Assembly: GCA_002317155.1 (NCBI GenBank)
Contig: DCIR01000012.1
Span: 23,976 to 87,975, forward strand
Origin: Lachnospiraceae bacterium UBA1721
GTDB lineage: Bacteria > Bacillota > Clostridia > Lachnospirales > Lachnospiraceae
Direction of reading: 5' to 3'
DNA length: 64,000 nucleotides
Part shown: one piece after another, positions 1 to 64,000 of the stretch
Position numbering within the stretch: the first letter of the stretch is position 1
How the letters are laid out: each line of letters starts with the position of its first letter
The notes under the pieces: generated by a model
What the model was told of the DNA's origin: nothing
Database searches by the model: none
The model's input: only the letters and a program-made list of their open reading frames with translations
Program-made: the position numbers and the translations under genes

Positions 1-586
1 ATGATAATCTCGGATTGGCCGGAATTCCCGAGCCCTTGAGCATTATGATAATAAAAACCAGTGCTGCCAAAAGCATCATTACAACACCGAAAAAATAATG
101 CTTTCCTGCGGACTTTTTTTCTTCTTTTTCATTAAGAGCTGCATTCAATTCTTTTATATCGGAATTGTATATTTCCTGAAACTTAACAAAATCACTGTCA
201 TTCTTGAATAAGGTCTCCGCCTTAACGTATGACTGTTCAATCTTACTAAGCCATGCCTCTGATATTTTTCTCTCCGTACCTGTAGCACTGAGATGCTTTT
301 TAGTATCAAAATTGGAAGTCGCCAGCAAAAGAAACTCAAAAATATCTGCCTTGGCATTGGGAATCGGATAATTCTTGATAAGTTCAATCTTTTGCATTAC
401 AGATATAGTTTTCGACAAGTCCTCTGTAAACTGCTTAACCGAAGAAGCACTTTCAACCTCTCTCAGTTCAAGTCCGCAGGCGGGGCATTTTGCCTCGAGT
501 GCCTTGAGCACCTGTCCGCAGCTTGGGCATTTTGATATTATTCCGCTGAACTTCTGAATACGCTCGCCATTATATTCATTCGACAT
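1..586 (-). CDS. Zinc-ribbon protein with a downstream TM segment; runs off the left edge (partial)
   Basis: Hand translation from ATG 586: MSNEYNGERIQKFSGIISKCPSCGQVLKALEAKCPACG..., open to position 1, with hydrophobic stretch YFFGVVMMLLAALVFIIIML. RBS-like AGGGTGG upstream. Not in the ORF track. Confidence 0.8.
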   Translation of the reverse strand, partial: MSNEYNGERIQKFSGIISKCPSCGQVLKALEAKCPACGLELREVESASSVKQFTEDLSKTISVMQKIELIKNYPIPNAKADIFEFLLLATSNFDTKKHLSATGTERKISEAWLSKIEQSYVKAETLFKNDSDFVKFQEIYNSDIKELNAALNEKEEKKSAGKHYFFGVVMMLLAALVFIIIMLKGSGIPANPRLS

Positions 587-595
587 TCGTCCACC

Positions 596-751
596 CTAAT
601 TAACCCTTAATAAATTCACATATTCGTTAAAGGCCCATGCAATGCCCTTTCCAATGTACTTAAATAAAAAAACCAGTGCTATAATCACAACGATTCCAAC
701 TATAATTTCTACAATTCGGCCACCGCCAGATTGTCCTTTATTCTCGTTCAT
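596..751 (-). CDS. Small single-pass membrane protein (~51 aa), not in the ORF track
   Basis: GGAGG (757-761) 5 nt before ATG 751 (alternative ATG 754). MNENKGQSGGGRIVEIIVGIVVIIALVFLFKYIGKGIAWAFNEYVNLLRVN*. Fills the gap between co-oriented genes. Confidence 0.75.
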   Translation of the reverse strand: MNENKGQSGGGRIVEIIVGIVVIIALVFLFKYIGKGIAWAFNEYVNLLRVN

Positions 752-766
752 CATTTCCTCCGGAGC

Positions 767-1030
767 TTAACTTTCTACAATTAAATATCTTCCGTCCCCG
801 ATTTCAAACACCTCATCAGCCTGAAGAATATCACCATCAACTCCGCCATCCATATCTACACCTTCTTCTTCGAAGTACTCTACAACTTCATCTGCGCTGT
901 CTACCACAACAGCCATTACTTCAGTGAGAAAGTCATCTGCTTCCTCCAGAGTCTCGGCAACTCTCTCATCAAACAGCTGCTCCTGCTTTTCCAAAAATGC
1001 ATTCAGCACCTTATCATCATAACTTCTCAT
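767..1030 (-). CDS. Small acidic hypothetical protein (87 aa)
   Basis: Very D/E-rich ORF with GGAGG RBS; start overlaps the maf stop. Confidence 0.8.
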   Translation of the reverse strand: MRSYDDKVLNAFLEKQEQLFDERVAETLEEADDFLTEVMAVVVDSADEVVEYFEEEGVDMDGGVDGDILQADEVFEIGDGRYLIVES

Positions 1031-1596
1031 TACAATACCTCCTTGATTTCCTGATATAATCTTCCGATGGGCAGGCCCACTACATTGTTGTAGTCACCCT
1101 CTATTCCCTTAATATATCTGGCGCAAAAGCCCTGTATTCCATAAGCTCCCGCTTTATCCATAGGATCCTTGGTTGCTATATACTCTCTGATCTCTTCATC
1201 AGTCATTTCATAAAAATGTACTTCAGTGCACTCATGGAAAGTAATCCTCTCGACAGTATCCGTCACCTTGAGAAGAGTCACTCCGGTGTATACCTCATGC
1301 GCTCTGCCGCTCAACTGTCTGAGCATCTCGAAAGCTCCTTCTTCGCCGTTAGGTTTACCTAAAATTGTATTCCCGTTAGCCACGACAGTATCGGCTCCGA
1401 TAATAATCACATCCTTGAGATTATACTCATCAGCCACAGCCTTGGCCTTTACATATGACAGTTCCTCTACCAGCTTGGCCGGCTCATCGCAATCAACATT
1501 TTCATCAGCATTGCTCACAATAACCTCATATTCAAGGCCTATCTGTGTAAGCAGTTCTCTTCTTCTCGGAGAACCTGATGCCAAAACAATACGCAT
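1030..1596 (-). CDS. maf: Maf family nucleoside triphosphate pyrophosphatase
   Basis: LASGSPRR, IIGADTVV, DKAGAYGIQG and NVVGLP motifs. Likely start 1596 (ORF track 1617). Confidence 0.95.
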   Translation of the reverse strand: MRIVLASGSPRRRELLTQIGLEYEVIVSNADENVDCDEPAKLVEELSYVKAKAVADEYNLKDVIIIGADTVVANGNTILGKPNGEEGAFEMLRQLSGRAHEVYTGVTLLKVTDTVERITFHECTEVHFYEMTDEEIREYIATKDPMDKAGAYGIQGFCARYIKGIEGDYNNVVGLPIGRLYQEIKEVL

Positions 1597-1667
1597 TATT
1601 GCATCCTCGTTTCTCATTCATTTGATACACCGCATATCGTGTATACCAACATATAAATTAATCTTTA

Positions 1668-3863
1668 TCAATCCTTAGGCAAAGCACTCTCTGAAGGACT
1701 CATCGCAGGAATAAATCTTCTTCCGTTGTTATCCTCCTTGGGAAGCGAAGCCTCATATTTTTCCTTGGCTTCCTGCACAAATATTGCCTGAGAGTTAACG
1801 GTCTTTTTACCACGCCTGTCAGGCTTATGATATGAATAGCTGTCAGGCTCCAAAACAGAAGCTCCTATATTATCCATAAGCTCGGTATCAAGTATATGTC
1901 TGAGTTCTGCCTTATGTCTCTCATCCTTAACCGGGAAAACAATCTCCACACGACGCTCAAGATTACGAGGCATCCAGTCTGCAGATCCGCAGTATATCTC
2001 ATTATTGCCTGCATTTTCAAAATAGAAAATACGGCTGTGCTCAAGGAAAGTACCCACAATAGATCTTACGGTTATATTTTCACTTACATTGGGAATACCA
2101 ACCTTAAGGCAACAGATACCACGTACTATAAGATCGATCTTTACTCCGGCTGCGCTTGCCGCATAGAGCTCTGCAATAATATCCGGATCGCACAGCGAAT
2201 TCATCTTAGCAATAATATGAGCACTTTTTTTAGCCTTAACATTGGCTACCTCACGGCGAATCAGATAAATAAATCTTTCCTTAAGCCAAAGTGGAGCAAG
2301 AAGAAGATCATTCCATCCTTCAGGCTCTGAATATCCTGAAAGCATGTTGAATACTGCAGTTGCATCCTCACCGATTTTGGAATCACAGGTGAAAAGACCA
2401 ATATCAGTATACAGCTTTGCAGTTGAATCGTTATAGTTACCTGTACCGAGATGTACATATCTTCTGATACCGTCATCGTCTTTTCTTACTACAAGAGTAA
2501 TCTTACTGTGAGTCTTAAGACCTACGAGTCCATATATTACATGGCAGCCAGCTTTCTCAAGCTGCTTAGCCCATTCAATATTATGCTCTTCATCAAAACG
2601 AGCCTTGAGTTCTACCAAAACAGTAACCTGCTTGCCTTCTCCGGCAGCCTTCTGAAGTGCTGCAATAATAGGCGAATTACCGCTTACTCTGTAAAGAGTC
2701 TGCTTGATTGCAAGAACCTTCGGGTCTGTCGCTGCCTGTCTGATAAAGTCTACTACAGGAGTAAAGCTCTGATAAGGATGGTGCATAAGCACATCACCCT
2801 TTCTGATTCCTTCGAAAATAGATTCCACTCCCTCAAATTCAGGAACGGCAACAGGAGTATGCTTAGCTTCCTTGAGATTATCAAATCCGCTCATTCCGTA
2901 TATCTTCATGCATACAGTCAGATCAAGAGGTCCGTCTATGCGATATACCTCTTCGTCATCAATCTTAAGTTCTTTTTTAAGGAATTTAAGCAGGCGCTTA
3001 TCCATTCCTTCTTCAATCTCAAGACGGATGGCATCACCACGCTGACGCTTTTTAACCTGCTTTTGAATCTCCTGAAGCAAATCCTCTGCCTCTTCCTCCT
3101 GAAGAGTAAAGTCTCCGTTTCTGGTAATTCTATAGTGCTGTGCACAGATAATATCATAGTGAAGGAAAAGCTTAGAGATATTTCTCTCTATTATCTCCTC
3201 CAGCATAATAATTCTAAGAGGAGCACCTGCTTCCTTCTTGTCAGCCTTCTCTGCATCTGTATTTTCAGACTCAGCTGCAGGAAGCACAACCACTCTGTCA
3301 AGAACACTGGGGACCTGTACGGTTGCAAATTCAAGTTCATCCTTTGTTCCCTTTTTACGAACCATAGCACCAAGGTTAAGTGTCTTATTTCTGATCAAAG
3401 GAAATGGTCTTGATGAATCTACCGCCATAGGAGTAAGAACGGGATAAACCGACTCCATAAAATACTTATCCACGTATTCCTTCTCGGCATCAGTCAGATC
3501 CTCATGATGCTTAACGATCTCAAGTCCCGCCTTCAAAAGTGCGGGCACAAGCGAACGGTTAAATGCATTGTACTGTTCTTCTACCAGCATATGTATCTCG
3601 GCAAGCAATGCCTCAAGCTGCTTCTTGGGCTTCATTCCGGCGATATCCTTCTTTTCATAACCGGCATGAATCATATCGATCAAAGATGCCACTCTGACCA
3701 TGAAAAATTCATCCAGATTAGAAGAAACAATACTCATAAACTTAAGGCGCTCAAAAAGAGGCACCTTCTTGTTTTTAGCTTCATTAAGAACTCTGTGATC
3801 AAACTGAACCCAGCTAATCTCACGGTTTACATAATATTTAGGATCGTAAAAATTGTTCTTCAA
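1668..3863 (-). CDS. ppk: Polyphosphate kinase 1
   Basis: NREISW, SSNLDEFFMVRVA, ELKARFDEE, GLKTHSK, FLEHSR and SADWMPRNL motifs. Confidence 0.97.
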   Translation of the reverse strand: MKNNFYDPKYYVNREISWVQFDHRVLNEAKNKKVPLFERLKFMSIVSSNLDEFFMVRVASLIDMIHAGYEKKDIAGMKPKKQLEALLAEIHMLVEEQYNAFNRSLVPALLKAGLEIVKHHEDLTDAEKEYVDKYFMESVYPVLTPMAVDSSRPFPLIRNKTLNLGAMVRKKGTKDELEFATVQVPSVLDRVVVLPAAESENTDAEKADKKEAGAPLRIIMLEEIIERNISKLFLHYDIICAQHYRITRNGDFTLQEEEAEDLLQEIQKQVKKRQRGDAIRLEIEEGMDKRLLKFLKKELKIDDEEVYRIDGPLDLTVCMKIYGMSGFDNLKEAKHTPVAVPEFEGVESIFEGIRKGDVLMHHPYQSFTPVVDFIRQAATDPKVLAIKQTLYRVSGNSPIIAALQKAAGEGKQVTVLVELKARFDEEHNIEWAKQLEKAGCHVIYGLVGLKTHSKITLVVRKDDDGIRRYVHLGTGNYNDSTAKLYTDIGLFTCDSKIGEDATAVFNMLSGYSEPEGWNDLLLAPLWLKERFIYLIRREVANVKAKKSAHIIAKMNSLCDPDIIAELYAASAAGVKIDLIVRGICCLKVGIPNVSENITVRSIVGTFLEHSRIFYFENAGNNEIYCGSADWMPRNLERRVEIVFPVKDERHKAELRHILDTELMDNIGASVLEPDSYSYHKPDRRGKKTVNSQAIFVQEAKEKYEASLPKEDNNGRRFIPAMSPSESALPKD

Positions 3864-3930
3864 GCTGTTCTCCTTTTAGGTTATCAACTAAACCAATTAA
3901 GCTGAAATATTCAAATGACAATGACGCCTA

Positions 3931-5229
3931 CTAATTTGCAACATGACCGCCGAGCAAATAATCTATGAACTGTGTCGCTGTTCTGCCACTCAGACCACCA
4001 TGGGCAAGTTCCCACTTATTGGCCTCAAGCAACAGCTCTTCTTCAGGAAGAAGTATCTTATTCTTAGCGGCAAGTGCCTTGACAATCGCATCAAACTGCT
4101 TTTTGTCCGGTGACCCGAAATAGATGGTAACGCCGAAACGATATGCCAGTGAAAGCTTCTCCTGAACAGTATCGCCGGTGTGAAGATCCTGACGAATCTC
4201 CTCCTTGTCCGCTGTAGTCTCTCTGATTAAATGACGTCTGTTGGATGTTGCATAGATAAGCACATTCTCAGGTTTTTTCTCAAGGCCACCCTCGATAACC
4301 GCCTTAAGATATTTATACTCGATCTCAAAATCCTCGAATGAAAGGTCATCCATATAAATGATAAATCTGTAATTGCGCTTCTTAATCTGAGCAATTACCT
4401 CATTAAGATCCTGGAACTGATGCTTATACACCTCGATGATTCTAAGACCTCTGTCATAATACTCATTTGCAATCGCCTTGATACATGAAGACTTACCCGT
4501 ACCCGCATCACCAAAAAGTAAGCAGTTATTAGCCTTAAGTCCCATTACAAATGACTCGGTATTGTTGCGCAGCTTACGCTTCGCAGTCTCATATCCGACA
4601 AGGTCATCGAATCTTACATGAGCTATATTCAAAATAGGTACGATATGAACACCAGACTCATCGTGCTCAATTCTGAATGACTTGTGAAGTCCGAACTTTC
4701 CTACACCGTACTCCTTGTAGAACTTGGTAAGAACCTTCTTCATTTCCTCAGGGTCTTCAGCCTCGCCGAGCCATACTGCAAGTTCGCAGATTCTCTTACA
4801 TATTCTGGTATTGTATACCTTACTTTCACGGGCACTTGAATCATACTCAAGAGCAAGTGAAAAATCCGGCACATCAAGCTTATCCATCAAGGGAGTAAAA
4901 TCAAAATCAAAAAGCTCCTTAAATATTCTGATATCATGAAGAGCGGCCTTATTGATAGTTCCCTCAATCTCACCTCTGATTTCACAGCCACAGCTATAGC
5001 TGTTCTCATTGTTAACAAGCAGATTGGTCAGATAGCAGTGCCAAAGGTTACCGTGGAATCCATAGCTTCCGGCCTGTTCGATGAGAAGGTGAAGACACTC
5101 ATACAGCAGATGTCTCAAATCCTCAACATTATAAAATTCATCGTCATAATGCGACATGAGCCATGCCATGTCGTTAAGTAATCTATCATCTTCAAAATCG
5201 CGGTATACGATAAGTTCCTGTTCTCTCAT
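3931..5229 (-). CDS. AAA+ ATP-binding protein (DUF815-like)
   Basis: Walker A GDAGTGKS, Walker B IIYMDD, YATSNRRHL, EKLSLAYRFG. Confidence 0.85.
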   Translation of the reverse strand: MREQELIVYRDFEDDRLLNDMAWLMSHYDDEFYNVEDLRHLLYECLHLLIEQAGSYGFHGNLWHCYLTNLLVNNENSYSCGCEIRGEIEGTINKAALHDIRIFKELFDFDFTPLMDKLDVPDFSLALEYDSSARESKVYNTRICKRICELAVWLGEAEDPEEMKKVLTKFYKEYGVGKFGLHKSFRIEHDESGVHIVPILNIAHVRFDDLVGYETAKRKLRNNTESFVMGLKANNCLLFGDAGTGKSSCIKAIANEYYDRGLRIIEVYKHQFQDLNEVIAQIKKRNYRFIIYMDDLSFEDFEIEYKYLKAVIEGGLEKKPENVLIYATSNRRHLIRETTADKEEIRQDLHTGDTVQEKLSLAYRFGVTIYFGSPDKKQFDAIVKALAAKNKILLPEEELLLEANKWELAHGGLSGRTATQFIDYLLGGHVAN

Positions 5230-5250
5230 ACCCTAATCCTCCGGACATCC

Positions 5251-6390
5251 TTAATAATTACCAAGGATTTTCATATTTGCCGCTTCATCGCGAAGCCCTC
5301 TGAGTGCATTCTTAACTGCACTGTCCGCGAGATTGCCCTCTATGTCGATGAAGAATCTGTATTCCCAGTCGCGACCTTCTATAGGTCTACTCTCAATCTT
5401 GGTCATATTAAGATTGTTGTAGATAAAATGGCTGAGCATGTGATACAGTGATCCGCTCTCATGAGGTACCTCAAAGCAGATGCTTATCTTATTTGCATCC
5501 TTTTTGAAAATCTTCTGATTGGTAACAATAATAAATCTGGTCGAATTGGTTCCCGAATTATTTACACCTTTCTTGATAACATCAAGTCCGTACAGCTTAC
5601 CTGCAAGTTCACTTGCAACTGCTGCCTGGGTAATATCTTTGTCTTCTGATACCTTCTTGGCCGCAAAAGCATTATTCTGCATACTGATCTGACGCCAGTT
5701 ATGTTCTGAAAGGTATCTTGCAGACTGCATAAGTGCCTGAGGATGTGAATATACTGTCTTGATATCAGCTTCGGTAGCACCGGGAACACCGAGCAGACAA
5801 TGCTCAATGCTTATTGTATGCTCGCCTACAATATAATTTTCGAACTCACACAAAAGGTCATATATCTCACTTACTATTCCGGCAGTAGAGTTCTCGATAG
5901 GAAGAACCGCAAAGTCTGCACTTCCCTCGTCAATTGCACTCATAGCGTCTCTGAAAGTATCTACATGGAAGGAATTAACCTTATCACCAAAATACTCATT
6001 CATGGCAATCTGTGAATATGCGCCTTCAGCTCCCTGGAACACAACACGCGCCTTATTGACATCAAGCTCGTCGACACCAATAAAGGGCAGGCGGCCCATA
6101 CTTCCGTGTTCTGCCAACATCTTATACTGAAGCTTACGGCTCATAGACATAATCTGCTCAAAGAGCTCTTCTATACCGTGACTGTTAAACTCGTTATGCG
6201 TAAGTGACTTAACCTTGGCAAGCTTCTCCTGCTCACGCTGCTTATCAAACACCTTCTTACCGGTCTCGATTTTATACTCTGCAACCTTACCGCAAAGGTC
6301 CATTCTTTTCTCATAAAGTTCAACAATCTGACGATCAACATCATCCAGCTGACCGCGAATTTCCAAAAGATCCATTTTCATAATCCTCAC
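5251..6390 (-). CDS. pheA: Chorismate mutase / prephenate dehydratase with ACT domain
   Basis: N-terminal CM (IRGQLDDVD), QGAEGAYS, PIENSTAG, NSTRF, TKIESRP. True start may be 6381 or 6375. Confidence 0.95.
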   Translation of the reverse strand: MRIMKMDLLEIRGQLDDVDRQIVELYEKRMDLCGKVAEYKIETGKKVFDKQREQEKLAKVKSLTHNEFNSHGIEELFEQIMSMSRKLQYKMLAEHGSMGRLPFIGVDELDVNKARVVFQGAEGAYSQIAMNEYFGDKVNSFHVDTFRDAMSAIDEGSADFAVLPIENSTAGIVSEIYDLLCEFENYIVGEHTISIEHCLLGVPGATEADIKTVYSHPQALMQSARYLSEHNWRQISMQNNAFAAKKVSEDKDITQAAVASELAGKLYGLDVIKKGVNNSGTNSTRFIIVTNQKIFKKDANKISICFEVPHESGSLYHMLSHFIYNNLNMTKIESRPIEGRDWEYRFFIDIEGNLADSAVKNALRGLRDEAANMKILGNY

Positions 6391-6579
6391 ATTTTAAATC
6401 CGATATATTAGGCCCTCATATTATTGAGTACACATACCAATAATTTACTATTAATTCGCTGTTATATCAAGTAAATATCGAGTAAAAGAGCCTATGCAAA
6501 AGTCATATTCTACACTATACTTACTGTGTAGATTTTTGTAGTAAAATATAGGCTGAATAATTCTTTTTACGGAGTCTTT

Positions 6580-7620
6580 ATGAATAAAAATAAGAAAGTT
6601 AAATATACAATTATCGTAGCCGGTCTCGTGGTTGTTCTGGGCATCGGCATATTCTTAAGCATATTTTTTAACGTCAGAAGTACAAAAATACCGCCCAATC
6701 CTGCAGGCACTACCGGTAACACTGCCGGCAACATCAATAATGGTGGTCTGTTTGCGGAATCTAACGGTGTAGTCTATTTTGCCAACTCATTCGACGACGA
6801 TACACTTTACTGCATGAATTCGGATGAAACGAATATTAAAAAGATTTCATCCGCTCAGATCAGCAACCTTCTTGTTGCAGGCGACTATCTGTACTTTTTC
6901 CAGTTAGGAACATCCGGCAACACAGGTCTGGGAAGTGTCAGAGCTCCTCGCTCATTTAACCGTTGCCGACTCGATGGTTCCAAATCAGCATCTGTAGTTC
7001 GTGAGACGGTTATCAAGGCTCAGCTTGTTGATAATACTCTGTACATGCTCGCATCGGGTGATAACGGTTCATACTTTTTCCGCATAGAAACCAATGGTTC
7101 TGACAGAACAGCTCTTGCAGACTACATAATCAATCCCGCCGCATGCTACAACGGATTGATATATTACAACGGAACCGTATCCGACCATTATCTGTATTCA
7201 CTCAATCCTAAAGGCGATATAGTTACTCCTGTTTTGGAGTATAATATGTGGAATCCTGTGGTATACAACGGCTATGTATATTTCATGGATCTTAATAACG
7301 ATTACAGACTCTGCCGATATAATCTTGGAGGTGATTCTGTTGAGATTCTTGCAAAAGACAGAGTTCAGGCCTTTAACGTAGGCAGCGGCTATGTATACTA
7401 TCAGACTATGGGCGAAAATGCAGGCCTGTACTGCATGCTCTGTGACGGAAGCCAAAGCATACAGCTTGCATACGGTGAATTCTGCGATATAAGCATGACC
7501 TCACAGTATGTTTACTTTAAAAATTACTTTGATCAGGCAATCACCTATCACTCACCAATAGGTTCAGCAACCTATGAATCCTTTACTGCTGCCGGCAAGG
7601 CTGCTTTAGAAGGCAAATAA
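6580..7620 (+). CDS. Membrane-anchored beta-propeller protein (DUF5050-like)
   Basis: N-terminal TM helix, GNTAGNINNGG motif, repeated YIYY/YVYF blades. Confidence 0.75.
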   Translation: MNKNKKVKYTIIVAGLVVVLGIGIFLSIFFNVRSTKIPPNPAGTTGNTAGNINNGGLFAESNGVVYFANSFDDDTLYCMNSDETNIKKISSAQISNLLVAGDYLYFFQLGTSGNTGLGSVRAPRSFNRCRLDGSKSASVVRETVIKAQLVDNTLYMLASGDNGSYFFRIETNGSDRTALADYIINPAACYNGLIYYNGTVSDHYLYSLNPKGDIVTPVLEYNMWNPVVYNGYVYFMDLNNDYRLCRYNLGGDSVEILAKDRVQAFNVGSGYVYYQTMGENAGLYCMLCDGSQSIQLAYGEFCDISMTSQYVYFKNYFDQAITYHSPIGSATYESFTAAGKAALEGK

Positions 7621-7653
7621 AAAATAATTAAAAATACATATTGGAGTACTAAA

Positions 7654-8970
7654 ATGTATCCGGTTATTATCATCGCAGCAACCGTATGTGTGCTGCTTAT
7701 CGCAACTGTATTAACCAATCCTGTATTACCTATAGGACAATATAAGATCAGAATCTTTTACTGGACCGCGCCGGTTATCGGTGCACTGACCCTCATTATA
7801 AGCAGACTGCTTCCTCTTAAGACTGTATGGACCGGACTGACTTCGGCAGGCAGCATTAATCCCTTGAAGATACTAGTACTCTTCATATCAATGACCACTC
7901 TCTCCATATTTCTTGATGAAGCCGGTCTGTTTTCATATCTCGCCGGAGTGGCATTAAAATCAGCTCGCACCAGCCAGACCAAACTCTTTTTGATTTTGTT
8001 TGCGCTTGTTTCTGTCCTGACCGTATTTACCAGCAACGATATTATTATTCTTACATTCACACCTTTCATCTGCTATTTTTCCAGAAAAGCAGACATCGAT
8101 CCAATACCTTACCTCTTTGGAGAATTCGTAGCGGCCAATACCTGGAGCATGATGCTCATAATCGGTAACCCGACCAATATCTATCTGGCAATAGCCGCAA
8201 ATGTAGGCTTTGGAGCTTATACCGCCCACATGGCCATTCCTACTGTTTTCGCAGGCCTGGTTGCTTTGGGTATGCTTCTTTTGATATTCAGAAAGCCTTT
8301 ATCCAAGCCCATAAGTGTCGCTGAGGAAAAACCTTCCGTTCGTGACAAGGGCATGGTCATCATTGGTGTCATTCACCTGTCTATCTGCACCGTCCTCCTC
8401 GTAATATCATCTTACGTAGGACTCGAGATGTGGTATATTACATTGGGCTTTGCCGTAAGCCTGTTCATCTCCATCAACATTTATAAACGCGTAAAAAAGG
8501 TAAGACAGCCCATTCTTCGTCACACACTTGCACGCGCCCCCTGGGAGCTTATACCTTTTGTTTTGTCAATGTTCCTCATTGTATTATCACTTGAGGAATA
8601 TAATGTGACAGCACTCGCGTGCGAGGCTCTCGGCGAGACCTATCCGATATGGAAATACGGAGTTTCATCGTTCCTTGCCGCTAATGTGATGAACAATATA
8701 CCTATGGCTGTTGCATTCAGTTCCATAACCTCACATTTATCAGAAGGCTCTCTGATGCCCGCCTCATATGCAAGCATCATCGGTTCTAACCTCGGTGCTT
8801 ACTTTACTCCTCTCGGAGCCTTGGCCGGTATAATGTGGGCAGGCATACTCAAGAAAATGGGTATTCCATTCTCTTTCAAAAAATACATAAGCTACGGTGT
8901 CCGAATATCTATTCCTGTCTTAGCCGCTGCATTGGCAGGCCTGACACTTGTATTTATGTTTATGAAATGA
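7654..8970 (+). CDS. ArsB/NhaD (IT superfamily) membrane transporter
   Basis: Many TM helices; SNDIIILTFTP, IGNPTNI and GSNLGAYFTPLGALAGIMW motifs. Confidence 0.85.
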   Translation: MYPVIIIAATVCVLLIATVLTNPVLPIGQYKIRIFYWTAPVIGALTLIISRLLPLKTVWTGLTSAGSINPLKILVLFISMTTLSIFLDEAGLFSYLAGVALKSARTSQTKLFLILFALVSVLTVFTSNDIIILTFTPFICYFSRKADIDPIPYLFGEFVAANTWSMMLIIGNPTNIYLAIAANVGFGAYTAHMAIPTVFAGLVALGMLLLIFRKPLSKPISVAEEKPSVRDKGMVIIGVIHLSICTVLLVISSYVGLEMWYITLGFAVSLFISINIYKRVKKVRQPILRHTLARAPWELIPFVLSMFLIVLSLEEYNVTALACEALGETYPIWKYGVSSFLAANVMNNIPMAVAFSSITSHLSEGSLMPASYASIIGSNLGAYFTPLGALAGIMWAGILKKMGIPFSFKKYISYGVRISIPVLAAALAGLTLVFMFMK

Positions 8971-9029
8971 TTTATTCTTAAAAAGAATTTTCCAGCTTTT
9001 CAACCAATAACCTCCCTAAGAAAAAAAAC

Positions 9030-9053
9030 AGGCGAGTCCAAACGGACTCGCCT
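9030..9053. terminator. Hairpin terminator between convergent genes
   Basis: AGGCGAGTCC-AAAC-GGACTCGCCT, with an A-run on the left (U-tract for the minus strand). Confidence 0.8.
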
Positions 9054-9066
9054 CCTTTGTTCACTA

Positions 9067-9393
9067 TTAATCTTCCTCTTCGAGGTGTTCAATACCTGTA
9101 CTCAGAATAGTAAAAATATGTGAATCAGCCAACGCATAAAAAATAGTCTTACCATCTCTTCTGTTCTTAACCAAATCCATCTGCTTAAGCACTCTGAGCT
9201 GATGTGAAACCGCTGATTCACTCATACCGATTCCTGATGCAATATCCTGTACACACATCTCAGATACGAGCAAAACATTCAAAATCTTAAGACGTGTAGC
9301 ATCCCCAAACACCTTAAAAAATTCAGCCAGCTCCTGAAGCTCTTCATCAGGCGGAAGCTGCTGATCTATTTTTTTCTTCAACATATCATCCAT
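9067..9393 (-). CDS. ArsR/SmtB family metal-sensing repressor (alpha5, CzrA/SmtB-type)
   Basis: FKVFGDATRLKIL, SAVSHQLRVLK HTH; DSH-x10-H-x2-E site (DSHIFTILSTGIEHLEE). Confidence 0.92.
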   Translation of the reverse strand: MDDMLKKKIDQQLPPDEELQELAEFFKVFGDATRLKILNVLLVSEMCVQDIASGIGMSESAVSHQLRVLKQMDLVKNRRDGKTIFYALADSHIFTILSTGIEHLEEED

Positions 9394-9506
9394 CTAATCT
9401 GTCCCCCGTAGTATAAACATGTCGCTTAAAAATATCATCTAATAACATCACCTGAAGATATCTTTAACGATATAATTTGGAAATATCATTTGAACCCATC
9501 GATAAT

Positions 9507-9584
9507 CATATGAATGCAATTTTCAATTATTCATATGAACAACGCTCAATATAAAGAGTATAGCATCATACACCTTATCGTCAA
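9507..9584 (-). promoter_or_regulatory. sigmaA-type promoter plus ArsR/SmtB-type operator for the repressor gene
   Basis: Minus strand TTGACG (9584-9579), 16 nt, TGC-TATACT (9562-9557). Just downstream ATATGAACAACGCTCAATAT (9533-9552) and inverted repeat CATATGAAT-N13-ATTCATATG (9507-9537). Confidence 0.65.
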
Positions 9585-9674
9585 TCAATATATTTCAACC
9601 TGATCATATCAACATATTTCTCGATATAGTAGCAGCATCGTTTTATCATCTGATTATATTAACTGATTATTCTG

Positions 9675-10880
9675 TCATTCAATATAACCACTCATGCCGT
9701 CACTCATAACTACCGCCCCATCATTTTTAATCAGGAGCACATCTAAGTCGTAGCTTGCAGCAAGCTCCATACCTTCGTCCTCTCCCATAACAAATATTGC
9801 CGTAGTTATCGCATCAGACATAAATCCGCTTATGTCAATATCTGACAGACTTTCATATGCTCCCTGAAAATAACTGTCCCATTTTTTATCAGCGGGAATA
9901 ACCACCGTCACCGAGCAAAGTCCGCTTTCTGCCGGATAACCTGTCTTAGTATCAAGTATATGATGATACCTCACTCCCTCATATTCGACATAACGCTCAT
10001 AATCTCCTGACGTAGATATAAAATAGCTTCCGCTTAAAGACAGCATGGAAATATATTCTTTTTCACCAAAAGGATCCGCTATAGCCACATGCCATTGCTT
10101 AGCAGCTTCCTTGTAACCGTAAGTTAATATACTACCGCCTGCAGCAACCACTCCATAGTCACAGTATTCCTTCAAAATACCATATGCGTCGGCAAGATAG
10201 ATTCCTTTTCCAACCGCTCCGAGATCAAGAATCATTCCCTGAGGGATGTTTATTATATTATTGTCAAATGTAACCTTGTCATACCCACACAGCCCCAGTG
10301 CCTGCATTACTTCATTGTCAGTCGGAAGGGAAAATATATCTGCATCCATCGCCGCTTCATCTATTCCCCAAAGTTCAGCCAAAGCACCTACTGTGATATC
10401 AAAAGCTCCGCCCGTACGCTCAGACAGTTCCATACAAAGCTCTATATAATCTGCCAGTTTCTCCATGTCTGCATCTTCATCCGAGCTTACCTCAGAAACC
10501 GTCAAAGCATATCCATCTGTATTGCCTGCAGAAGCATTTATAGCATAGATTACAGAGGTATCCTCACGTCTGGACAGAGTATCCTTCTCAAGTTCAATAC
10601 CGGCCTGATTAAGCATATCCCAGACCTTCTCGCCGTTACCTGTTCCCTTTGCTCTGTAACCAGCCGTAACTATCGTTCCCATGATGGTACCGGCACCGGA
10701 ATAGTCTTCATGTCCCACGCTGCAGCCAACTGTACTCACTGCCAAAGCAGCAGTCATCATCACTACAGCCATCTTCTTAACAAAGCCGGCTAGCGAATGC
10801 TTCTCATATGTTTTTTTATTCTTAATGGCTATGTTCTTCATATGCTTATGCATCACTGAGAATTCACTGTTCCAAGTCAT
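9675..10880 (-). CDS. apbE: FAD:protein FMN transferase (ApbE) lipoprotein
   Basis: Lipobox VGC, GAFDITVG, DLGAVGKG, STSGDYERY, YHHILD. True start probably downstream of 10880. Confidence 0.93.
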   Translation of the reverse strand: MTWNSEFSVMHKHMKNIAIKNKKTYEKHSLAGFVKKMAVVMMTAALAVSTVGCSVGHEDYSGAGTIMGTIVTAGYRAKGTGNGEKVWDMLNQAGIELEKDTLSRREDTSVIYAINASAGNTDGYALTVSEVSSDEDADMEKLADYIELCMELSERTGGAFDITVGALAELWGIDEAAMDADIFSLPTDNEVMQALGLCGYDKVTFDNNIINIPQGMILDLGAVGKGIYLADAYGILKEYCDYGVVAAGGSILTYGYKEAAKQWHVAIADPFGEKEYISMLSLSGSYFISTSGDYERYVEYEGVRYHHILDTKTGYPAESGLCSVTVVIPADKKWDSYFQGAYESLSDIDISGFMSDAITTAIFVMGEDEGMELAASYDLDVLLIKNDGAVVMSDGMSGYIE

Positions 10881-11703
10881 TCAGCATCTGGTTTACTGTT
10901 TTACCAAGAATCGGATGTCTGTAAAATCCTGCAATCTGTGACATGGGCTTTAACACAAAAAATCTATTCTGCATATCTATGTGAGGAACATTCAAATCCC
11001 TGGTAGATATAACTTCCTCATCATAAAAAACAATGTCTAAATCAAGAGTTCTGGGTCCCCAGTGAATCTCTCTTTTCCTATCAGCCGCCTGCTCAATGGA
11101 ATGCATAAAATCAAGCAGCTTGGCAGGTGAAAGCATGGTCTTAACCGCAACAGCGCAATTGATAAAATCATCCTGCTCCACAGGTCCATACGGCTTTGTC
11201 ACAAGCATATCCGATACCGCGGTAACCTTTGTGTGTATCTCGCTATCAAGCGCTTTGATAGCATCATCTAAGTATTTTTGCTTCTCGCCCATATTTGACC
11301 CGAGCGATAAATACGCAGTGTGCCATGAAAGCTTTCTTTCTACAGATACCGATTCAAACGGAAGCCCTATCGGTGCATCAGGCTTACGGATTTCCAAACA
11401 AATCGATTCAACCAAGCTGTATCTGCTTAGTATTTCTCTGCACAAAAGCTCTGAAATTCTCTCAAGCAGCTTACAGGTATTATTTTTCATATAATCAGTG
11501 ATAAAGCTGCAAAGCTCAGCATAATTAACCGTCTCATCCAGCTCATCTGAGAGAACGTCCTGCTCATCTGAATAAAGGATTATATCAGCATTAATAAAAA
11601 AATCCTGTCCGTTAGCTGTCTCCTCCTCGTACACACCATGATTGGCATATACATTGAGCTCGCGAATTTTTATCACTCTATAATCATTAGTCATTGTCTT
11701 CAC
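10864..11703 (-). CDS. folK: Bifunctional dihydroneopterin aldolase / HPPK (FolB-FolK fusion)
   Basis: N-terminal ANHGVYEEE FolB domain; YLSLGSNMG, WGPRTLDLDI, VPH FolK motifs. Confidence 0.93.
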   Translation of the reverse strand: MKTMTNDYRVIKIRELNVYANHGVYEEETANGQDFFINADIILYSDEQDVLSDELDETVNYAELCSFITDYMKNNTCKLLERISELLCREILSRYSLVESICLEIRKPDAPIGLPFESVSVERKLSWHTAYLSLGSNMGEKQKYLDDAIKALDSEIHTKVTAVSDMLVTKPYGPVEQDDFINCAVAVKTMLSPAKLLDFMHSIEQAADRKREIHWGPRTLDLDIVFYDEEVISTRDLNVPHIDMQNRFFVLKPMSQIAGFYRHPILGKTVNQMLNDLEQ

Positions 11704-11720
11704 CTACCATTTGGGCAATA

Positions 11721-12131
11721 TTAAGCCTGCTCGTTAAGAGCCTTCATAAGTGCCTCATAAAATCCGGGATATGTATCTCTGATCATCATAGGTCTTCCTT
11801 CTCTTGTGAGGAAGCAATGCTCAGAATGGCCTTCACATACAGCCTCGCCGTTCTGGTTGGTCATTGTGTAAACAAGCTTAAGCTTTACACCCTTAAACTC
11901 CTGAATCTTAACATCGATATTTACCAGATCATTGAAGGTTGTGCTCTTCTTGTATTTTGCATCAACAGAAATAACAGGAGAAATAATTCCCTCCTCCTCA
12001 AGTCTTGTATAAGGCCAATCGATTTTTTCCAAATAATCGACTCTCGCCTCCTCCATCCATCTGATGTAATTTGAATGATGAGTTACAAGCATTTTATCTG
12101 TTTCATAATACTGAACTTTGTGCTGATACAT
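11721..12131 (-). CDS. YbgC/4HBT-family acyl-CoA thioesterase
   Basis: YETDKMLVTHHSNYIRWMEEAR hotdog-fold motif. Confidence 0.88.
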   Translation of the reverse strand: MYQHKVQYYETDKMLVTHHSNYIRWMEEARVDYLEKIDWPYTRLEEEGIISPVISVDAKYKKSTTFNDLVNIDVKIQEFKGVKLKLVYTMTNQNGEAVCEGHSEHCFLTREGRPMMIRDTYPGFYEALMKALNEQA

Positions 12132-12197
12132 TTTTCATCTCCTATAATAATTACTATCCTCTGATAACTACTAATTTCTACCGATAACTCCGAATCA

Positions 12198-12761
12198 CTA
12201 ACCGGTCACTCTTCGCATTATAGCATTACCGTTTGTTTTAAGCCATTTATCCCACTTTTTATAGTCAGGAAATACTCTGAGCACCTGCGCATAAAAAGCT
12301 TTTGAATGATTCATTTCCAGTCTGTGGCACAGCTCATGCACCACTACACTATCCAGCACCTCCGGAGGCGTTAGCATCAAAAGGCAATTAAAATTCAAGT
12401 TCCCCTTCGCGGAACAGCTGCCCCATCTGGTATGCTGCGTGCGTATCGAAATCCGTCCGTAATCAACTCCTATAAGTGGCGCATAATAAGCTACTCGCTC
12501 AGGAATAATCTTCTTGGCCTGCTTAACAATCGCTTTAAGTTCAGCTTCCGAGAGCGGTTCTACAGGTGCCTGGGCCGCAGCCTGAACCTTCGCCATGTGT
12601 TTTTCTATCCATTCGGAATGCTGTTCCACAAATCGTCTGGCCGATGCATTAGTAGTCAAAAGTGGCACCCTGACAATAATACGTCCGTCAGGCTTAATTT
12701 CTATAGCTTTACTGCGCCTTCTGCTTCGAATTATTTCAATCTCATATAAACAATCGTTCAT
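12198..12761 (-). CDS. M48/SprT-like (YgjP/DUF45) zinc metalloprotein
   Basis: TRWGSCS, VVVHELCH (HExxH), NHSKAFY. Confidence 0.9.
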   Translation of the reverse strand: MNDCLYEIEIIRSRRRSKAIEIKPDGRIIVRVPLLTTNASARRFVEQHSEWIEKHMAKVQAAAQAPVEPLSEAELKAIVKQAKKIIPERVAYYAPLIGVDYGRISIRTQHTRWGSCSAKGNLNFNCLLMLTPPEVLDSVVVHELCHRLEMNHSKAFYAQVLRVFPDYKKWDKWLKTNGNAIMRRVTG

Positions 12762-12770
12762 AGCAATCCC

Positions 12771-13934
12771 CTAAAACAATTCGTTTCTTATTTTCTGCAT
12801 TGCTTCTGAGTTAAATACCTTGTTGTGTGAAAGCAGGCGTTCGTTCTCGGCGATAAATTCGGCAAACTTATCTAAATCAAACTCATCTCCTCGTCCGTCT
12901 GCAGTAATAATAAGTACCATCAAAAACTGCACATTAAGCATTGCAAGCAAAACAGGCTCAAGGACATAATAATCGATCGACGCATTCAGATAATTCATCT
13001 GCAGCTTATATGAAAAATATGACTTCATCTTATCCATCAGCCAATCATACTTTTCACATATATCATACCAGTTACCCATAAATGCTCTGTCGGCCCCGCT
13101 CTCAGTAATCTTACCGAACTGCTTCTTGTACGACTTAATTATCTTATGCATTTTAGGATGATACATTTTCAAATATTCCTCAGGAATATTCTGATAAATC
13201 AGTTCATTGATAAAACTCATCGGGAAAAACGGGTAATCCTGCGTTTCCTCTTCAGTCCTCAATTTTAATATTACAGGCCAAATATCTTCATCATCCTGCT
13301 CAAGTTCCTCTATATCGAAAGGCATGTATCTCGCACCTTCAATGTCATCTCTCACCAGATGCTGATGCATTGCAAAAACATGAGCAAAAATATTTCTCTC
13401 TATTATCCACAATGACTCATCACAGTTCCAAAGATACTCAAGCACCCTTGCCAGGTCATCGCGTAAATCTAACACAAAATCATCGTAGACATCATCTATA
13501 TTCCAGTATATCGGCATGTCATCCGGAGCAGGAACAAGCTCAAGCATTCCCTCTGTTTCCACAAACATTAATGCAGCTGCTATGCACGACAGATCAATCA
13601 TTCCATAATGATACTCCCCATAGGCCACCGTATTTCTCGGATAAAGTCTGCAAACCTTAGGCATATATTCTGATTGACCATTACATTGAAGCTTGCACAA
13701 TCCCTCTTTACTGAGATTACAGCACTTACCGAGCAAGGTCCTAAGAACAATATCTCCCTCTCGATTGCGTGTCAGCTTAAGATTAAGCTTAGCTCCCTCA
13801 ACACCTTTTACCGCAGCATAATGTTCGAGTGTCTCCGAATCAACAGGCATATCCCACGCTCGGCAGCAGTTATCGGGACACTTGTCTGCCAGACATGTAA
13901 AATTTTCAAAAAAAGAAATCACTTCACCATTCAT
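12771..13934 (-). CDS. fliB: FliB-family lysine N-methylase
   Basis: N-terminal FTCLADKCPDNCC...W, C-x7-C-x-L and CRLYPR Cys cluster. Confidence 0.75.
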   Translation of the reverse strand: MNGEVISFFENFTCLADKCPDNCCRAWDMPVDSETLEHYAAVKGVEGAKLNLKLTRNREGDIVLRTLLGKCCNLSKEGLCKLQCNGQSEYMPKVCRLYPRNTVAYGEYHYGMIDLSCIAAALMFVETEGMLELVPAPDDMPIYWNIDDVYDDFVLDLRDDLARVLEYLWNCDESLWIIERNIFAHVFAMHQHLVRDDIEGARYMPFDIEELEQDDEDIWPVILKLRTEEETQDYPFFPMSFINELIYQNIPEEYLKMYHPKMHKIIKSYKKQFGKITESGADRAFMGNWYDICEKYDWLMDKMKSYFSYKLQMNYLNASIDYYVLEPVLLAMLNVQFLMVLIITADGRGDEFDLDKFAEFIAENERLLSHNKVFNSEAMQKIRNELF

Positions 13935-13983
13935 ATTTGATATACTCTATTTAGAATTATTCACCCTTAACATCATACGCAAA

Positions 13984-14406
13984 ATGGATAAGAAAAAATA
14001 CTCAAATATTACTGAAAACAGAAAAATATATATTGCCACAGTCATTCTTACATTGCTGATACTTTCATCCGTTATTGCCTTGACACTCATACATATAAAA
14101 GGCAGTAATCGCAATATCGCAACCATCTATGTCGATGGAGCTGAATATATGCAATATGACCTCTCTCAGACTGAGGATATGATTTTCACAATCACCGCAT
14201 CAAACGGCTCTCATAACACTGTCGAGATAAAAGATCATAATATACATATGCTTACCGCAGAATGCAGTAATAATCTATGTGTAAAACAGGGATGGGCAAT
14301 AGACACAGCTTTACCTATCGTATGCCTTCCCAATAATGTAGTAATAGTCATCAGCCGTAACGATATCACCAAGGAGAACAACGATTACGATGCAATCACG
14401 TACTAA
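13984..14406 (+). CDS. NusG domain II-containing membrane-anchored protein
   Basis: TM helix then N-x-VEI...C-x3-CV-x2-G...IVCLPN. Likely start 13984; the ORF-track start 13882 overlaps fliB. Confidence 0.85.
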   Translation: MDKKKYSNITENRKIYIATVILTLLILSSVIALTLIHIKGSNRNIATIYVDGAEYMQYDLSQTEDMIFTITASNGSHNTVEIKDHNIHMLTAECSNNLCVKQGWAIDTALPIVCLPNNVVIVISRNDITKENNDYDAITY

Positions 14407-14917
14407 TACCCGCGTCAATATTGCCGTACTGGCGATGTTTGCCGCATTGTCATTCGGAATCTATGCCCTTGAGACACTTATTCCGAATCCTATACCGATC
14501 CCCGGAATCAAACTGGGATTGTCCAATATAATAGTACTGGTTGTTCTTAACCGCTATGGCTGCAAGGAAGCATCTTTGGTTCTGGTAGTGCGCCTTTTAC
14601 TGTCGATGCTTTTATTCGGCACACTGTTAAGCCTTCTTTATTCTGCAGTCGGCGGAATACTCTGCCTCGGTGTCGAAACAGTTCTGGATAAGCTTTTTAA
14701 TAAGAAATACATTTTCATCACAGCTGCCTTCGGAGCATTGTTCCATAATATCGGGCAGCTCATTGTAGCATTCATAATTACACGCTCACCGGGCATGCTA
14801 ATTTATGTACCGTATCTGGTAATTGCCGGAATAATAACCGGCTTCCTGACCGGACTATGCGCATTTCTTGTAATCAAAAAACTTCCAAAGTCTGATCAGC
14901 ACACTATACATTCATAA
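14390..14917 (+). CDS. Gx transporter family / heptaprenyl-PP synthase component I-like membrane protein
   Basis: E-x2-IP-x-P-IPGIKLGLSN, HNIGQL; overlaps the NusG-II gene. Confidence 0.88.
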   Translation: MQSRTNTRVNIAVLAMFAALSFGIYALETLIPNPIPIPGIKLGLSNIIVLVVLNRYGCKEASLVLVVRLLLSMLLFGTLLSLLYSAVGGILCLGVETVLDKLFNKKYIFITAAFGALFHNIGQLIVAFIITRSPGMLIYVPYLVIAGIITGFLTGLCAFLVIKKLPKSDQHTIHS

Positions 14918-15731
14918 TTGCTTCAGTCATCTTGATAGCTCTGACATTTTCCTTGATGTCATGAACTCGTACAAATGCAGCGCCCTTCATCACTCCGACA
15001 ACGGTTGTTGCAAGTGTACCCTCTACTCTTTCATTGGAAGGTAAATCCAATGTTAGTCCGACTACTGACTTACGACTGGTTCCAAGAAGTATCGGACATC
15101 CAAACTCATGAAGTGAATCAAGTCTCTTAATGCATTCCAAATTATTTTCATAGCTCTTCGCAAAGCCGACTCCGGGATCAAGAATAATCTTATCCTTATC
15201 TATTCCGGCCTTATGCGCTATATCAACTATAGACTTCATATCCTGCATATACTCAGAATAAAAATCACTATATTCTGCGGACGGTCTGTTATGCATAAGG
15301 CAGCAGGGCAGTTTACTGTCAGCTATCACCTTCGCCATAGTATCATTCTTATCCTCATTCGGATATTTAAGTCCCCAGATATCATTAATCAGATCTATTC
15401 CGGATGATATTCCCGCGCGAGCAACTCCTGCCTTGTAGGTATCAAGAGATATAGGTACATCAAAACGCTTCTTAACCGCTTCGATTACAGGTACTACTCT
15501 ACCTATCTCTTCCTCATCAGATATAAGCGTGTATCCCGGTCTGGTAGACTCTCCGCCTATATCAAGAATATCCATTCCGTCGTTAAGCATCTGCTCAACA
15601 TATGCCAGTGCCCTATCAACATCATTCCACTTTCCACCATCAGAAAAAGAATCCGGTGTGACGTTTAATATACCCATAACATAGCAGTGATTGGCTGTAT
15701 CAAATTCTTTTCCGCCTATAAGCATTTCCAA
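14904..15731 (-). CDS. folP: Dihydropteroate synthase
   Basis: MGILNVTPDSFSDGG, DIGGESTRPG, DPGVGFAK, GTSRKS, VRVHD. Confidence 0.97.
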   Translation of the reverse strand: MEMLIGGKEFDTANHCYVMGILNVTPDSFSDGGKWNDVDRALAYVEQMLNDGMDILDIGGESTRPGYTLISDEEEIGRVVPVIEAVKKRFDVPISLDTYKAGVARAGISSGIDLINDIWGLKYPNEDKNDTMAKVIADSKLPCCLMHNRPSAEYSDFYSEYMQDMKSIVDIAHKAGIDKDKIILDPGVGFAKSYENNLECIKRLDSLHEFGCPILLGTSRKSVVGLTLDLPSNERVEGTLATTVVGVMKGAAFVRVHDIKENVRAIKMTEAIMNV

Positions 15732-15821
15732 ACTCCTCTATAAAAAATAATCTCACATGCAAAAATCATTCTATATGAACAAATAATCTCACCATCAAAA
15801 ACTTCTCATTACATGAAATAA

Positions 15822-15858
15822 ACCACGGTCTACGGAAAACTGTCCGTCAGCCCGTGGT
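15822..15858 (-). terminator. Hairpin downstream of folE
   Basis: ACCACGG...CCGTGGT outer stem with inner ACGGA/TCCGT stem; short U-rich tail on the minus strand. Confidence 0.5.
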
Positions 15859-15868
15859 CTGTTATTAG

Positions 15869-16423
15869 TTACGCCTTAAGCATGTCATAAAACTGTCTCT
15901 TAAGGCTCTCGTTCTCTTCGAATACCCCTCTGGTAGCAACTGTCAGTGTCTTACTTCCGGGCTTCTTGACACCTCTCATAGTCATGCAAAGGTGCTCAGC
16001 CTCAAGAACCACCATCACTCCGCTGGGCTCGAGACAATCCATGATTGCGTCTGCAATCTGTCCTGTCATACGCTCCTGAATCTGAAGTCTTCTCGCATAA
16101 ATCTCTACTGTTCTTGCAAGCTTACTGATTCCTACCACCTTATCCTTAGGTATATATGCAATATGCGCTTTTCCAAAGAAGGGCATCATATGATGCTCGC
16201 ACATTGAGTAGAAGGTTATATCCTTCTCCATTACCATCTCGCTGTTATCTACACTAAAAACCTTAGATAATACTTCAGCCGGGTCCTGTTCATATCCGCC
16301 GCACACTTCTTCGTACATTCTGGCTATGCGGTCCGGTGTGTCCAAAAGACCTTCTCTGGTAATATCTTCACCTATACCTTCAAGGAGTAATTTTACTCCT
16401 TCTCTTATCTTGTCCTGATCCAT
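15869..16423 (-). CDS. folE: GTP cyclohydrolase I
   Basis: [36 protein letters not shown]. Confidence 0.97.
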
Positions 16424-17729
16424 CCTGAATAAGCTCCATCATTTTACCCAGATACGACAATGAACCAAATACAATGATTACACCATCTCTTCCGGCCATA
16501 AGACTTGCCATCTCAAGAGCCTCCTCAGGTGAATCTGCTGTCGTAACCTTGGGATTGTATTTACTGACTGTTTCTGCAAGTGTAAGTGCAGACAGCGCTC
16601 TCGGATTATTCTGAGGAGTCACGGTAAATATACATTCTGCCTTCGCTGCAGTAATCTCCGCCACTTTCTCATATTCTTTATCCTTTAGCATACCCATTAT
16701 ATAAATGATTCTGCTATTTGTAAAATAGAAATCTATAGATTCTGCAAGTCTTACCGCAGCTTCCTCATTATGCGCCCCATCCAAAATAATGCATGGACGG
16801 TCTGCAACCACCTGAAACCTCACAGGCCACTCAGTATTCTTTAGTCCGTTTCTGAGTGCTTCGTCGGTTATTTTTACGCCCTTTTGTCTGAGTGCCTCTA
16901 TTGCTTCTATTGCAAGAGCCGCATTTTTTTGCTGATATCTTCCAAGCAGCGACAGTTCCAATCGCTTATATCCTTTATATGAAAATACCTGCTTTATTCT
17001 TCCTTTGTTAAGCCCGCCATCCTTAAAGCCTGCTGCCTTTTCGGATTTGATAGCATCCTCATTCACTACGCTCAGCGCACAGCCACATTCTGCCGCCTTA
17101 GCTTCAATAACATGCGCTGCTTCAGAATGCTGATACTGAGAAACCACCAGGCTTCCCTTTTTAATTATTCCTGCCTTCTGCGCCGCAATCTCTCCTAAGC
17201 TATTGCCCAAATATCCCATATGATCGTAACTGATTGACGCAAGCACACATACCAATGGAGCCGGTATTATATTGGTAGCATCGAGCAAACCGCCCATACC
17301 GACTTCGAGAGTTACGTAATCACACTTTTTTTCCTTAAAATACCAAAAGGCGAGTGCAGTCTCAGCCTCAAATGCTGAAGGAGTATCCTCTCCTGCCGCA
17401 GCCATCTTCTCAATAGTTGATTTAAGTATTTCCACGCCCTTTACAAGCATAGCCTCGGAAATCTTTTTAGAATTGACCTGAAAACGTTCTTTGTAATCTG
17501 ATATGGTAGGAGAAATATATCTGCCGACTCTGTAGCCTGCTTCTTTTAATATCTCAGATATAAATGCAAGAGTGCTTCCCTTACCATTGGTTCCCGCAAT
17601 ATGTATAAACTTAAGATCATCCTGTGGATTACCCATATACGCTAACAGGCAGGCTATTCGTTCCAGCCCCGGTCTGATACCTGAGCCCTGCAGCGTCAAC
17701 ATATAATCCATTGCTTCAGCTGATTTCAC
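16380..17729 (-). CDS. folC: Folylpolyglutamate synthase / dihydrofolate synthase
   Basis: [30 protein letters not shown] start at 17729 after GAGGAGG (ORF track 17771). Confidence 0.95.
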
Positions 17730-17756
17730 AATATTCCTCCTCATGTGAATATAAAC

Positions 17757-17784
17757 AAAAGAACCTCGCAAGCGAGATTCTTTT
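17757..17784. terminator. Hairpin terminator after the PH-domain gene
   Basis: AAAAGAACCTCG-CAAG-CGAGATTCTTTT with A/T tracts on both sides. Confidence 0.7.
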
Positions 17785-17819
17785 ATAATAATTATATTGC
17801 TATAATATTGTTCTTTTGT

Positions 17820-18206
17820 TTATAGACCATGACCGATGGCATCATGGATATCACCCATCTCACCTGTTCCGATATCCAGCATGTTAACTGTACGGCGCTT
17901 AAGTCTTGCTTCCTCAGAAGCTCTTAATATGAACTCCTTAATCTCTCTGCAGTGCTTAACATGCTTGATTTCCAATGTAGGATGTGTAGTATCTCCTGTG
18001 TAGCAGATAATAGTTCCTACCTTAACCATCTTTTCAGCAAGGCTTCTGGTCATCTCTACGTCCTGCACCTTATACATATAGCAGTCATTCTCAGTAGTCT
18101 TAAACAGACCCTCAGTGATGGTAATCATATCATCTACAATATGATACTTGGTAAATGTAAAAGGTAATCCGAAAAACAACCAACGCTTTCTTTCATTAAA
18201 TTCCAT
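17820..18206 (-). CDS. Bacterial PH domain protein (bPH_2-like)
   Basis: WLFFGLPFTFTKY...GLFKTTE...YKVQDV...GTI pattern. Confidence 0.75.
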   Translation of the reverse strand: MEFNERKRWLFFGLPFTFTKYHIVDDMITITEGLFKTTENDCYMYKVQDVEMTRSLAEKMVKVGTIICYTGDTTHPTLEIKHVKHCREIKEFILRASEEARLKRRTVNMLDIGTGEMGDIHDAIGHGL

Positions 18207-18289
18207 CTATGCTACCCTCCGCATAAGTAATAAAACAAATAAGCAATAAAGCAAATTAGTAATTACTCAAATAAATAATAAATCAATTA

Positions 18290-18763
18290 TCAGTTTCTGA
18301 GTCTGGTACATTCAAACTTATCAAGCATCATCAGTGCCTTCTTAAATGTCTCGTACTTCTCCTCAACACTGCCATCAGCAAGCGGTATGTCACACGCAAT
18401 AGACATTGATGTAAGCATATCGTCTGTGATTCTGTTCTTAAGAGTCGCAAGTATCTCCAAACGTTCCTCATAGCTGTCTGCCATCAGAAACTCATCAAGC
18501 TGAGGATCTATCTCCGGCTCACCGGCTGAAGAATCATTCTCTACCTTCTCAAAGCGCATCTGCTGCACTGCATCCGGATACTTATCTTTGTCAACGGGAC
18601 TGCAAAACATTTCAAGCGGTCTCGCATAAATCTTACCCTCGCCATACATTGCCTGATACACTACAAGCTGCTCTCCGGTCTCAGTGTGTTCAGCTACAGC
18701 CACAATACGGTACTGCTGTCCCTTAAAGTGTCTGTATATTTCCTGTGCCTTGGGAGTATTCAT
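18290..18763 (-). CDS. DUF1653 domain protein
   Basis: YRHFKG...VAEHTETGEQLVVYQAMYG...YARPLEMF. Likely start 18763. Confidence 0.85.
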   Translation of the reverse strand: MNTPKAQEIYRHFKGQQYRIVAVAEHTETGEQLVVYQAMYGEGKIYARPLEMFCSPVDKDKYPDAVQQMRFEKVENDSSAGEPEIDPQLDEFLMADSYEERLEILATLKNRITDDMLTSMSIACDIPLADGSVEEKYETFKKALMMLDKFECTRLRN

Positions 18764-18854
18764 ATCAATCCTCACATGTACATTCATATTTGACGCCGCA
18801 TCGACTCATCCAAACGCCACATTTATTACATTATACTGCGGATAACCGATTTTG

Positions 18855-19241
18855 TCATTTAATAATAACTGCATTGAAGCTGCAAATATCATCATTGAAT
18901 CCCAGCTCGGCAACCTCATCCATGACAAGCTCTCTTTTTTCATCATCAAGTCTATCGAGCTTGTCGTGATGAATTTTAACGGTATATTCTCTGTTACCCT
19001 CAGCATCAACTATTCTGGTAACTGTAATACCGGCATTGGTGTAGCCATTATCGTTCATATAATCTCTGACTGCATACTTATAATCTCTCTCAAGCTCCGC
19101 ATAATAATTTTCAAGAGCTGTATATGCCTGTGCGCTGCTAACCACCTTAACGCTGAATATTATGATCAGTGAAATAATAACTATACCGACAACTGCCATT
19201 CCAAGGATTTTTGCGTTGTTTCTTCTGCTAATTCTCTTCAT
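18855..19241 (-). CDS. Hypothetical membrane-anchored/secreted protein
   Basis: GGAGG RBS, basic N-terminus plus TM helix. Confidence 0.7.
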   Translation of the reverse strand: MKRISRRNNAKILGMAVVGIVIISLIIIFSVKVVSSAQAYTALENYYAELERDYKYAVRDYMNDNGYTNAGITVTRIVDAEGNREYTVKIHHDKLDRLDDEKRELVMDEVAELGFNDDICSFNAVIIK

Positions 19242-19307
19242 AAAAATATCCTCCTGTAATTTGTTTACAAGAGGATAATAGTTTTTATTGAGTGTAATAA
19301 TTTTCTC

Positions 19308-20264
19308 TTAATCGATTTTCTGAACCTTATCTTTATTAACTACTTCCTTAAGGCTAGCTGCAATAAATGCTGCTCCGCCGCCGATACCAAGCACTGTCAT
19401 AAGCACAACATCGCGATAGTAATAGAAGGTCATACCGGCTTCCCTATATACATCCTTGCAGTATCTGAAACACTCGCCAACAGTAAATGTATAATAATCA
19501 CTGAGTCCTGAAGACTTAAATCCATCATATATTGTAAGTGCCGAACTGAGTCTGGGTATTACAATAGAAAATGCAAGACACAAAATACCTGTGATAACCG
19601 CACTTACTACAGAGAACTTAGCCGCAGCCTTCTTATACAAAAAGACAATAAACATTGACATCAAAATACTTGCGTAGAAAGAAATATATCCCAACTTTCC
19701 AATCAGAAGTATAAGTGCTGCTCCTGCAAGTCCTCCGCCGATGGCCGCAAGGATTCCGAGAGGAACTCTCTCCTTCTTAGCCTTCTCCTGTTCCTTGACC
19801 TGAGCAAGTCTGGTCTGAAGATAAGATACATTGTCAATGCTGTAAAAGCTGTAGCTTCCGTTTATAGAATAAAGGCTGATATTATATACTCCGCCCAGCT
19901 CGTCGCATCCGGTAAATCCAAAATTCTTAAGTACATTGGTAACCATTGATATCGCACTGCTCAGTTTACCTAAAACCTCTTCATTCGAAGCACTTGCATC
20001 CATTCCAAGATTCAGTCTGTAGTTACCTACATACAGTCTTACTCCGACGGGTAAGCTGAGATTTTGGAACATGTCGTAAGTCATGGGCTGACCCATGTTT
20101 GTTGCACAAATCTGAACCAGCAAATCAACCTGCTTGTTACTTCTCTTCTCCTCGATCAAAAAAGGATATCCACTGTGATTACCATAGCAGATACTGCCCT
20201 TTTGTCCCACCTTAAGGCCCATCATCTCCGCAAGGTCCTTAATCAAAACTTTTGTGTTAGCCAT
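19308..20264 (-). CDS. Hypothetical membrane protein
   Basis: 318-aa ORF with a soluble N-half and about 4 C-terminal TM helices. Confidence 0.75.
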   Translation of the reverse strand: MANTKVLIKDLAEMMGLKVGQKGSICYGNHSGYPFLIEEKRSNKQVDLLVQICATNMGQPMTYDMFQNLSLPVGVRLYVGNYRLNLGMDASASNEEVLGKLSSAISMVTNVLKNFGFTGCDELGGVYNISLYSINGSYSFYSIDNVSYLQTRLAQVKEQEKAKKERVPLGILAAIGGGLAGAALILLIGKLGYISFYASILMSMFIVFLYKKAAAKFSVVSAVITGILCLAFSIVIPRLSSALTIYDGFKSSGLSDYYTFTVGECFRYCKDVYREAGMTFYYYRDVVLMTVLGIGGGAAFIAASLKEVVNKDKVQKID

Positions 20265-20348
20265 TTTTTCATTCCCTCATAATCTTATTATATTTCTTTA
20301 TTTTACTGATGTTTATTACTGTATCGTTATGTCGAGCAATTCCCCTAA

Positions 20349-21659
20349 TTATTCTGCCGAATTCCACACACACATCAGCTTGTACAGAGCATCATAATCC
20401 TTCCCGGCGATTGTCTCCATGCTCGAATGCATAGCCAGCATAGGCATTCCGAGATCAGCTGCCGGTATCGGTAAAAATGAACTTTCTATAGGTCCCAAAG
20501 TCTGTCCGCCCGGTGTTCCGGAACGATTAGCCTGAACCTGAAGCATTATATCATACTTTGCACAGAGTTGTTTTAATATTCCGCTCATACCCGAATCAGA
20601 CACATATCTTTGTGACGCACTTGTTTTAAGAACAATACCTTTTCCGAGATATGCTTTTGAAGTTTCATCAGCCTTTTCAGGATAATTAGGATGCACCGCA
20701 TGTGCTCCGTCTACAGAAAGCATTGCACTGTGTGAAAGTGCCGCAAGCTTATCAACATTCTTAAATGCATCAGCTGCAAATATACGGTCTATTATCCAGC
20801 TAAATATCATAGAATCAGCGCCCTGCTTGGTTCTGCTGCCTATTTCTTCATTGTCAAACAATGCAATGATACTCAGCTCATTATTATCTTCTGCATTCTC
20901 ATTTTCAGAATCAATAAGTCCCTGCACCAATGCAGCCACAGAACCCACATTATCAATTCTTGACGCAAGTACAAAATCCTTATTCGCACCACATACGCAG
21001 GGCTTCTCGCATACATACAGATTCAAATCATAATCCAATATGTCTTCTGCTGATACTCCCGCCTTGGCTGCAAGCAGACTTTTAAGACTATTCTCTCCAT
21101 TGTCTGCCACTGCGCTTCCATCCAGATTGCAGATAGGAATCAGCTCCTTCTGTGCATCAATCTTTTTCTCCTCGATTTCTCTGTCCATATGAGGAGCCAG
21201 GGATGGAATAATGAACCAGGGTTCATCACTGTCAAAGGCTATTTTTTTAGGTGCAAAAATGCTCTCACCTTTAAGCACAAGTTCTCCCGCAACTCCAAGA
21301 GGACGGTCAAACCATGTTCTCTTAAGCGCACCTCCATAAGGCTCGACATTGATTCTGTTGATACCTGCTCTCGCACCCATATCAGCCACAGGCTTAATCT
21401 TAAAGCTCGGTGAATCTGTATGAGCGCACGCAATGTGCATCTTACCGCTATTTATTCGTTTTCCAACCTTAAATGCGAAAAGAAGAGACTCATAGGGAGT
21501 ACAATAATATTTACCCTCGGCGCTAAGTTCAAATCGCTTATCAAAATCAAGCTTTTCAAAACCTGCTGCCGCAAGTCTTTCTTCTGCATATTTAACAACA
21601 TGAACGGGACTCTTGGCAGCTTCAAGATAGCCAAACAGTTCCTTCAACTTATCAGTCAT
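20349..21659 (-). CDS. M18 family aminopeptidase
   Basis: AHTDSP, RIDN, DNEEIGS, DGAHAVHPNY, MHS. Likely start 21659. Confidence 0.93.
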   Translation of the reverse strand: MTDKLKELFGYLEAAKSPVHVVKYAEERLAAAGFEKLDFDKRFELSAEGKYYCTPYESLLFAFKVGKRINSGKMHIACAHTDSPSFKIKPVADMGARAGINRINVEPYGGALKRTWFDRPLGVAGELVLKGESIFAPKKIAFDSDEPWFIIPSLAPHMDREIEEKKIDAQKELIPICNLDGSAVADNGENSLKSLLAAKAGVSAEDILDYDLNLYVCEKPCVCGANKDFVLASRIDNVGSVAALVQGLIDSENENAEDNNELSIIALFDNEEIGSRTKQGADSMIFSWIIDRIFAADAFKNVDKLAALSHSAMLSVDGAHAVHPNYPEKADETSKAYLGKGIVLKTSASQRYVSDSGMSGILKQLCAKYDIMLQVQANRSGTPGGQTLGPIESSFLPIPAADLGMPMLAMHSSMETIAGKDYDALYKLMCVWNSAE

Positions 21660-21675
21660 AAGTCCACTCTCCAAA

Positions 21676-23496
21676 TCATAAAGCTTCGTATGTAAATTCC
21701 TCATGCAAAGCATCATACATAATCATCTGATCCTGTCCGTCAACATTACGATGCTCTTCGATTACACGAGCTATCCTTCCGTCTTCTAAGCTAAAATCCA
21801 CATAAGAACGTGCTGCACGTCTGGGGACTCTCAAACGATTGAACTTGGTACCTGCAGGTATTTTGACAATATTACATTTCTCCATGCTAATGTCTACATT
21901 GTCCTCCTGAACAGGAACTATCCATACATTAATATCATTCTCGCTACTGAATGCAAATAACTCTTCAGCGAACTCTTCGTCGATATAATAGTAATTTTCT
22001 CCGGTCTCAGTAAGCTGTGGCTTAACTAAATTGTTAAGATGGTACTCCGCAGTAGTAACAACCGGTCCCAAACAGTTAATTGCTCTCTTAAGCATAAGCT
22101 GAGTAGGATCAAGTACTTCCCCTCGCTCATATATGATTCCGACATTAATGTTCTCCATAGATACATTTCCGTTTCTGTGCAGACGGAATGCACTTATGGG
22201 AGCCACACTGTAATCTTCATCGTTGGCAACAAGCCACAATGCATCCACATCATCAAAATGAATAAAGAGAACATCTCGGCTAGCCTGCTTTAACACACTG
22301 CCGATATCCTTCTTTCTGTTGCCCCAAATCAGGAACTCATCCTCATGAAGAAGTTCATCTGTTGTAACCTTAAGATGTATAGCCTCTTCACCATGCTTGA
22401 CCGAATACAGTATGTCACTGTCAATCTGCATCATAAATGCTTTAGGCAACGAGTCACAATCTATTACTATTGCCTTATCCTTGGATCTGCCCATTGAGCT
22501 GAATATTTTCTGGTCGTTTTTCGCCTTTTCTCCAAGCTGATTCTCGATCTCATCATACTGTGCTTCAGCATGCTTAAGCTGTCTGTACAGGGTATCCATT
22601 CCAAACATCTCAGACAAAGTCATTGCAAGCTTACTGCCGGAATTGATAAACACCTTCCATAGATTACTTATTCCATACAGAACAAGTACTACTCCCAATA
22701 TTAGATACTCACGCATAAATGCAATCAGAGCCGCACCGACAATTATAAATAATATTCCCGGGAAAATACGACCATGCATTCTGTTTATTGATTTTTGAAT
22801 TCTCTCGATTCTTCTGATTGCTATATCTCGCTCATGCTCGAGATTGACATATTTTTTCTTGGCAGGTTTATTATAAACGCGTATAAGTCCATCCGGGCCC
22901 GCCTCAGCATTACTATCACTACGTGCTGCCAGTGCCTCTTCATCAATATATCTGACCTTAAAGCTTCCAAAAAATCCGGCAAGTGAAACCAATGTCAGTA
23001 ATATTGCCAAAAGGCATCTGTTCATTGCAGCATTATCTACTGTCTGCTCAATCTCAAATCCCTTGATAACACAGTTAGGATCCAAACCGGCATATTCATA
23101 AGCCTCTGTAGCAAATGAACTTCTTCTTTTTACCACCTTGCCGATGAATGATATAGTCTCATTACCGTCTTCTTTGAAATATTCAAGTTCTGTCTTCAGC
23201 GGAATCTCGTGTACACCTATCTCTATATATTCATTTTCCTGCAGCTTAACTACAAAATACTGATAATCGTACAGATAATTCACTCCCAGAAATTCGCCTG
23301 TACTAGCCTCGTACTCACTTATATTCACGCTGACATATGTATTTGCTTTGAGATTGTCCGCCCGTAAATAAGACATATCCAGCGGATGCATATAGTTACG
23401 CCAATCCTGTCCGAAAATAAATGAAAAATATGCGCCGGCCAGAAATGCAATGGCATACACTATTGTTTTTACTGACATTGAAATCTTTTTTTTCAT
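21676..23496 (-). CDS. Hypothetical multi-domain membrane protein (606 aa)
   Basis: Long ORF with about 4 TM segments and a ~290-aa soluble C-terminal region; no family recognised. Confidence 0.75.
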   Translation of the reverse strand: MKKKISMSVKTIVYAIAFLAGAYFSFIFGQDWRNYMHPLDMSYLRADNLKANTYVSVNISEYEASTGEFLGVNYLYDYQYFVVKLQENEYIEIGVHEIPLKTELEYFKEDGNETISFIGKVVKRRSSFATEAYEYAGLDPNCVIKGFEIEQTVDNAAMNRCLLAILLTLVSLAGFFGSFKVRYIDEEALAARSDSNAEAGPDGLIRVYNKPAKKKYVNLEHERDIAIRRIERIQKSINRMHGRIFPGILFIIVGAALIAFMREYLILGVVLVLYGISNLWKVFINSGSKLAMTLSEMFGMDTLYRQLKHAEAQYDEIENQLGEKAKNDQKIFSSMGRSKDKAIVIDCDSLPKAFMMQIDSDILYSVKHGEEAIHLKVTTDELLHEDEFLIWGNRKKDIGSVLKQASRDVLFIHFDDVDALWLVANDEDYSVAPISAFRLHRNGNVSMENINVGIIYERGEVLDPTQLMLKRAINCLGPVVTTAEYHLNNLVKPQLTETGENYYYIDEEFAEELFAFSSENDINVWIVPVQEDNVDISMEKCNIVKIPAGTKFNRLRVPRRAARSYVDFSLEDGRIARVIEEHRNVDGQDQMIMYDALHEEFTYEAL

Positions 23497-23548
23497 AAGT
23501 CCCCATCATATTTTGGTACTAATATTGATATACTAAAGATACAGACAT

Positions 23549-24544
23549 CTACTCTATGCCGAGATATTTTTTCAGTTCAGGCATTATAGCCAACGCATCA
23601 TTATATCCCTCGTAATAAAGAGTTCCCAATTTTTCCATATCTTTTTCAAGTCTTCCGACTTCAACAGCCTTGCCGGGAATAATCTGGAAAAGCTTACCCT
23701 GCTCTTCCATCTCCTCGATAATATCGCACTCTTTGTTGTACTCAAGGTTACTGTTGCGAAGTGTCTCGGCAAACTGAGGATACTTGCGATATACAAGTGC
23801 CTGTGATCTAACAATCTTAGGCTTCTTGCGATACTCTCTGTCTCTGGTTCGTACAACAACAATTTTATCGAAGCCACCATCTATCGCAAACTGAATAGGA
23901 ATTCTTCGGCTTACACCACCATCGAGGCATTTTTCTCCATCCACCTCTACGGGAAGAGACAAAATCTGCATTGCAGATGATGCTCTGCAGGCCTCAATAA
24001 TATCGGGGCATATACCTTTCTCATAGTAAACCTGCTGCCCGTTATCACAGCTGGTTGCAGCCGCAATAAATCTTCTGTCGGGTCTGTTAAAAGTATCAAA
24101 GTCAAAAGGATCCTTGGCGTCAACCACATCAAATACAAACTTAAATCCGTATATACTCTTATTTCTCTTAATTGCCCTGACACCAAAATATCGGGGGTCA
24201 TGTCTGTATGTGAGCGTAATTCTCGCACTACGACCTATCTGACCCGACACATAATTAAGTCCATTAAGTGCACCCGCAGATACACCGACGACCACAGATA
24301 AGTTAATATCATTCTCCATGAGCGCATCAAGTACACCACTTGTATACACACCTCTGAGCGCACCGCCCTCAAGCACAAGGCATCCCTGCGTGATCTTATC
24401 AGAAGCTCTTCCGTTCGGTAATTCAGCAAGACCTGAAAAAACTTTCTTCTCTTTTCTGGCCTTATCTCTTCGCTTCATTCTTTTTCTTATATAACTGGTA
24501 ATCTTATTACCCTTCTTTTCTTCTGTCATAACATTTTTCGTCAT
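23549..24544 (-). CDS. Patatin-like phospholipase
   Basis: EGGALRG, GVSAG (GxSxG), DGG. Confidence 0.92.
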   Translation of the reverse strand: MTKNVMTEEKKGNKITSYIRKRMKRRDKARKEKKVFSGLAELPNGRASDKITQGCLVLEGGALRGVYTSGVLDALMENDINLSVVVGVSAGALNGLNYVSGQIGRSARITLTYRHDPRYFGVRAIKRNKSIYGFKFVFDVVDAKDPFDFDTFNRPDRRFIAAATSCDNGQQVYYEKGICPDIIEACRASSAMQILSLPVEVDGEKCLDGGVSRRIPIQFAIDGGFDKIVVVRTRDREYRKKPKIVRSQALVYRKYPQFAETLRNSNLEYNKECDIIEEMEEQGKLFQIIPGKAVEVGRLEKDMEKLGTLYYEGYNDALAIMPELKKYLGIE

Positions 24545-24615
24545 AATGATTTAATGCCACAATCCCCTCATATTTTATCATTAACTAATATATTATAACT
24601 CAAAATCCAATAAAA

Positions 24616-24639
24616 AAGAATCTCGTTTACGAGATTCTT
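24616..24639 (-). terminator. Second hairpin downstream of the tRNA
   Basis: AAGAATCTCG-TTTA-CGAGATTCTT, U-tract on the minus strand. Confidence 0.7.
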
Positions 24640-24651
24640 CAACCACAAAAA

Positions 24652-24687
24652 AAATCCTAGAAACCTTAATTTAGGTATCTAGGATTT
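24652..24687 (-). terminator. tRNA terminator
   Basis: AAATCCTAGA...TCTAGGATTT, followed by a T run on the minus strand immediately 3' of the tRNA. Confidence 0.8.
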
Positions 24688-24692
24688 ATGCG

Positions 24693-24767
24693 TCGGAGTG
24701 ACAAGATTCGAACTTGCGGCCTCCGCCTCCCTAAGACGGCGCTCTAACCAAACTGAGCCACACCCCG
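24693..24767 (-). tRNA. tRNA-Pro, anticodon AGG (CCA not encoded)
   Basis: CGGGGTG TG GCTC AGTTTGGTTA GAGC G CCGTC TTAGGGA GGCGG AGGCC GCAAG TTCGAAT CTTGT CACTCCG A. Full cloverleaf with C1-G72, A73, G37; loop U32 U33 A34 G35 G36. Confidence 0.93.
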
Positions 24768-24822
24768 TGACAACGTTGATATATTATCACGGTATAAGAT
24801 TTTGGTCAAGCACTTTTTTAAA

Positions 24823-26784
24823 TTATTTATCCATAATCTTTCGGCGTTTGTCTTTATTGTAAGATGAACCGTCCAATCTTACATCTTTGACAGCCTTTTT
24901 AAGCTCGCGCCTGCTCTGCTCACGATTCTTTTCCTTGATGCTTTTCCTTGCATCCTTGGTAAGCCTTGAAGTGTCGCTGTCAGCATTTCTTCTCTGTCTT
25001 CTTCCAAGATTCTCACCATCGCGGTCTCTTCTGAAGCCACGCTTGTCATCACGTATAGCATCACCGCGACTCCTTCTTCCGTCAGCTTCCTTACTGCCAC
25101 GGCCTACACCTCGGTCTTCTCTACGACTATCGCGCATGCCGCCGCGATCTCCACGACCTTCACTGCGTCTGTCTCCACGGCCATCCTTGCGTTCAGAGCG
25201 TCCGTCCTTACGTCCGTCTCCACGACCGCCATTTCTGTCACCACGACCTTCACCGCGGCCACTACGTCCACTTCTTCCACCCTCGGAATACTCAAGCATG
25301 TCACTTCCGGAGAATCTGCTTGCGCGAGATCTTCTGTCATGCTTAGGCTTATCGGCAAGATTGATCTCCGGCTCTTCCTCTCCATCTGAAGCTGACAAGC
25401 TTCCCAGTTCCTTTATAAGGAATGAAGCCGCAAATTTCTCCACATCAATCTCATTCTTCTCACAAAAAACTCTGAGAACTTTTACCATCTTATCAATAGC
25501 AGTGCTGGGCGTGGTGGTATCCACATAGCCTTCAGCTTCATTTTGTAATGCTGCTGCCTGCGCCGCTTCTTTAGCTTCCGCACACTGTGCCTTGTATACC
25601 TCTAAGATATTGTTAAGCACCTTAAGCTCACGCGCTTTTTTTATCTCGCCTGCACCCGGAATTTTTTTCTCTTCCATCTTAGTGTGACAAACAGCTTCAA
25701 TATCTCTGATTCTTCTAAAATCCTTGCTTCTGCAAAGTGTATGTGATGTACCTTCTTTTCCGCTTCTTCCGGTTCTTCCGATACGATGCACATAATGCTC
25801 TGTCTCAAGAGGTATGTCATAGTTAAATACCGCTTCGACATTATCTACATCAATACCTCTTGCCGCAATATCCGTTGCAATAAGTATGCTTAAGCTTCCG
25901 CTTCTGAAGCGTCCCATAACCGAATCTCTCTGCTTCTGAGTCAGGTCACCGTGAAGTCCTGCCGCTGCATATCCTTCATTTACAAGATAAGCTGCCAGCT
26001 CATCAACCATCCCCTTGGTATTGCAGAAAATAATACTTCTGTTGTAATTGTAATATTTGATAAGTCTGCAGAGAGCCAAGGTCTTATATTCCTGCTTCAC
26101 AGGATAGTAATACTGCGCGATACGATCGATTGTAAGCTCTTTTTTTGTAATCTTGATATACAAAGGATCATTCTGGAACTGACCCGTGATTTTTAAGATT
26201 TCATCGGGCATAGTAGCAGAAAACAGACAGGTCTGGTGTTCCTGTTCAATTGCCCCGAGAATGACCTCCATGTCCTCACGGAAGCCCATCTTAAGCATCT
26301 CATCAGCCTCATCCAAAACAACCAGCTTAACAGAATCCATCTTGATGGTATGGCGGCGCATATGATCCATCACTCTACCGGGCGTGCCGACAATAATCTG
26401 CACCCCTTTAAGACCGCGAATTTGGATAGAGATATCCTGTCCTCCATACACAGTAAGAGTTTTTACATTATGCATATATTTTGCAAAACTTCTGATTTCG
26501 TTGGTCGCCTGAACCGCAAGTTCTCTCGTGGGACACAGTATAACTGCCTGAAGGCTCTTAACACTTGGATCCACCATCTGAAGGATAGGGAGTCCGAAAG
26601 CCGCAGTTTTACCGGTACCGGTCTGAGCCTGTCCTATTACGTCGCGGCCTGTGAGTAACGCTGGTATTGCCTGCTCCTGTATGGGGGTCAGCTTGACAAA
26701 CCCCATGTCCGCAACCGCTCTTTTTATTTCTTCATTTATATCAAGGTCCGCATAAAGGGACTCTGAGAAAGCTTCTTCTGCCAT
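24823..26784 (-). CDS. DEAD-box RNA helicase (DeaD/CshA-like) with R/G/D-rich C-terminal tail
   Basis: Q-motif, AQTGTGKT, PTRELA, TPGR, DEAD, SAT, ARGID, HRIGRTGR. Confidence 0.95.
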   Translation of the reverse strand: MAEEAFSESLYADLDINEEIKRAVADMGFVKLTPIQEQAIPALLTGRDVIGQAQTGTGKTAAFGLPILQMVDPSVKSLQAVILCPTRELAVQATNEIRSFAKYMHNVKTLTVYGGQDISIQIRGLKGVQIIVGTPGRVMDHMRRHTIKMDSVKLVVLDEADEMLKMGFREDMEVILGAIEQEHQTCLFSATMPDEILKITGQFQNDPLYIKITKKELTIDRIAQYYYPVKQEYKTLALCRLIKYYNYNRSIIFCNTKGMVDELAAYLVNEGYAAAGLHGDLTQKQRDSVMGRFRSGSLSILIATDIAARGIDVDNVEAVFNYDIPLETEHYVHRIGRTGRSGKEGTSHTLCRSKDFRRIRDIEAVCHTKMEEKKIPGAGEIKKARELKVLNNILEVYKAQCAEAKEAAQAAALQNEAEGYVDTTTPSTAIDKMVKVLRVFCEKNEIDVEKFAASFLIKELGSLSASDGEEEPEINLADKPKHDRRSRASRFSGSDMLEYSEGGRSGRSGRGEGRGDRNGGRGDGRKDGRSERKDGRGDRRSEGRGDRGGMRDSRREDRGVGRGSKEADGRRSRGDAIRDDKRGFRRDRDGENLGRRQRRNADSDTSRLTKDARKSIKEKNREQSRRELKKAVKDVRLDGSSYNKDKRRKIMDK

Positions 26785-26844
26785 TAACTCCTCACATTCA
26801 CATTATTATTCTTAATTATTTTAAGCTTAATGCCGTATAAATTT

Positions 26845-28077
26845 CTATTCAGATCTAACTTCATATGACCATTTCTTACTGTCATAATCATAATCATAAG
26901 TGAAATATATAGTTTCATTAGTAAAAATATACTCTCTACTCTCTATTTCACGGCCATACTCATCCAGGAAAAATGTCCACACATCTCCGTTTTGAACATC
27001 AGCATTATACTGCTCATCATAAGAAGTGTAATGCCTGCGATAAATAATATTATTCTCTCTGTCATACTCATTTATGAACAAAAAGTAACTAACAGAACCA
27101 TCATAATAAACATACTTCTCTTCTTCTCTCACAAGACATGAAAATTCATCATATGTATAACTTATATAATCTATATAATCTGCCTTAATAAAAACTTCCC
27201 TTACACGCTTCTTATTTTCATAATAAGCCTCGCAAGCCTCACTTCTATGATATTCCAAATATCCGTCATCATCATACAATACAGTAAATTCATCCGATTC
27301 AAAATCAACATTAAACTGTTCGGGATTTCCCTCTAACTCATAGTATATCTTATTGAATTCTACATAATCATCAGCGAAGAAATTGTAATAAAAGAAATAG
27401 AAGTTGAGCATCATACCTACAATTTCCTTTTTCTTTTCAGTATCATGTCCGTTATCTATATATTCACGTGCTTGAGCAAATAATTTCTCATATATGTCAT
27501 ATGAATTAAAATACAAGCATGAAGGTCTCATCTGACCGCATAATGCAGTAATCTCCTTATACCATTCGCCATAGGCAATCTCATCATCCAAATAGTACTC
27601 ATCCCAAACATCATTAATCGGCCCATTACTATTACTATTATTATTGTAAGTTTCATTACCACCGGTGACTTCTTCCGCACCACCCGAAACACTATCCACA
27701 AAATCAGGATACTCTTCACTCAGGTTATCTATTGCTTCCTTAATCTCCTCGGCTTCAGTAACCTCATATCCTGCATTCAAAATCTCAAATGCATCAGCAA
27801 CTCTATCCACCTCCACATATATCTCAGCAAGTTCGATATACGCTTTAACATTTTTAGGATCTATCTCAATAATATCTAAATATGTCGCGATTGCCTGCTC
27901 ATAATTCATCTCTGAAAGATATTTTTCTGCAGTCTTATGCAAACGATTAACTTTTGCAGATGTACCATTGGCTACAATCACGCACACAATAACTATCGCC
28001 GCAACAGCAATAATCAATGCAATAATAACCGGTATAAATCTTGTCTTTTTCTTTTCCGTTTTTAATTTTTCTTCCAT
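26845..28077 (-). CDS. Membrane-anchored TPR protein with Tyr/acid-rich C-terminal region
   Basis: N-terminal TM, TPR (YEQAIATYLDIIEIDPKNVKAY), YD-like motifs in the C-terminus. Confidence 0.75.
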   Translation of the reverse strand: MEEKLKTEKKKTRFIPVIIALIIAVAAIVIVCVIVANGTSAKVNRLHKTAEKYLSEMNYEQAIATYLDIIEIDPKNVKAYIELAEIYVEVDRVADAFEILNAGYEVTEAEEIKEAIDNLSEEYPDFVDSVSGGAEEVTGGNETYNNNSNSNGPINDVWDEYYLDDEIAYGEWYKEITALCGQMRPSCLYFNSYDIYEKLFAQAREYIDNGHDTEKKKEIVGMMLNFYFFYYNFFADDYVEFNKIYYELEGNPEQFNVDFESDEFTVLYDDDGYLEYHRSEACEAYYENKKRVREVFIKADYIDYISYTYDEFSCLVREEEKYVYYDGSVSYFLFINEYDRENNIIYRRHYTSYDEQYNADVQNGDVWTFFLDEYGREIESREYIFTNETIYFTYDYDYDSKKWSYEVRSE

Positions 28078-28154
28078 AGATTGCCCACTCTCTACTTTCT
28101 ATTTTATTATTCAGCAAATCTGTTTTTCTTAGTTTTATTAATAATAAATAATAA

Positions 28155-28191
28155 AGCCTTTAGCGATTAAATCATACACACGCCAAAGGCT
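28155..28191 (-). terminator. Hairpin after map
   Basis: AGCCTTTAGCG...CGCCAAAGGCT (G-U pair on the minus strand), T-rich tail. Confidence 0.6.
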
Positions 28192-28201
28192 AAATAACAA
28201 A

Positions 28202-29077
28202 CTACCAGCTGAGGACCTCATGTCCATCCTCTGTCACCATTACCATTATCTCCCACTGAGCTGAAGGCATATGGTCTGCAGTGTATACCTCCCAACCATT
28301 TTCCTTGTTGGTGTATATCTTTTCCTTACCCATATTGACCATTGGCTCGATGGTAAACATCATACCGGGCACCAGAAGCATATCTGTTCCTGCCTTTGAA
28401 AAATATCCGCACCATGGATCCTCATGGAACTCAAGTCCGATTCCGTGTCCACCTATTTCTCTTACAACAGTATATCCTCTGTCATAACAGTAATCATGAA
28501 CTGCCTGGCTGACATCTCCTAAAAATCCCCAGGGCTGTACCTTCTCAAGGCCTGCATAAATAGCTTCCTTGGTAGTATCAACCAGCTTCTTTTTCTCAGG
28601 GCTGACATCACCGATGCAGTACATTCTGGAAGAATCTGAGAAATATCCATTTAATATAGTAGAACAGTCGCAGTTAACTATATCACCATTCTTCAGATAT
28701 ACGCCCTTGTGCGGATAACCATGGCACACCTGATCGTTAACGGATGTGCACACACTATAGGGATATCCTTCATAATTAAGAGGTGCAGGGATTGCTCCTG
28801 CTGCATATGTCACCTCGTTTACAATGTCATCAATTTTCGAAAGCTCCATGCCCTCGCAAATTTCTTTATCAAGAGTATCAAGAATCTGAACATTAACCTT
28901 GCAGCTCTTCTTAATCATCTCAATCTGCTCGGGTGTCTTGATAATGCTGTGATCCGGAACATGTGCCCCCATCATCTTGTACTTCTTTATTTTTGCATCA
29001 AAGGGTTCATGACAAGTCTTATATTTCTTACCGCTGCCACACCAGCAGGGATCGTTTCTTCCTATTTTAGGTAACAT
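28202..29077 (-). CDS. map: Methionyl aminopeptidase type I with N-terminal SEC-C motif
   Basis: GRNDPCWCGSGKKYKTCH, VCHG, DSSR, GHGIG-x2-FHE, FTIEPM. Confidence 0.95.
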   Translation of the reverse strand: MLPKIGRNDPCWCGSGKKYKTCHEPFDAKIKKYKMMGAHVPDHSIIKTPEQIEMIKKSCKVNVQILDTLDKEICEGMELSKIDDIVNEVTYAAGAIPAPLNYEGYPYSVCTSVNDQVCHGYPHKGVYLKNGDIVNCDCSTILNGYFSDSSRMYCIGDVSPEKKKLVDTTKEAIYAGLEKVQPWGFLGDVSQAVHDYCYDRGYTVVREIGGHGIGLEFHEDPWCGYFSKAGTDMLLVPGMMFTIEPMVNMGKEKIYTNKENGWEVYTADHMPSAQWEIMVMVTEDGHEVLSW

Positions 29078-29177
29078 TTCTGTCCTCTTTCCTTAATATA
29101 TTAAGCTATGCGAATTGCGACACCTATTATAGCACATATTGAAAACTTGTGTATCCATAATTAATATCCTACCACTA

Positions 29178-29216
29178 CCACTACATATTGTATTATGTGA
29201 ATACTATATCTTGTAT
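29178..29216. promoter_or_regulatory. Distal pair of NrdR-box-like palindromes
   Basis: CCACTACATATTGTAT (29178-29193) and ATACTATATCTTGTAT (29201-29216) against consensus acaCwAtATaTwGtgt. Confidence 0.6.
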
Positions 29217-29365
29217 CTGCCACAACAGCATATCTACCGAAATTGTAAATACAAATCCAGCCATATATCATTAAAAATCGCATAATTTGCCTCAATAATG
29301 GGACCAAAATCTATTGAAAAAAATAAAAATCGTAATATTGCACAAACTTTTCGCAGGATTTTTTC

Positions 29366-29413
29366 CCACAATATATAGGCTATTATTATTTACAAAGCCA
29401 CTATATGTTGTTA
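29366..29413 (+). promoter_or_regulatory. Tandem NrdR boxes upstream of nrdD
   Basis: CCACAATATATAGGCT (29366-29381) and CCACTATATGTTGTTA (29398-29413), starts 32 bp apart. Confidence 0.8.
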
Positions 29414-29505
29414 AAATAAATTCTCGTAGGCTATATGGGTAGATTTGCCCATTTTTAGCCGTCAACGTATTAAACAAATAGTTTTTTTGAGAGAGAGAGA
29501 AACAA

Positions 29506-31683
29506 ATGAAGATCATCAAAAGAAGCGGTGCGGAAGTAGAATTCGACAGTCAGAAAATCATTACCGCGGTTTCCAAGGCTAACCTCACAGTTATCCCCAG
29601 CGACCGTATGTCAGATCTTGAGATTCGCCGAATTGCTGAAGACGTAGAAATCGCTGTATCAAATATGAACAGATCACTCAGCGTGGAAGAAATCCAGGAT
29701 ATCGTTGAGAATCAGATTATGAACCGCCGCGCTTTTGAAGTTGCACGTCACTATATCACCTATCGTTATAAGAGAGAGATGGTTCGTAAGTCTAATACTA
29801 CCGACGAACAGATTCTCAGCCTTATCGAGTGCAATAACGAGGAAGTTAAGCAGGAAAATTCTAACAAGAATCCTACAATCGTTAGCGTACAGCGTGACTA
29901 TATGGCAGGTGAAGTAAGTAAGGATATTACCCGTCGTTTCCTTATTCCCAGCGACATTGCTCAGGCTCATGAGCAGGGACTTATCCACTTCCACGATGCT
30001 GACTATTTTGCTCAGCATATGCATAACTGTGATCTCGTTAACCTCGAGGATATGCTCCAGAACGGAACTGTTATCAGCGGCACCATGATTGAAAAGCCCC
30101 ACAGCTTCTCAACCGCATGTAATATCGCTACACAGATTATCGCTCAGGTTGCTTCATGCCAGTACGGCGGACAGAGTATTTCACTTACTCATCTCGCTCC
30201 CTTTGTAGATATCAGCCGTAAAAAGATTCGCGAGCAGGTAATCACCGAGTTCTCTGCTATCAAGGCTGATATTACTGAAGAAGAAATCAACACCATCACC
30301 GAGAAGCGTCTCCGCGAGGAAGTACGTAACGGTGTTCAGATGGTTCAGTACCAGGTTGTTACCCTTATGACCACCAATGGTCAGGCTCCTTTCGTTACCG
30401 TATTTATGTACCTCAACGAAGCTCGCAACGAGCAGGAAAAGGATGACCTTGCTCTTATCATCGAAGAAATGCTCTGCCAGAGATATCAGGGCGTTAAGAA
30501 TGAGAAGGGTATCTGGATTACACCTGCATTCCCTAAGCTCATCTATGTTCTTGAGGAAGATAATATCCGTGAGGACAGCAAATATTACTATCTCACCAAG
30601 CTCGCTGCAAAGTGTACCGCTAAGCGTCTTGTTCCTGACTACATCTCTGAAAAGATTATGATGCAGAACAAGATCGACAAGAACGGTGAAGGTCACTGCT
30701 ACACCTGCATGGGTTGCAGAAGCTTCCTTACACCTTATGTTGATGAGAACGGCAAGCCTAAGTATTACGGTCGTTTCAATCAGGGTGTTGTTACCGTTAA
30801 CCTTGTTGACATCGGACTTTCAGCAGAAAAGAATCTCGACAGATTCTGGGAAATCTTTGATGACCGCATGAAGCTCTGCCATCGTGCACTTCAGGCTCGT
30901 CACGAAAGACTTAAGGGAACCGTATCCGATGTTGCTCCTATTCTTTGGCAGCACGGTGCTCTCCTTCGTCTTGAAAAGGGTGAGACCATTGACAAGTACC
31001 TTACCGGCGGTTACTCTACTCTCTCACTTGGATATGCAGGTCTTTGGGAGTGCGTATACAGCCTTATCGGCAAAAAGCTTACCGAGCCCCAGGGTGAAGA
31101 GCTTGGTCTTCAGATTATGAAAAAGCTCAACGAGTACACTTCTCGTTGGAAGGCTGAAGAAAATATTGACTACTCTCTCTATGGAACTCCCCTTGAGAGT
31201 ACTACATATAAGTTCGCTAAATGTCTCCAGAAGCGCTTCGGAATTATCCCCGGCGTAACTGACAGAAACTATATCACCAACAGCTATCATGTACATGTAA
31301 CTGAGAACATCGATGCATTTTCAAAGCTTGCTCTCGAGTCTAAGTTCCAGGTACTTTCACCCGGCGGTGCTATCTCTTATGTAGAGGTTCCCAACATGCA
31401 GGGTAACCTTGATGCTGTACTTTCAATCATGCAGTTCATCTATGACCACATCATGTATGCAGAGCTTAACACCAAGAGTGATTACTGCCAGGAATGTGGT
31501 TTCGACGGTGAGATTGAAATCAATGAAAATGAGGACGGCAAGCTGATTTGGAAGTGCCCTAACTGCGGCAACACCGATCAGAACAAGCTCAATGTTGCAA
31601 GACGTACCTGTGGTTACATCGGAACTCAGTTCTGGAATCAGGGACGTACACAGGAAATCAAGGAGCGTGTTCTTCACCTCTAA
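29506..31683 (+). CDS. nrdD: Anaerobic (class III) ribonucleoside-triphosphate reductase with ATP cone
   Basis: IIKRSG ATP cone, MGCRSF, CQECG...CPNCG, RRTCGYIG glycyl-radical motif. Confidence 0.97.
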   Translation: MKIIKRSGAEVEFDSQKIITAVSKANLTVIPSDRMSDLEIRRIAEDVEIAVSNMNRSLSVEEIQDIVENQIMNRRAFEVARHYITYRYKREMVRKSNTTDEQILSLIECNNEEVKQENSNKNPTIVSVQRDYMAGEVSKDITRRFLIPSDIAQAHEQGLIHFHDADYFAQHMHNCDLVNLEDMLQNGTVISGTMIEKPHSFSTACNIATQIIAQVASCQYGGQSISLTHLAPFVDISRKKIREQVITEFSAIKADITEEEINTITEKRLREEVRNGVQMVQYQVVTLMTTNGQAPFVTVFMYLNEARNEQEKDDLALIIEEMLCQRYQGVKNEKGIWITPAFPKLIYVLEEDNIREDSKYYYLTKLAAKCTAKRLVPDYISEKIMMQNKIDKNGEGHCYTCMGCRSFLTPYVDENGKPKYYGRFNQGVVTVNLVDIGLSAEKNLDRFWEIFDDRMKLCHRALQARHERLKGTVSDVAPILWQHGALLRLEKGETIDKYLTGGYSTLSLGYAGLWECVYSLIGKKLTEPQGEELGLQIMKKLNEYTSRWKAEENIDYSLYGTPLESTTYKFAKCLQKRFGIIPGVTDRNYITNSYHVHVTENIDAFSKLALESKFQVLSPGGAISYVEVPNMQGNLDAVLSIMQFIYDHIMYAELNTKSDYCQECGFDGEIEINENEDGKLIWKCPNCGNTDQNKLNVARRTCGYIGTQFWNQGRTQEIKERVLHL

Positions 31684-31723
31684 TTCCTGTATCCGACTCA
31701 TTGATAATCAAGTAAACATAACC

Positions 31724-31756
31724 AAAAGAGCAGACTTAATTGCCTGCTCTTTTTTT
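31724..31756 (+). terminator. Intrinsic terminator-like hairpin between nrdD and nrdG
   Basis: AAAAGAGCAG...CTGCTCTTTTTTT. Confidence 0.75.
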
Positions 31757-31780
31757 CACAGATACCCAAGAGGATAACCT

Positions 31781-32371
31781 ATGTATTACGGTTCATTAAA
31801 AAAGAATGATGTTGCGAACGGCCCCGGAGTCAGAGTTAATCTCTTTGTCAGCGGTTGTACTCACTGTTGCAAAAACTGCTTTAACGAGGAGACCTGGAAG
31901 TTCAACTATGGAGAGCTATACACAGATGCCATCACCGATGAAATAATCGAGTCACTCAAGCCTTCTTACGTGGCCGGCATAACTTTTCTTGGTGGTGAAC
32001 CAATGGAGCCTGCCAATCGCAAAGAAATCTTAAAGCTGGCAGAACAGATTCATCAGCTGTATCCGTACAAAACCATATGGTGCTACACCGGTTACCTCAC
32101 AGAGGAATTACTTGCATCCGCAGGCATTTGGGATTCTGACAGAGTTCCTTCTGTAGAAGAGCTACCCAGGAACAGAGCAATCGACTGCACTTCACCCGCA
32201 TCTGATTCCGAAGAACTGGCTCGCCTTCTTAATCTGATTGATGTGCTGGTTGATGGTGAATTCGTTGATGAAAAAAGAAACCTCATGCTTAAATTCCGTG
32301 GCTCTGAAAACCAGCGACTGGTCAACCTAAAAAAGACGATTGCAGAAGATACAATCGTCCTTTGGGAATAA
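31781..32371 (+). CDS. nrdG: Anaerobic RNR activating radical-SAM enzyme
   Basis: NGPGVR, CTHCCKNC (CxxxCxxC), GGEP, DVLVDG, FRGSENQR. Confidence 0.96.
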   Translation: MYYGSLKKNDVANGPGVRVNLFVSGCTHCCKNCFNEETWKFNYGELYTDAITDEIIESLKPSYVAGITFLGGEPMEPANRKEILKLAEQIHQLYPYKTIWCYTGYLTEELLASAGIWDSDRVPSVEELPRNRAIDCTSPASDSEELARLLNLIDVLVDGEFVDEKRNLMLKFRGSENQRLVNLKKTIAEDTIVLWE

Positions 32372-32407
32372 CTAAATACTCTATGCAATAAAAAATATAC
32401 AAAAATA

Positions 32408-33145
32408 CTAAATGCAATAAAAACCGGTTCCGCCACAGCATAAATTGAGACATATATTAGCAATACACAATCTCACGCACAGATTTGGTCCGCTTCTCGG
32501 AGCATAACCATATGTATTTTGTCTCTGTGCATACCAATTAACACCACTCTCAAGCTGGGTAAGAAATCTCTGATACTCTGCGTTTCCGGGTTCGAGTTCT
32601 ACAGCCTTACGCGCGTGTTCCATTGCTGATACTGTATTGTTCATTCCGGCATGAGCTACAGCACTATAGAAATACCAGCGTGCATTACGCTGTTCCGACT
32701 CCATATTATCCAGGGTAGTTCTGGCCTCTTTATAATAACCGCTTCTAAGATAATTGCCTGCTGCCCTGAGTCTGACATCCTCTTCATAACCGGTATTGGC
32801 ACTTCTATTGCCATATCCGTATTCAAAACCACGACCATTCCAGCTTCCGAATCCCGAGCCAAACGGAGATCCTCCATAACCGGAACCGCCATATCCGGAA
32901 CCGCCGTAGCCTGACCCGCCATAGCCGGATCCGCTGTAGCCTCCGGAATATCCTTCGGTGCGTTCTTTCATAATCTGCTGATAAGCAGCCTGTATCTGCT
33001 TAAACTTTTCTTCAGCAAGCTCCTTATGCGGATTATTCACGTTTGCATCGGGATGATATTTACGACTTAATGCTCTGTATGCTTTTTTTATCTCATCTTC
33101 GGAAGCATTTCTTGACACTCCCAAAATCGAGTAAGGATCCATCAC
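32408..33145 (-). CDS. J-domain protein with GGSGY linker, TPR-like region and Cys-rich C-terminus
   Basis: DPYSILGV...KYHPD, (GGSGY)n linker, C-terminal [16 protein letters not shown]. Confidence 0.88.
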
Positions 33146-33975
33146 TTTTTCCTCTTATTTCGTTCAGATTTTACTTCCTCGTATCTGTTCCATACACCTG
33201 AATATAAAATATTCCTGAGTATCTCTGCATTTTCAATGATAGGAAGCATCTCAAACTCACGACAACAGTCGGACATTATCATGGTTAGAATTTCCTGAAC
33301 TCTTTCATCAAAATCTAAATCATTTTTACGTACAATTAAAGGATTGTAATTTTTCTTTTTTATATCCTTTTCCAGATCATCATATGCATCAAGGATATAA
33401 ATAAATCTACCCAAATGATAACCAACGGCTCTCAGATTATCAGTCCACTCATCGTTTTTATAAGCAAATACCTCGCTCATTATTTCGCCGAACAATCCGG
33501 CCATGCCATCGACATCATCACTTTTCTGCGCTTCAAGTTCTGACATTTTGGCGAGCTTATCTTTTATAAATATTTCCTTGTCACTGTACTTTTCCCTAAT
33601 TTTATTACACTTGCAATCCAACAAGTCTCCGTATAACTTTTTGTGAAGCTTCTTCTCGTCTCTCCAGTCATCCTCGCACTTATAGATTGTCAAAAGTACA
33701 TTCATATCTGCCAAATAATCCATAATACCGTTACGACACATAAGATGCTTGCCTATCGGATGCGCTATGCATCGGCAATAACGCATTTCATTTTCCGGCT
33801 CGTACAGAGAAGATAAAAGCAGTGCCGCAAAAGTCATATCAAAAGAAAGTGTCAGCTGCCCGAATGCTCCAAATTCGTTTTTCAGACATCTGCACAATCC
33901 ACAGTAATATGAATGATATACGTCAAATTCTCTGAACTTAAGCTCAGATTTATTTATCGTTATATATCCAAACAT
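33142..33975 (-). CDS. DUF5685-like protein
   Basis: MFGY...YCGLC...DMTF...DAYDDLEKD...NILYSG; overlaps the J-domain gene by 4 nt. Confidence 0.8.
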
Positions 33976-33983
33976 ATAATAAA

Positions 33984-34067
33984 TCCTTCTGATAAACTAA
34001 TTGCCATTACATTCTTCTGATAAACTTAATACTATTAAGTCCTTCTGATAAACTGATTGCCGCATTT
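33984..34067. repeat. Degenerate 28-bp tandem repeat x3 (core CTTCTGATAAACT)
   Basis: Identical 13-mers at 33986, 34014 and 34042. Confidence 0.9.
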
Positions 34068-34454
34068 TCTGCATCTTATTTCAATCTTGCCTCTGTGTCT
34101 GGGAAGTCTGAGCTTCTGCTTGCATTGAGGGCACTTAAAAATCTTATAGTTCTGTCTTTCATAGCTGTTCGCACTATTTCTCCTGACAGAATTCATTATT
34201 TTTCCAAACTGTCTTCTTATCCCGGCTGTCATCTTGAGAAATCTCTCATTCTCACGTCTTCGGGCTACAAAATTTCTCGACATCATTCTGTAATATGTCA
34301 CACCAATTAAAAGCAAGGTGGCAATATATACATAGCTGTTAAATATTGAGACAATGCACAGTACCAGACATACCCCCATCAGGAATCTTCCCAATGCGTC
34401 CTGTCCATATCTTCCGTACATAAATCTGACAAGCCAGTTTCTAAATCTATTCAT
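34035..34454 (-). CDS. Membrane protein with C-terminal zinc ribbon
   Basis: YGRYGQD, two TM helices, CPQC...CRKC. Confidence 0.85.
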   Translation of the reverse strand: MNRFRNWLVRFMYGRYGQDALGRFLMGVCLVLCIVSIFNSYVYIATLLLIGVTYYRMMSRNFVARRRENERFLKMTAGIRRQFGKIMNSVRRNSANSYERQNYKIFKCPQCKQKLRLPRHRGKIEIRCRKCGNQFIRRT

Positions 34455-34470
34455 AACACAATACCTCAGA

Positions 34471-34538
34471 AATCCCGAAATCGCTACGCTTGTTTCGGGA
34501 TTGTATCACGGTCGTCAAATACATTCGAACAAGTTCGA
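34471..34538 (-). promoter_or_regulatory. Candidate promoter with two overlapping inverted repeats
   Basis: Minus TGA-TACAAT (-10 at 34505-34500); AATCCCGAAA-N12-TTTCGGGATT (34471-34502); TCGAAC-AA-GTTCGA (34525-34538). Confidence 0.5.
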
Positions 34539-34567
34539 TATATTTTCCTCGTCGTGTACACAAAAAA

Positions 34568-34588
34568 GCAGGGAGAATTTCTCCCTGC
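34568..34588 (-). terminator. Intrinsic terminator
   Basis: GCAGGGAG-N5-CTCCCTGC followed by TTTTTT on the minus strand. Confidence 0.8.
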
Positions 34589-34729
34589 ACTATTATTACC
34601 CATATTCACCGGTACATCAATAAAATAAATATAAAATATCATTAAGAATTTATGTTATTAACAACATTGAGAATCTGTGTACTCAATTATTCATGAAGCG
34701 TGCGTAACTATTTATGAATCCCATGAAAA

Positions 34730-35665
34730 TTACTCATGAAGTCTGTGAATTAATCGGTAAGCTATGTCATACTGTGTCGCAAGAGCACTGTTATGAGCAA
34801 AGAAAACTATACCGTCCGTAGGTGCGGTAATGACCTCTCTAACAGAACCATCACCGGGATCTATGATCTCCGCAAGCTCCATTCCATACCTTACATCATC
34901 TCCGCATTTAACCTTACTGCGGAACAAACCTGCATGATTTATATAAATCTCTGTCATATCCTGCTCATAAATAACATGACTTATATATCCCGAATGGCTC
35001 TCATATCTGATAATTCCCATTCTCTTAAGGAATCGTAAAACTGCAGCTATCGCCTGTCGCGCAGATGTCTCATCTATGCTCTCATTGCAGTTGGTAAACA
35101 ATGTGAATGCACAGGTATTATCATCCTGCCAGTTGTAATTAAGTGTTGTGGTATCGATGGGAAGTGGATGCTTTACTACCACATACGGTAGTCCAAAAAG
35201 ATTGGCAAGTGAAGTATTCTGATATCCTGTCTCCATCATTCGCACGTGAGGAACAAATTCACCTCTCTGATAAAAAGATGTGAACTGAATACCATAGGTA
35301 TAATCCTTAATCTCATCCAAAAGCTTTCCTGACAATCTTGAAACAGGCTCACCGTAATCATTTCCGGGAAAACTTCTGTTAATATCCACGCCTTTTACTC
35401 CGAAGAACTGTCTCTCCACGTTGATTGAATGTGAATTGACATAGGGAATAACCATAATCTGCTTACCGGCAGATACACATCCGTTATTCTCCAGTTCCTT
35501 GAGTGCTCTGACAAGCTGACTACAGATATACATCTGTTGAATCTCGTTACCACGAACCGGCCCAACAATACATGCTGCCTTCTCACCATGTCCGAACTGA
35601 TATCCTTTTATTACCATATCATCACGATACGGCGATACAAGTCTGCTGATTTCTACTTCCTGCAT
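34730..35665 (-). CDS. M14/AstE-AspA family paralogue with degenerate zinc ligands
   Basis: DINRSFPG and a biotinyl-like C-domain are present; HGxE is replaced by RGNE and there is no DxH. Confidence 0.8.
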   Translation of the reverse strand: MQEVEISRLVSPYRDDMVIKGYQFGHGEKAACIVGPVRGNEIQQMYICSQLVRALKELENNGCVSAGKQIMVIPYVNSHSINVERQFFGVKGVDINRSFPGNDYGEPVSRLSGKLLDEIKDYTYGIQFTSFYQRGEFVPHVRMMETGYQNTSLANLFGLPYVVVKHPLPIDTTTLNYNWQDDNTCAFTLFTNCNESIDETSARQAIAAVLRFLKRMGIIRYESHSGYISHVIYEQDMTEIYINHAGLFRSKVKCGDDVRYGMELAEIIDPGDGSVREVITAPTDGIVFFAHNSALATQYDIAYRLIHRLHE

Positions 35666-35694
35666 TAATACACCAATCCTCGATTATTTATTCA

Positions 35695-36699
35695 CTAAAA
35701 CGCATCCGTAAGAATACGCGCCAACAAATCTCCCTCATAAACAACAGGATAAATTCTCTGTGTGAAAAGGAGTCCTGATTTTTCAACGGTAATATCCATA
35801 AGTTTTTTACCACTTATGGGATCTATAAGCTCACCAATTATTTCTCCGGCTTTTACAAAATGATTATGCTCTGTAGTAGGCAGGAAAAGGCCACCCATTT
35901 TACTTCTTACAAACTCTACTGAGCCATCACTCGATATTGCTGGAATATGGGTGCGAGGTCTGGGACCTGTCCACATTCCGAGTTCGCACAAAATATTAAA
36001 AATACCGTCAACTATCTGATGTCCGTAATCTCTGTTAATCTGATGTCCCTGTCCCATTTCAAGCACAAGTGTCGGAACATTCATTATATTCAGCGCATGA
36101 GCCAATGTGGATTCATGCACAGTCGCAGTCGCATTCATCCAAATCATATCTGCATTGGTAAGCTTCGCAAGCGGAAGCAACTGTTCCGCAAATGTATCGC
36201 TCAATCTAACCTGCGGAATCTCTCTTACAAAAATATCACTTGCATGAATATCAATACAGATGTCTGAACCGATAATGCTGTCGATAATCGCACTGCTGAT
36301 TCTGTCAGCATGGTCACCCACTGCATTTCCCGGAAAGCTTCTGTTCATATCCATATGAGTCATCGGATTATTTCTGCTCGCGAGATCGATTCCCAAAGGA
36401 TTAAGCGCAGGATAAATATCTACAATACCTACAAGACATTCCGGATGCTCCTCTATTCTTCTGGCTACCTCATAACAGATATACTGGCCCTCAATCTCAT
36501 CTCCGTGAATACCGCTCACAAGCGACAATCGGCCTGGAGAATTAATCTCAAGCTGAGGCATTATTCTGTTTCTGACAATTTTGACTTTCTCGCCAACAGG
36601 AAGTTCAACTTCCAGAACTGTTTCTATCATCTGTACATCCTCTAAACTAACACGAGCAGGAGATTGGGTCTCCTGCTCGAATATTTCCGCTATTATCAA
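35695..36699 (-). CDS. M14 succinylglutamate desuccinylase/aspartoacylase family metallo-hydrolase
   Basis: GIHGDE, DMNRSFPG, DIHAS, VLEMG. Confidence 0.88.
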   Translation of the reverse strand: MIIAEIFEQETQSPARVSLEDVQMIETVLEVELPVGEKVKIVRNRIMPQLEINSPGRLSLVSGIHGDEIEGQYICYEVARRIEEHPECLVGIVDIYPALNPLGIDLASRNNPMTHMDMNRSFPGNAVGDHADRISSAIIDSIIGSDICIDIHASDIFVREIPQVRLSDTFAEQLLPLAKLTNADMIWMNATATVHESTLAHALNIMNVPTLVLEMGQGHQINRDYGHQIVDGIFNILCELGMWTGPRPRTHIPAISSDGSVEFVRSKMGGLFLPTTEHNHFVKAGEIIGELIDPISGKKLMDITVEKSGLLFTQRIYPVVYEGDLLARILTDAF

Positions 36700-36721
36700 T
36701 AACAGTTATGCATTATTTTAA

Positions 36722-37312
36722 TTATGCATCATTTTCAACACCAAGAGTGCTAAGTATGTATAAGAACTGCTTATCAAGTACATCAGAACTGATTCCGATT
36801 GTCTGTGCAGTAATCTTAAGACCCTCTACGGTGAACATAATATTTCTTGCAGCGTCCAAAGAATTTGAACATACAAATTCTTCGTTCTCAATACCCATCT
36901 CAATAATCTTCTGAAGAACTTTTACAGCCTCATCAAAATCCATTCTGATGACATCGTCCTTCTTGTCGGGGCGTCCTTCAAAGTAGAACTCATACGTTGC
37001 CTTGGCAAGACTGTCCTTCTTTTTAAGAATCTCTTTCTTCTGCTCAACCAGGAACAGAACAAGAATCTCTGCCGCGGTCGACTCCTCGGAAATCTTACCT
37101 CCGAATACATCCTCTCCGCTCTCTTCGTCTGCTTTGATTACTTCCAAGAACAACTGACGGGTGCTGTCAAAATAAAGATAAAGACCACCACGGCTAATCT
37201 CGCAGATATCTACGATATCCTTCATGGTTACAGTCTTATATCCCTTTTCCATGAATACTTCTCTGGCTTTATCTATTATATATTGTTTTTTTCTGGCTGA
37301 TTTATCACCCAT
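36722..37312 (-). CDS. TetR/AcrR family regulator
   Basis: AREVFMEKGYKTVTMKDI...SRGGLYLYF HTH. Confidence 0.92.
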   Translation of the reverse strand: MGDKSARKKQYIIDKAREVFMEKGYKTVTMKDIVDICEISRGGLYLYFDSTRQLFLEVIKADEESGEDVFGGKISEESTAAEILVLFLVEQKKEILKKKDSLAKATYEFYFEGRPDKKDDVIRMDFDEAVKVLQKIIEMGIENEEFVCSNSLDAARNIMFTVEGLKITAQTIGISSDVLDKQFLYILSTLGVENDA

Positions 37313-37338
37313 TTTAACAAAACCCCTTTAACAACGAC

Positions 37339-37812
37339 TTATTGAGCATCTATATTTCTCTCAGCATCCCACTCTGTAACGATCTCATCCATTTTCTCAA
37401 GAACAAGACAGAAAATCTGCTCGGATACTCCCTGGCTCCAAAGAACACCTTTTGTTCTTCCGCCAAGCACATATTTAGAAAAAATGCCCTTTAATACATC
37501 CCACTCTTTATATGTGCAGGCGACAATAGTGTCACGCTCCTGCTCATGAGTAGTGATGCGCTTTCTGGTATATACATAAGGATAATTGCGATCCATCAAC
37601 GCAGAATCAGTTGCCACTCTGATAAAGCTCAAGAGAGTCGAATCATATACCGGAAACGCCAATGTTCCCTCATCGTTTGAATCACCTCTGTACATTGTCA
37701 TAGCTGATGCTGCTGTCGCTTCACGAAGCCAAGGCAGATACTTAAGTAATGGTTCGATATCTGCTTTGTACTGTGTCATGAGATTTTTCATATATTCAAT
37801 ATCATTATCCAT
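37339..37812 (-). CDS. Hypothetical protein
   Basis: Co-oriented ORF; GAGGGAG RBS supports start 37812 (ORF track 37833). Confidence 0.75.
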   Translation of the reverse strand: MDNDIEYMKNLMTQYKADIEPLLKYLPWLREATAASAMTMYRGDSNDEGTLAFPVYDSTLLSFIRVATDSALMDRNYPYVYTRKRITTHEQERDTIVACTYKEWDVLKGIFSKYVLGGRTKGVLWSQGVSEQIFCLVLEKMDEIVTEWDAERNIDAQ

Positions 37813-37868
37813 AGCGTCTCCCTCACAATACATTAGGTGATAGTTATTTAAAAAATGACATAAAAAAC

Positions 37869-37882
37869 TGACACAAGTGTTA
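37869..37882. promoter_or_regulatory. Candidate TetR operator
   Basis: TGACAC-AA-GTGTTA near-palindrome just downstream of a minus-strand TGA-TAGAAT extended -10. Confidence 0.4.
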
Positions 37883-38049
37883 ATATTCTATCATAAAAAA
37901 ACTAAATGTACATATTTTATTAAAAAAATATTAAGAAAAAATTACCGAAAATACACAGTTTTTTTCATATAAACAGTGAAAATACGACATTCGTAGCATA
38001 TTTTCACTATATTTCGATGCAAAATGTTCATCGCTTTTCAGTGCAAAAA

Positions 38050-39423
38050 CTAAGCCTCTGAAGCAATTATGTCAGCTACATAAACACCACTTGCCGACGC
38101 ATGTGACAGTGAGTGAGTAACTCCGCTACCGTCTCCTATAATAAACATTCCGGGATAGTTGCACTCGAGTCTCTCACTGAGCTTAACCTCCATATTGTAG
38201 AACTTAACTTCCACACCATAGAGCAATGTATCATCGTTAGCGGTACCGGGTGCAATTCTATCCAAAGCATAGATCATCTCAATAATTCCATCAAGAATTC
38301 TCTTAGGAAGTACGAGGCTCAAATCACCGGGTGTAGCCGCAAGAGTAGGCTGAACCATACCCTCATTTATTCTCTTCCAGTTACTTCTTCTTCCTCTTTC
38401 AAGATCGCCGAAGCGCTGAACAATTACTCCACCGCCAAGCATGTTTGACAGACGCGCAATACTTTCACCGTATCCGTTACTGTCCTTGAAAGGCTCTGAA
38501 AAATGCTTTGCAACCAAAAGTGCAAAGTTGGTATTGTTAGTCTTCTTCGAGGGATCCTCAAAGCTGTGTCCATTAACGGTAACAATACCATTCGTATTTT
38601 CATTTACAACAATACCATTGGGATTCATACAGAAAGTACGTACGGCATCCTCGAATTTTGCTGTACGATATACTATCTTACTCTCGTAAAGCTTATCTGT
38701 AAGATGAGAGAAAATCTCTGCAGGGATTTCTACGCGCACACCGATATCTACTCGGTTAGAGCTTGTAGGTATATCCATCTTCTTACATACCTGCTCCATC
38801 CACTTACTTCCGCTACGTCCTACAGATACGATGAGCTTGTCACATTCTGCAAACTCACCGTCTCCGTATATAACTCTGTATCCGTCTTCAAGGTGCTCAA
38901 TTTCCTTGACAGGTGTAAGGAATCTGAATTCCACCTTATCCTTAAGCTCGGCATAGAGCTGCTCCAGCACCACATAATTGATATCAGTACCAAGATGACG
39001 AACTGAAGCATCCAAAAGAGTAAGCTTGTTTTGCATGCAAAGCTTCTTGAATTCACTTCCCGCGGTAGAAAACATGTGAGTATTCTCTCCTCCGTGAGAT
39101 ACGTTGATATCATCAACATACTGCATCAGCTCAAGTGCTTTTGCCTTGCCGATATACTCATGAAGGGTACCACCGAAATCGTTTGTAATATTATATTTTC
39201 CATCAGAAAAAGCACCGGCTCCGCCGAAGCCATTCATAATTGCACAAGTAGAACACTTAATGCAGGATTTTACCTTATCTCCGTCAATGGGGCAGTGTCT
39301 TTTCTCAAGCGGAAATCCTGCCTCAAAAACTGCGACCTTAAGCTGAGGAGCTTTTTTTGCAAGCTCGTATGCCGAGAATATACCACCGGGTCCTGCTCCT
39401 ATAATAATTACATCGTATTTCAT
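38050..39423 (-). CDS. NAD(P)/FAD-dependent oxidoreductase
   Basis: IIGAGPGG, GFGGAGAFSDGK, GVEVKFY, IIGDGSG. Confidence 0.88.
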   Translation of the reverse strand: MKYDVIIIGAGPGGIFSAYELAKKAPQLKVAVFEAGFPLEKRHCPIDGDKVKSCIKCSTCAIMNGFGGAGAFSDGKYNITNDFGGTLHEYIGKAKALELMQYVDDINVSHGGENTHMFSTAGSEFKKLCMQNKLTLLDASVRHLGTDINYVVLEQLYAELKDKVEFRFLTPVKEIEHLEDGYRVIYGDGEFAECDKLIVSVGRSGSKWMEQVCKKMDIPTSSNRVDIGVRVEIPAEIFSHLTDKLYESKIVYRTAKFEDAVRTFCMNPNGIVVNENTNGIVTVNGHSFEDPSKKTNNTNFALLVAKHFSEPFKDSNGYGESIARLSNMLGGGVIVQRFGDLERGRRSNWKRINEGMVQPTLAATPGDLSLVLPKRILDGIIEMIYALDRIAPGTANDDTLLYGVEVKFYNMEVKLSERLECNYPGMFIIGDGSGVTHSLSHASASGVYVADIIASEA

Positions 39424-39493
39424 ATTTACCCCTTTAATACATTTAGTTCATCTAATCCCCATTGATGAAATAAACTCTTATATTTATAAATTA

Positions 39494-40420
39494 CTATCTG
39501 TTTGAAAGTGCCTGAGCGATATCTTCCTTCATAGCAATTACTGCTGCACGTGATGCATCGGCATAACCGGTCTCACCGTATGAAGCATAAGCCTCCTGCT
39601 GATATGCTGCGATAATTCCTCTTGAAGAGTTAATGATTGCTCCGAGTCCATCCTCGTTGAAGAAGTGAACAAGGTCAGCACCCTTACCACCCTGTGCTCC
39701 GTATCCGGGAACAAGGATAAAGGTCTTGGGCATAATCTTACGAAGAATCTTACCCTGCTCAGGATATGTAGCACCTACTACCGCGCCAACATAGCTGTAA
39801 GAATCACCCATGCACTCTGCGCCCCACTCAGCAACCTTCTCACCTACGAGCTCATACAAAGGTCTGCCGTCAACGATACGATCCTGGAACTCTCCGCTGC
39901 TGGGATTAGATGTCTTAACGAGAACGAAAATTCCCTTCTTCTCTTCCTGGCATACCTTGATGAAAGGCTTAACACCGTCTGATCCGAGATAAGGGTTAAC
40001 AGTTACAAAATCCTCGCTGAAGCCTGCGATTGAATTAGCTCCGATCTTAGCTTTTCCGAGATGTCCGATTGCATATGCCTCAGAAGTAGATCCGATGTCA
40101 CCTCTCTTAATATCGCCGATAACTACAAGTCCCTTCTCCTGGCAGTAATCACATGTCTTCTTAAAAGCCATCAATCCGGGAATGCCGAACTGCTCGTACA
40201 TAGCAACCTGAGGCTTAACTGCAGGAATAAGATCATATACTGCATCTACGATTCCCTTGTTGTACTGCCAAATTGCTTCAGCAGCGCCTTCAAGAGTCTC
40301 ACCATACTCTGCGAAAGCCTTCTTCTGAATATATTCCGGCACATACTTAAGCATGGGATCAAGTCCTACAACGATAGGTGCCTGAGTTTTCTGAATCTTT
40401 TCAATAAGCTTGTTAATCAT
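39494..40420 (-). CDS. pyrF: Orotidine-5'-phosphate decarboxylase (long subfamily)
   Basis: VVGLDP, KPQVAMYE, DIKRGDIGST, VGATYP, LVPGYGAQGG, NSSRGII. Confidence 0.95.
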   Translation of the reverse strand: MINKLIEKIQKTQAPIVVGLDPMLKYVPEYIQKKAFAEYGETLEGAAEAIWQYNKGIVDAVYDLIPAVKPQVAMYEQFGIPGLMAFKKTCDYCQEKGLVVIGDIKRGDIGSTSEAYAIGHLGKAKIGANSIAGFSEDFVTVNPYLGSDGVKPFIKVCQEEKKGIFVLVKTSNPSSGEFQDRIVDGRPLYELVGEKVAEWGAECMGDSYSYVGAVVGATYPEQGKILRKIMPKTFILVPGYGAQGGKGADLVHFFNEDGLGAIINSSRGIIAAYQQEAYASYGETGYADASRAAVIAMKEDIAQALSNR

Positions 40421-40423
40421 AAT

Positions 40424-41470
40424 TTACCTCGTATTTAAGAAAATCTGTTCTCTGATGGCTGTCTCATCACTCGGATACAATTCCAGATATGCATTTATTA
40501 ATGCATCCGCCTTTTGAAACTCGCCAAGATACTCATATATAACTATTTCATTAAAAGCCAGTGTCTGCATTACCGCAGGATCACCAACCTGCATACCCGC
40601 CTGAATACTTGAGAGCGCGCCGTCATAATCGCCCAGCTTCATTCGGCATACCGCCAGCTGATTGTGTACAAACGCATCACCCGGATTTCTTGCCAGATAG
40701 CTCTCATAAACATTTGATGCATAATTATTTTCTCCGACCGCTTCATAAGTCATTCCCAGATAAAGCGTTGCGTCGGAACTATTATTATCGGCAGCGCGAG
40801 CTTCCTCTAGGGCAACTGCTGCCGACTGATATTCTTCTTTGTAATAAAAAATCCTGCCTCTGTTCAGCGCACTCATGCTCTTCTCGTAGCTGGCAAGTGC
40901 ACTGTCAAGATACTCAAGTCCGTTTTCACGATAACCATGCTTCTGAAGTGACTCGTATATCTTGATAATCATGTCCACATCCTTGGGGTTCATGGCTATG
41001 GCGCGTTTGAAATCATCCTGCGCCGCAGTAAGACTTCCCTGAAGCAGTCTCACATTTCCCCTTAAGTAATAGCACTGCGGTTTTTCATACAGTCCGAGAA
41101 TAGCAGTATATGTATCCTCGGCCGCTACGTAATCACCCATTCCTATATAGCTCTCAGCCAGATAGAAATTAATATCAAGATCCATATCCTGGACAAAGCC
41201 ATTACTCAACGACAGTGCCTGTAAAAAACATTCCACAGCCTCGCTGTATCTGGCTTGTCCAAGATACGCAATTCCTCTTCCGCGAGCAATAAGTCGCGAG
41301 TCCTCCCCGCCTTCTTCCGCCTCATCAAAAAGAGCCAGCGCATTAGCATACTGTAATGCGCTGATCTGTTGCATACCTTCTTCAGTTTTCGTATTATCGC
41401 TTCCGCAGCCTGTTAACAGTCCGGCACATACCAGTACTGTCGCTGCAGCGACAAGCAAAAATCTTTTCAT
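40424..41470 (-). CDS. TPR-repeat lipoprotein
   Basis: Lipobox LLTGC; multiple TPR units. Confidence 0.85.
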   Translation of the reverse strand: MKRFLLVAAATVLVCAGLLTGCGSDNTKTEEGMQQISALQYANALALFDEAEEGGEDSRLIARGRGIAYLGQARYSEAVECFLQALSLSNGFVQDMDLDINFYLAESYIGMGDYVAAEDTYTAILGLYEKPQCYYLRGNVRLLQGSLTAAQDDFKRAIAMNPKDVDMIIKIYESLQKHGYRENGLEYLDSALASYEKSMSALNRGRIFYYKEEYQSAAVALEEARAADNNSSDATLYLGMTYEAVGENNYASNVYESYLARNPGDAFVHNQLAVCRMKLGDYDGALSSIQAGMQVGDPAVMQTLAFNEIVIYEYLGEFQKADALINAYLELYPSDETAIREQIFLNTR

Positions 41471-41526
41471 AAAACGGCTTCCGAAAAACTAAGGTCAACT
41501 GCTACTAAAACTCACTCAAGTGATAA

Positions 41527-42009
41527 TTACTGCTCTAACATTGATGTGCAGTGAGGGCAACGAGTAGCCTGAATGTCGATCTCGGTTCTGCAGTAAGGGC
41601 AAATCTTGGTAGTAGGAGCTGCAGGTGCTTCCTCGGGCTTCTTTTTCTTACCAGATTCCTTAATCTTGTTGATGAGCTTAATAAGTCCAAACAAAGCAAT
41701 TGCAGTTACGAAGAATGAAATGATTGCAGCGATGAAAGCGCCGATTGCAAAATAAGGATATGCAATATGAGCGTCGAACTCTTCATTGAGCCAGGTAATC
41801 CAAGGGAATTTGATAGAGAATCCCATTGTAGCGAATCCGAATCCACCAAAGATTGAGTTGATTAACGGATTGATGATATCAGCTACAAGTGAATTAACAA
41901 TTGCTGTAAAAGCAGAACCAATGATGATACCAACTGCCATATCCAGCACGTTTCCTCTGCTGATAAACTCCTTAAATTCGGTTATAACACCTTTTCCTTT
42001 TTTAGCCAT
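41527..42009 (-). CDS. mscL: Large-conductance mechanosensitive channel with C-terminal zinc ribbon
   Basis: EFKEFISRGNVLDMAVGIIIG; CPYC-x10-CPHC tail. Start 42009 after GGAGG (ORF track 42231). Confidence 0.93.
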   Translation of the reverse strand: MAKKGKGVITEFKEFISRGNVLDMAVGIIIGSAFTAIVNSLVADIINPLINSIFGGFGFATMGFSIKFPWITWLNEEFDAHIAYPYFAIGAFIAAIISFFVTAIALFGLIKLINKIKESGKKKKPEEAPAAPTTKICPYCRTEIDIQATRCPHCTSMLEQ

Positions 42010-42151
42010 TTTTCTTATCCTCCATGCTAATTGATGTGTACTTTTTGGATTTCGTATTTCTGCGAAATCATACATTGTTATTTTATCAATTTTCAGCGAT
42101 ATCATCAAGGAAAAAAGCCCGAAATAATCATTTATTTCGTTTAATTTATCC

Positions 42152-42180
42152 TTGACACCCAACCGTCCGTATTCTATTCT
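42152..42180 (+). promoter_or_regulatory. sigmaA-type promoter upstream of comEC
   Basis: TTGACA (42152-42157), 17 nt, TATTCT (42175-42180). Confidence 0.55.
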
Positions 42181-42311
42181 TTTGAAGACAGTTTTCTGTA
42201 TCAAAAATAAATTCTTTTTTGTCAAAATCAAATGCTTTAGTCAAAGCAGCAATCAATCTCACTAAAAATTATAAAATCATATAAAATTATCCAAATATAA
42301 GGAAGGTCCCC

Positions 42312-44648
42312 ATGAAACGTCCCTTGTTCACATTCTGCCTTTTTGTTATTTCTGTGCTCGTTATTCTTACGTGCTGCGGAGTGTTTTCCAAAGAAGGTAA
42401 CTCTGCTTTACTGCCCGAACACGGTTCAGTCATCACTGTAATCGGCACGGTCTGCAAAACAGATTCCGACAAAATCTATATAAACCATCTGCAAATCTTT
42501 CAATCATCAGAAGCTTCTTCCACTCTCCCTGACAAGTTTACATTTTCAATATCCTTAGACGAATTAGTCGATACCACCCCTCCTCGCATCGGTAATTCAG
42601 TTAAAATCACCGGAGAATTCAGGCAATTCTCGCATGCAACCAATCCCGGCGAATTCGATGCCTACGACTACTATGCCGCGATAAACATATACGGTTCTCT
42701 ACGAAAAACCGAAATCTCTGTCACAGACAATCGTATCTATCCCATAAGGCACTTCTTATATCTGATAAAAAATGCCGGAATGTCTGCAATAAAGTCTGCA
42801 TATTCTCCTGTTGATGCATCGATAATGAATGATTTGCTCTTCGGCGACAAATCCGGCTTAGACCCTGAAATCAAAGAACTCTATCAACGCGTAGGTATTT
42901 CGCACATTCTATCGATTTCAAGCCTGCACATCAGCATAATAGGTCTTGGTATTTTTTCTCTTCTAAGGCGGTTACGATGTCCCGTAAAACTCTCGGCAAT
43001 TATAAGTGCTTCTGTATTGATTATGTTCGGAATCATGACAGGTATGAGTATATCTGCCATCAGAGCCATCGGAATATACATAATCGGTATGATGGCTAAG
43101 CTGCTCGGTCGAACCACCGATACTCTCACTTCTTTATCATTGGTTGCCGTAATCATTTTACTGATCAATCCTTCACAGCTTACCTCATGTGGTTTTTTAT
43201 TATCTTTTGGTTCTGTCACGGGTATCTGCTGCCTGTATCCATCTCTTAAGAAAATAGCTTCAGATTATTGGCATCCGAAAGCTCGATATTGCCCCGATAC
43301 TCATCTGCAAAAAATATCCGGATATCTGAAGAAATTGCTATACGCGTTACTCAATTCACTGCTCGCCGGAATATCACTTACCATTACCACTCTTCCAATA
43401 CAGCTTTACTTTTTCTATGAGATACCTCTTTTCTCAACATTCCTTAATCTGATGGTAATTCCACTTATGTCCATTCTGATGATATGTGGTTATTTGTCTG
43501 TCTTTTGTCCTTTTCTGTATATTCCCGGCAAAATATGTGAACTAATCCTGCGATTCTATAAAGCTTCCGCCGAGCTGTTTGAGTCGTTCCCTCACGGACA
43601 GTGGAATCCCGGAAGGCCGACACCTTGGCTTATTATTCTTTATTATCTTTTATGGCTATTCGTGGTTATGTATCCGCACATTAAGCAATATATAAAAAAA
43701 CCACTTAAAATAAGATTATTCAAATCAATCATCAGTATTCGTGACCATATTGTTTGCATAACACCAGTTATTTTTATTCTTTTAATTATAGGGTTCAACA
43801 GTCCTACACTTCCCACCAACAGTGTGATTTTCATAAATGTCGGCCAAGGAGACTGCATCCTGGTTTACACTGACAGTAAGGATGTCCTCATTATAGACGG
43901 AGGCTCCAGCAGCCGATCCGGCGTCGGACAATACGTTATCAAAAGTACATTAAAATACTATGGTTTCTCACATATTTCCGCTATCTATATCTCCCATCCT
44001 GATAATGACCATATAAACGGGATTGTCGAATTACTTAGCAACAGTCAAAAGTGGAACCTACGCATAGACAATTTGTATCTGGCAAAATATGCCAATAGCG
44101 AGACACTCGAAATAAATGCTTTGCAAACAAATGCACCGCAAACAAACACTTCCCTAATATCCTCGGGATATATTGCTGACTATGGCTCAGTACATATAGA
44201 TTGTCTGCATCCAACTGTAGACTTTGAATCTCCTGATACAAACGAAGCATCCATGTGTCTACTCTTAACCTTTAACAACAGCCATGTCTACGAAAATCCA
44301 GATTACAAAACAACTTTGCTATTATGCGGTGATATATCCGGTTTTGGCGAAGAGCTACTCAACGATGCAATTTTACCGCATTCACCCATAACTCTTCTTA
44401 AGGTATCGCACCATGGTTCAAGATATTCCACCACTGATGCTTTTCTGTCCGCAGCCGCTCCCAGCCTTGCTTTTATATCTGCAGGCGCCAATAATAATTA
44501 CGGGCATCCTCACGCAGAGACCTTGCAGAGACTTAAAGAGCATGGATGCACCTACTACTCAACAATAGACTGTGGCGCTATCACAATAAATATCAAGCCC
44601 AGCTGTATTACCATCAAAAAATATATAGATTTGTATAATGCTGACTAA
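42312..44648 (+). CDS. comEC: DNA uptake channel ComEC/Rec2 with MBL domain
   Basis: NPGEFD, SHILSISSLH, FLLSF, NVGQGD, SHPDNDH, KVSHHGS, NNYGHPH. Confidence 0.93.
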   Translation: MKRPLFTFCLFVISVLVILTCCGVFSKEGNSALLPEHGSVITVIGTVCKTDSDKIYINHLQIFQSSEASSTLPDKFTFSISLDELVDTTPPRIGNSVKITGEFRQFSHATNPGEFDAYDYYAAINIYGSLRKTEISVTDNRIYPIRHFLYLIKNAGMSAIKSAYSPVDASIMNDLLFGDKSGLDPEIKELYQRVGISHILSISSLHISIIGLGIFSLLRRLRCPVKLSAIISASVLIMFGIMTGMSISAIRAIGIYIIGMMAKLLGRTTDTLTSLSLVAVIILLINPSQLTSCGFLLSFGSVTGICCLYPSLKKIASDYWHPKARYCPDTHLQKISGYLKKLLYALLNSLLAGISLTITTLPIQLYFFYEIPLFSTFLNLMVIPLMSILMICGYLSVFCPFLYIPGKICELILRFYKASAELFESFPHGQWNPGRPTPWLIILYYLLWLFVVMYPHIKQYIKKPLKIRLFKSIISIRDHIVCITPVIFILLIIGFNSPTLPTNSVIFINVGQGDCILVYTDSKDVLIIDGGSSSRSGVGQYVIKSTLKYYGFSHISAIYISHPDNDHINGIVELLSNSQKWNLRIDNLYLAKYANSETLEINALQTNAPQTNTSLISSGYIADYGSVHIDCLHPTVDFESPDTNEASMCLLLTFNNSHVYENPDYKTTLLLCGDISGFGEELLNDAILPHSPITLLKVSHHGSRYSTTDAFLSAAAPSLAFISAGANNNYGHPHAETLQRLKEHGCTYYSTIDCGAITINIKPSCITIKKYIDLYNAD

Positions 44649-44733
44649 AGCAGATGCGAAACTAGCCAATGTAAGCCAGACGCTGACCAATGCAAGCCCT
44701 ACGCTGACCAATGCAAGCCCTACGCTGACCAGC
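44640..44733. repeat. 21-bp minisatellite, about 4.5 copies
   Basis: GCTGACCAATGCAAGCCCTAC exact at 44682 and 44703, partial at 44724, degenerate at 44661 and 44640. Confidence 0.9.
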
Positions 44734-44800
44734 GCGGAGCTATAAAGTAAAAAAACTACCGACATTTTCTGTCGATAGCTTTTATCATTTTAATATCTGT

Positions 44801-44870
44801 TGTTTATATCTGTTTATATCCGTTTGTATCAGCCTATATCTGCTTGTATCTGCTTGTATCTGTTAGTATT
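44801..44870. repeat. 10-bp tandem array x7 (consensus TGYTTRTATC)
   Basis: tgtttatatc tgtttatatc cgtttgtatc agcctatatc tgcttgtatc tgcttgtatc tgttagtatt. Confidence 0.9.
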
Positions 44871-44881
44871 CTCCCACCTGC

Positions 44882-45883
44882 TTATATCAGTGATATTAAC
44901 AATGTCTCTACTCCAAGCACATCACTTATGTGTCCGGTCTTGATATCTTCATCAGTCTGGACACATCTTTTCAGAATCTTCTTAAGCTCTGCAGCCGAAT
45001 ATCTCGATGCCTGTGACATATACTTGCTGATGAAATATCCCCTTATGCCCATCTTCTGAGCAATCACATCCCTCTGCTCGCCGTCATCTCTTAAGAGCCT
45101 TATCTGAAGCAGCTGATTGTATTGCTTTTCAAGAAGAGAAAGCATCTTGATAGGCGGCACCTTCAATGCGAGCAAATCATAATACAATTCCATAGTCTTG
45201 TTTGCATTTTTATCGGCAATGGCATCCAGCATATCAAAGATTCTGTCCTCGATGTTTTCACTGCATATAGTATCTACATCCTCATCAGTAATAACATCTC
45301 GATCCAGGCAATATGTGACAAGCTTTTCAAGCTCACTTCGAAGCATAGCCATGTCGGTACCTGTCTTATCCAATATTTTATTGGCTGTATTGACGCTGAT
45401 CATCTTACCTTCTTTTTTTAAGAAGGATCCAATTACACCCTGAAGGGACTCTCGTGTCTGGTAATCTATCTGTGCAACCGTACCGTTCTGAGCAACAGCT
45501 TTGTACAGCTTGCTTCTCTCATCAACTTCGCTCTCGCAAAAAATGAACACAGCTGTCTCGCAGGGATTTTCCATATACTCTGCCAGCTGCTCACCGCCGG
45601 CCTTAAACAGCCCTGTATCCCTGAAAACCATGACACGCTTATCTGCAAACAGAGGCATAGTCTCAGCCTGATCGATAATCTGCCCCACAACAACGTTTTT
45701 ACCATCATAGTAATGAGTATTCATACCATCTTTCTCACCACCGAATTTGGCAAAAATCATATCAGCATACTGCTTACGCAGATATCTCTCCTCACCATAC
45801 AGGAGGACAATATTTTTTAAGCTTCCGGTGCGAAGCTGCATTTTCAATTGTTCAAAGGACTGCTGCGCATCTTTTTGCTTCAT
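44882..45883 (-). CDS. holA: DNA polymerase III delta subunit
   Basis: LLYGEERYL, TMPLFADKRV, ELEKL, IFDMLDAI; next to comEC. Confidence 0.92.
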   Translation of the reverse strand: MKQKDAQQSFEQLKMQLRTGSLKNIVLLYGEERYLRKQYADMIFAKFGGEKDGMNTHYYDGKNVVVGQIIDQAETMPLFADKRVMVFRDTGLFKAGGEQLAEYMENPCETAVFIFCESEVDERSKLYKAVAQNGTVAQIDYQTRESLQGVIGSFLKKEGKMISVNTANKILDKTGTDMAMLRSELEKLVTYCLDRDVITDEDVDTICSENIEDRIFDMLDAIADKNANKTMELYYDLLALKVPPIKMLSLLEKQYNQLLQIRLLRDDGEQRDVIAQKMGIRGYFISKYMSQASRYSAAELKKILKRCVQTDEDIKTGHISDVLGVETLLISLI

Positions 45884-46836
45884 CAGTTATTTTCCTCGCT
45901 GGTATTGGTTTCCAACACAGTGGTCATCTCGGTATTTCTCTCATATGACGAGGTAAATACACTCGGAATCTCTCCGTTTATCAATATCTGTACCTTCTTA
46001 ACAGAAGTCAGTTCTGTAAGTGAATTAACAATCGAATATATCGAATTCTCTATAGGCACATTGTTAACAGCATTTAAGAATGAAGAATCCAGGTTCACAT
46101 AGCATACGCTGTCGATGGTACTTACGCTTATGATATTAGTCTCGGGATTGATAGTAGGATACAGTCCTTCGACCTGTCCGCTCGGACCATCTATCAGTTC
46201 CTCGACTATAAACATCTCCAGCGGTACGTTTGTAGAATAAAACTTATCTCTGTACGCACCTATAAGCTTATCTCCACTTTCGTTGGCAAAATAGAGCTTT
46301 ACGATGACTTCATCGTAAGTATTGATAGCATTACCGTCATTATAGATAAATGTATCAGCAGTCATCCAGCCGACAGTCTGTCCCATAGCATCTACCAACG
46401 GTTCTCCCTCAACAGTAAACACTACATATCTGACCGAACTAATCTGGACAATAGTCTTAACAATAGCCGCACGTACAAGCACTTCGCTTGTGCTGGAGAG
46501 TTCCTTGTAGGTTATATTAAAATCAATCGTAACCCTGTTAGCATCAACCACAACGGAATTGATTGACACCATCGCCAAAGGTGCCTTGTACTCTAATTTA
46601 TCAGGGGTACGTCCCAAAAAATCAATCATCTGGTTGATTTTTTCCTCAGTCGTCTCACCCGTAACATCAAAGTAATGTGCCTCGATTCCGGTCTCTCCGT
46701 TGCTCACAAAATAAATCGGAGTTCCGCCGGGCTTCGTCTGCTCACCGCATCCGATCAGAGCAAAAACCATGCATATAGCCAACGCTACCACACATATGCA
46801 ATTATTCAATTTTTTCATTAAACAATTCTTATTCAT
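45883..46836 (-). CDS. GerMN-domain lipoprotein
   Basis: Lipobox LIGC; two GerMN-like units (LYFAN...EELIDGP...SIVNSLTEL...VQILING). Confidence 0.85.
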   Translation of the reverse strand: MNKNCLMKKLNNCICVVALAICMVFALIGCGEQTKPGGTPIYFVSNGETGIEAHYFDVTGETTEEKINQMIDFLGRTPDKLEYKAPLAMVSINSVVVDANRVTIDFNITYKELSSTSEVLVRAAIVKTIVQISSVRYVVFTVEGEPLVDAMGQTVGWMTADTFIYNDGNAINTYDEVIVKLYFANESGDKLIGAYRDKFYSTNVPLEMFIVEELIDGPSGQVEGLYPTINPETNIISVSTIDSVCYVNLDSSFLNAVNNVPIENSIYSIVNSLTELTSVKKVQILINGEIPSVFTSSYERNTEMTTVLETNTSEENN

Positions 46837-46849
46837 ACGGTCTCCGCAG

Positions 46850-48343
46850 CTACTTGTCTATAATTACATTGCCTGAATATGTAAGTGGAATTTTTATCGT
46901 AAAATTAGATCCCACATCCGGTTCACTTGTTACTGTCACAGATCCTCTGTGCATCAAAATAGCGTTTCTGGTAATCGCAAGTCCCAGTCCGGTTCCGCCA
47001 ATTTCGCGCGAATGTGATTTGTCCACTCGATAAAAACGCTCATAAATATGCGGTAGCGCATCCTCAGGAATACCGATACCGGAATCTTCAACAGATACTG
47101 TGAAAAACTGATGATCAGCATCCAAATTAACATGCACCCATCCGTGGTCTTTGTTATATTTGATTGCATTCTCCACCAGATTACTCAATACAAGCGAAAT
47201 CTTTACTTCATCGATATCTGCAATAATCTCACGGCTTGAATTAAGCACCACCTCTATATCCTTCTTGCGGGCGATGGGCCTTAGTCGTTTCAAAATCATT
47301 TCCGTCAGTTCATTGATATTGACCGAGGTAACATTCATATCCTGATTGGTTCTATCCATCTTAACCAATGCGAGCAAGTCCGTGATAATACGATTTTCTC
47401 TGTCAATCTCGGATGCAATATCTTCCATGAACTCTCTATACATTTCAGCCGGAGCGTCGGGCTGCATCAACAGCGAATCCGCGAGCACTTTGACCGATGT
47501 CATAGGCGTCTTAAGCTCATGTGAGACATTTGCCACGAACTCTTCTCTCGAATCATCAAGAGCTTTCATACGTATAAGTAACTGGTTAAAAGCATCTGAA
47601 ATCTTTACAGTCTCAGTATACGATTTTACCGAGATCGGCTCGTTACTATAGCCGGCCTTAACCTCTGCAATGGCATTGGTAATTTTCTGGAAAGGTCTTG
47701 TCAGTACGCCCGAAATAAAGAATGCAAAAATGATAACCAGAATTACTGTCAAAATCTCAATTGCAATCGCTATTCTGTTAAGAACCGTAATAGTCGATTT
47801 GATAGTCGAATTCGAGATACTGGTAAGCATTACACCCTGAATCGCAGTATCTCCGTCATCAGTAGTATCCACAACCGGAGTCGTCATCTCGATGTAACCA
47901 TGCTCAGCATCATAACGGTAAGTATTTATTCCCTTAAAGCAGGAAATAACCTCCTCTGAAATCATGGTACGTCCTTCAGAGATGTTATATGTATCAAGCG
48001 CAATCTTAAAATTGGGCTCGATAATCATAACTCGGCCTTCATAAAGATTGGCCAGCATATCAAGCTCCGCCTCAATGATCTCATGCGATTCCTTTTTATT
48101 TGGACTGTGTGCGTTATAATCCTTCAGGAAATCATTGGCCACCAGGTGGTTGGTTATAACCGTCAGCTGGTTTTGGACCGTCTGAGCGCGCAGTTCTACC
48201 GCCTCATCCTCATAAGTCTTCACAATCGAATACTCCATGACGATGCTGGGTACTGTACCAATCAGTAACAATATTAAAAAAATACGGGCCCGCAGGCTTC
48301 GCATGCGGACCACGTCCCATATTTTTTCAAACTTATCCTTCAC
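46850..48343 (-). CDS. Membrane sensor histidine kinase (HAMP-HisKA-HATPase)
   Basis: VSHELKTPMT, NLVENAIKY, DSGIGI, GGTGLGL. Confidence 0.95.
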   Translation of the reverse strand: MKDKFEKIWDVVRMRSLRARIFLILLLIGTVPSIVMEYSIVKTYEDEAVELRAQTVQNQLTVITNHLVANDFLKDYNAHSPNKKESHEIIEAELDMLANLYEGRVMIIEPNFKIALDTYNISEGRTMISEEVISCFKGINTYRYDAEHGYIEMTTPVVDTTDDGDTAIQGVMLTSISNSTIKSTITVLNRIAIAIEILTVILVIIFAFFISGVLTRPFQKITNAIAEVKAGYSNEPISVKSYTETVKISDAFNQLLIRMKALDDSREEFVANVSHELKTPMTSVKVLADSLLMQPDAPAEMYREFMEDIASEIDRENRIITDLLALVKMDRTNQDMNVTSVNINELTEMILKRLRPIARKKDIEVVLNSSREIIADIDEVKISLVLSNLVENAIKYNKDHGWVHVNLDADHQFFTVSVEDSGIGIPEDALPHIYERFYRVDKSHSREIGGTGLGLAITRNAILMHRGSVTVTSEPDVGSNFTIKIPLTYSGNVIIDK

Positions 48344-48344
48344 G

Positions 48345-49049
48345 TTAGTTTTCCTTGTTGAGGAAGTAATATCCTACGCCCCATTTAGTGTGTACATAAA
48401 GTGGATTGCCCGAATCCTTTTCAATCTTCTCACGAAGTCTTCTGATATGAACATCAACAGTTCTGACATCGCCGGGATAATCGGTCCCCCATACCAGATT
48501 CATCAGATTCTCTCTGGTATATACTCTGTCAGGATTGCGCATAAGAATCTCAAGCACTTCAAATTCCTTACTGGTAAGTGCAATCTCTTCGTCATCAATA
48601 AATGCTCTTCTTCCGTCACAATCAAGACTTATCTTACCACTTGTAAGAACATTTCTTCCGTTATCACCGGCTGAAGACTTTTTAGGCTCTACGCGTCTGA
48701 AAATAGCCTTGATTCTGGCTTTAACTTCAAGAATATTAAAAGGCTTGGTTATATAATCGTCCGCACCATACTCAAGTCCGAGGATCTTATCCATATCCTC
48801 GCCCTTGGCAGTAAGCATAATAATAGGCACATTAGAGAACTCTCTGATCTGCTGACATACCTCATATCCGTTAAACTTAGGAAGCATAAGGTCTAAGAGA
48901 ATAATGTCATAATCGTTATTCTTGGCCATATCAACAGCTTCCTCGCCATCATAAGCACAATCAACGGTCATATCATCCTGCTCAAGACTGAACTTTATTC
49001 CCTTTACTATCAACTTTTCATCATCTACAACCAAAACCTTCTTGGGCAT
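48345..49049 (-). CDS. OmpR/WalR-like response regulator
   Basis: VVDDE, LLDLMLP, GADDYITKPF, RTVDVHIRRLREK. Likely start 49049. Confidence 0.95.
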   Translation of the reverse strand: MPKKVLVVDDEKLIVKGIKFSLEQDDMTVDCAYDGEEAVDMAKNNDYDIILLDLMLPKFNGYEVCQQIREFSNVPIIMLTAKGEDMDKILGLEYGADDYITKPFNILEVKARIKAIFRRVEPKKSSAGDNGRNVLTSGKISLDCDGRRAFIDDEEIALTSKEFEVLEILMRNPDRVYTRENLMNLVWGTDYPGDVRTVDVHIRRLREKIEKDSGNPLYVHTKWGVGYYFLNKEN

Positions 49050-49082
49050 AACACTCTCCACATTCACTATTTATTTCACACT

Positions 49083-49703
49083 TTATTGGACACATATATA
49101 GGCTTCCAGCTTTGCATATGTCGCCTCACCTATACCGGACACCTTCATGATATCCTCAGCCTTCTCAAACAGGCCGTAATTATTTCTGTACTCAATTATT
49201 GCGTTGGCTCTCGTCTCTCCGATTCCGGGCACACTGCACAGTCTGTTCACATCGGCAGTATTAATATTTACCGGATATGAATCTCCCGATTGTGACATCC
49301 CCTCGCCACCTGCGTCCTGAATTCCCAATTCCTGATTCATATCTTCATCGATATAAGGAAAATACAGTCTCTGTCCATCAGAAACCTCAGCCGCCAGATT
49401 AACGTAAATCGTATTGGCGCCTTCATCAAATCCGCCCGCAAGCTCAAGTACATACTCCGCCCTGCTTCCCTCCGGAACACATTTAACTCCGGGTTCAAGC
49501 ACAGCGCCACATGCGTATACAAAAATCATTTTTTCTTCTACCGTTTCATCAGTACATTCATCCTCTTCCGGCACATCATCCACAACCGATGCAGCCACAT
49601 TAGTGCTGATATTCTCAATCGTTGTTGTATGAGCCGAACATGCCGTAAATACTGACAAAATCGTTAAAATAACGCATGCTATTATTGGTGATTTTATTTT
49701 CAT
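49083..49703 (-). CDS. comEA: Competence protein ComEA (SLBB plus HhH)
   Basis: VYACGAV-x2-PGV, VNLAAEVSDG, VNINTA, VPGIGETRA. Confidence 0.9.
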   Translation of the reverse strand: MKIKSPIIACVILTILSVFTACSAHTTTIENISTNVAASVVDDVPEEDECTDETVEEKMIFVYACGAVLEPGVKCVPEGSRAEYVLELAGGFDEGANTIYVNLAAEVSDGQRLYFPYIDEDMNQELGIQDAGGEGMSQSGDSYPVNINTADVNRLCSVPGIGETRANAIIEYRNNYGLFEKAEDIMKVSGIGEATYAKLEAYICVQ

Positions 49704-49770
49704 ATTCCCTCCTTAACATAAAAGAGGGAGTACTGCTGCTGATTAAAATAATATCGTAAGAAGCAACTCA

Positions 49771-51273
49771 TTACAAGAAGAAAAGATTAACTGTTTCATC
49801 TAATTTTTCAGTCTCTTCTTCGATATCAGCTCCATCCCAAATTCTGGCAAAAAGAGCTTCCAATTCCATCCAGAAATTTTCAAGTTCAATAATCTTAGGA
49901 AGCGGTACGCTCTCCGCATACTCAGCATCGAATACCTTCAGGTCCTCATATGCAGCGTTAGCCTTAATATTGGCTGCCGGTTTACCGCATCTTGTGTAAA
50001 GTTCATCCGCAAAATCATTTACCAGATAAGCAGCAAATGCATTTGCGAGTTCCTTTTTCTCTGAATATCCGTTTACAACAACCGCAGTTGTAGTAGACAT
50101 ATTACGGCTTGAAATTTCCTCGTTGATATCCGGAATCATAGCAAATCCATACTCAAAATCAATTCGGCCATCTTCTTTAGCCTTATTCAGAGTATTTACC
50201 ACATCAACCGATGCAATGGTAAAAAGCATCTTACCGTCGATAAAATCCTCTACCACATCATCGTAATCAACTGCATCAGCCTCAATATAGAAAAATTCAT
50301 TGAGATACTGATAATAATTCAAGCATATACGTGAACCTTCGTTATTGAGCGAAATCTGGTTCTCATCATCACCGTATTCACCGCCCAAATTAACGACATC
50401 ACCTATCATCCAGAAATTATAGAATATGTCGGATACATCCCAAGTCATAACTCCTTCTGCGCCATCCGGTGCATTAAAGGTATTAGCTATGGTAAGAAGT
50501 TCATTTAGGGTCTGAGGAAGCGCAGTCTCATACACCTCCGCAGTCTTACTCTCAAGAGCAGTCACCTTCTCTTCATCAGACAATTCTTTATAGGGAACCA
50601 GCTCTGAATCAATCTCATAGTGGTCAACTTCATCCTCATCAAGCTCAGTTACCCAGTCTGACTCGTTGGCCTCTTCAAGCTCCGCATTTACATTAGCCAG
50701 ATAATCGGTAAGGACATAATCCTCAGCCTCTTCGAGCAAAATAGCAAGTGCTTTCTCCTCTGCCCATGTGTGCAGATAATCTTTGTTATATACGAGAGCA
50801 CTTGTATTATATGCCAAAGGATATCCTACCAATTTACCGTCATATGTAACCGCATCGAGCGCTACCTGTGAGAAATTAGCGGTGTTGCATACACCGGCCG
50901 CATCGTCAATCTCTGTTGCCAGTCCTGCAAGTGTTGCCATCTCCAGTTCAGACGTATCCAGTAAATACGCATCAGGCATCTGCTCATTATAAACAGAGGC
51001 CTTATTTACGGTTTCTATGTAGTTTTCTACTGTAATAAGCATAGGAAAAACGTGAACATTATTCTGCTCACCGAAATCAACCGCTGCTTTATTTATATAG
51101 TCAGAAAGCTCGGGATCTGAGTACCAGAAATATATGGTATCTTCTCGCGTATACCATGCAGTTATTTCTTCCTCACCCTCCGGGCTCTTCATCTCCATTC
51201 TGCCGGCGAACATTACACCTGCCGCCAGCAGAATTACTAATATCACACTTATAAATCTTTTTTGCAAACTCAT
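49771..51273 (-). CDS. Extracellular solute-binding protein (sugar family 1-like)
   Basis: Signal/TM anchor, YDGKLVGYPLAYNT, FIDGKMLF. Confidence 0.75.
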   Translation of the reverse strand: MSLQKRFISVILVILLAAGVMFAGRMEMKSPEGEEEITAWYTREDTIYFWYSDPELSDYINKAAVDFGEQNNVHVFPMLITVENYIETVNKASVYNEQMPDAYLLDTSELEMATLAGLATEIDDAAGVCNTANFSQVALDAVTYDGKLVGYPLAYNTSALVYNKDYLHTWAEEKALAILLEEAEDYVLTDYLANVNAELEEANESDWVTELDEDEVDHYEIDSELVPYKELSDEEKVTALESKTAEVYETALPQTLNELLTIANTFNAPDGAEGVMTWDVSDIFYNFWMIGDVVNLGGEYGDDENQISLNNEGSRICLNYYQYLNEFFYIEADAVDYDDVVEDFIDGKMLFTIASVDVVNTLNKAKEDGRIDFEYGFAMIPDINEEISSRNMSTTTAVVVNGYSEKKELANAFAAYLVNDFADELYTRCGKPAANIKANAAYEDLKVFDAEYAESVPLPKIIELENFWMELEALFARIWDGADIEEETEKLDETVNLFFL

Positions 51274-51299
51274 TTTTATCCCTTAGACTACAGAATAAA

Positions 51300-52493
51300 T
51301 TAATCAATACACTTATCAAGAATTGCGACCATTTCATCCACATCTGCCTTCTCGATAACGAGCGGAGGCACAAAACGAAGGATATTTGTTCCGGCATTGA
51401 TGAGGATAAGTCCATTCTCGAGTGCCTTATTGATTACCGGTGCTACAGGCTCTTCAAATACAAGTCCCTGCATAAGTCCGGCTCCACGGTGCTCCTTAAT
51501 CTGAGGATGCTTAGCCATAAGCTCATCAAGCTTTTCCCAAAGATAAGGGCCAACCTCCTGTACATGTCCGGCGATATCATCACGTTCAAAAATCTCAAGA
51601 ACCTTATTAACTGCAGCACATGCAAGAGGATTACCACCATAAGTAGTACCGTGATCACCTGCAACAAGTGAGTTCTGACCTACTTTTTCAGTCATCATAA
51701 ATGCACCGACGGGAACACCGCAGCCAAGTGCTTTTGCAGAAGTCATAATATCAGGCTTTACACCATACTTCTGCCATGCAAAATTATAACCGGTACGACC
51801 CATACCACACTGAATCTCATCAAGGATAAGAAGCATATCCTTCTCATCACAAAGCGCACGCACTTTCTTTAAGAAGTCTTCAGTAGCAGGAGTAAGTCCG
51901 CCTTCACCCTGTACAGTCTCCATAATGATTGCACAAGTCTTATCTGTAACCTGAGCAAGAACAGAATCAAAATCATTGTAATCAGCAAATTTAATATTAC
52001 CGATACCTGGCTCAAAAGCCTCACGATAGTGAGCATTACCTGTAACAGAAAGTGCACCCATTGTACGTCCGTGGAATGAATGATTCATGGCAATGATCTC
52101 ATGATCGGTAGTGCCGTCCTTAAGGAAAGCATACTTACGAGCTGCCTTGATTGCACCTTCTATAGCTTCTGCGCCTGAATTTGTGAAGAATACGCGATCC
52201 ATTCCTGAAAGCTTCTTGACACGCTTAGCTGCCTCAATAGCAGGTACATTATAGTAATAATTAGATGTGTGAAGGAGCTTATCGATCTGTCCCTTCAAAG
52301 TATCATTGTATTCCTGATTACCATAGCCAAGCGCAAATACTGCAATACCTGCTACAAAATCAAGATACTTTTTGCCTTCAAGATCGTAAAGATATACGCC
52401 TTCACCCTTATCCAGAACAATCTGATAACGATTATAGGTGTGGAGCAATGCCTTCTCGGCATCCTCAATATAATTTTCCATTAACTGTCCCAT
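51300..52493 (-). CDS. argD: Acetylornithine aminotransferase
   Basis: FTNSGAEA, SFHGRT, LDEIQCG, SAKALGCG, HGTTYGGNP. Likely start 52493. Confidence 0.95.
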   Translation of the reverse strand: MGQLMENYIEDAEKALLHTYNRYQIVLDKGEGVYLYDLEGKKYLDFVAGIAVFALGYGNQEYNDTLKGQIDKLLHTSNYYYNVPAIEAAKRVKKLSGMDRVFFTNSGAEAIEGAIKAARKYAFLKDGTTDHEIIAMNHSFHGRTMGALSVTGNAHYREAFEPGIGNIKFADYNDFDSVLAQVTDKTCAIIMETVQGEGGLTPATEDFLKKVRALCDEKDMLLILDEIQCGMGRTGYNFAWQKYGVKPDIMTSAKALGCGVPVGAFMMTEKVGQNSLVAGDHGTTYGGNPLACAAVNKVLEIFERDDIAGHVQEVGPYLWEKLDELMAKHPQIKEHRGAGLMQGLVFEEPVAPVINKALENGLILINAGTNILRFVPPLVIEKADVDEMVAILDKCID

Positions 52494-52536
52494 AACTAAC
52501 CCCTTATTATCCAAAGCACATTAACAAATACAAAAA

Positions 52537-53457
52537 TTAGTGATTACAAAACTCATCTCTTGCAACACCAAGAGCAAGATTATCATCATCTGCAATAATA
52601 GCGGTTCCGATACCATCCTTGGTGAAAATCTCAAGAAGCAGGCAGTGAAGAAGTCTTCCGTCAAGGATATGAACTCTGTTAACACCTGCGCGAATAGCTG
52701 AAGTGCAGTTGTTAAGCTTAGGAAGCATACCACCTCCGATAATTCCGCTGTCGATAAGCTCTTCTGCCTCGCTGGCAGTAATTCTGGAGATGAATGATGA
52801 CTTATCATTGATATCTCTGTAAAGACCTTCAATATCTGTAAGGAATACAAGCTTATCTGCGCCGACTGCCTTGGCAATAGCACATGCAGCATCATCTGCA
52901 TTGATGTTATAGGTCTGGAACTTATCATCAAGTCCGATAGGAGCAACGATAGGAAGGAAATCGTTGTCTAAAAGATCATAAAGGATCTTGCTGTCTACAT
53001 CCTTGATATCTCCTACGAATCCGATATCCTGACCGTTCGAAAGCTTCTTATCTACCTTGAGAAGTCCGCCGTCCTTACCACTGATACCTACGGCCTTAAC
53101 ACCGAGCTCCTGTACCATAGTAACAAGATTCTTGTTTACTCTGTTAAGTACCATTTCAGCAATTTCCATGGTCTCTTCATCAGTAACACGAAGTCCGTTA
53201 ACAAACTGTGCTTCCTTGCCGACCTTGCTTACCCAGCGGCTGATTTCCTTACCACCGCCATGAACAATGATAGGCTTAAATCCAACAAGCTTAAGAAGAG
53301 TTACGTCCTTAATAACATTCTTCTGAAGCTCAGGATCTACCATTGCACTTCCGCCGTACTTAACTACAATAATCTTACGATTAAATCTCTGAATATAAGG
53401 CAGTGCCTCAATGAGAGTTTCTGCTTTTTTCATTACATCTGTCATATCCTGTGCCAT
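52537..53457 (-). CDS. argB: Acetylglutamate kinase
   Basis: [27 protein letters not shown]. Confidence 0.96.
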
Positions 53458-53496
53458 TTTTCATTTCTCCTCTGAATTCACTTTATACCAAAACAG

Positions 53497-54720
53497 TTAT
53501 GAACGATAATCTGCGTTAATCTTAACGTAATCATAAGTAAGGTCACATCCGAAAGCGGTAGCTTCCTCTATTCCCTCATGCATATCTACAAATACGGTAA
53601 CTTCCTCTTCCTTCATGATTTCAACAGCCTTCTCTTCATCAAATGCAAGAGGAGTTCCCTTGTCAAATACCTGAAGCTTGCCGGCCTTGCTCACAAAGAA
53701 AAGCTCAACGTCATTCTGATCGAACTGCGCACCTGAATAACCCATTGCACACAAAAATCTTCCGAAGTTAGCATCACATCCGTAAATAGCAGCCTTTGAA
53801 AGGTTTGAACCAACAATCGCTCTTGCGAGTGTTCTTGCATCAGCCTTACTCTTGGCATTTACAACCTGTGCCTCGAAAAGCTTGGTAGCGCCCTCTCCGT
53901 CTCCTGCCATTCTTCTTGCAAGATAGCGGCATACGAAGAAAAGTGCCTCACGGAAAGTATCATAATCAGCGTTCTTCTCAGTAATCTTATCATTCTGAGC
54001 AAGTCCGTCAGCCATGATAAGAAGTGTGTCGTTGGTAGAAGTATCGCCGTCTACTGTAATCATATTGAAAGTATCAAGTATAACCTCGCTGAGCGCCTCC
54101 TGAAGAAGCTTCTTCTCAATTGCAAGGTCTGTAGTCAGGAATCCGAGCATGGTGCACATATTAGGATGAATCATTCCGGAGCCCTTACTCATACCACCAA
54201 GAGTAACTGTCTTGCCGCCAACTTCAAAGCTTACAGCAATCTCTTTATTGATAGTATCTGTAGTCATAATAGCCTTAGATGCTGCAGTACCTGCCTCCAT
54301 GGTATCAGAAAGTTCTGCGCTCATAGCCTTAACACCGTTAACAAGTTTCTCAACAGGAAGCTGCATTCCGATGACACCGGTAGATGCTACTGCAACGCTC
54401 TCAAAAGGAATACCCATGGTCTCTTCTACTGCCTTCGCGGTAGCTTCACACGCATCGAAACCTTCCTTACCGGTGCAGGCATTTGCGATACCCGAATTAA
54501 CAACAACAGCCTGCATAGGCTTACCTGAATATGTAAGCTTCATATCCCACTGAACACATGCAGCCTTAACTACATTGCTTGTAAAAGTACCTGCGCACTC
54601 ACAGGGAACATCACAGGTAACCATAGCCATATCAGTTCTTCCCTGATACTTAATTCCTGCAGCAGTAACAGCTGCCTTAAAACCCTTTGCTGCGGTAACA
54701 CCGCCTTCAATCTGCTTCAT
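53497..54720 (-). CDS. argJ: Bifunctional ornithine acetyltransferase / N-acetylglutamate synthase
   Basis: GIANACTG, STGVIG, KGSGMIHPNMCTML, DGDTSTND, DGEGATK. Confidence 0.97.
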   Translation of the reverse strand: MKQIEGGVTAAKGFKAAVTAAGIKYQGRTDMAMVTCDVPCECAGTFTSNVVKAACVQWDMKLTYSGKPMQAVVVNSGIANACTGKEGFDACEATAKAVEETMGIPFESVAVASTGVIGMQLPVEKLVNGVKAMSAELSDTMEAGTAASKAIMTTDTINKEIAVSFEVGGKTVTLGGMSKGSGMIHPNMCTMLGFLTTDLAIEKKLLQEALSEVILDTFNMITVDGDTSTNDTLLIMADGLAQNDKITEKNADYDTFREALFFVCRYLARRMAGDGEGATKLFEAQVVNAKSKADARTLARAIVGSNLSKAAIYGCDANFGRFLCAMGYSGAQFDQNDVELFFVSKAGKLQVFDKGTPLAFDEEKAVEIMKEEEVTVFVDMHEGIEEATAFGCDLTYDYVKINADYRS

Positions 54721-54755
54721 ATCATTTATCCTCTTTAATAATATTCATTCGCACA

Positions 54756-55211
54756 TTACTGATTAAATGCGATTATATTTGCCTCGTTCAATGTAAAATC
54801 ATAGTAGTTAAGATCCAGTCTCTCGGTCCATCCGATGCAATGCCAGAATGCATTACCTATATCATTAACCGAGAACGCAATCAGACTAACCTTGTTAATG
54901 CCCTCAGCTCTGAGTGCATTCATGCAAAAAACAACCATGTCCTTGCCAATACCGTTTCTTCTGCAGTCCTCACGTACACATACGTGGTACAGGCATCCTC
55001 TGCGTCCGTCATGTCCGCACAAAATTGCTCCTACAATCTCGCCGTTATCTGCGACAGCTACAGTCGAAGTGGTAGGATTACGTCTCAAAAATCTCTCGAC
55101 GCCTTCTCTTGAATCATCGATACTTCTAATTGCAAAACCGTGGATGGTCATCCATAATGCCCTAACTCCATCGTAGTCTTCAATTGTCATTGTACGCACA
55201 GTATAATTCAT
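54756..55211 (-). CDS. GNAT N-acetyltransferase (YpeA-like)
   Basis: VGAILCGHDGRRGCLYHVCV...RRNGIG acetyl-CoA motif. Confidence 0.88.
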   Translation of the reverse strand: MNYTVRTMTIEDYDGVRALWMTIHGFAIRSIDDSREGVERFLRRNPTTSTVAVADNGEIVGAILCGHDGRRGCLYHVCVREDCRRNGIGKDMVVFCMNALRAEGINKVSLIAFSVNDIGNAFWHCIGWTERLDLNYYDFTLNEANIIAFNQ

Positions 55212-55336
55212 TCCTGTTCACCCTTCGACAGCCTCTCGGTATAAAAAAACGCAACAAAATTCAACGAAAAACTAAGCGCTCCTCGGAGCACTTGCTTCTA
55301 TAGAATAACACTTTTTTTAATTTTGTCTACTGATAT

Positions 55337-55381
55337 TTCATTTTTATGCACAAATCTTTTAGGTTAATGTATATTTATGCA
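55337..55381. promoter_or_regulatory. ArgR (ARG) boxes upstream of the GNAT-argJBD operon
   Basis: TGTATATTTATGCA (55368-55381) and TTCATTTTTATGCA (55337-55350) against TGNATwwwwATNCA; weaker copies near 55390 and 55410. Confidence 0.7.
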
Positions 55382-55443
55382 TCATTTTGTGAATATTTAC
55401 TGTTTTATGCGTATAAATATACTATTTGCATTTTGATATGTTC

Positions 55444-55472
55444 TTGAAAATAATAATTCTCCGATGTATATT
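55444..55472 (+). promoter_or_regulatory. sigmaA promoter for the small protein gene
   Basis: TTGAAA (55444-55449), 17 nt, TATATT (55467-55472). Confidence 0.6.
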
Positions 55473-55533
55473 AGTTACAGGTACATTATTTTTTGATAAT
55501 TATCGCCTAGCGATAAGGAAAGTAGAGGACTAA

Positions 55534-55752
55534 ATGGATATCAAAGCACAGGTACAGGCAGCTATTAAAAAAATCACCGAGGATCCCAAGCAGCTCGCTA
55601 ATTTCAAGAACGATCCCGTCAAGACTGTAGAAGGAGTTATCGGCGTAGATCTTCCTGATGATGTAATCAATCAGGTTGTTGCAGGCGTTAAGGCAAAGAC
55701 AGCTGCATCAAAGGCTTCAGATGCAATCGGAAATATCAAAAAGCTTTTCTAA
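55534..55752 (+). CDS. Small hypothetical protein (72 aa)
   Basis: Own promoter, AGAGG RBS and terminator. Confidence 0.85.
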   Translation: MDIKAQVQAAIKKITEDPKQLANFKNDPVKTVEGVIGVDLPDDVINQVVAGVKAKTAASKASDAIGNIKKLF

Positions 55753-55813
55753 TTTTTAACTTTTTGATTTTCAGTTTCAATTTCTAATAAAATGCCAATA
55801 GGCGCACCAATAC

Positions 55814-55843
55814 AAAAAGCGGCCGGATTACCCGACCGCTTTT
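55814..55843. terminator. Bidirectional terminator
   Basis: AAAAAGCGGCCGG...CCGACCGCTTTT between convergent genes. Confidence 0.8.
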
Positions 55844-55926
55844 ATTCTTCGTATCATCTAAACTACCAATAGCTTATCTCTCGCCCGACATCAAAGCTCA
55901 TTTGGCGCGCTTATAGCCCAAGGAAC

Positions 55927-57240
55927 CTATCTCTCGCACTTCCAGAAAAATGCACTGTAAGGAGGGAGCTCACTTCCGCCTCCGAAATCATGCTCTGCTC
56001 CGGTGATAAGATCAACCGCCTTACCGCATCCGGCATCAAAATGTGCAGTATATGGATTCTCATCCATATTGATAGCCACAAGAACTCTCTCTCCATCGCA
56101 GCATCTTTGGAAGATACACTGACGATTGGTGAGTACAATCGATCTAAAATCTCCGTAATTCAAAGCCTTTGAATTCTTCTTAGCTTCCGCCATTTTAGAT
56201 ATAAAATCAGTGAGTTCATTCCACTCAGGATTCTCAAAGCATGCTCTGAGTGCGGGATCGCCTTCCTCTTTGCGAGCCTTTGCTCCCCACTCACTTCCGT
56301 AATAAACCACAGGAATTCCGGGCATACCAAAACACATCGCATATACCAGCGGAATATGTTTTTCATTTGCAAGTATAGATGCAATTCTGGTCACATCATG
56401 ATTATCGCAGAAGCTGAACAGATGTGAGCCTCTTGCAACCGTCCAATCTTCAGGTCCGAACATTCTTGCAAGCGAATGAACGATTTCGAACATATTGTAA
56501 CTGTTAAATGCAGAATATATTCCCTTGTAGCACTGATAATTGGTCAGCGAATGGAACTGCTTAGCTTCAAGCATTCTTCCGTATTCGCCGTGAAGTACTT
56601 CACCCACGAGGAAGAAATCATTCTTTATACTGTCACAATGTCCTCTGAGTCTTCTGCAGAAATCATCATTAAGACAATATGCAACATCAAGTCTCAGTCC
56701 ATCTATGTCAAATTCCTTAACCCAGCCTGTAACACAGTCGAAAATATGTCTTACTACATCTTCGTTATACAGATTAAGCTTTACCAGGTCATAGTTGCCT
56801 TCCCAGCCTTCATACCATAATCCATCGTTATAATTCGAATTACCATCAAAAGCAATTCTCGCAAACCAATTTACGTAAGGAGAATTCTCTCTGTTCTTAA
56901 GTACATCCTGAAAAGCCCAAAAACCACGGCCAACATGATTAAACACACCGTCAAGAACTACTTTGATTCCATTCTCATGCAGTTTTTTACAGACAAGTGC
57001 AAAATCTTCATTGCTTCCGAGTCTTGTATCGATCTTGCTGTAATCTCTGGTGTTGTAACCATGAGTATCTGACTCAAATACAGGCGAAAAATAAATCGCA
57101 TTGATTCCCATCTTCTTAATATGAGGAATCCAATCAATAACCTTTAAAATTCTGCTTTCGGCAACACCATCGTTCTCAAATGGTGCACCGCAAAAACCAA
57201 GTGGATAAATCTGATAAAAAACACTCTCATATGCCCACAT
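55927..57240 (-). CDS. GH13 alpha-amylase family (cyclomaltodextrinase-like)
   Basis: DGVFNH, DGLRLDVA, GEV, DNHD catalytic regions. Confidence 0.92.
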   Translation of the reverse strand: MWAYESVFYQIYPLGFCGAPFENDGVAESRILKVIDWIPHIKKMGINAIYFSPVFESDTHGYNTRDYSKIDTRLGSNEDFALVCKKLHENGIKVVLDGVFNHVGRGFWAFQDVLKNRENSPYVNWFARIAFDGNSNYNDGLWYEGWEGNYDLVKLNLYNEDVVRHIFDCVTGWVKEFDIDGLRLDVAYCLNDDFCRRLRGHCDSIKNDFFLVGEVLHGEYGRMLEAKQFHSLTNYQCYKGIYSAFNSYNMFEIVHSLARMFGPEDWTVARGSHLFSFCDNHDVTRIASILANEKHIPLVYAMCFGMPGIPVVYYGSEWGAKARKEEGDPALRACFENPEWNELTDFISKMAEAKKNSKALNYGDFRSIVLTNRQCIFQRCCDGERVLVAINMDENPYTAHFDAGCGKAVDLITGAEHDFGGGSELPPYSAFFWKCER

Positions 57241-57401
57241 AGTATATCACCTCCGTGTGATGTAATTATTCCTTTTCAATTTTCCCATAAATAGCCCCAA
57301 AAGTAAACGGCGTGTCGGTACAAAAATGGTTTACATAGTTTTCTTCGATATCATACGTTATTTTAAATAGTGACAGAACATTTTGCAAGGTTGACACACA
57401 G

Positions 57402-57487
57402 GTATCCACCAGACTGTCGTGTCATAAACATATTCAATTTACTGGGCATGCGCACTATAATCCACAGTATCCACCAAGTTATCCACA
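57402..57487. promoter_or_regulatory. Cluster of DnaA-box-like 9-mers
   Basis: TTATCCACA (57479-57487, perfect), TAATCCACA (57458-57466), GTATCCACC (57467-57475 and 57402-57410), all in the same orientation. Confidence 0.45.
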
Positions 57488-57636
57488 TCTGTCATCAGTG
57501 TCATTAATTGCAAATATTTGATGTCATTTATGACTTTTTTGCAATTATGACGTCATTTCAGATTTTGCTATGGTTTACATAACTCGTCGCATATTTAATG
57601 TCTTTTTTCGTCTGTCATAAATTTAACACGCAACCT

Positions 57637-60258
57637 CTATATACTGCCCCAGAAGTCCATAAGCCGGTCATAAACCGTATTAATTGACACTCTGGACGCG
57701 TTTATCCACTCTCTCGGGAACAGTTTATTGTAATTATTCTGCAAAAAACGCTCGTCAAGCAGGGCAATCACACCTCTATCCTGCTCTGTTCTGATAACTC
57801 GTCCCGCCGCCTGAAGTACTTTATTCATTCCCGGATAGCGATATGCGTAGTCAAATCCGCTGTCATCTTCCTCATCAAAGTGTTCCTTAAGCAATTCTCT
57901 CTCAAAACATACCTGAGGAAGTCCTGTTCCTATTATCACAGAACCTATCAGCCTATCCTCTTTTAAGTCAATTCCTTCGCTGAATATTCCTCCCAGTACA
58001 CAGAATGCCGTAATATTCTCTCCCATATCAAACAATTCCAGGAAGTTTTCTCTATCAGCCTCAGACATAGTCTCCTGCTGTATTATGCACTCCTCATCAC
58101 CCTTGGCAAACATTTCCTTGTAGATATCAAATATATTCCTCATAAACGCATGTGAAGGGCAGAATATCATATAATTGCCTCTTTTTGCGTGCACAACCTC
58201 GTCCACATAGCCTGCAATACGTCTGTATTCTTCTTCAGACCGTCTCGTATACTTGCTGGTAACGTCCGATGCAAGCAAAATGGCACTATTCTTAGGATCA
58301 AACACAGATTTTGCATACACCTCGTAATCTGTTGGTTCTCCCCCCAGCAGCTTTTTATAATACTGTATCGGCAGGAACGTAGCTGAAAATAGAATCGTAC
58401 TTCTGCCAAATTTCATGCACTCTTTTAGGTTCTGAGCAGGATTCATGCAAAACAGCTTGACCATAAAACCACCGTCATCGTCCAGCTGTGAGTACATAGT
58501 ATAATGCTCATCCATTATCTCGTAAGTCTGCAAGAAATGTGACACTTCAAAGAAAAAGTCCAGCAAATCACTCATCACGTCAGGAGTATGCTGCTCTCTC
58601 TCCTCGAGATAATCACTCATAATCGCATATACTCTGTTGAGTGGTTTGACAAACCTATCTATCTCATAGAGCACCATATTGCGCTCACACTCGCGCTTCA
58701 TCTCAAGCAAAGCCTTATTGCAACGCTCCAGCTGAGCAACCATCTGATCAGCGTATCCATTTCGCACAAATATGCTCTTACCACCGCGCTTTTTCTTGCC
58801 CGTACTCATATATAATGAATCCAGTTCATCATCATCAATACTGCCAAATCCGGCAGGAAGATCCTTGTGTTCAGCACCCTCTACATCGTTTGTATCGCCC
58901 GAATCTCCGCTCTTTTTAGTCAATTTATCGTCAACAATAACACCTGTTATATCAAGTGCCAGCTGTCCCTCAATCTGCTCTTTTTTACGTCCCGAAGTCT
59001 CAGCAAGAATAGTCTGCTTAATACTTCTTCTAAGCTCCATGAACTGTTCCTTGAACAACACAGCGCTATACATATCTCTGCCTCGCTCCAGCAGATTATG
59101 TGCTTCATCTATCAGGAAAATATTCTCTCCGTCAGCTGCACCGTCTCCAAAAAATCTCTGAAGCCTAGCATGTGGATCAAATAAATAGTTATAGTCGCAC
59201 ACTATTCCGTCTGCAAAAAGACTCGCATCCAGGGTAAGTTCAAATGGGCAAACCTTATACTTATGCGCATATTCCTCGATGACATCGCGCGTAAGCACCT
59301 CATTTTCTCCAAGCAGAGCATACAATGCTTCATTTATTCTGTCATAATGCCCTGCCGCATACTCGCAATTTTCAGGATTACAGTCCTTAACCTCGCAAAA
59401 GCATATCTTTTCCTTCGCAGTGATTACTACGCTCCTGAACTTCAGTCCACGCTCTCTGAGCAGACTGAAAGCATCACTGGCAACAGTGCGTGTGATCGTT
59501 TTCGCAGTAAGATAGAACAACCTCTCCGCCTTACCTACACCTATTGCCTTGATTGCCGGGAAAATAGTAGTTATAGTTTTACCTACCCCCGTAGGCGCCT
59601 CCAGGAAGAGCTTACGCTTATCATTTATTGTCTGATAGACCTGAACGGCCAATTCCCTCTGTCCGGGGCGATATTCAAACGGGAATTCCAATTCTGCCGC
59701 AGACTCACTTCTTTCCTTATACTGCCTGCATTTGAGCATACACCACTTATCATACTCATCTACCAGACCAAGGAACCATTTCTCCAGATCATCAAATACC
59801 TGTTCATCATAAAAATATCTGATTTCCTCAGTCTCCATATTGCAGTAAGTCAGTCTGATTTTAACAGTCTCCGGCTTCATCTCTCGTGCATACATATAGG
59901 CATAACATTTTGCCTGCGCCAAATGAACAAATACAGGTTCCTTCATCTTGTCCAGACGCCTGTATGTACCCTTTATCTCATCAATGGTGATGCCCTCTGC
60001 ATTGGTTATCACTCCGTCGGCGCGTCCCTCAATCATCAATGAATACTGCGGCTTTGAGCATACAAAAAACAGAGGAACCTCGGCCGCATAATCCGGGCCC
60101 ATTTTCCCCTGTATCATCCTGTGAATTCTGCTTCCCTCCTGCATGGCAGCAAGCTCACCACCGCCACCATGGCGGTTATCTATATCTCCGCCCCGCAGAA
60201 GGAATTCGACCAATCCACGTACCGATATATGTATCTGATAAGTATTCTCCGTTTCCAA
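57637..60258 (-). CDS. DinG/XPD-family Fe-S helicase with N-terminal PD-(D/E)xK nuclease domain
   Basis: GRADG...IDEIK; APTGVGKT; KEKIC...C...C...CP Fe-S cluster; DEAHN; SATF; EGID; QAAGRVIR. Confidence 0.9.
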   Translation of the reverse strand: METENTYQIHISVRGLVEFLLRGGDIDNRHGGGGELAAMQEGSRIHRMIQGKMGPDYAAEVPLFFVCSKPQYSLMIEGRADGVITNAEGITIDEIKGTYRRLDKMKEPVFVHLAQAKCYAYMYAREMKPETVKIRLTYCNMETEEIRYFYDEQVFDDLEKWFLGLVDEYDKWCMLKCRQYKERSESAAELEFPFEYRPGQRELAVQVYQTINDKRKLFLEAPTGVGKTITTIFPAIKAIGVGKAERLFYLTAKTITRTVASDAFSLLRERGLKFRSVVITAKEKICFCEVKDCNPENCEYAAGHYDRINEALYALLGENEVLTRDVIEEYAHKYKVCPFELTLDASLFADGIVCDYNYLFDPHARLQRFFGDGAADGENIFLIDEAHNLLERGRDMYSAVLFKEQFMELRRSIKQTILAETSGRKKEQIEGQLALDITGVIVDDKLTKKSGDSGDTNDVEGAEHKDLPAGFGSIDDDELDSLYMSTGKKKRGGKSIFVRNGYADQMVAQLERCNKALLEMKRECERNMVLYEIDRFVKPLNRVYAIMSDYLEEREQHTPDVMSDLLDFFFEVSHFLQTYEIMDEHYTMYSQLDDDGGFMVKLFCMNPAQNLKECMKFGRSTILFSATFLPIQYYKKLLGGEPTDYEVYAKSVFDPKNSAILLASDVTSKYTRRSEEEYRRIAGYVDEVVHAKRGNYMIFCPSHAFMRNIFDIYKEMFAKGDEECIIQQETMSEADRENFLELFDMGENITAFCVLGGIFSEGIDLKEDRLIGSVIIGTGLPQVCFERELLKEHFDEEDDSGFDYAYRYPGMNKVLQAAGRVIRTEQDRGVIALLDERFLQNNYNKLFPREWINASRVSINTVYDRLMDFWGSI

Positions 60259-60266
60259 TTTATAGC

Positions 60267-62414
60267 CTATTCCTCAGCCGTCACATCCGCCGCAACGAGT
60301 ACCGCATACTTGCGATTTACAAAAGTTATCTCGTAACCGGCCTGCTCAAAATATCCAGTCAAAAGCTTCCATTTTCCGTTATCAAGAATCTCTGATGCCT
60401 CTTTTCTGATACTCTCATCAAGGCTTTCATCCTGCACTATTTTTTCAGCATTATCCAAATCTATATAATCAACGTACTTGGCATCAATAATAACAACAGG
60501 ATATGCATTTTTTCTGCTCAATAACGATTCTGTAGCGTCTTCGTCAGCTTCATCATTAATATTATCTTTTATTACATTAGGAATTCCCGTAATTGTCGCA
60601 GCCGCACTTTGACTAATCGCTTCCTCAGCTTCGTTTACGGTTTTTTCAAGATCTTGCGCCAATATAGCTTCGTTATATGAATCAAGATCAATCCAGGGAT
60701 TAAATGCTGCCGGCATCTGCAAATAGAAAGACAACGCCGGAATATTACCGTATGTTATCAATTCATTTTCCTGCAGGCCTTCTGATTGAATATAACCGTA
60801 GAGCTCAGCATAATTGCTGGCTTTATCATAATTCATTCTTATACCCTTCACTGTGCTATCGACGCTCACGGTATAATATGTATCCCATGCGTTATTAGCC
60901 TCAGTGAATACAAACGCATGTCCAAAAAGCGTAATCTGGACAATGCACAGCGCATAAAATACGCATATCACTGCCTTAACGGGGAACAGTGACACATAGC
61001 TCAATGCCACTTCATAATTTTTTCTGCGCTTGTTGTTTTCTCTGACTATCAGCGGATTATTGAAGTTATAACGGCTTATTCCTTCCCCATCTCTGACACT
61101 CAGCATCGTCCACAGACTGTACAAAAGAATGGGTGCTATGAGGAACTGGTTGTTTATAACAGGGAAAATACCGGTATTGCTTCCGATTGGCGTTATCAAA
61201 ATTACAATGAGAACCAGACCATTTATCAGACGCGTTTCCAACGTATTCCCGGGCTTGAATATCTGAATAATACAAGCAATTACGGATACAAGTATCAGCA
61301 CCGCACAGGGAAGAAGGATCTGACCATATTCACCGTAGTGTCCAAACGAAAAATCCTTCCTATAGAGCCAATAAATAGCCCCCAAAGCAAACACGCCGGA
61401 GATGACATATGCCCATCCCAGGAAATTGAAGTTCTTTCCAAACAATCCGCCGGTATGTTCTTTTCTGCCATACTGAATATCAAGATGCTTGGCAAGTGCA
61501 CATACAAGGATTCCGCCTATTGCAAACACACACAGTCTGCTGAACCAATACCCCGCCTCCTTATACCAGTTGATAAGTCCGCGAATCATCGACATAGCAC
61601 TGTAATCAGATGCCTCATCCGTCATTGCAAAGAGTCTGGTAATAGCCTTAAAATATGCGCCGAAACCATATTGGATTCCGAAGAATAAAAGCATTCCTCC
61701 GACAGAAGTTGCATATCCACCGATACACATCAATGTACGAATAAGTGATCTATTAAATCCATTCTTACGCTCTCTTTTTCTAAGCGTACCTGTCTCCGTC
61801 TTAGCCTTGGCTTCTGTCTCCAAAATTCCGTACACCCACACTGCAAAAATGAGCACGACCTCAGGAAGATTGGAAAATCTGACAAATACGTTAAGTCCCA
61901 GGAACACACCTGCAAAATACAGGCAATGCTTGCGTTTTTTATGCAATCCAAAATACAGACATATAACTGTAATCATCAGGAACAAATATGTCATGTAATT
62001 ATACAGAAGAGCTGTCGGGCACCAGCAAAGACTGATTGCCATATATTCTCCCACAAATGATATTGATTTGGGCAATTTGATTATTCTGGTACAGAACATA
62101 TACGCCATAATGGCGAGAAGCGATATCATAAGAGCCGTATAGAAATTCAATCCCAATACAGTCTTACCAAATGGCAGAATTGACATAAGATGTCCTAAAC
62201 CATTTGCCAGATAGGTCGAAAAAAACCACATCGAATCCATGGAATCCAGTCCCATATACTCAAAATTGGCATAGTTATATCCTGTATCCCAAAGGTCCAG
62301 TCCGACATGGATATGTCTGAGCGGATAAAGAGCCATAAAGAGCACCATAAGTGCCTCTATGGTTCTTCGCAAATATGGATGTTTTTTAAAGTAATCATCT
62401 AATCGGTTAAGCAT
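60267..62414 (-). CDS. Multi-pass membrane protein, possible GT-C glycosyltransferase
   Basis: GLDLWDTG in the first loop, more than 10 TM helices, soluble C-terminal domain. Confidence 0.65.
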   Translation of the reverse strand: MLNRLDDYFKKHPYLRRTIEALMVLFMALYPLRHIHVGLDLWDTGYNYANFEYMGLDSMDSMWFFSTYLANGLGHLMSILPFGKTVLGLNFYTALMISLLAIMAYMFCTRIIKLPKSISFVGEYMAISLCWCPTALLYNYMTYLFLMITVICLYFGLHKKRKHCLYFAGVFLGLNVFVRFSNLPEVVLIFAVWVYGILETEAKAKTETGTLRKRERKNGFNRSLIRTLMCIGGYATSVGGMLLFFGIQYGFGAYFKAITRLFAMTDEASDYSAMSMIRGLINWYKEAGYWFSRLCVFAIGGILVCALAKHLDIQYGRKEHTGGLFGKNFNFLGWAYVISGVFALGAIYWLYRKDFSFGHYGEYGQILLPCAVLILVSVIACIIQIFKPGNTLETRLINGLVLIVILITPIGSNTGIFPVINNQFLIAPILLYSLWTMLSVRDGEGISRYNFNNPLIVRENNKRRKNYEVALSYVSLFPVKAVICVFYALCIVQITLFGHAFVFTEANNAWDTYYTVSVDSTVKGIRMNYDKASNYAELYGYIQSEGLQENELITYGNIPALSFYLQMPAAFNPWIDLDSYNEAILAQDLEKTVNEAEEAISQSAAATITGIPNVIKDNINDEADEDATESLLSRKNAYPVVIIDAKYVDYIDLDNAEKIVQDESLDESIRKEASEILDNGKWKLLTGYFEQAGYEITFVNRKYAVLVAADVTAEE

Positions 62415-62417
62415 TCT

Positions 62418-63608
62418 TTATTTATCACCACAAATTTTGTCTGCGAAAACTCTATCCACGCATTCAATCTTTTCAACCAGTAACTTATAAGGCTTAATAC
62501 ATTTAAGCCCCTTATAAATCAAGCCAAACAATCTGCTACGAATAAATTCAACAATAACACCTGTTATGAATACGCACACAGCTGCTAGAACAGTATAACC
62601 CACAAGTCCGAGAACATTGTCCACTTTGGTACATCCGAACCATTCCTGCCACATATATCTCACTGCTACATTCTCATGAAGCAAATATACTCCCAAGGTC
62701 AGTGGCGCTATAAAAATAACAATCTTACTCATGACATTTACTTTATGAGACTTATTATCATTTTCCTTCAGACTGTATTTAGGGATAAATAAACCAAAAA
62801 GACCTAGCGCTCCTAAGAACGGGAATATATGGTTATAATGCATTGACACTCTGCTCACATATTCAAGTGCACCTGTCATCATTCCCACCTTGCCTATAGC
62901 AAGAATCTCCGCGAGGCTACCGCACATTCCTATAACCATCATCACTGCAGAGCTCTTTTTGTTAATAAACTTAGGCTCATAGCGTCTGATATATGCTGCC
63001 ACGAGGAACATAATCGCATACCATAAAAAGTCGTATCCCTCACCATCCATTTCGAGCTTAAAAGGAAGTACCGACTTAAGCACACAAATAACTAGTAAAA
63101 GCATTATCACAGCAACCCTGTGCTGAACCTCACTCATCTTTCTGACAGCCATGCCCAACAGCGGAAGAAGAAGATAAAAATAAACATATGCGGTCATAAA
63201 CCAGTAATGACCCATTGATACCGGCAGACCTAACGTAAGTAATCTGTATGTATCAAGCTCATCTCTGGGTGCCAAACCTGTCAGATAAGCAAGCATGCCT
63301 ATTCCGAAAGAATATGTCCACAACTGTATATACAATGAAATCAGTCTGCTCAGCTTAAAATGGGACTCGCACAAAAAATAACCGCTGATAAGCATATATA
63401 CGTTTACCGCAACGATACATATTGCTTCAATGGTCCATTCTGCTATTCCTAACAGACTCCATGATTCAGCCTTCATCATATCAGGGAGCAAATCTCCCTT
63501 GCCGAGGAAATGAAGCACGACGACCATCATCATCGCAATACAACGAAGGACATCCAGTCCCACACTGCGCTGCTTCTTATTCAATTTGACAATTGATTTG
63601 TTTGACAT
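62418..63608 (-). CDS. Acyltransferase-3 (OafA-like) membrane O-acyltransferase
   Basis: GLDVLRCIAMMMVVVLH, YMLISGYF, YWFM, GVYLLH. Likely start 63608. Confidence 0.9.
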   Translation of the reverse strand: MSNKSIVKLNKKQRSVGLDVLRCIAMMMVVVLHFLGKGDLLPDMMKAESWSLLGIAEWTIEAICIVAVNVYMLISGYFLCESHFKLSRLISLYIQLWTYSFGIGMLAYLTGLAPRDELDTYRLLTLGLPVSMGHYWFMTAYVYFYLLLPLLGMAVRKMSEVQHRVAVIMLLLVICVLKSVLPFKLEMDGEGYDFLWYAIMFLVAAYIRRYEPKFINKKSSAVMMVIGMCGSLAEILAIGKVGMMTGALEYVSRVSMHYNHIFPFLGALGLFGLFIPKYSLKENDNKSHKVNVMSKIVIFIAPLTLGVYLLHENVAVRYMWQEWFGCTKVDNVLGLVGYTVLAAVCVFITGVIVEFIRSRLFGLIYKGLKCIKPYKLLVEKIECVDRVFADKICGDK

Positions 63609-63753
63609 AGCCATCCTCTCGCATCGCATAATAAACGCATTATCTGTTATATTTTACCACAAATACACATCATTTTGAATACCAAGCTATTTTTCAGCAT
63701 TTTTCAAAAAAGAGATTGTCCCGGGAAAAGATGATTTCTTATCTCATAAAAAA

Positions 63754-63776
63754 TGGCGGAGCTCTTCACTCCGCCA
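63754..63776 (-). terminator. Intrinsic terminator after gltD
   Basis: TGGCGGAG-N7-CTCCGCCA followed by TTTTTT on the minus strand. Confidence 0.85.
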
Positions 63777-63801
63777 CTTCAAATCATTCTTTTATTGTGA
63801 A

Positions 63802-64000
63802 TTACAGATTTGAGTAACCCATAAGGCTCTCATCAACCTCTCTTGCGCAGTCACGACCTTCTCTGATCGCCCATACAACAAGAGACTGTCCTCTGTGCAT
63901 ATCACCGGTGACAAATACATTGTCAACTGATGTAGCAAACTTACCTGAACCGGTCTTAACATTAGTTCTCTCAGTTACTTCTACTCCAAATGCATCGGTA
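63802..64000 (-). CDS. gltD: Glutamate synthase small subunit, C-terminal end (partial)
   Basis: Hand translation ...[43 protein letters not shown]. Confidence 0.93.

Follow-up and report, generated by a model that had tools for sequence, protein, structure and literature searches.

According to current accounts, bacteria avoid anticodons that start with A, save for that of tRNA-Arg(ACG) and, as known exceptions, those of Leu(AAG) and Thr(AGU); in a 2026 preprint surveying GtRNAdb, the last two are the only bacterial ANN tRNAs named as retained (10.64898/2026.05.15.725136). The window analysed here, that is, the whole 64-kb stretch of DNA (positions 23976-87975 of contig C1 of draft genome G000), contains a single tRNA gene, which ARAGORN calls at 24692-24767 on the minus strand as a tRNA-Pro with anticodon agg. 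Is this a real and working gene, does it stand in for the usual tRNA-Pro(GGG), and is its A34 read as such or deaminated to inosine (I34)? The answers touch the open question of why I34 decoding expanded in eukaryotes and not in bacteria.

The gene and its immediate surroundings comprise the following features:

24693-24767, minus strand: tRNA-Pro(AGG) gene, 75 nt, without encoded CCA (ARAGORN, Rfam, cloverleaf fold, copies in the genus)
24730-24732, minus strand: anticodon, with A34 at 24732, G35 at 24731 and G36 at 24730 (plus strand CCT)
24781-24809, minus strand: promoter-like site, TTGACC, 17 nt, TG-extended TAATAT (consensus scan)
24647-24687, minus strand: first terminator-like hairpin (AAAUCCUAGA.ACC / GGU.UCUAGGAUUU) followed by U8 (ViennaRNA, -17.7 kcal/mol)
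24605-24640, minus strand: second terminator-like hairpin with an 11-bp stem, followed by a U-run (terminator scan; fold -13.5 kcal/mol)
24823-26784, minus strand: DEAD-box helicase, 653 aa, directly upstream of the tRNA promoter
23549-24544, minus strand: patatin-like protein gene

In the ARAGORN call, which spans 76 nt, the anticodon is at position 36, and the segment 24693-24767 matches the full-length Rfam tRNA model RF00005 on the minus strand with 60 bits (gathering score 29, E 2.8e-11). The RNA string is CGGGGUGUGGCUCAG...UUAGGGA..., its 5' part being CGGGGUG-UG-GCUC-AGUUUGGUUA-GAGC-G-CCGUC-UUAGGGA-GGCGG and its 3' part, after GGCGG, AGGCC-GCAAG-UUCGAAU-CUUGU-CACUCCG-A. Every stem is paired, with an acceptor stem running from C1-G72 to G7-C66 and A73 as discriminator, and the 5-bp anticodon stem CCGUC/GGCGG closes the 7-nt loop U32-U33-A34-G35-G36-G37-A38. 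ProRS recognizes G35, G36, A73 and C1:G72 as identity elements; all of them are present, plus G37 for m1G37. An earlier, sequence-only reading of this DNA had described the cloverleaf with C1-G72, A73, G35/G36/G37 and the loop UUAGGGA, and had credited the gene with its own terminators; it was correct on both counts, as borne out by ARAGORN, RF00005, the minus-strand reading and the two 3' hairpins with U-runs. The promoter-like site lies upstream, with about 14 nt between its end and the 5' end of the tRNA, and the setting is an ordinary chromosomal context with a stand-alone gene, not a prophage. The tRNA is presumably expressed and charged with proline.

To what extent the gene is shared was addressed in 40 relatives, 24 of them other species of the host genus. 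Copies 92-100% identical are found in at least 19 of these 24 species, and ARAGORN reads the anticodon as AGG at 20/20 loci in the 19 genomes. The anticodon arm CCGTC-TTAGGGA-GGCGG is invariant across the 20 loci, the T-stem pair 51-63 occurs in three isoforms (A-U, U-A and G-C) and is thus compensatory, and each copy has its own promoter-like boxes (TTGCAT/TTGACC and TATAAT-like, at equal distance from the tRNA) and its own terminator hairpin, in flanks that are otherwise unrelated. Because the anticodon arm is invariant, the 51-63 changes are compensatory and each locus carries its own promoter and terminator, the gene appears to be under selection; we take it to be vertically inherited. The tRNA sequence is identical in MAGs named Acetatifactor sp., and the commonest variant of the genus is that of Waltera acetigignens; the host genus would accordingly be an Acetatifactor/Waltera-like one within Lachnospiraceae.

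These data bear on the simplest alternative, namely that AGG is an assembly or sequencing error, or else belongs to a decaying or mobile-element copy that is idle in translation. The draft state of the genome (98 contigs, 91% complete), with 26 tRNAs only, speaks for such an error; nevertheless, AGG recurs in 20 independent loci of the genus and in more than 100 other species, the substitutions in the intact cloverleaf are compensatory, the promoter is conserved and so are the terminators, the genome has no fallback GGG gene, and the neighbours are housekeeping-type genes (DEAD-box helicase, patatin-like) rather than prophage genes. We consider this explanation extremely improbable. A singleton AGG among relatives with GGG, the case against itself that the sequence-only reading had raised, is likewise ruled out by the 20/20 AGG loci in 19 other species. 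The segment 24693-24767 is a real, conserved and intact tRNA-Pro gene with the rare anticodon AGG.

The remaining tRNAs of the genome define the decoding context. The draft (2.80 Mb, 98 contigs, 40% GC, 91% complete, 6695 N) lacks some core regions; rpoB was not found in the assembly by tblastn, and 26 tRNAs only were recovered. The Pro box is nonetheless complete in kind, with UGG, CGG and AGG; neither Pro(GGG) nor Leu(GAG) is among the 26 tRNAs. Other A34 tRNAs in the genome are Arg(ACG) and two identical Leu(AAG) genes, both outside the window:

C20:34862-34945: first Leu(AAG) gene of the draft genome
C20:51492-51575: second Leu(AAG) gene of the draft genome

The whole-genome tRNA list, which the sequence-only reading had suggested as a check, thus returns UGG, CGG and AGG but not GGG for proline, together with Arg(ACG) and the two copies of Leu(AAG). 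The three A34 loops (CU-ACG-GA in Arg, CU-AAG-GA in Leu and UU-AGG-GA in Pro) share the form Y32-U33-A34-N35-G36-G37-A38. Leu(UAG) and Leu(CAG) of the genome have U38, and all its Pro isoacceptors have U32 and A38.

Leu(AAG) extends far beyond this genome. In a survey of 301 Lachnospiraceae genomes, one per genus, anchored on GGYAKAC, Leu(AAG) with the loop CUAAGGA was found in 245/301 genera, among those with Pro(AGG) and those with Pro(GGG) alike, and no credible Leu(GAG) was found in any of them. Leu(AAG) is thus nearly family-wide in Lachnospiraceae. Our literature search found no description of this distribution; the groups named there are Lactobacillales, Mycoplasma and Prochlorococcus.

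For Pro(AGG), one genome per GTDB species was scanned with YTAGGGR followed by a Pro-like variable loop and T-arm, which gave at least 120 matches; at least about 110 of those listed were confirmed by ARAGORN as tRNA-Pro(AGG). Most of the matches listed belong to Lachnospiraceae (Butyrivibrio, Roseburia, Acetatifactor, Herbinix, Anaerocolumna and others) and neighbouring Clostridia, with Cytophagales as a second block and others scattered. Cultured carriers include Butyrivibrio proteoclasticus P18, Butyrivibrio sp. NC3005, Waltera acetigignens, [Eubacterium] cellulosolvens LD2006, Lachnospiraceae bacterium COE1 and Stecheria intestinalis. No paper describing a natural tRNA-Pro(AGG) in Lachnospiraceae was found in the literature search.

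A second survey covered the 301 Lachnospiraceae genomes, one per genus, allowing A or G at position 34 and any base at 38, and 158 genera matched. The 146 listed of these 158 fall into 70 with AGG alone and 76 with GGG alone, and in none of them do the two occur together. At position 38, AGG genes have A (73/73), whereas GGG genes have G (75) or U (2). In 18 AGG genera the 3' half of the gene is identical to the local GGG type (CCGAG/CCGGG-AGGTC-GCAGG), the two differing only at 34 and 38, and in these genes with a GGG-like backbone G38 to A38 accompanies G34 to A34 in 18/18 cases. Mutual exclusivity of AGG and GGG in Lachnospiraceae and coupling of positions 34 and 38 are shown by these counts, and in roughly one in four genera of the family AGG has taken the place of the customary GGG tRNA. 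The sequence-only reading had called for such a survey of relatives, and had proposed an expanded A34 set peculiar to this lineage. The expanded set stands, with Arg(ACG), two Leu(AAG) and Pro(AGG) in one genome; the restriction to one lineage does not, the replacement being recurrent and on the scale of the family. We are almost certain that the gene encodes a working tRNA-Pro that replaced Pro(GGG); it would read CCU and CCC in its place, beside Pro(UGG) and Pro(CGG).

The coupling to A38 is not universal. In eight Cytophagales genomes (G422, G426, G447, G462, G481, G497, G510 and G529) the AGG tRNA has U38 (loop UAGGGU) and is built on the local GGG backbone, and the existence of these tRNAs makes the species-wide scan, with its R at 38, a biased one. 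These genomes may be naturally unmodified A34 decoders. Three of the eight are about 1 Mb in size.

How, then, is A34 read in Lachnospiraceae? Our preferred reading, to which we give a probability of roughly 0.6, is that A34 is deaminated to I34, the mature form being tRNA-Pro(IGG). The single TadA of the cell would carry out the deamination, and the product would read CCU, CCC and, weakly, CCA, by analogy with Arg(ICG) in all bacteria and Leu(IAG) in streptococci. In this regard, the contacts of S. aureus TadA extend over all loop bases, 32 to 38 (PMC7713142), and the enzyme requires U33, A34 and G36 (PMC10586758, PMC7713142). U33, A34, G36, a pyrimidine at 32, a purine at 37 and A38, as found in TadA substrates, are all present in tRNA-Pro(AGG); its base 35 is G and lies outside the known TadA consensus UACG/UAMG. 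Bacterial I34 beyond Arg is known from Leu(AAG) in O. oeni and S. pyogenes (PMC11472039, PMC8072771, PMC13249217), Leu(AAG) being edited by streptococcal and not by E. coli TadA, and the mRNA editing consensus in S. pyogenes is widened to YUAMGRA (PMC11472039); the bacterial TadA substrates demonstrated so far have C35 or A35 (PMC8072771, PMC11472039). Membership of Pro(AGG) in the I34 set, its base 35 being G, would therefore need a further broadening of TadA. When metagenome contigs were searched for a G34 version of the anticodon arm specific to the genus, 0 matches were obtained, a result that is uninformative on inosine.

The alternative is a functional tRNA whose A34 stays unmodified. 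This tRNA would pair with CCU in Watson-Crick fashion and reach CCC, or perhaps all four codons, through A:C pairing or superwobble; A38 would tune the loop for decoding, independently of TadA, and the TadA differences described below would be clade markers or a response to something else. Precedents exist for such a tRNA. Engineered E. coli Pro(AGG) (proL B34A) is expressed, stays unmodified and is harmless (10.64898/2026.05.15.725136); the Salmonella proL G34A mutant of Chen et al. 2002, as far as the citation of it in the same preprint goes, has a functional A34 without a defect in fitness or elongation rate (10.64898/2026.05.15.725136); and the A34 tRNAs Thr(AGU) and Ser(AGA) of O. oeni are unmodified (PMC8072771). 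In addition, U32 and A38 in all Pro isoacceptors of the genome indicate that A38 may be the default. Unmodified A34 leaves unexplained, however, why A38 replaced G38 along with the switch from G34 to A34 on a GGG-like backbone (18/18 genes). We regard an unedited A34 as possible, though a good deal less probable than I34, for this and for the reasons that follow.

Deamination of A34, our preferred reading, puts the weight on the enzyme. The genome has one TadA gene:

C29:27677-28186: TadA, 169 aa, single copy (NF008113, 179.6 bits, cut-off 150)

The protein has the HAE and PCxxC catalytic motifs and finds its best match in S. aureus TadA (2B3J, E 1.4e-56, gapless alignment); the only other match in the genome is a dCMP deaminase. 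Ser140, which contacts U33, and Phe146 and Arg151, which contact G36, are retained. Gly24 corresponds to S. aureus G22 and to E. coli R26, in the pocket for base 35. In the S. aureus enzyme base 35 is solvent-exposed and bonds only to G22's backbone carbonyl, while in E. coli TadA R26 and R152 narrow this pocket and are believed to keep other bases out (PMC10586758).

Another residue of the genome's TadA, Asn106, aligns with E. coli D108 and S. aureus D104. The evolution of adenine base editors began with a change of D108 in the E. coli enzyme. Asn106 was considered as an AGG-specific change and rejected, being family-wide in Lachnospiraceae (44/45 GGG genera). Asn at the equivalent position is also found in S. 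pyogenes.

TadA was extracted from 153 Lachnospiraceae genera, and about 155 positions were ranked by their difference between 66 AGG and 72 GGG genera. The top three associations with Pro state are positions 24, 154 and 153:

TadA Gly24: AGG genera 64/66, GGG genera 22/72 (Fisher p 1e-17)
TadA Lys154: AGG genera 2/66, GGG genera 49/72 (Fisher p 4e-17)
TadA Arg153: AGG genera 46/66, GGG genera 12/72 (Fisher p 2e-10)

Eleven different residues occupy position 24 in GGG genera. An alignment-free check of Gly24, as the residue before the motif E-V-P-x-G, gave p 3e-16. Residues 153 and 154, the equivalents of E. coli E155 and I156, lie on the C-terminal helix just past the G36-contacting Arg. Gly24 combined with a residue other than Lys at 154 is present in 63/66 AGG as against 8/72 GGG genera (p 3e-26) and is seen in all four AGG backbone types. 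The broadened TadA that the sequence-only reading had put forward as a possibility thereby gains indirect support, in that residues of the base-35 pocket and of the C-terminal helix co-vary with Pro(AGG) in Lachnospiraceae. An unmodified A34 leaves unexplained both that Gly24 is found in 64/66 AGG genera and is variable in GGG genera, across repeated transitions, and that the top associations fall at the base-35 pocket and on the helix beside the G36 contact.

Two other causes of this TadA signature were considered and rejected. Leu(AAG) is not the confounder, because AGG and GGG genera both carry it. Base composition is not the cause of Gly24 either, since the slightly lower GC3 of AGG genera (0.48, vs 0.51 in GGG genera) disfavours GGN codons.

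Outside Lachnospiraceae the Gly24 rule does not hold. Residue 24 is N or D in AGG-bearing Defluviitaleaceae, Verrucomicrobia, Stecheria, Clostridiaceae and Christensenella, and that several AGG carriers outside the family lack Gly24 speaks for an unmodified A34. In Cytophagales, Gly24 is found in 54/69 genomes with GGG, in 22/25 with AGG and A38 and in 1/8 with AGG and U38; the last figure indicates that A34 Pro tRNAs persist without the proposed fit of TadA, and thus favours the unmodified tRNA as well. As a replicate of the comparison, Cytophagales could not discriminate, because Gly24 is already common there and the TadA, which ends before residue 153, lacks positions 153/154.

Shared ancestry was controlled for on trees of TadA and of RpoB. 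The tree of TadA only is poorly resolved, with 2 contrasts on supported branches, and has no power. On a TadA tree built without the trait columns, the 19 nearest disjoint AGG/GGG pairs gave 15:0 for Gly24, 14:0 for Arg153 and 12:0 for a residue other than Lys at 154, the next-best position giving 7:0. In the RpoB tree of 65 Lachnospiraceae genera, where a congener (G191) substitutes for the window's own genome, AGG and GGG genera are interleaved and Pro state requires at least 12 parsimony changes. Across 7 well-supported contrasts of this tree the TadA signature changed in the same direction in 4.7 on average and in the opposite direction never (median sign-test p 0.06), and in 10 disjoint pairs Gly24 gave 7:0 (p 0.016), ahead of every other TadA position, and Arg153 gave 6:0. 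An individual case is G269, a GGG genus with Glu24 and Lys-Lys at 153/154, which is nested (support 99-100) among six AGG genera, all with Gly24. The association is correlative, and the controlled tests, with 7-10 contrasts and p values of 0.016-0.06, suggest that TadA changes together with the tRNA.

Codon use provides a further line of evidence. Codons were counted in 2112 long ORFs of the whole genome, and in rpoB of 65 Lachnospiraceae genera:

Pro, whole genome: U-ending 47.5%, C-ending 20.3%, A-ending 8.9%, G-ending 23.3%
Leu CUN, whole genome: U-ending 58.8%, C-ending 15.8%, A-ending 4.0%, G-ending 21.4%
Arg CGN, whole genome: U-ending 56.0%, C-ending 24.7%, A-ending 15.8%, G-ending 3.5%
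Pro, rpoB, AGG genera: U-ending 36%, C-ending 22%, A-ending 11%, G-ending 32%
Pro, rpoB, GGG genera: U-ending 23%, C-ending 12%, A-ending 14%, G-ending 51%

In the whole genome, codon use falls in the order U>C>A in each of the Pro, Leu and Arg boxes, with A-ending codons depleted, whereas the other four-codon boxes differ: for Thr, Ala, Val, Ser and Gly, the A-ending codons are the most frequent ones (34-43%). In rpoB, AGG and GGG genera differ in CCU (p 0.003) and in CCC (p 0.012) across the 65 genera. This pattern fits inosine, since CCC nearly doubles where the cognate GGG tRNA was lost, as expected for I:C pairing; an unmodified A34 leaves the near-doubled use of CCC after the loss of GGG, a perfect CCC reader, unexplained. 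The shift is not proline-specific, because the Leu CUN box of rpoB moves in parallel in AGG genera, CUG falling from 58% to 38% in favour of CUU and CUC; the Arg, Thr, Ala and Gly boxes show no difference between AGG and GGG among the 65 genera. A possible reason for the Leu CUN shift is that the TadA variants of AGG genera also edit Leu(AAG) better.

We thus favour I34 because of the strict coupling of A34 and A38, the shared YUANGGA loop, the constraint on TadA residue 24 and the rise of CCC. In this reading, Lachnospiraceae would first have gained Leu(AAG) family-wide; TadA variants with Gly24 and an altered C-terminal helix (153/154) would then tolerate G35; and in lineages with such a TadA a tRNA-Pro with A34 and A38 could replace the GGG tRNA, repeatedly. 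The wider proposal that about a quarter of Lachnospiraceae genera have a three-substrate I34 system (Arg-ICG, Leu-IAG and Pro-IGG), through natural TadA variants (Gly in the base-35 pocket, reshaped C-terminal helix) that accept any purine or C at position 35, and that the Pro member came and went repeatedly along with the enzyme, has in our estimation an even chance of being right.

The closest known system is Leu(AAG)/IAG of Lactobacillales (S. pyogenes, oral streptococci and O. oeni), where likewise an A34 tRNA of a four-codon box replaces the G34 isoacceptor, with a YUANGRA loop, Arg(ACG) and a single TadA alongside, and codons shift to U- and C-ending ones. Pro(AGG) differs in that base 35 is G rather than A or C, that the amino acid is proline and the hosts are Clostridia, that it was gained or lost many times within Lachnospiraceae, and that I34 is inferred here. 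The eukaryotic cytosolic Pro(AGG)/IGG, served by ADAT2/ADAT3, is alike in anticodon, in replacing GGG and in the expected decoding of CCU, CCC and CCA; the enzyme here is by contrast a homodimeric TadA of 169 aa that keeps the G36-contacting Arg and the U33 contacts and has no ADAT3-like subunit, and the A34 families are three rather than seven or eight.

Salmonella proL G34A and E. coli proL B34A resemble the natural gene in that a bacterial Pro(AGG) harmlessly substitutes for Pro(GGG). These laboratory alleles have a GGG backbone, meet a host TadA with Arg at the base-35 pocket and stay unmodified, whereas the natural Lachnospiraceae gene always has A38, together with a Gly24 TadA. O. oeni Thr(AGU) and Ser(AGA) and Mycoplasma Thr(AGU) are likewise natural bacterial A34 tRNAs of four-codon boxes other than Arg; they are described as unmodified, and the genomes that encode them are reduced or AT-rich, as opposed to 40% GC here, where loop and enzyme features point towards editing.

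The outcome matters in either case, given that in a major family of the gut and rumen Leu(AAG) is near-universal and Pro(GGG) gave way to Pro(AGG) many times, with changes in the base-35 pocket of TadA. If A34 is edited, this would be the first bacterial tRNA-Pro(IGG), and Lachnospiraceae would serve as a living model, step by step, for the widening of a homodimeric TadA towards an ADAT-like editor of several substrates, and would supply natural TadAs whose preference for the +1 base is relaxed, as well as a natural series of related enzyme/tRNA pairs, with cultured members, for dissecting the expansion of deaminase substrates; a modification enzyme would then shape Pro and Leu codon choice in abundant commensals. 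If it is unedited, the family would be the largest natural example of an unmodified A34 decoder.

Some minor observations concern other genes of the window. In the DEAD-box helicase upstream of the tRNA (24823-26784), the helicase domains stop near residue 342 and are followed by a tail of about 300 aa without Pfam match. A 606-aa ORF at 21676-23496 on the minus strand, between M18 aminopeptidase and patatin-like genes, has no Pfam match at E 1e-5. Finally, 29506-31683 on the plus strand encodes an anaerobic ribonucleotide reductase NrdD with ATP-cone, NRDD and glycyl-radical domains, which fits a strict anaerobe.
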